From: Malassezia furfur
Taxonomy: Eukaryota
Length of the DNA stretch: 20,000 nucleotides
Assembly: GCA_052055015.1 (NCBI GenBank)
Contig: JBQJIT010000014.1
Direction: 5' to 3' (one strand)
Positions 1 through 20,000 of this stretch are shown piece after piece. How positions within the stretch are numbered: the stretch's first letter is position 1; each line of letters begins with the position of its first letter. A model generated the notes under the pieces. It made no database searches. It was not told the DNA's origin and saw only the letters and a list, made by a program, of their open reading frames with translations. A program made the translations under genes and the position numbers.

Positions 1-2088
1 CCTGCTGCTCGAGGTGCAGCGAAAAGACGGCGGCAAACTCGTTCGCGGACGCCTGGCCCTTTTCGATCATCGACAGGACGTACTCGGGCGTCGCGGCGGT
101 GTTGCCCGAGGCGGTCGGCGCCTCGAGGCCGTACAGCGCCTCGTCGATCTTGTCCGCGCACGCCTGCAGGATCGAGTCGATGATCGTACTGAGCTTCTTG
201 GCGTTGTCAAGGATCACCGTGTCGATCTGCGCGTTGACTGCGTCGTCGTTCACGCCGCGGTCGAGGCGCAGGTCGTTCAGCTCGCGGATCGTCGAGTCCA
301 TGCCCTCCTGCACGATGAGCAGCTCGGCGTCCTTCGCCTCCAGCTGGCCCTTGTGCGAGCGCAGCTCCTCCTCGAGCTCGGCGATCTGCGCATTCATGCG
401 CGACATGATCTGCGACACCTCCGAGCCGCGAGCCTGTGCTGCGTCCTCGGCGCGCTCCTCGGCAAAGCGCAGCTCGCGCTTGAGGCGCTCCACCTCCTCC
501 TTCTGGCCGCCGCGCAGCCGGTCAAGCTCGAGCCGTGCACGGTCGCGCTCGCGGATCATGTCGGACAGCTCGAGGTTCTTGGCCTTGACATCGCGCTCCA
601 TGCGCTCCATCTTGTTGATCGACTCCTGCGCGCTGCCTGCCTTCAGCTGCACCTGCTTGTACTTGGCGAGCAGGTCGAGGTGCTCCTTGCGCAGCTGCGA
701 GTAGAGCTTCGCCAGTGCCTCGTACTTGCTGCGCCACGTCTCGGCCTGCTCCTGCAGCTGGGCCACCATCTCGTCCTTGGACGCCATCTGTGCGGATGTA
801 TTCGCATTGATCGCCGCCAGCTCCGTCTCGAGCTGGCGCACACGCCCGTCGTACTGTTGGAGCATCAGCTGGTCCCGCTCGTACTGTCCGCGCATCAGGA
901 GCAGCTCACGCTCCATCTCGGCAACCCGGCCGTGGATGTGGTTCATCTGCTGCGACCGCATCAGCTGCTCCTGCGCCGCGCGCTGCTGCTCGGCCTGCTC
1001 GGCCTGCTGCGCCTGGAACGCGCGCTCCTGCTCGGCGGCACGCTCCATCAGGCGCCGCTGCTCGGCGGCCTCCGACTCCTTAAGCGCACGCTGCTTGTCC
1101 TCGTACTCTTTGAGCATGCGCGCCTGCTGGTCGATCTCGTCCTGCGTCGCCGTCGGCTCGGCGGGCGGCGGCGTCTCTGCGCGCGGCGCCTCGCGCGGCG
1201 GGAGCGCCGGCACGTCCGGCGGCGGGGCAAGCAGACTCGGCGGATCGGTGTTGAGCTTGGGCACATTGATCAGGCTCGTGAGGAACTTGAGCGACGCACA
1301 CTCAAAGTAGAAGCGGCGCAGCTCGTGGTGCTGCTCGTTGTAGCGCCCACGCAGCGGCTCGAGCGCATCCATCGCATCCATGCGGCGGTGCATCGCACGG
1401 AGCATCGACGTGAGGAACTTGTAGATGCCGTACGACTCCTTCACAAGTGGCACCAGCGACGAAATCTGGCACTCGTTGTTCACGCGGCCCTGCAGCGACG
1501 AGAACACCTGCTTCTGGAAGCGCTCAATCCGATCCTGCAGGTTCATCAGCTCAATGATCGTCTCGTAGCCCTCGTCGGGGTTATCAATGTTCTTCAGCGA
1601 GATGTACTCCTCGTACTCAAACAGGCCGTTGAATTCCTTGTGGATGCGGTGGAAGCGCAGCTTCGCATTGATGAATGACACGTACGCAGAGATCAGTGTG
1701 CCATAGCCACGGCGCACCGAGTTGCCCGACATACGCGCGCACGTATCAAGCCAGTTGCTTTGCGACTGCGCCTCGCGCAGGACAATCGGGTGGCCCTCCT
1801 GGAGCACCTTGTGCACCAGGATCAGCGCCTTGAACGTCTGTACTTCATCGTTCAGGATGGGCAGCACACGCAGACCCGACCACACCGACAGGGACGACTT
1901 GTGGTCCCAGGTGTACACAATGCATTCTGCGTGAGCCAGCGCGACGTACTCCGGACATGCTTTTGCTTCGGCGCAGTCTCTTCAGGGCTCGTCGCCTTTT
2001 TCAGATGCACCACGAGCTCCTGCTCGGTCTTGTCGCGATCAAAGGGGCGCGTCGCGCTACCCAGCAGCTGATCGGCGTACCGCGACAT
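1..2088 (-). CDS. SLA2: Sla2/End4/HIP1R-family endocytic adaptor (ANTH domain + coiled coil); 3' end lies outside the window; intron 1927-1949
   Basis: ATG at 2088 (MSRYADQLLG...LKKATSPEETAPKQKHVR). Removing the 23-nt intron GTACGTCGCGCTGGCTCACGCAG gives KHVRKCIVYTWDH...FKALILVHKVLQEGHP...FNGLFEYEEYISLKNIDNPDEGYETI and later WRSKYEALAKLYSQLRKEHL, all characteristic Sla2 motifs. The frame stays open to base 1. Confidence 0.95.
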
Positions 2089-2180
2089 CACAGCGGCGCT
2101 CTTCCAACCTCCGCGCACGCGCACTCCACCGGTGGCGGGTCGTGCGCAAGCTGACTAAGCAAACGGGACCGGGCGGGGGG

Positions 2181-2189
2181 AAAAAGAAA
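2181..2189 (-). terminator. Pol III terminator of the tRNA gene
   Basis: TTTCTTTTT directly follows the discriminator base on the minus strand. Confidence 0.75.
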
Positions 2190-2272
2190 TGACCAAGGTG
2201 GGGATCGAACCCACGAATAACGGCGTGAAAGGCAACCTAAAGCCGTCGCAGTAACCACTTTGCTACTCGGCC
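2190..2272 (-). tRNA. tRNA gene, most simply tRNA-Leu(UAG) with a 10-nt intron (2226-2235) and an atypical short variable loop
   Basis: Minus strand folds as GGCCGAG TA GCA-AAGTGGTTAC-TGC G ACGGC-TT TAG G [TTGCCTTTCA] C-GCCGT TATTC GTGGG-TTCGATC-CCCAC CTTGGTC A. A and B boxes are present. The tRNA call is secure; the isotype is less so. Confidence 0.85.
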
Positions 2273-2313
2273 GCAAGATCCCTGCTACGGTCGGAAGGAA
2301 CGCGTTTTGGAGT

Positions 2314-3686
2314 CTAGGCTACGGCCATACGCAGCTCGGCAAGCACCGCGTCCCAGAACAGCATCGCGTCGGGCACAAGGCCCACGTTAAACACAGTGTG
2401 TGGCGCAGGCGACTCCTGGCCCAGCGTGATCTCCGCCAGGGGGATATCGCCAAGCTGGGGGTGCACCTGCGACGACCACAGCCGCCCGTTGGTGCCACGC
2501 ACCGTGTCGCGGCCGTCGAGGTAGAGCGACGCGGTGCGCGCGTTGTTGAGCTGTGCCACGCGGTTGGCGTACACAAACGGACGGTCGTTCGAGTCGTCGG
2601 TCGGCTTGAACGACGCACGCAGGCTCTCGAGCAGTGCACGCACCGAGCCGTGTGCGTCCGGCGCCGGGAGCGGCAGGCTGCGCCACGCAACGCGCGCGTT
2701 GCCGACCGTCTTTTGCAGCGACGTAATCATGTCAACGGTGCGCGCGCGCCAGTTTTTAATGCGCTGCTCCGTGAGGTCCTGCGAGGTAACGAGGCCCATC
2801 TGCGCGTCCTCCATGGCCCACGTCGCCAGGTCCCACAGGCCCGACGAAAACACGGCAAGGTCCACGCCGTTGCGGCGGAGAGGCAGCGAAGCGACAGAGC
2901 GGGGCGCCTTGAGCGACTGCAGGTAAACGCTCAGCAGCTCCTCCATGCGCGCCTCGAAGCGTTGCGGGGGGTAGTACGTCGGCTGCTTGTGCCAGACATT
3001 GGATGTCTCAGTACCGTAGTGGTAGAACGAGGTGAAAAGCGCGTCAAACTGGTCGATGTAGCAGTAGTCGGCCAGCAGCGTGTCTCCCGGCGGCGTCTCG
3101 CTGTCGACATTCTTGAGCGCACCGCCGAATGCGTGGTCGGCCGTGACGCTGACGCTCGAGGTGCCGAGCATCGTGCACAGGTTCTGCACCATAGCACGGT
3201 CCAAGGCGTCACCGACGAGCAGCACCGTGCGGTTCTGCAGCACACGCTCTAGCTCCTGCCGGTCCTGCGCCGACATGGTCACAGGGCGGTTCGTGGCCAC
3301 TGGACCCGCACTCGCAGTAGGCACGGCGGTGAGTAGGTGCGCAAACAAACGCGGGGATTCGCACGACTCGTCAAACGACTTCCACACGGGGTAAGGATCG
3401 TGCGCGACGTAGCCCGGCTTCGTAAACGAGCTGCAGGCGCCGCTGCGTGCGACACGCGACGCCATCGAGTTCGGCACCGAGCTGTGGGGTAAGCACATGG
3501 CGAAACAACCTACCCAGGTACCCCACCCAGCGAAGCAAGCATGGAGATCACGAAAAACACCAAGGACAAAACTGCGTCAGATCAGTACAACCTACCCGTC
3601 AGAATATTACCCAGGCGCTGCACCTGGGAGTCGCCACGCGCAGCGCGCGAGCCACCCGTCAAGGGTCGATGCCCAGCGTCAGACAT
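2314..3686 (-). CDS. CAP64/CAS3-like (PC-esterase/SGNH-type) type II membrane protein, about 438 aa; introns 3572-3595 and 3482-3513
   Basis: ATG at 3686. Two GTAGGT...CAG introns (24 and 32 nt) join an N-terminal hydrophobic segment (ILTVLSLVFFVISMLASLGGV) in frame to ORF 2314-3498. That ORF contains NRTVLLVGDALDR, FSSGLWDLA, VAWR and RVAQLN, matching the PC-esterase motif pattern. Confidence 0.7.
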
Positions 3687-3734
3687 GGTCTATGAAGGCT
3701 AGGGAAGAGCGCGGCGCCGAGCCCCACGTGGCTT

Positions 3735-4574
3735 TTACGCTACGGGGCACCCCGGCCGTGATGGCGCGTGCGCCGCGGCGGCGTCCTCGGCCATTTTTTG
3801 GGCAAGCACGAGTTGCTCAGACTCGGACAGCAGGCCGCGCGCATGCCGCGCCTGCATCGCGCGGATGGCCGAGCGGCGCTCTTCGGCGGCGCGGCGCTGA
3901 GTGGCGCGCGAGGCCCGTGCAGCGGGCGGCGCAGCCGATGGCGGCGGCGACGGCGCGTCCAGGGGGGGCGCACTGGCGCCTGAGGGTATCGATACGGCCG
4001 CCAGCTTTGCGCGGCCGGCGTTCCCCGCGGCATGGATCTTGTCTCGGAGGCTAGGAAGGGCGCCGCGCGGTGCGTCGGTGCGACCGCGCACGGATGGGGT
4101 CGATGCGCATGCGGCACAGTCATGCTGCTGCTGCGCGCGGTGCTTGGTGCAAAACCGCGCGTGGCATTGGGGGCACTCGATCGCGACATGGAGCACCGTA
4201 GTACACGTAGGGGCGGCACACTGGCGTGTCGCGGGCCGTACGGCCTGCTCGCCATCTTCGGCGAGTACAACCTTACATCCACCAAGGGCAACGGACGGCG
4301 CAGCCCAGTGCCGCTGGAGCTGGCGCTGCGTCTCCTGGGGCGATGCGCCGCGCACCCAGCCGCGGGGCGGCTCGCGACAAAGAGGGCACAGCGGCGCGAA
4401 AAATTCCCGCACGCCTTGCGGGCACGCGTGTGCGTCAGGCGTGGCGTGGTCGGCGCAGAATTTGTGCTGGCATGCCTGGCACATCAGCGGGAGGAACTCT
4501 TCGCGCCGGCACGCGAAACAGGGCGCGCCGATGAGGAGCATCGGCCCCGTGTCGCGCTCGGCGCGCGAGGCCAT
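3735..4574 (-). CDS. AN1-type zinc-finger protein (Cuz1/ZFAND2-like), 279 aa, C-terminal CaaX-like CPVA
   Basis: Two AN1 fingers: CFACRREEFLPLMCQACQHKFCADHATPDAHAC and CAAPTC...IECPQCHARFCTKHRAQQQHDC. Start placed at ATG 4574. Confidence 0.85.
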   Translation of the reverse strand: MASRAERDTGPMLLIGAPCFACRREEFLPLMCQACQHKFCADHATPDAHACPQGVREFFAPLCPLCREPPRGWVRGASPQETQRQLQRHWAAPSVALGGCKVVLAEDGEQAVRPATRQCAAPTCTTVLHVAIECPQCHARFCTKHRAQQQHDCAACASTPSVRGRTDAPRGALPSLRDKIHAAGNAGRAKLAAVSIPSGASAPPLDAPSPPPSAAPPAARASRATQRRAAEERRSAIRAMQARHARGLLSESEQLVLAQKMAEDAAAAHAPSRPGCPVA

Positions 4575-4691
4575 GGCGTACCTGTTCGCCTGGGAAGTAT
4601 GCGAATTTTTGCTGGGGCGTGCGGGCGCCGGGAGCCAGTCACACAGGTCGGCGCAGCGCCGTGCGCCCTTTAACTTTCTGCCAAGCCTGTC

Positions 4692-6892
4692 ATGGTCGGC
4701 GGATCCTCGGGCCCGTCGTGTGAGGTGCTTTTGCACCTCACGAGCGAAATCGTGTGGACATGTCCACCGACGGCCACGAATGTGCCCACACAGGACAAGA
4801 TGCTGGATGGTGTCGTGGAGATCGAGTGCCCCGTACGTGTGTTGTCTGACCGCAGAGCGACCGGATGGTCCACGGTGTGCAGATCCATCTGCGCGGCACG
4901 CAGATCGTGGGGATCCCGCCAGATACGCCGAGTACGAGCAGCAAGGAGCGCGGCCAGCTGCGGTGGGAAGAGCATGTGGTGCTCGATCGCACGCTCCGCT
5001 ACCAGATACCCGGGAAGGACGGGCACACAGTGCACGACCATCCCACGCGCGCGCGCTCGCTCAAGGACCGTGTGCGCGACAAGACGCACGCGAGCGAAAC
5101 TGAGGCCGGCAGCGGCGCGAGCTCCATGTTCCTCGAGCGCGGCTTCCACGACTTTGAGTTCCACTTTATCATCCCCGCGTGGGCAGCGCCGTACGAGCGG
5201 TGCCGGTATGGGCGCACGCGCTACCTGATCACAGCGAGTGTGCCGGGCGCCGGACGCAACGGCTCTACCGTGGTCGCGCAGCGCGAGGTATTTGTCGTGC
5301 AGCAGCACACGACCGACGGCGGGCCGCTCCCGGTCGAGATGCACTTCCACGACATGCACGACGCGCTGGGCCTGATCTCGATCGGCCTGACGAGCGCCTC
5401 GATCACGGTCGGCGGCATTGCGGCGCTGGCGGTCGTGCACCCCAAGCCGCCGCCGAACGTCAACGTGCACATGGTGCGTGTGTTTATCGAGCAGCGCTAC
5501 GAGATCTACAATCACCGCACGCAATCCAACGTCTCCCCGCCGCCCGAGAAACTCAAGGTGTGGGAGGTGGGGAGCCTGCCGCGCCTCGGCACCAACGCGG
5601 GCGCCGTCACCACGCCGGCGCTGTGGGCGCAGGGCGTGCTGAGCGCCGCGGGCGTCCAGCCAGGGCGGCGCCTGGGCAATGCGGCGATGCACGTCTACCC
5701 CACCGTCCAGCCGCTCGCCGAGTCGCTGCAGGTGGATGAGCGGCCGCTGAGCGAGATCCCCGATGCGGGGCGGTATGGCTACCGGATCAAGTCGGTGGTG
5801 CGCCTGCCGGACGACAACCGCCTGCGGCCGACCACGGCGCGCGGCACACGCACCGACATCCGCATCTCGCACGAGATGGGCGTCGAGGTGCTCTTCTCGC
5901 GCACCGACGTGCTCGACCAGCGGCCGGATAGCGACTTGTACGGCCAGCCCAAGGTGCAGGTGTTCTCCGTGGCCAAGGCGGTGACGATCCCGTCGTGTGC
6001 ATTCACCTTTGACGCCATCCACCTCCCGCCATACTCGCAAGAGTCGCCGGCCATCTCTCGGCCGCCATCGCCGCTGCAGCACGGGCGGCGTTCCGAGACG
6101 TTTACGCCGCTCACCACGCTCACCGGCACCGCAACGCGCACGCCGCCGAGCGGGAGCGGCGGCAGCAGCGCACGCACGCCGCCCCCGATGACCGGCGGTG
6201 CGCTGTCCACCGAGCCGGACTGGAACCGGTTCTTGCACTCGCTCACCAACTCGCTGTCCGCGACCAAGATCCGCTCGCACGGCTCGTCGCGTGCCGCGAG
6301 TCGCGACACGTCGCCGACACGCTTCGGCTTCGGACGCTCCCGGCCATCGTCGCGTACATCGTCGCGCCCCGCCTCGCGCCCATCCTCGCCGCCCCCAGCG
6401 CACCACGAGGGGAGCGGCACATCGACCCCCGTCGTCGCCGTACACCGCCCGAACGACACGAGGCCCCGCTCGCGCTCCGGCACGGTGATGTCGGGCGACC
6501 GCTCTGCGCCGCGCAACCTCCCAGCGGGCACGCCGTGGGCCGTGTCGAATCTGCCGCCGCGTGTCGGCGAGAGCCACGACATGTGCAACTGCGGCGAGAC
6601 CACCGAGCACCTTGTCGAGGCCGAGGAGCGCTTCCTCGAGGGTGCACCGACCGCGCCAGGTGCGTGGGTCGACACGGTGCCACAGGGCGCGCGGCTCCCG
6701 CCGTGGACGCCGTCGTCGCGCCCCACGAGCCCGACACAGGAGTGGCTCGCGTCCTATGCCCAAAATTCCGCACCCACGCCGCCGCCCGTCAAGCGCGACT
6801 CGCGGCGCGGCGCGCCGACGGCGCTCACCAGTATGAACCCCACCACGAGCCCCGCGGCGACGACCGAGACGACGCCATACATGGGCAGTTGA
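4692..6892 (+). CDS. Alpha-arrestin / arrestin-domain protein, about 725 aa; intron 4833-4855
   Basis: Exon 1 (47 codons, ...LDGVVEIECP) is joined in phase 0 by the 23-nt intron GTACGT...CTGACCGCAG. Arrestin_N-like GFHDFEFHFIIPAWAAPYERCRYGRTRY, PY motif LPPYS, Ser/Pro/Arg-rich tail. Confidence 0.8.
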
Positions 6893-6907
6893 TTTGCGCT
6901 ACAGAAC

Positions 6908-9900
6908 CTAAAAGTAGAGACTCGCAGCAAACACAATATCTCGGCGGATCAGCTGCTGGCACGTCTCCATCTTTTGGAGCAGATCCATGTCGCCAATCAC
7001 GCGCGAGGCGTCGCGCAGCTCGCGGAACGTCTCGTCGAGGCGCGTGATGCACCGCACGATGGTGCCCTCGCCGATGTCGGTGAGCTGCATGATCTCCTGG
7101 AAGTTGGTGCCGCGCGCCCACTCGTACACGACGTGCACGAGCCCCGTCTTGAGCGCAGACGCGTCCTCCTCGGTGCTGATTTGGTGCGCGATCTGCACCG
7201 TCGACACGCGCTCGGCCACCTGCACAATGCGCTGGTAGCCCTCCTGGAGTCGCGGCGCAAGCGGCGCCTCGGTGGCCGACTTCTCCTTGAAGTGGAACAC
7301 GGTGAGCAGCGCGGCGATCTCCGCGGGCTCGTACTCCATAAACATGTTGTCCAGCACCAGCTCGGTGAGCACCAGCTCGTTGGCGCTGCGCATCTCGCAC
7401 GCGACGCGGCCCTTGAGCAGCACCGTCTCCGACTCTGGGTCGATGAACCGCAACGCCTTGAGCACCTCCACACGCTGGTAGTAGTCGGGGAGCAGCTCGA
7501 GGTTCTGGTCGGAGAGCGAGGCGGCGATGCGTGCGGTTTGCTGCTGGAGCTGCCGGTACTTGTGCATCATCTGATAGTCGCGCAGGAACGTCGGCTCACG
7601 CTGCGCGGCCTGTAGCGGGACCAGCTCGCGCAGCGCGAGGTCGCGCGCGCTCTTGGCCTCCTGGAAGTCGAGGCGCCGCAGGCGCGTCCAGTCCACCTCG
7701 AGCGACAGTACCGACACCGGTGCCTCGTCGCCCGACTGCTCCAGCAGCGTCGCGAGCGCGTTCATCGCGGGGCGCAGCTGCTCCAGGGCGCGCCGCATCG
7801 CCGACGGCCGCCGCGTCTCGATCGCCGGTACAGGGATCGACTCGCAGAAGGAGGTCACAAACGCGACGCTCGCAAGCGGCACCTCGCGGATCGCCGGCAG
7901 GATGTCGGTCGCACGCAGCATCGGCGCGACGGGTGCCGAGAGCCACGCGGGCGTCACCGCATCTGCGCGCAGCGTGCGAGCCGTCTTTTGCTCGGGGGTC
8001 AGCGCGGCAAGCACGAGGTAGTGTTCGCCCGTGACCGGGCGCACAATGAATGCGGGCGTAAAGTCAAAGAAGCCGTCACGTAGCAGTACGACACGCCCGG
8101 AGCCGAGGCACTTGCTCCCCTGCGGGTGGTTGTACGCGAGGCCGAGCAGTGTCTGATTGGACTGCACGGCGGTGCGCGACGCGTCGTAGAAGCGCTCGAG
8201 CGTCGCGCGCGGCAGCGTGCACGACTTGAGATCCTGCTCGAGCTCGGCGATGCGCCCCTCGAACTGGCGCAGCTTATCCTGCTGCTGCGGCAGCAGGCGT
8301 TGCGTTGCGTTCTCCGAAAAGGAGCGCTTGATCATCTCCTCGACCTTGAGCGCCTCGACGCGCAGCAGATTGAGCACCATCGAATAGGTGATGCGGAACT
8401 GCGACTGGAGCTTGCGCGACTGCCCAAGAATCATCTTGTTGAGGCCGTTCACGTCGGGCAGGTCGTCCGAGTGCATCAGGATCACCACACCGGTCGCGTC
8501 GAGGCCACGGCGGCCCGCGCGGCCCGACATCTGCGTGTATTCACCGGAGAGCAGGTTGCGGAAGCCCGTGCCGTCGTTCTTGCGCGTGCTCGCAAACACC
8601 ACCGAGCGCGCCGGCATGTTGACGCCCATCGCAAACGTCTCGGTGGCAAACAGCACCTTGACCAGGCCGCGCTGGAACAGGATCTCGACGAGCTCCTTGA
8701 GGATGGGCAGTAGACCGCTGTGGTGCACACCGATCCCGCGGCTCAGCAGGTCGCGCATGCGCAGGATCTGTGGCAGCTCGCGGTCCGCGTCCTTGAGCCG
8801 CATCAGGCTGCGCTCCACCACGACGTGCACCTCGCTCTTCTCCTTTGCGGTGGACAGGTCCGTGCTCGAGAGGCTGTCGGCGTACTCCTCGCACTTGCGC
8901 TTCGAGAACACAAACACCACGACAGGCAGCAGCTGCTTCTTCTTCAGCAGGCCCACGAGGTGCACAAACGCCGAGCGGTCGACGCCCATGCGCCGCGGCG
9001 CACCAACGGCACCGCCGCCACGTCCACCGCCGCGCGCGCCACCGCCACCGCCACGTCCGCGCGCCGGCGGTTTGCCGCGCTGGCCGCCAGCCTCGCGTTC
9101 GCGCACCTGCTTCGGCTTGGCGGCCTCCATGGCGTCGTGCGCGCCGTTTGACAGGAAGCGGCCGTTGGCATCGACAATCTTGTACAGCTGCTTGCCGGCG
9201 TACACAAAGTGCTCGAGCGGCACGGGGCGTTTCTGTGTCGAGATGACATACACGTCCTTCTTCTTCGTCCGGCCGACCCACCCGGCGAACTCGCGCGTGT
9301 TGGGCACCGTCGCCGAGAGCAGGATGATGGTGATGTGCGCGGGCAGCAGGATGATCACCTCTTCCCACACCACGCCGCGCTCCTGGTCGTTGACATAGTG
9401 CACCTCATCAAAGATGACAAACTCCACGTCCCGGATCAGGTCGGCGCCGCGGTACAGCATGCTCCGCAGGATCTCGGTGGTCATGATCAGGCACGGCGCC
9501 TCGGGGTTGATCTGCACGTCGCCCGTAAGGATACCGACGTTCTCCGCGCCGAAGGTCTTTTTAAACTCGCGGAACTTTTGGTTGGAAAGCGCCTTGATGG
9601 GCGAGGTGTAGATGCAGCGCGTCATGTGCTTCATCGCGAGCGCAATCGCGTACTCGGCCACCACCGTCTTGCCTGCAGACGTGTGCGCGGCGACAAACAC
9701 CGACTCGCTGCGCTCCAAGTGGTACACAGCCTGCTTCTGGAACGTGTCCAGCTCAAAGGGAAACTCGTGCGCCATGTCGGGCACCAGCTCGTGGAAGTTG
9801 GGCATCTCCTTGTGCGTGTTCACCATGCGCGCCCACTGCCGCTTCTCCTCGGGCGGTGCCTCTTCCACGCCGTGGAACATGCGTGGAATGGACTCCACCG

Positions 9901-10601
9901 GCAGCATTTCGTCGACGAGCGCATCGTCGTTGCGGGGCGCCGGCGCCTCGTCAGGCATGCGGTACAGTCCGTCGGCATCAGCCGTGATTACCGTGCGCTC
10001 CGGCGCCGTAATTGCCGGCAGCCGCGCAGCCCACTCGGGCACCGCATCGCCGTGCACCGCCTCGGTGTCCAGGCCGCGCGTAAAGCCCGGCGGCACACGG
10101 CGCAGCGCTTCGCCCGTCGCGCCGCCGGAGGCCGTGTCCTCCTCGACCGCATCCTCCTCGAGGCCACCGGGACGGAATGGCGCAGCACCCGACTTGCCAC
10201 GTACGAACGTGTGCGCGGGATTGATGGGACGCTGCATCGACATGTTGGGCGTTGCACCTTGGCTCAGTTCCTGCAGCGCTGCGGCGGTCGGCACCTCGCG
10301 GTAGCCTACCACGGCGCCGTGCAGGCCGCTGCGCACAAATTCAAGCGTTGCAGTGCTCGGCGAGGGGTCCATCGCCAGCATCGTGTCGTAGCGCGGCTCG
10401 CGCGTCCAGTGCCTGGGTAAGTGCGCATACGACGTACGCTTGGTCCTGCACCATCCACGCATGCTCCGGCTCCCACTTGGGCGTCAGCAGTGTGTCTGCA
10501 ATCTGTGCGCGACATTTTTCGGCGTCCGGACCGCCAGGTCGCAGCGCAAGGTCGCGCAGCAGGGTATCCAGCGACGGCGCCTCGTCCAGTGCCGTGCCCA
10601 T
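6908..10601 (-). CDS. SKI2: Ski2 DExH-box RNA helicase, about 1222 aa; intron 10413-10437
   Basis: AHTSAGKTVVAEYA, YTSPIKALSNQK, DEVHY, LSAT, ATETFAMGVNMPA, QMSGRAGRRGLD and C-terminal DSHCT RRDIVFAASLYF. N-terminal FVRGKSGAAPFRPGGL and an RG insert favour Ski2 over Mtr4. A 25-nt intron links ATG 10601 in frame. Confidence 0.95.
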
Positions 10602-10678
10602 GGTCAAACGTCTGGAAGAAGTGGAGGGAACAAGGGGGCGACCCCACGTCTACTAACGCTACACACGCCGGGGTATCC

Positions 10679-11303
10679 TTAGAAGCCTGCGTCAGCCATC
10701 AACACGCACAGCAGTCGCAGTCAAACGGACATAGCGGAGTGCCTGTGTCAGTAAGCCGGCGACGTACCTCCGCCTTGGTTCAATTTCAGCTCGTCCTCCG
10801 TAAAAATGCGGAAACCTTCTTCGGTGCGTTTGCCTGCATAAGTAGTGCCACGTACGGTCCTTGCCGCGCGAGTCTGCGAAGGACGCATCCTCGTCATCGA
10901 GTTTTGCGGGCCGCGGCTGCGACGGCGCGCTGCGCGTCTGGTTCGACGTGTCGTGCACGACGGTAGGCGCACGCGTCTTGGGTTTTGTGGGCACCGCAGC
11001 GCTGCCCTTTGCCAGAGCATCGCCCTTGGTTGCTCCAGAGGCTGCGCCTTTGTCCTTTCCGTCTTTGGTGCGTGGCGCCTTAGACGTGTTGGTCGGTGCG
11101 ACGTCGCTCTGTGCGCCCTTGCTGCTTTCCTGCTTAGCGCGCTTCTTGGTCTTCTTCGCACGGTCGTCACTAGCCTCGGTATTCTCCTCCAGGGAACGTT
11201 TGCTGCTCGCCTTCTTTTCCTTCTTCGTAGATGCCTGCTTGTCGTGCGACACGGGCGCTGACTTCCCGCCCAGCGCAGCAAAAATCTCGTCCACCTCGCT
11301 CAT
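10679..11303 (-). CDS. DUF1764-family protein, about 184 aa; introns 10834-10855, 10743-10767, 10687-10709
   Basis: Starts MSEVDEIFA, with a Lys-rich disordered middle. Three introns of 22, 25 and 23 nt restore DRKRTEEGFRIFTEDELKLNQGGGTPLCPFDCDCCF*, the DUF1764 C-terminal signature. Confidence 0.85.
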
Positions 11304-11360
11304 TATGGAATTGGGCCAAAATTCGCGTGCGTCGCTCGTGTGGAGGAGGCGTCGACGACC

Positions 11361-12991
11361 ATGGTCAACATTCCCGGCGTGCTGGCCGTCGCCAGCGCGC
11401 TACGCCGTCCGGGGATCTTGCGACCGCACATCTCCGTGCATTGTAGGTTGCCCTCACTCACACAGCACTTGCTCAGGTCGACTGGAACAAGGTGTATGCG
11501 TCTGGCGTTCGTTTCCTCGTGTTCGACAAGGACAACTGCTTGGTACGCGCTGCGACTAATCCAGACCCGGCCGTACGATGATCACCTTGTCCCGGCGCTG
11601 CAGCACTCTTGGGAAGAATGCAAGCGCATCTTTGGCTCAGAAAATATCCTGCTGGTGAGCAACTCGGCCGGCACGCGGAGCGACCCGCACGGCATCGCTG
11701 CCGAGAACGTTTCAAGCGAGCTCGGGGTGCCGGTGCTGCTGCACGCGTCCAAGAAGCCGGGCAAGGCATGTGCCAAACAGATTGTCGACTACTTCGACGA
11801 AATGGTGCAGCGGGGGCGCCACCCAGATACCATCCCCCATGTCCTGGTTGTGGGAGACCGCACGACGACCGACGTGGTTTTGGCTTCGCGGATCGGACGC
11901 CTGCTCAGTGACGACGTCCGAGCGACGGACTCGGATACGGCAGTGAGCACCGATGATGCGCCCCGATTGCCCCTGTGCTCCTCTATGCTCACTACCCAGC
12001 TGTGGGCACCCGAGAAGCTGGGTACTCGCTTTATGCGTGGTACAGAGAACCGCGTCCTCAAAGCGCTCATTCGCTGCGGCATCCCTCCCGGAGGCGGATG
12101 GCGTACGCGTTCCCATTTTGTGTCCCCAGCGTGGCTGCAGGATCTGCCCGAGCCGGTGCCGGCAACGCCGCCGGAGCCTACGCCGCGATCCATCGTGCTT
12201 TCTGCTGTGGCTTCGTGCTTTCCGCCACGCCTAGTGCGTTTTCTGCGCTCTTTCGCGCGCATAGGTCTTCGCTTTATGCGGATCCGGCGCATCTCGCGCG
12301 GGATGCGCGCGCTCCGGTCGGGCTGGCGGATCATGGTGCAGGAGGTGTTCCGCACGGTGCGTAAGACCCGCACGGCCTCCTGGTCGCTCCTTACCAATGC
12401 ACCCACCGAAGGCTGGACGTCCACCTGGCGTACCCGTCGTCCGACCGTGTTTAAAGACGGCATGATTCCTCCTATGGGCTCGCTGCGGAGCGGGAAGCGT
12501 AGCCGCATGTTTTCTACGTGCACCGCTGCACAGGTAGCAGAGCGCGCGCCCCATGAGCGTCCAGTGCGTCGCCGCACGCCGCAAGAAGCGGCGTCGCATC
12601 TGCCGCCGTCGGAGCCGCCCATGCATACGCAGCGCACCAGTCTCTTTGGCATCGGATTGCGCCAGTGGCTCATGGCCCTGGCTGCGCTCATCATTCTTCC
12701 CACCGGCTTCATTGGCGGGATCAAATTGAACGATGCCATCACGCAGTGGAAAGGGGGCGACCTGTCCAACGAAGGGCATGCAGAGAACATGGAGGACTTT
12801 GCGACGCCGCGCGAACGCGACGCCATGGCCGCCGACATGGCCAACGACACGGCTGCCGAGACCTCTAAGAAAATACAAGAGTACGTCTTTCACACTAATC
12901 CAGATTGGAGCGCGACTACTTCTTCCTGAAGCGCGAGCGCGACGACGTCCAGCACAAGCTCGAGCGCCTACTCGCCCGCGATCGGGTGTGA
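11361..12991 (+). CDS. GEP4: Gep4-like phosphatidylglycerophosphatase (HAD) with a long C-terminal extension, about 520 aa; introns 11443-11465, 11543-11564, 12881-12903
   Basis: Spliced product has GVRFLVFDKDNCLT (HAD motif I), LLVSNSAGT, KKPG and VVGDRTTTDV, typical of Gep4. The frame stays open to a TM segment and a coiled-coil last exon (ELERDYFFLKRERDDVQHKLERL). Whether the 3' part belongs to the same gene is uncertain. Confidence 0.75.
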
Positions 12992-13055
12992 CCCGATGAG
13001 GATCGGGGCCGGGCCACATAGTTCCTCGATACCGCCCCGGGCGATCTCCACCAAC

Positions 13056-14055
13056 ATGATTCTGCTGGGTGCGGAGAACCTGTTGATCCGTGACCTGCTC
13101 ACCAGCCGGTTCGAAACGTAGGTTGTCGCACACTGATCCAGCCCTGCGGCGGTCGACCAGGTCTTCAGCGACTTTGATGGGGTCGCTTACCACATTGAGT
13201 CGACCAAGGAGGGCCCGTTGACCCTCTCGATGGACATTCGGTGCTGGCCGGAACTTGTGCAGCAGGGTGTCGAAGAGTCGCTGCACAACGTGTACGGTGG
13301 CTGGATCCGCAAGGGCGCTGAGCCGGGCTACAATGTCACGCTCGAGTTCAACTACCAGTCGATCCCTCCTCCGGGCGGTACGTGCGCATACTGACCCAGC
13401 CGATCGCGATGCCTTGATTCATACCGTGTCGTTGCTGAAGCGCAATGCGGTCGCCGCTCCATTTGAGCGTGCATTTGAACAACAGGCGCAGCTCGAGGCA
13501 CAGTACGACCCGTCTGGGCCGCCGCCGCCAGGCTCGTTGATTCCCATTCACTACCGCCCTGGCGAGGGAATCTACATTCTCCCCGCGCATGACCGTGTTA
13601 CGGTGGTGTTCAGCACACGCTTTGAGGAGGAGGCCGACCGCGTGTTTGGCAAGGTGTTCCTGCAGGAGTTCGTCGATGCACGGCGTCAGCCGTCAATCCA
13701 AAATGCGCCGCAGGTGCTGTACTCGTCGCGTGAGCCTCCGCTCGAGATTCGGAGCGTGCCTGGATTGCAGCGCGGTGAGGATACGGGCTACGTGACGTTT
13801 GTTCTGTTCCCGCGCCATTTCCAGCACCCGGACGTGCGCTACTCGACGATCTCGCATATCCAGCTTTTCCGGGATTACCTGCACTATCACAGTACGTCTT
13901 GCTGCGCTGACTCAGTCAAATGCTCCAAGGCCTATATGCACAGCCGAATGCGCTACCGTGTTTCCGAGTTCCTCAAGGTGCTCAACCGTGCGAAGCCCGA
14001 GCACGCCGAAAAACAGCGCAAGACGGCGAGCGGTCGGACGTTCCGCCAGGCTTAA
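13056..14055 (+). CDS. ARC35: Arp2/3 complex subunit 2 (p34-Arc), about 309 aa; introns 13118-13141, 13378-13399, 13892-13915
   Basis: MILL..., DFDGVAYHI, DRVTVVFSTRF, GKVFLQEFVDARR, NAPQVLYS, GYVTFVLFPRH; splicing restores [21 protein letters not shown]. Confidence 0.95.
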
Positions 14056-15224
14056 ATAGGGTCCCAGCCAAGCTCTGTCCATATGTACTCGCCCTCGTCT
14101 TGGCGCCCAAGACCCGAGCGTCGGGGTAGCGTGCGCTTTGACCGGGTGCGTAACACGTAGCCGTGGTACGGTGTCGCCTCGGCGTCAATGGCCGCGTCAA
14201 TGGTGCGGTATAGACCTGCCAGTCGCCCTGCGGAGCGCACCGGCACTAAGATGTGCGCGCGTGCGTAGGGGTCCGTGTCGGGCTGACGCAGCAGGTATTT
14301 GATCGCGGCGAGGAGCCATGTTGCGTGCATCGGATCATACACCACGTCAGCGGCCAGCAGAAGCGAGGCGCTCTGCGGCGGCGGCACACGGCATACCACG
14401 CCCTCTGCGGCCGCTTCGGGGTGTAGCAGGGCATGCAGCGCACGCCAATCCAATGCCTCGCATACAACACGAACATTGGGGGTCGGCTCGTTCAAGAGGT
14501 GGGTATCCAGGTTGTAGCGCAGATTGGTCATGACGTCGTCATGGTAGTCGGTGATGTAGACCTCCGAAGCAAAGTCGCGCAGCGCCATGAGCTTCACGGC
14601 AATCATCCCGACAATGCCTGTGCCTGCACCCAGCTCAATGATCGTGAATGGGTCCGTGCTCGGTGCCCGGCTTCCGTCCAGCGCAGGATGGAAGGTGCCA
14701 GGCTCAACCACGAGCAAATCACACATGATAACCGAGCTTGCGTACGTCTGCACACCGACGGCGGCCGCGGCTTCTTTCGCACCTTGTTGACTGTGCGAAT
14801 CGGAAGGCGGCAACGGGGCATCGCGTACGGTTAGCGACACCGTGGGCGTCGCTTGGTCCATGGGAAAGGCAAACTCACGCATAATTTCACCAGCTTCGAG
14901 AGCCGATGTGCACCCTGCCAGGAGCTGCGCGGCACGCTCCATCGCCGCTGTACGCTCTGCTCCCTCTTTGACCCAGGTAAGCTCTGAGGCGATCAGCCGT
15001 GTAAGCCAGTCCATTGCATATGCGCGTTCGGTGTGGTCCGCCGACGCGGCCTCCAGCGCGTCGCATAGCTCGGCGGGCCAGTCAGCGGGCCGCGGCGCAA
15101 ATAGGCACGACAGATATACGAGTGCATCTGCAATTGCCTCGATGCTGGGCTCGCGCCGCAGCCGTGGTAGCGCCGCCGTTGGGGCCAGGCGTGCCGCCTG
15201 CTCGGCCTGCGCCGGCACCACCAT
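14052..15224 (-). CDS. SAM-dependent protein methyltransferase, Methyltransf_16 family (METTL21/Efm2-like), 390 aa
   Basis: VGVQTYASS, motif I IIELGAGTGIVG, ITDYH, LDW and ADVVY (DxxY). Start placed at ATG 15224; the longer ORF-track extension is antisense to AGX1. Confidence 0.85.
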   Translation of the reverse strand: MVVPAQAEQAARLAPTAALPRLRREPSIEAIADALVYLSCLFAPRPADWPAELCDALEAASADHTERAYAMDWLTRLIASELTWVKEGAERTAAMERAAQLLAGCTSALEAGEIMREFAFPMDQATPTVSLTVRDAPLPPSDSHSQQGAKEAAAAVGVQTYASSVIMCDLLVVEPGTFHPALDGSRAPSTDPFTIIELGAGTGIVGMIAVKLMALRDFASEVYITDYHDDVMTNLRYNLDTHLLNEPTPNVRVVCEALDWRALHALLHPEAAAEGVVCRVPPPQSASLLLAADVVYDPMHATWLLAAIKYLLRQPDTDPYARAHILVPVRSAGRLAGLYRTIDAAIDAEATPYHGYVLRTRSKRTLPRRSGLGRQDEGEYIWTELGWDPI

Positions 15225-15281
15225 GCTTCGAAGTTTCTTATGTAAGCACGTGAAAGAGCGAGTGGCCCGTTCCTTGTTACA

Positions 15282-16454
15282 ATGACGTTTGAGCAGGCTC
15301 CTCACAAGCTGTTGATGATTCCCGGCCCTATTGAGGTCGCGGACGATGTACTGTACGCCAACGCGCACCCTGCTATGGCGCACGTTGCGCCGCAGTTCGT
15401 GCCCGTGTTCGGCGAGGTGCTCACGAACCTTCGCAAGGTGGTGAATGCGTCGAAGGATGCACAGCCCCTTGCGATTGCCGGCAGTGGCACGATGGGCTGG
15501 GACATGACGGCCCTGAACGTGCTCCAGCCTGGAGAGGAGGTGCTCGTACTCCAGACCGGCTACTTCTCGGACGGCTTTGCTGATGCGCTCAACGCCTACG
15601 GTGTGAAGACCACCAAGCTCGAGGCGCCGGTCGGCAAGCGCCCGACGATTGACGAGATCAAGAACGCGCTGAAGCAGAAGAAGTACCGTGCCGTGACCAT
15701 CACGCACGTCGACACCAGTACGGGTGTGCTGAGCGACGTCAAGGCGATCGGTGAGGCCGTCCGCGAGGTGAGCCCCGAGACGCTGGTGCTCCTCGACGCC
15801 GTCTGCAGTGTTGCTTCGGAGCAGCTGCGCTTCGACGAGTGGGGCGTGGACGTCCTGCTCACTGCATCGCAAAAGGGTCTTGGTTGCCCGCCCGGTATGT
15901 CGCTGATGGTGGTCAGCCCGCGCGCGCTCAAGGCATTTGAGTCGCGTTCGGCGCCGCCGGCGACCTACTACCTGAGCTGGAAGCACTGGATCCCCGTGAT
16001 GAAGGCGTACGAGGGTGGTTCGCCGGCCTATTTTGGCACGCCGCCCACGAACCTGATCTACGCGCTCAACCAGAGCCTCAAGACCATCCTCGAGGGTCCC
16101 GTGTCGCTGGAGCAGCGTCTTCAGAAGACCAAGGAGGCCTCGGACAAGGTCAAGAAGTTTGTCGCTGACATGGGCCTCAAGCAGCTCGTGGCGGAAGACC
16201 TGCAGCAGAGCAACGGTGCTGCGAACGGCATGACTGCCGTGCGCTTCCCTCCGGGTATGAAGGCGCCCGACCTGCTTCCCAAGGTGGCTGAACGTGGTGT
16301 GGTGTTCGGTGGTGGTATCCACAAGGAGTGCAAGGACGAGTACTTCCGCATCGGCCACATGGGTGTCTCGGTTGTTGACCCGTCGCGTAACGATATCGAC
16401 AAGCTGCTTTCTGCTCTCAAGGAGGCGCTTGCCGAGGCCGGTTACAAGCCTTGA
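15282..16454 (+). CDS. AGX1: Alanine-glyoxylate / serine-pyruvate aminotransferase (class V, PLP), paralogue A, 390 aa
   Basis: LLMIPGP, GSGTMGWD, THVDTSTGV, LDAVCS, TASQKGLG (PLP Lys198), YFGTPP, FRIGHMG. Intronless. Confidence 0.92.
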   Translation: MTFEQAPHKLLMIPGPIEVADDVLYANAHPAMAHVAPQFVPVFGEVLTNLRKVVNASKDAQPLAIAGSGTMGWDMTALNVLQPGEEVLVLQTGYFSDGFADALNAYGVKTTKLEAPVGKRPTIDEIKNALKQKKYRAVTITHVDTSTGVLSDVKAIGEAVREVSPETLVLLDAVCSVASEQLRFDEWGVDVLLTASQKGLGCPPGMSLMVVSPRALKAFESRSAPPATYYLSWKHWIPVMKAYEGGSPAYFGTPPTNLIYALNQSLKTILEGPVSLEQRLQKTKEASDKVKKFVADMGLKQLVAEDLQQSNGAANGMTAVRFPPGMKAPDLLPKVAERGVVFGGGIHKECKDEYFRIGHMGVSVVDPSRNDIDKLLSALKEALAEAGYKP

Positions 16455-16607
16455 CTAGAGCTTGAGGGTCGATTGGATTCGGCCTGGACGTATGTCACTG
16501 GCAAAAAAGAGCCAGCACTGGCATACATGGCGCGTTACTAGATAAATTGCATATCAACGACTAGGACAACGATTTTTTTGCACCTTGATTGACAATTTGG
16601 TAGGGAA

Positions 16608-16900
16608 TGCTCAGCGGGCTGTCAGTGGCTTGGTATGGTGGTTATAGATCCCCTTGATAGCGTGGTGCGCCACATACTCCGGCAGTGGTCTCGTGCGGGA
16701 CACCCCGCTCGCAAGCGCGGTGAGGTATGCACTACGCAACGTGAACACGACAGGGTCGGTCGACCGTTCAACGAGACGAAAATTCAACACCGAATATAGG
16801 CAGACGATTGGGAAAACCAATATACAAGATACAGACATCAGGCGTTGCACCGCTGTACACGCCCTCTTGGAATGACATCATCGTGGGGCTATTTTGAGCA
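16608..16900 (+). ncRNA. Candidate structured ncRNA (RNase MRP/P-like topology), unconfirmed
   Basis: Long-range complementarities 16608-14/16894-900, 16620-24/16873-77, 16644-53/16885-92 and 16687-93/16771-77, plus several hairpins, in the only large intergenic gap. Confidence 0.25.
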
Positions 16901-16924
16901 GAACAACTGCACATGTCTATACAT

Positions 16925-17448
16925 CTAAGCATTTCCCCGCTGCTGCAACGCTTTCTGGGTGAGCTACTCAACATACCACTTGCATCACCTCTCCAACAAC
17001 GCGCACATTGTCCTGCTTCCGATGAATGGTGTCTTGCAGCTGCTCCATGTTCTTGGTGACGTAGGCAATTTTGTCCTGGTAATGCTTTTTCGCATCGGCA
17101 CGCGACTTTTCCACAAAATAGCCCGTTCCGACATCGACAATCACCTTTTCCGGATCACTGAGGCGACCAGGAACATACAAAGACGATGTCAGGGGAAGCA
17201 ACGACACTTTGTCTGGACGGTGAGCCTGCGTGACCTACCTTGGTTTTCCGGGCCGATGCGCTCCACCGACTCGAGACAGCCTTGGAAGCGCGTCTGTGCG
17301 AGCTTCAGCTGACCAAACATGGTCGTGAACTGCTTGAGCTCAAGCTCAAGCTGCTTGCGCACATCGAGAAGCTGTGTAAGCGTGTCTTACCTACTTGCGG
17401 CACGTCCAAGTCGGTCACGTCGACCTGTTGCGGCTGTGTGGAGGTCAT
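16925..17448 (-). CDS. GIM5: Prefoldin subunit 5 (alpha type), about 150 aa; introns 17372-17394, 17213-17238, 16955-16976
   Basis: Spliced MTSTQPQQVDVTDLDVPQLLDVRKQLELE...LLPLTSSLYVPGRLSDPEKVIVDVGTGYFVEK...KALQQRGNA*. The PFDN5 signature is PLTSSLYVPG / VDVGTGYFVEK. Confidence 0.93.
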
Positions 17449-17495
17449 GGCCAAGAGTCACACTTTCGAAGCGACATGTGCCTTATCTCTCCACG

Positions 17496-18668
17496 ATGTC
17501 GTTTAAGCAGGCCCCGCACGATCTTTTGATGGTCCCTGGCTTCATCGAGTTTACCGATGAGGTACTATGGGCCAACGCACATCCAGCTGTGGGACTCATC
17601 TCGGACGAATTTGTCTCGGCGTTCGGCGAGGTGCTCGCCGGTCTCCGTAGGGTGATGTATGCCTCGAAGGACTCACAGCCGGTGGTGCTGTCGGGGAGCG
17701 GGAATATGGGCTGGGACTTGGCCACGCTGAATATTCTCGAACCCGGCGACGATGTGCTTGTGCTGCAAACGGGCCACTTCTCGGACCTCTGGGAAGACTC
17801 GCTCCTGCCGTACGGCATCAATGTGACGAAGCTGACGGCGCCTGTCGGCGAACGCCCTTCGATTGAGGAGATCAAAGAGGCGCTAAAGCAGAAAAAATAC
17901 CGCGCGATCACCATCACGCAGGTGGATACCAGTACAGGCGTATTGAGCGATGTAAAGACGATTTCTGCGGCGACCCACGAGGTGAGCCCGGAGACGTTGG
18001 TGTTTGTGGACGGCGTGTGCAGTGTGGGTGCCGAGGAGCTGCGTGTGGATGAGTGGGGCATCGACTTTGTACTGACAGCGCCGCAGCAGGGCCTCGGATG
18101 CCCGCCCGGTGTGTCAATCATCTTGATGGGCCCCCGTGCTCTAAAAGCGTTTGAGGAGCGCAAGGCGCCTGTCGAGTCCTACTTTTTGAGCTTGAAGCGC
18201 TGGATTCCGGTCATGCGGTCATTTGAGGGTGGAAAGCTTGCATTCCTTGCCACGCCGCCTACGAACCTCATTTTCGCCATGCAGGTGAGCCTCCGGAGCA
18301 TGCTGGACGGCCCTGTGTCGCTCGAGGAGCGCTTTGAAAAGACCAAACAGGCGTCCGCCAAGGTCAAGTCGTTTGTTGCCGAAATGGGCCTGCAGCAGCT
18401 CGTGTCCGAGGAGCTGCAGCGCACAAATGGTGCTGCAAACAGCATGACGACTGTACGCTACCCCAAGGGCATCACAGCCGCCGACATTGTTCCCAAGATG
18501 GCCGAGCGCGGCGTGGTGATCGGCGGGGGCATCCACAGTACATGCAAGGACGACTACTTCCGCATCGGCCACATTGGCGTGTCGGTCACCGACGAGTCCC
18601 GGGGCGATGTTGACAAGGTGCTGACGAACCTGCGCGAGGTGCTGGCCGGGGCGGGGTACAAGCCGTGA
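17496..18668 (+). CDS. AGX1-like paralogue B, 390 aa, lacking the catalytic PLP lysine (K198Q); probable pseudoenzyme
   Basis: Aligns without gaps to 15282-16454 (253/390 identical by my manual count, about 65%). TASQKG has become TAPQQG (codon 18087-18089 CAG). Confidence 0.9.
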   Translation: MSFKQAPHDLLMVPGFIEFTDEVLWANAHPAVGLISDEFVSAFGEVLAGLRRVMYASKDSQPVVLSGSGNMGWDLATLNILEPGDDVLVLQTGHFSDLWEDSLLPYGINVTKLTAPVGERPSIEEIKEALKQKKYRAITITQVDTSTGVLSDVKTISAATHEVSPETLVFVDGVCSVGAEELRVDEWGIDFVLTAPQQGLGCPPGVSIILMGPRALKAFEERKAPVESYFLSLKRWIPVMRSFEGGKLAFLATPPTNLIFAMQVSLRSMLDGPVSLEERFEKTKQASAKVKSFVAEMGLQQLVSEELQRTNGAANSMTTVRYPKGITAADIVPKMAERGVVIGGGIHSTCKDDYFRIGHIGVSVTDESRGDVDKVLTNLREVLAGAGYKP

Positions 18669-18687
18669 TGCTACCGTACATAGACTC

Positions 18688-19864
18688 CTACTTGGAGAAC
18701 ATCTTTGCATACGCGGCGCGCTGCTTGTCGAGGCGGGCCTTGCGGCGCTGCTCGACGGCCGCCTGCTCCTTGAGGATGCCTGCATCGTTCGGGGCATAGC
18801 GCAGTGCGTCGCTCAAGTCGGTCCTGGCCTCGTCGTCGCGCTTCATCGCCGAGCGCGCCAGCGCGCGGCGGAAGTGGGCCTTGGCGAGCTCGGCGGCGCT
18901 GGGTGCGTGCGCCTGGCCGGCGCGCTCGATGACGTGCGTAGCGAGCGACTCGGCGAGCGCGTTCTGCGACGTCTTGAGCGCACACAGCGCGCCGTTGAGT
19001 TGGAGCGGCGCGCGCATCGCCATGTATTCCTTCACGAGCTGGGCGTCGGTCGACTCGGGGAGCGCCGGGTTCACCATGAGGTAGCGCAGCGCCTTTTGGT
19101 ATTTCTCGAGTGCGAGTGCCCATTCTTGCTTGCCGACGAGGCCCGCGGCAAGGTTCTTAAGGTCGGTCGCGATGCGGAGTGCCTCCTGAGGCTTCTCTTC
19201 GAGGTCGACGTCGGCGTCCTCGGGGTAATTTTCGTAGCGGTCGCCGGTCGCGTCCGGCGCGATGCCGTAGTCAAAGTCGGGCGTCTCGAGTTGTTCGGAG
19301 GTGAACTCGCCGCAGTCGGCGATGGTGACCGTGTGCACCGGCACGTCGTTGGCGCCCGTGGGCGCCTGCTCGATGCGGCGCACGACGTCCTTGCCGCGGA
19401 GCACGCGGCCGAACACGACGTGCTTGCCATCGAGGTGCGGCGTGGGCACCGTAGTGATGAAGAACTGCGAGCCGTTGGTGTTGGGCCCTGCGTTAGCCAT
19501 GCTCAGCAGGAAGGGCACGTCGTGCTTCCCATCCAGCTTCTCGTCCTCAAACTTTTCGCCATAGATCGACTCACCACCGGTGCCGTTGCCGTTGGTAAAG
19601 TCGCCGCCCTGGATCATAAAGTGCGGGATGACGCGGTGGAAGGTGCTGCCCTTGTAGGTGAGCGGCTTGCCGGACACGGCGCTCGCGCCCTTCTCGCCCG
19701 TGCACAGCGCACGGAAGTTTTCGGCGGTCTTGGGCACCTTGTCTGCATACAGCTCGAGCACGATGCGGTTCTCGCCCGCACGCACTGGCGCGGGTGCGTC
19801 AGCGATCGCGATGTCAAGGTCTGCGTGAGTGTGCGCGCGACGTACAAACGACGGGGTTGGGCAT
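18688..19864 (-). CDS. CPR6: Cyclophilin-40 (PPIase + TPR, Hsp90 co-chaperone), about 383 aa; intron 19821-19845
   Basis: ATG 19864 plus a 25-nt intron gives MPNPVVYLDI. Motifs [60 protein letters not shown], then TPRs ([15 protein letters not shown]) ending YAKMFSK. Confidence 0.95.
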
Positions 19865-20000
19865 CGGGGTGGAGGAGCGCACACCATGCGCGCGAGCGCG
19901 TATTTAAGCGCTGTGCGGCCGAAAGCTCTGGAAGAATCGGGCGAGGGCCGTGCGCGGCCGGTGCGGGGGCGCCTCGGCTGCGGCGGCGCTCCGGGGGGAT

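What the first reader, a model, noticed from the sequence alone, without database searches (positions are those of the whole stretch)
17496..18668. Intact AGX1 paralogue that has lost the Schiff-base lysine: candidate pseudo-aminotransferase paired with an active copy
Seen: two 1173-nt, same-strand, gap-free paralogues about 65% identical, separated by GIM5. Copy B changes active-site-associated positions (P16F in PGP, H34L, T70N, H142Q, S196P, K198Q, Y250F). It keeps the fold, F95, D172 and R356, and has no stop or frameshift despite heavy synonymous divergence. Established: in class V PLP aminotransferases the SQK lysine forms the internal aldimine and is the catalytic base, and the enzymes are obligate dimers with shared active sites. 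Inference: B is selected as a non-catalytic protein, for example a heterodimeric regulator of A, a PLP/PMP or amino-acid sensor or sink, or a lysine-independent catalyst.
Basis: partly seen in the sequence, partly recalled or inferred. Interest (0 to 1): 0.78.

Follow-up and report, generated by a model that had tools for sequence, protein, structure and literature searches.

The report
Conserved lysine-less AGX1 paralogue in Malassezia
A skin yeast carries, next to its normal alanine-glyoxylate aminotransferase gene, an intact duplicate that lacks the lysine this enzyme family needs, and related species have kept the same change, so it probably has a new, untested role.

Summary
The window is Malassezia furfur. 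Copy A (15282-16454) and copy B (17496-18668) are 390-codon, same-strand paralogues, 253/390 identical with no gaps, separated by a minus-strand prefoldin gene. B reads APQQ where A and yeast AGX1 read ASQK (codon CAG at 18087-18089).

It is not an error or a decaying copy. All 12 of 12 B-type sequences have Gln198, Phe16, Asn70 and Gln142. They come from M. furfur strains, M. brasiliensis, M. yamatoensis and M. psittaci, and each named one lies beside an A-type gene. They form one starred clade, so there was a single duplication before these lineages split. A-versus-B dN/dS is 0.20 with dS 1.15. None of 138 canonical homologues lacks the lysine. Among 150 diverse representatives, none shows a clean full-length loss.

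B keeps the fold (pLDDT 95.5; TM 0.93 to 2bkw) and 9 of 12 cofactor and substrate pocket positions. However, its interface and active-site region has lost the extra conservation seen in A.

Best reading: a selected, non-canonical, probably cofactor-binding dimer subunit (pseudoenzyme or regulator). A lysine-independent catalyst is the main rival. Expression, cofactor binding, activity and partner are all untested. I rate it a new variant of a known kind.

The parts
15282..16454 (+). Copy A: canonical AGX1-type alanine-glyoxylate aminotransferase, 390 aa, with all family-conserved pocket residues including S196-Q197-K198
   Evidence: PF00266, E = 3.6e-25; A matches the canonical residue at every checked position. 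This exact sequence is in the collection, in a cluster with M. furfur CBS9595_001332 and M. brasiliensis MBRA1_000586.
15873..15875 (+). AAG codon for Lys198 of copy A (the Schiff-base lysine)
   Evidence: with the alignment to 2bkw.
16968..17448 (-). The coordinates are approximate: the 3' end may extend below 16968, and the start ATG is at about 17448, 47 bases before B's ATG.
   Evidence: Pfam Prefoldin E = 1.6e-20 on ORF piece 16968-17234. Exon boundaries were read by eye and not verified.
17496..18668 (+). Copy B: intact 390-aa AGX1 paralogue lacking the Schiff-base lysine (APQQ instead of ASQK)
   Evidence: PF00266, E = 6e-24; 389/390 identical to M. furfur GLX27_000688; pLDDT 95.5; TM 0.93/0.95 to 2bkw.
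18087..18089 (+). CAG codon for Gln198 of copy B, in the lysine position
   Evidence: Gln in 12 of 12 B-type sequences. Lys in 138 of 138 canonical homologues.
17541..17543 (+). TTC codon for Phe16 (PGP motif becomes PGF), a B-clade signature
   Evidence: F in 11 of 11 full-length B sequences, P in 138 of 138 canonical.
17703..17705 (+). Codon for Asn70 (GSGT becomes GSGN); aligns with human AGT His83
   Evidence: N in 11 of 11 B, T in 138 of 138 canonical.
17919..17921 (+). Codon for Gln142 (THVDTS becomes TQVDTS)
   Evidence: Q in 11 of 11 B, and in 1 of 138 canonical.
18081..18083 (+). CCG codon for Pro196 (SQK becomes PQQ)
   Evidence: P in 11 of 11 B, and in 6 of 138 canonical.

Best explanation
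SHOWN. Copy B is a real gene that selection has maintained. It arose from a tandem duplication of AGX1 in the common ancestor of the M. furfur/M. brasiliensis and M. yamatoensis/M. psittaci lineages. After a burst of change on the stem branch, it fixed K198Q together with P16F, T70N, Y94H, H142Q, S196P and Y243F. Since then it has evolved 1.3 to 2.8 times faster than A at the protein level, without indels or stops. It keeps the AGT fold and 9 of 12 first-shell cofactor and substrate positions: S68, G69, F95, T145, D172, V174, Q197, T253 and R356.

INFERRED. Without the lysine, B cannot form the internal aldimine or use the usual 1,3-proton shuttle, so its own site is not a conventional ping-pong transaminase. 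The retained pocket suggests it still binds PLP or PMP non-covalently, and perhaps an alpha-carboxylate ligand through R356. I think it most likely works as a non-catalytic or very weakly catalytic dimer subunit. It would pair with the adjacent active copy A to give an asymmetric dimer with one working site, or with itself. Either way it would modulate how glyoxylate is turned into glycine in a yeast that lives on lipids. The descriptive part is near-certain; the mechanism is a best guess.
For: Orthologue conservation: Gln198 in 12 of 12 B-type sequences from 4 named species.

Single origin: the B clade is monophyletic at 100/99*. Its stem branch is 0.28 and its sub-branches are 0.28 and 0.33, against 0.14 and 0.23 for A. 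It sits inside the starred 12-row set that holds the A copies of the same species. Passages of bioRxiv 10.1101/2023.03.25.534224 describe furfur/brasiliensis and yamatoensis/psittaci as sibling pairs within clade A.

Selection:
- dN/dS is 0.20 with dS 1.15.
- GC3 is 0.76, within the 0.69-0.88 range of neighbouring genes.
- In a neutral simulation the frame stayed open in 0.0002 of 5000 runs at 0.58 substitutions per site.

Co-occurrence with an active copy: the A and B locus tags are adjacent or one gene apart in 4 of 4 named species (MBRA1_000586/584, MYAM1_000940/941, MPSI1_000937/938, and the window).

Fold and pocket:
- pLDDT 95.5, pTM 0.93.
- TM 0.93/0.95 and rmsd 1.5 A to yeast AGX1 2bkw.
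- 70 of 88 family positions that are at least 95% conserved are unchanged in all 11 B sequences.
- 9 of 12 pocket positions are unchanged, against 192 of 390 positions overall.

Rarity: Lys in 138 of 138 canonical homologues.

Dimer model of A with B: ipSAE 0.95, best of 3 controls 0.00. This mark was reached by 51 of 78 solved complexes and 2 of 108 mismatched pairs. The runs agree in at least 98% of contacts and the partner's pLDDT is at least 93. AGT homodimers have been solved, so this pass shows likeness to them. It does not show that B binds A rather than itself.

Precedent: hLCB1 lacks the PLP lysine and pairs with the lysine-bearing hLCB2 in a heterodimer thought to have a single active site (PMC3794620, passages).
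Against: No expression data for B were found, so transcription and translation are unshown.

Nothing distinguishes an A:B heterodimer from a B:B homodimer. The complex test cannot tell family members apart.

The predicted interface and active-site region (65 residues) is strongly conserved between A orthologues: 61/65 against 232/324 elsewhere, p = 6e-5. In B orthologues it is not significantly more conserved than the rest: 48/65 against 207/324, p = 0.15. That is not what a tightly co-evolving partner surface would show.

Unlike hLCB1, B keeps most cofactor-binding residues and R356. This fits a ligand-binding or catalytic role of its own at least as well as a scaffold role.

The B-signature positions are not significantly enriched at the interface (6 of 20 against 65 of 390; Fisher p = 0.12).

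The A-versus-B dN/dS is a pairwise value over both lineages with dS near saturation. The B-branch value (my rough estimate is about 0.3, scaling by the tree's branch lengths) was not computed from orthologue DNA.
Confidence: 0.45

Rival explanations
1. B is a lysine-independent enzyme with new chemistry or specificity. It would bind PMP or PLP non-covalently, probably as a homodimer, and use other residues as acid/base. Candidates are the clade-fixed His94 next to the stacking Phe95, or Gln/Asn acting as hydrogen-bond partners. It would act on a new substrate selected by the remodelled N-terminal segment (F16, F19, L/P34).
For: 9 of 12 pocket positions are invariant in all 11 B sequences across long branches: D172 (aligning to human Asp183, the pyridine-N partner, a role I recall), the stacking F95, Q197, T253 and the carboxylate-binding R356 among them.

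The 20 B-signature positions carry the same new residue in both B subclades. This looks like selection for the new state, not just relaxation.

Natural fold-type-I enzymes that lack the lysine do exist. ColD, E1 and SpnQ have His in its place and use PMP (PMC8987622, passages).
Against: Gln cannot act as a general base, and the known precedents use His in that position.

B is in PF00266, not in the sugar-aminotransferase family of those enzymes.

Neither the chemistry nor any role for His94 can be tested without coordinates or experiments.

Two of nine changed conserved positions (34 and 99) differ between the B subclades. That agrees with the overall 65% identity and so is not evidence of special constraint.
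Confidence: 0.3
2. B is a non-enzymatic ligand binder acting on its own, with no functional tie to A. It could be a PLP/PMP store or buffer, or an amino-acid or glyoxylate sensor that traps an external aldimine.
For: The retained cofactor pocket and R356.

Recalled, not from a call: lysine-to-Ala or Gln mutants of aminotransferases still bind cofactor and form external aldimines slowly, while losing the proton-transfer step.
Against: The window shows no partner or output domain. B is a plain 390-aa AGT fold, and its neighbours are unrelated housekeeping genes. Nothing here distinguishes this from the other two readings.
Confidence: 0.15
3. B is still an ordinary transaminase that uses another lysine.
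For: Some lysines are enriched in B: K324 (10 of 11 B against 4 of 138 canonical), K112 (11 of 11 against 14 of 138) and K282 (11 of 11 against 29 of 138). I could not measure their distance to the cofactor.
Against: None of these lies in the motif or in the predicted interface and active-site list.

The family never tolerates the loss: Lys in 138 of 138 canonical homologues. Of 150 diverse representatives, 139 have Lys and 6 have a gap at this column. Of the 5 non-Lys rows, 3 end 2 to 20 residues after the column, 1 is scrambled, and 1 (P0283) has Lys one column later.

Further pocket changes accompany the loss (T70N, H142Q, P16F).
Confidence: 0.05
4. B is a relic on its way to becoming a pseudogene, or the glutamine is a sequencing or assembly error.
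For: B evolves faster than A: 1.3 to 2.8 times as many amino-acid differences in six lineage pairs. The window lineage's terminal branch is 0.048 against 0.0048 for A. Polymorphisms occur at conserved positions within M. furfur (H359Q, Y250F, F251L).
Against: B is intact in 12 of 12 sequences from 4 species, with the same Gln. dN/dS is 0.20. The neutral simulation kept the frame open in 0.0002 of 5000 runs. Independent assemblies agree.
Confidence: 0.03

Closest known systems
Saccharomyces cerevisiae AGX1 / YFL030w alanine:glyoxylate aminotransferase (PDB 2bkw)
   Same: Best sequence and structure match: E = 6.4e-75; TM 0.93/0.95, rmsd 1.5 A, 38% identity. Same length and same class-V fold. 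Same pocket residues except the lysine and the T70 position.
   Different: 2bkw has 'tasqk'; B has 'tapqq'. B also carries F16, N70, H94, Q142 and F243, which 0 or 1 of 138 canonical homologues show.
Human AGT (AGXT; e.g. 1h0c, 4cbr)
   Same: Alignment maps B positions to human ones: S68/G69 to Ser81/Gly82, F95 to Trp108, T145 to Ser158, D172 to Asp183, Q197 to Gln208, Y250 to Tyr260, T253 to Thr263 and R356 to Arg360. Lys209, Trp108, Ser158, His83, Asp183 and Tyr260 are named as active-site residues in PMC3810726 (passages). The roles of Gln208, Thr263 and Arg360 are recalled.
   Different: Human Lys209 corresponds to Gln198 in B, and His83 to Asn70. Identity is 27-28%.
Serine palmitoyltransferase LCB1/LCB2 (SPTLC1/SPTLC2)
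   Same: This is a fold-type-I PLP enzyme in which a lysine-less paralogue pairs with a lysine-bearing one, giving a heterodimer thought to have one active site (PMC3794620, passages). B likewise always co-occurs with a canonical copy.
   Different: It belongs to a different family and is membrane-bound. hLCB1 lacks several key catalytic residues, whereas B keeps 9 of 12 pocket positions. An A:B heterodimer is only modelled.
PMP-dependent nucleotide-sugar 3-dehydratases ColD, E1 and SpnQ
   Same: These are natural fold-type-I proteins in which the conserved catalytic lysine is replaced, yet they remain enzymes and use PMP (PMC8987622, passages).
   Different: The replacement there is His, which acts as base and acid. 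B has Gln. They belong to a different family and act on different substrates. B matches only PF00266.

Membership tests
Class-V aminotransferase, AGX1/AGT type (PF00266) | Sequence match above the curated cut-off | tested here: met
   85.1 bits against a cut-off of 21.5, E = 6e-24, residues 26-349.
Class-V aminotransferase, AGX1/AGT type (PF00266) | AGT fold | tested here: met
   AF2 pLDDT 95.5 and pTM 0.93. Foldseek to 2bkw gives TM 0.93/0.95 and rmsd 1.5 A.
Class-V aminotransferase, AGX1/AGT type (PF00266) | Schiff-base and catalytic lysine in the S-Q-K motif | tested here: not met
   Gln198 (CAG) in the window and in 12 of 12 B-type sequences. Lys in 138 of 138 canonical homologues.
Class-V aminotransferase, AGX1/AGT type (PF00266) | Other cofactor and substrate residues (Asp to pyridine N1, stacking aromatic, phosphate binders, Arg for the carboxylate) | tested here: met
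   S68, G69, F95, T145, D172, V174, Q197, T253 and R356 are unchanged in all 11 B sequences. T70N occurs in all 11 and Y250F in 4 of 11.
Class-V aminotransferase, AGX1/AGT type (PF00266) | Alanine:glyoxylate transaminase activity | not testable with these tools
   Needs recombinant protein.
Pseudoenzyme (catalytically dead paralogue kept by selection) | Loss of an essential catalytic residue | tested here: met
   K198Q.
Pseudoenzyme (catalytically dead paralogue kept by selection) | Conservation of the inactive state in orthologues, under purifying selection | tested here: met
   12 of 12 sequences from 4 species. Monophyletic clade at 100/99*. dN/dS 0.20. Neutral simulation. Branch-specific omega was not computed because no orthologue DNA was available.
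Pseudoenzyme (catalytically dead paralogue kept by selection) | Demonstrated lack of activity, and expression of the protein | not testable with these tools
   No expression data found.
LCB1/LCB2-type asymmetric heterodimer | Lysine-less paralogue co-occurring with a lysine-bearing one | tested here: met
   Adjacent or near-adjacent A and B in 4 of 4 named species.
LCB1/LCB2-type asymmetric heterodimer | Physical heterodimer | tested here: inconclusive
   The model scores 0.95 against a best control of 0.00. The mark was reached by 51 of 78 solved complexes and 2 of 108 mismatched pairs; at least 98% of contacts agree between runs; partner pLDDT is at least 93. Homodimers of this family have been solved, and close cousins pass this test, so it cannot tell A:B from B:B.
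LCB1/LCB2-type asymmetric heterodimer | Dead subunit has lost its PLP-binding residues generally | tested here: not met
   B keeps 9 of 12 pocket positions, whereas hLCB1 'lacks these residues' (PMC3794620).
PMP-dependent lysine-less enzymes (ColD/E1/SpnQ) | Lysine replaced by a catalytic histidine | tested here: not met
   Gln, not His, at position 198. The feature is described in PMC8987622.
PMP-dependent lysine-less enzymes (ColD/E1/SpnQ) | Membership of the sugar-aminotransferase family | tested here: not met
   PF00266 is the only Pfam family reported for B at E <= 0.001.

The most novel reading that the evidence does not exclude
B is an active enzyme that has dispensed with the Schiff-base lysine. 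It would hold PMP or PLP non-covalently in an otherwise intact AGT pocket and use the clade-fixed new residues (H94, N70, Q142, Q198, F16) for chemistry or a substrate that no class-V aminotransferase is known to handle. That would make it the first natural Lys-to-Gln catalyst of this fold. A close second reading is that B forms an obligate asymmetric A:B dimer in which B's trans-acting segments retune A's specificity, a soluble counterpart of LCB1/LCB2.
Probability: 0.15. Interest if true: 0.8.

Novelty: new variant of a known kind. Interest (0 to 1): 0.55.

Why it matters
Lysine-less paralogues of PLP enzymes are rare, and each one has been informative. LCB1 is one example; antizyme inhibitor, which I cite from recall, is another.

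Here an otherwise complete AGT pocket has lacked its lysine since before four Malassezia species diverged, while an active copy sits next door. That makes a clean natural experiment on what a fold-type-I scaffold can do without the internal aldimine.

Malassezia depends on lipids, so glyoxylate handling is likely central to its metabolism (inference). A regulator or novel enzyme at this step would bear on the physiology of a dominant human skin fungus.

Public records name the proteins only 'hypothetical protein' or, automatically, 'alanine--glyoxylate transaminase'. For B, the automatic name is probably wrong.

Searches of the held library found no description of it.

Tried and rejected
(1) Expression evidence.
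- Full-text searches for Malassezia with 'alanine-glyoxylate aminotransferase' and with 'AGX1' returned only an unrelated yeast paper, seen as a listing only.
- Of the papers that hold 'GLX27', I looked up the two with the most occurrences. Neither mentions GLX27_000686, _000687 or _000688, or glyoxylate, in its main text.
- Supplements of PMC11423746 could not be read, and bioRxiv supplements are closed. Expression tables there may bear on the claim.

(2) Orthologue DNA for branch-specific dN/dS. Only the within-window A-versus-B comparison was possible.

(3) Gene conversion or shared flanks. Similarity between the copies starts 3 nt before the ATG and does not extend into the flanks. Identity along the coding sequence is even, 0.64-0.79 per 90 nt. 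B is monophyletic. So there is no sign of conversion.

(4) Enrichment of B-signature residues at the predicted interface: 6 of 20 against 65 of 390, p = 0.12, not significant.

(5) The in-frame upstream extension of B (ATG at 17319, 59 extra residues). I rejected it as the start. It runs antisense through the prefoldin coding exons, and all A and B homologues in Malassezia start at the M-(T/S/K)-F motif.

(6) A search for pseudoenzyme literature on aminotransferases and for 'lysine is replaced by' gave nothing useful.

(7) The five non-Lys rows among 150 representatives were inspected.
- P0224, P0229 and P0234 end 2 to 20 residues after the column.
- P0188 is scrambled from residue 177 on.
- P0283 is full-length, with Thr in the column and Lys in the next one.
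None is a clean counterpart of B.
Full report
WHAT IS THERE

The window is 55-70% G+C and comes from Malassezia furfur. Copy B is 389/390 identical to M. furfur GLX27_000688 / CBS14141_001641. Copy A's exact sequence is in the collection, in a cluster with M. furfur and M. brasiliensis proteins.

Copy A (15282-16454, +) and copy B (17496-18668, +) each encode 390 residues. They share 253/390 identities with no gaps and 71% nucleotide identity, with third codon positions only 51% identical. Both match Pfam Aminotran_5. B's best solved relative is yeast AGX1, 2bkw, at E = 6.4e-75. That alignment places B's 'ltapqqglg' on 2bkw's 'ltasqkaig'. The codon is CAG at 18087-18089, against AAG at 15873-15875 in A.

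Between the copies, on the minus strand, lies an intron-containing prefoldin-subunit gene (Pfam Prefoldin, E = 1.6e-20). Its ATG is about 47 bases from B's ATG. A is likewise 57 bases from a divergent Methyltransf_16 gene.

The wider neighbourhood is unrelated housekeeping: ANTH, an AN1 zinc finger, a Ski2-type helicase, a PGP phosphatase, ARPC2 and a cyclophilin-TPR protein. Similarity between the copies is confined to the coding sequence.

IS THE LYSINE LOSS REAL AND CONSERVED?

Yes. A search of 5.8 billion proteins and cluster look-ups recovered these B-type sequences:
- several M. furfur strains and lineages (P0005, P0147, P0149-P0154)
- M. brasiliensis (MBRA1_000584)
- M. yamatoensis (MYAM1_000941)
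- M. psittaci (MPSI1_000938)

All 12 of 12, counting the window and one 320-aa fragment, read APQQ. All 11 full-length ones also carry F16, N70, H94, Q142, P196 and F243.

Each named species also has a canonical copy with an adjacent or next-but-one locus tag: MBRA1_000586, MYAM1_000940 and MPSI1_000937.

Only A-type proteins appeared for M. obtusa, M. japonica, Malassezia sp. CBS 17886, M. cuniculi, M. nana, M. equina and M. vespertilionis. This is absence from lists of predicted proteins, not proof of absence from the genomes.

ORIGIN

A careful IQ-TREE of 31 rows used 23 Malassezia rows (6 of them unnamed) and 8 other Ustilaginomycotina as outgroup. These rows were chosen from the 150-odd sequences then in hand. 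The tree makes the B sequences one clade (100/99*).

That clade sits inside a starred 12-row set that also holds the A copies of furfur/brasiliensis, yamatoensis/psittaci, M. obtusa and one unnamed sequence. M. japonica lies just outside. The order within that set is unresolved (86/84 and lower).

Passages of bioRxiv 10.1101/2023.03.25.534224 describe furfur/brasiliensis and yamatoensis/psittaci as sibling pairs in clade A, with M. obtusa and M. japonica treated separately. The simplest history is one tandem duplication in the ancestor of those two pairs, with B retained in every named descendant examined.

SELECTION

- Rates on the tree. The B stem is 0.28 substitutions per site. The later B branches (0.28 and 0.33) are 1.4 to 2 times the matching A branches (0.14 and 0.23).
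- Protein differences. In six lineage pairs, B has 1.27 to 2.78 times as many amino-acid differences as A, for example 134 against 96 between M. furfur and M. yamatoensis. At most one gap position occurs.
- Codon analysis. Nei-Gojobori on the window's A and B gives dN 0.228, dS 1.15 and omega 0.20. dS is near saturation, so omega is if anything overestimated for the pair. Scaling by branch lengths suggests roughly 0.3 for the B lineage. That is my inference, not a computation on orthologue DNA.
- Neutral control. Starting from A's DNA, the frame stayed open in 0.137 of 5000 runs at 0.1 substitutions per site, 0.01 at 0.3, and 0.0002 at 0.58.
- Codon usage. B's GC3 (0.76) is within the range of its neighbours (0.69-0.88).

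B is therefore under purifying selection that is relaxed relative to A.

WHAT IS KEPT AND WHAT IS CHANGED

Of 88 positions that are at least 95% conserved in 138 canonical homologues, 70 are unchanged in all 11 B sequences. Eleven are changed in both subclades: I13V, P16F, H34L/P, T70N, Y94H, F99W/Y, H142Q, K198Q, Y243F, A319T and M360I. Seven are changed in one subclade or in some strains only, including Y250F in 4 of 11 and F251L in 8 of 11.

I mapped B to human AGT through the alignment. PMC3810726 names Lys209, Trp108, Ser158, His83, Asp183 and Tyr260 as active-site residues (passages). The other roles are recalled.

On this mapping, 9 of 12 pocket positions are invariant in B: S68, G69, F95, T145, D172, V174, Q197, T253 and R356. 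Overall, 192 of 390 positions are invariant. The changed pocket positions are the lysine, the His83-equivalent (T70N) and, in some strains, the Tyr260-equivalent.

The fold is intact: pLDDT 95.5 and pTM 0.93, with TM 0.93/0.95 and rmsd 1.5 A to 2bkw.

RARITY

Lys occupies the column in 138 of 138 canonical homologues. Of 150 representatives of 50%-identity clusters from 1.84 billion proteins, 139 have Lys and 6 have a gap. Five have another residue:
- three end 2 to 20 residues after the column
- one is scrambled
- one (P0283) has Thr there with Lys one column later

I found no other clean, full-length loss.

DIMER

A model of A with B scored ipSAE 0.95, with the best of 3 controls at 0.00. 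The mark was reached by 51 of 78 solved complexes and 2 of 108 mismatched pairs. The runs agree in at least 98% of contacts and the partner's pLDDT is at least 93. AGT-family homodimers have been solved, and close cousins pass this test. The pass therefore shows that B still looks like a dimerising AGT subunit. It does not show that B binds A rather than itself.

Using the 65 predicted interface residues, which include much of the active site, gave the following:
- A orthologues are far more conserved there than elsewhere: 61/65 against 232/324, p = 6e-5.
- B orthologues are not: 48/65 against 207/324, p = 0.15.
- A and B are no more alike there than elsewhere: 43/65 against 210/325.

So the surface and N-terminal segment that shape the active site have been released from A's constraint, or remodelled, in B. 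This fits loss of canonical catalysis. It argues neither for nor strongly against a heterodimer.

HOW IT MOST LIKELY WORKS

Established for the family: the lysine forms the internal aldimine and shuttles the proton in the aldimine-ketimine step. B cannot do either, so its own site is not a conventional transaminase (inference).

Because the rest of the pocket is kept, I think B still binds PLP or PMP non-covalently and still dimerises.

My preferred reading (0.45) is a non-catalytic or barely catalytic subunit that modulates glyoxylate-to-glycine metabolism. It would most plausibly pair with the neighbouring A, as lysine-less LCB1 pairs with LCB2 (PMC3794620, passages).

The main rival (0.3) is a lysine-independent enzyme. 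The precedents are ColD, E1 and SpnQ, where His replaces the lysine and PMP is used (PMC8987622, passages). Gln cannot be the base, which weakens that analogy.

The remaining rivals are:
- a free-standing binder or sensor (0.15)
- rescue by another lysine (0.05; K324 and K112 are B-enriched, but their position relative to the cofactor is untested)
- decay or error (0.03)

NOVELTY

I rate this a new variant of a known kind: a pseudoenzyme-like, lysine-less PLP-fold paralogue, here in the class-V AGT family and conserved in one Malassezia subclade.

No description turned up in the held library. Public names are 'hypothetical protein' or an automatic 'alanine--glyoxylate transaminase'.

Left unchecked: orthologue DNA, any expression data, supplements of PMC11423746 and of bioRxiv preprints, and the closed metagenome and viral collections.

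Noticed in passing
window 16968-17448 (-); locus tags: In M. furfur and M. brasiliensis the two AGX1 copies are one gene apart (MBRA1_000584 and _000586, with the prefoldin gene between them in the window). In M. yamatoensis and M. psittaci the A and B tags are consecutive (000940/000941 and 000937/000938). Either the prefoldin gene moved in or out, or it is unannotated there.
   Followed up: no
window 17319-17495 (+): B's frame is open for 59 more codons upstream, to an ATG at 17319. That stretch is rich in Arg and Ser and looks like a targeting peptide. However, it runs antisense through the prefoldin coding exons, and no Malassezia homologue has such an extension. Ustilaginomycete homologues are annotated 440-560 aa, with N-terminal extensions.
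   Followed up: partly
window 14052-16454 (-): A stop-free frame of 800 codons runs antisense across the whole of copy A and into the methyltransferase gene. Several other long antisense ORFs appear. This is the usual by-product of high G+C, not genes.
   Followed up: no
window 14052-15224 (-): The Methyltransf_16 (lysine methyltransferase) gene divergent from A is also exactly 390 codons. Its ATG is 57 bases from A's ATG. B's ATG is about 47 bases from the prefoldin ATG. Both AGX1 copies therefore sit on very short bidirectional intergenic regions.
   Followed up: no
window 18648-18650 (codon 385 of B); 18570-18572 (codon 359): The window's B has Gly385 where all 8 other members of its cluster have Glu. 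Two M. furfur variants (P0149 and P0151, the former seen on 24 contigs) carry H359Q in the FRIGH motif, a position invariant in the 22-sequence alignment.
   Followed up: partly
window 16001-18000: G+C drops to 0.55-0.56 here, against 0.60-0.70 in the rest of the window. The dip covers the A-to-B intergenic region, the prefoldin gene and the 5' half of B.
   Followed up: no
P0283, no window coordinates: One full-length, unnamed representative of the AGT family (443 aa, 36% identical to B) reads S-A-S-H-T-K where the family reads T-A-S-Q-K-G. The lysine sits one residue later and His replaces the conserved Gln. It may be another non-canonical member.
   Followed up: no
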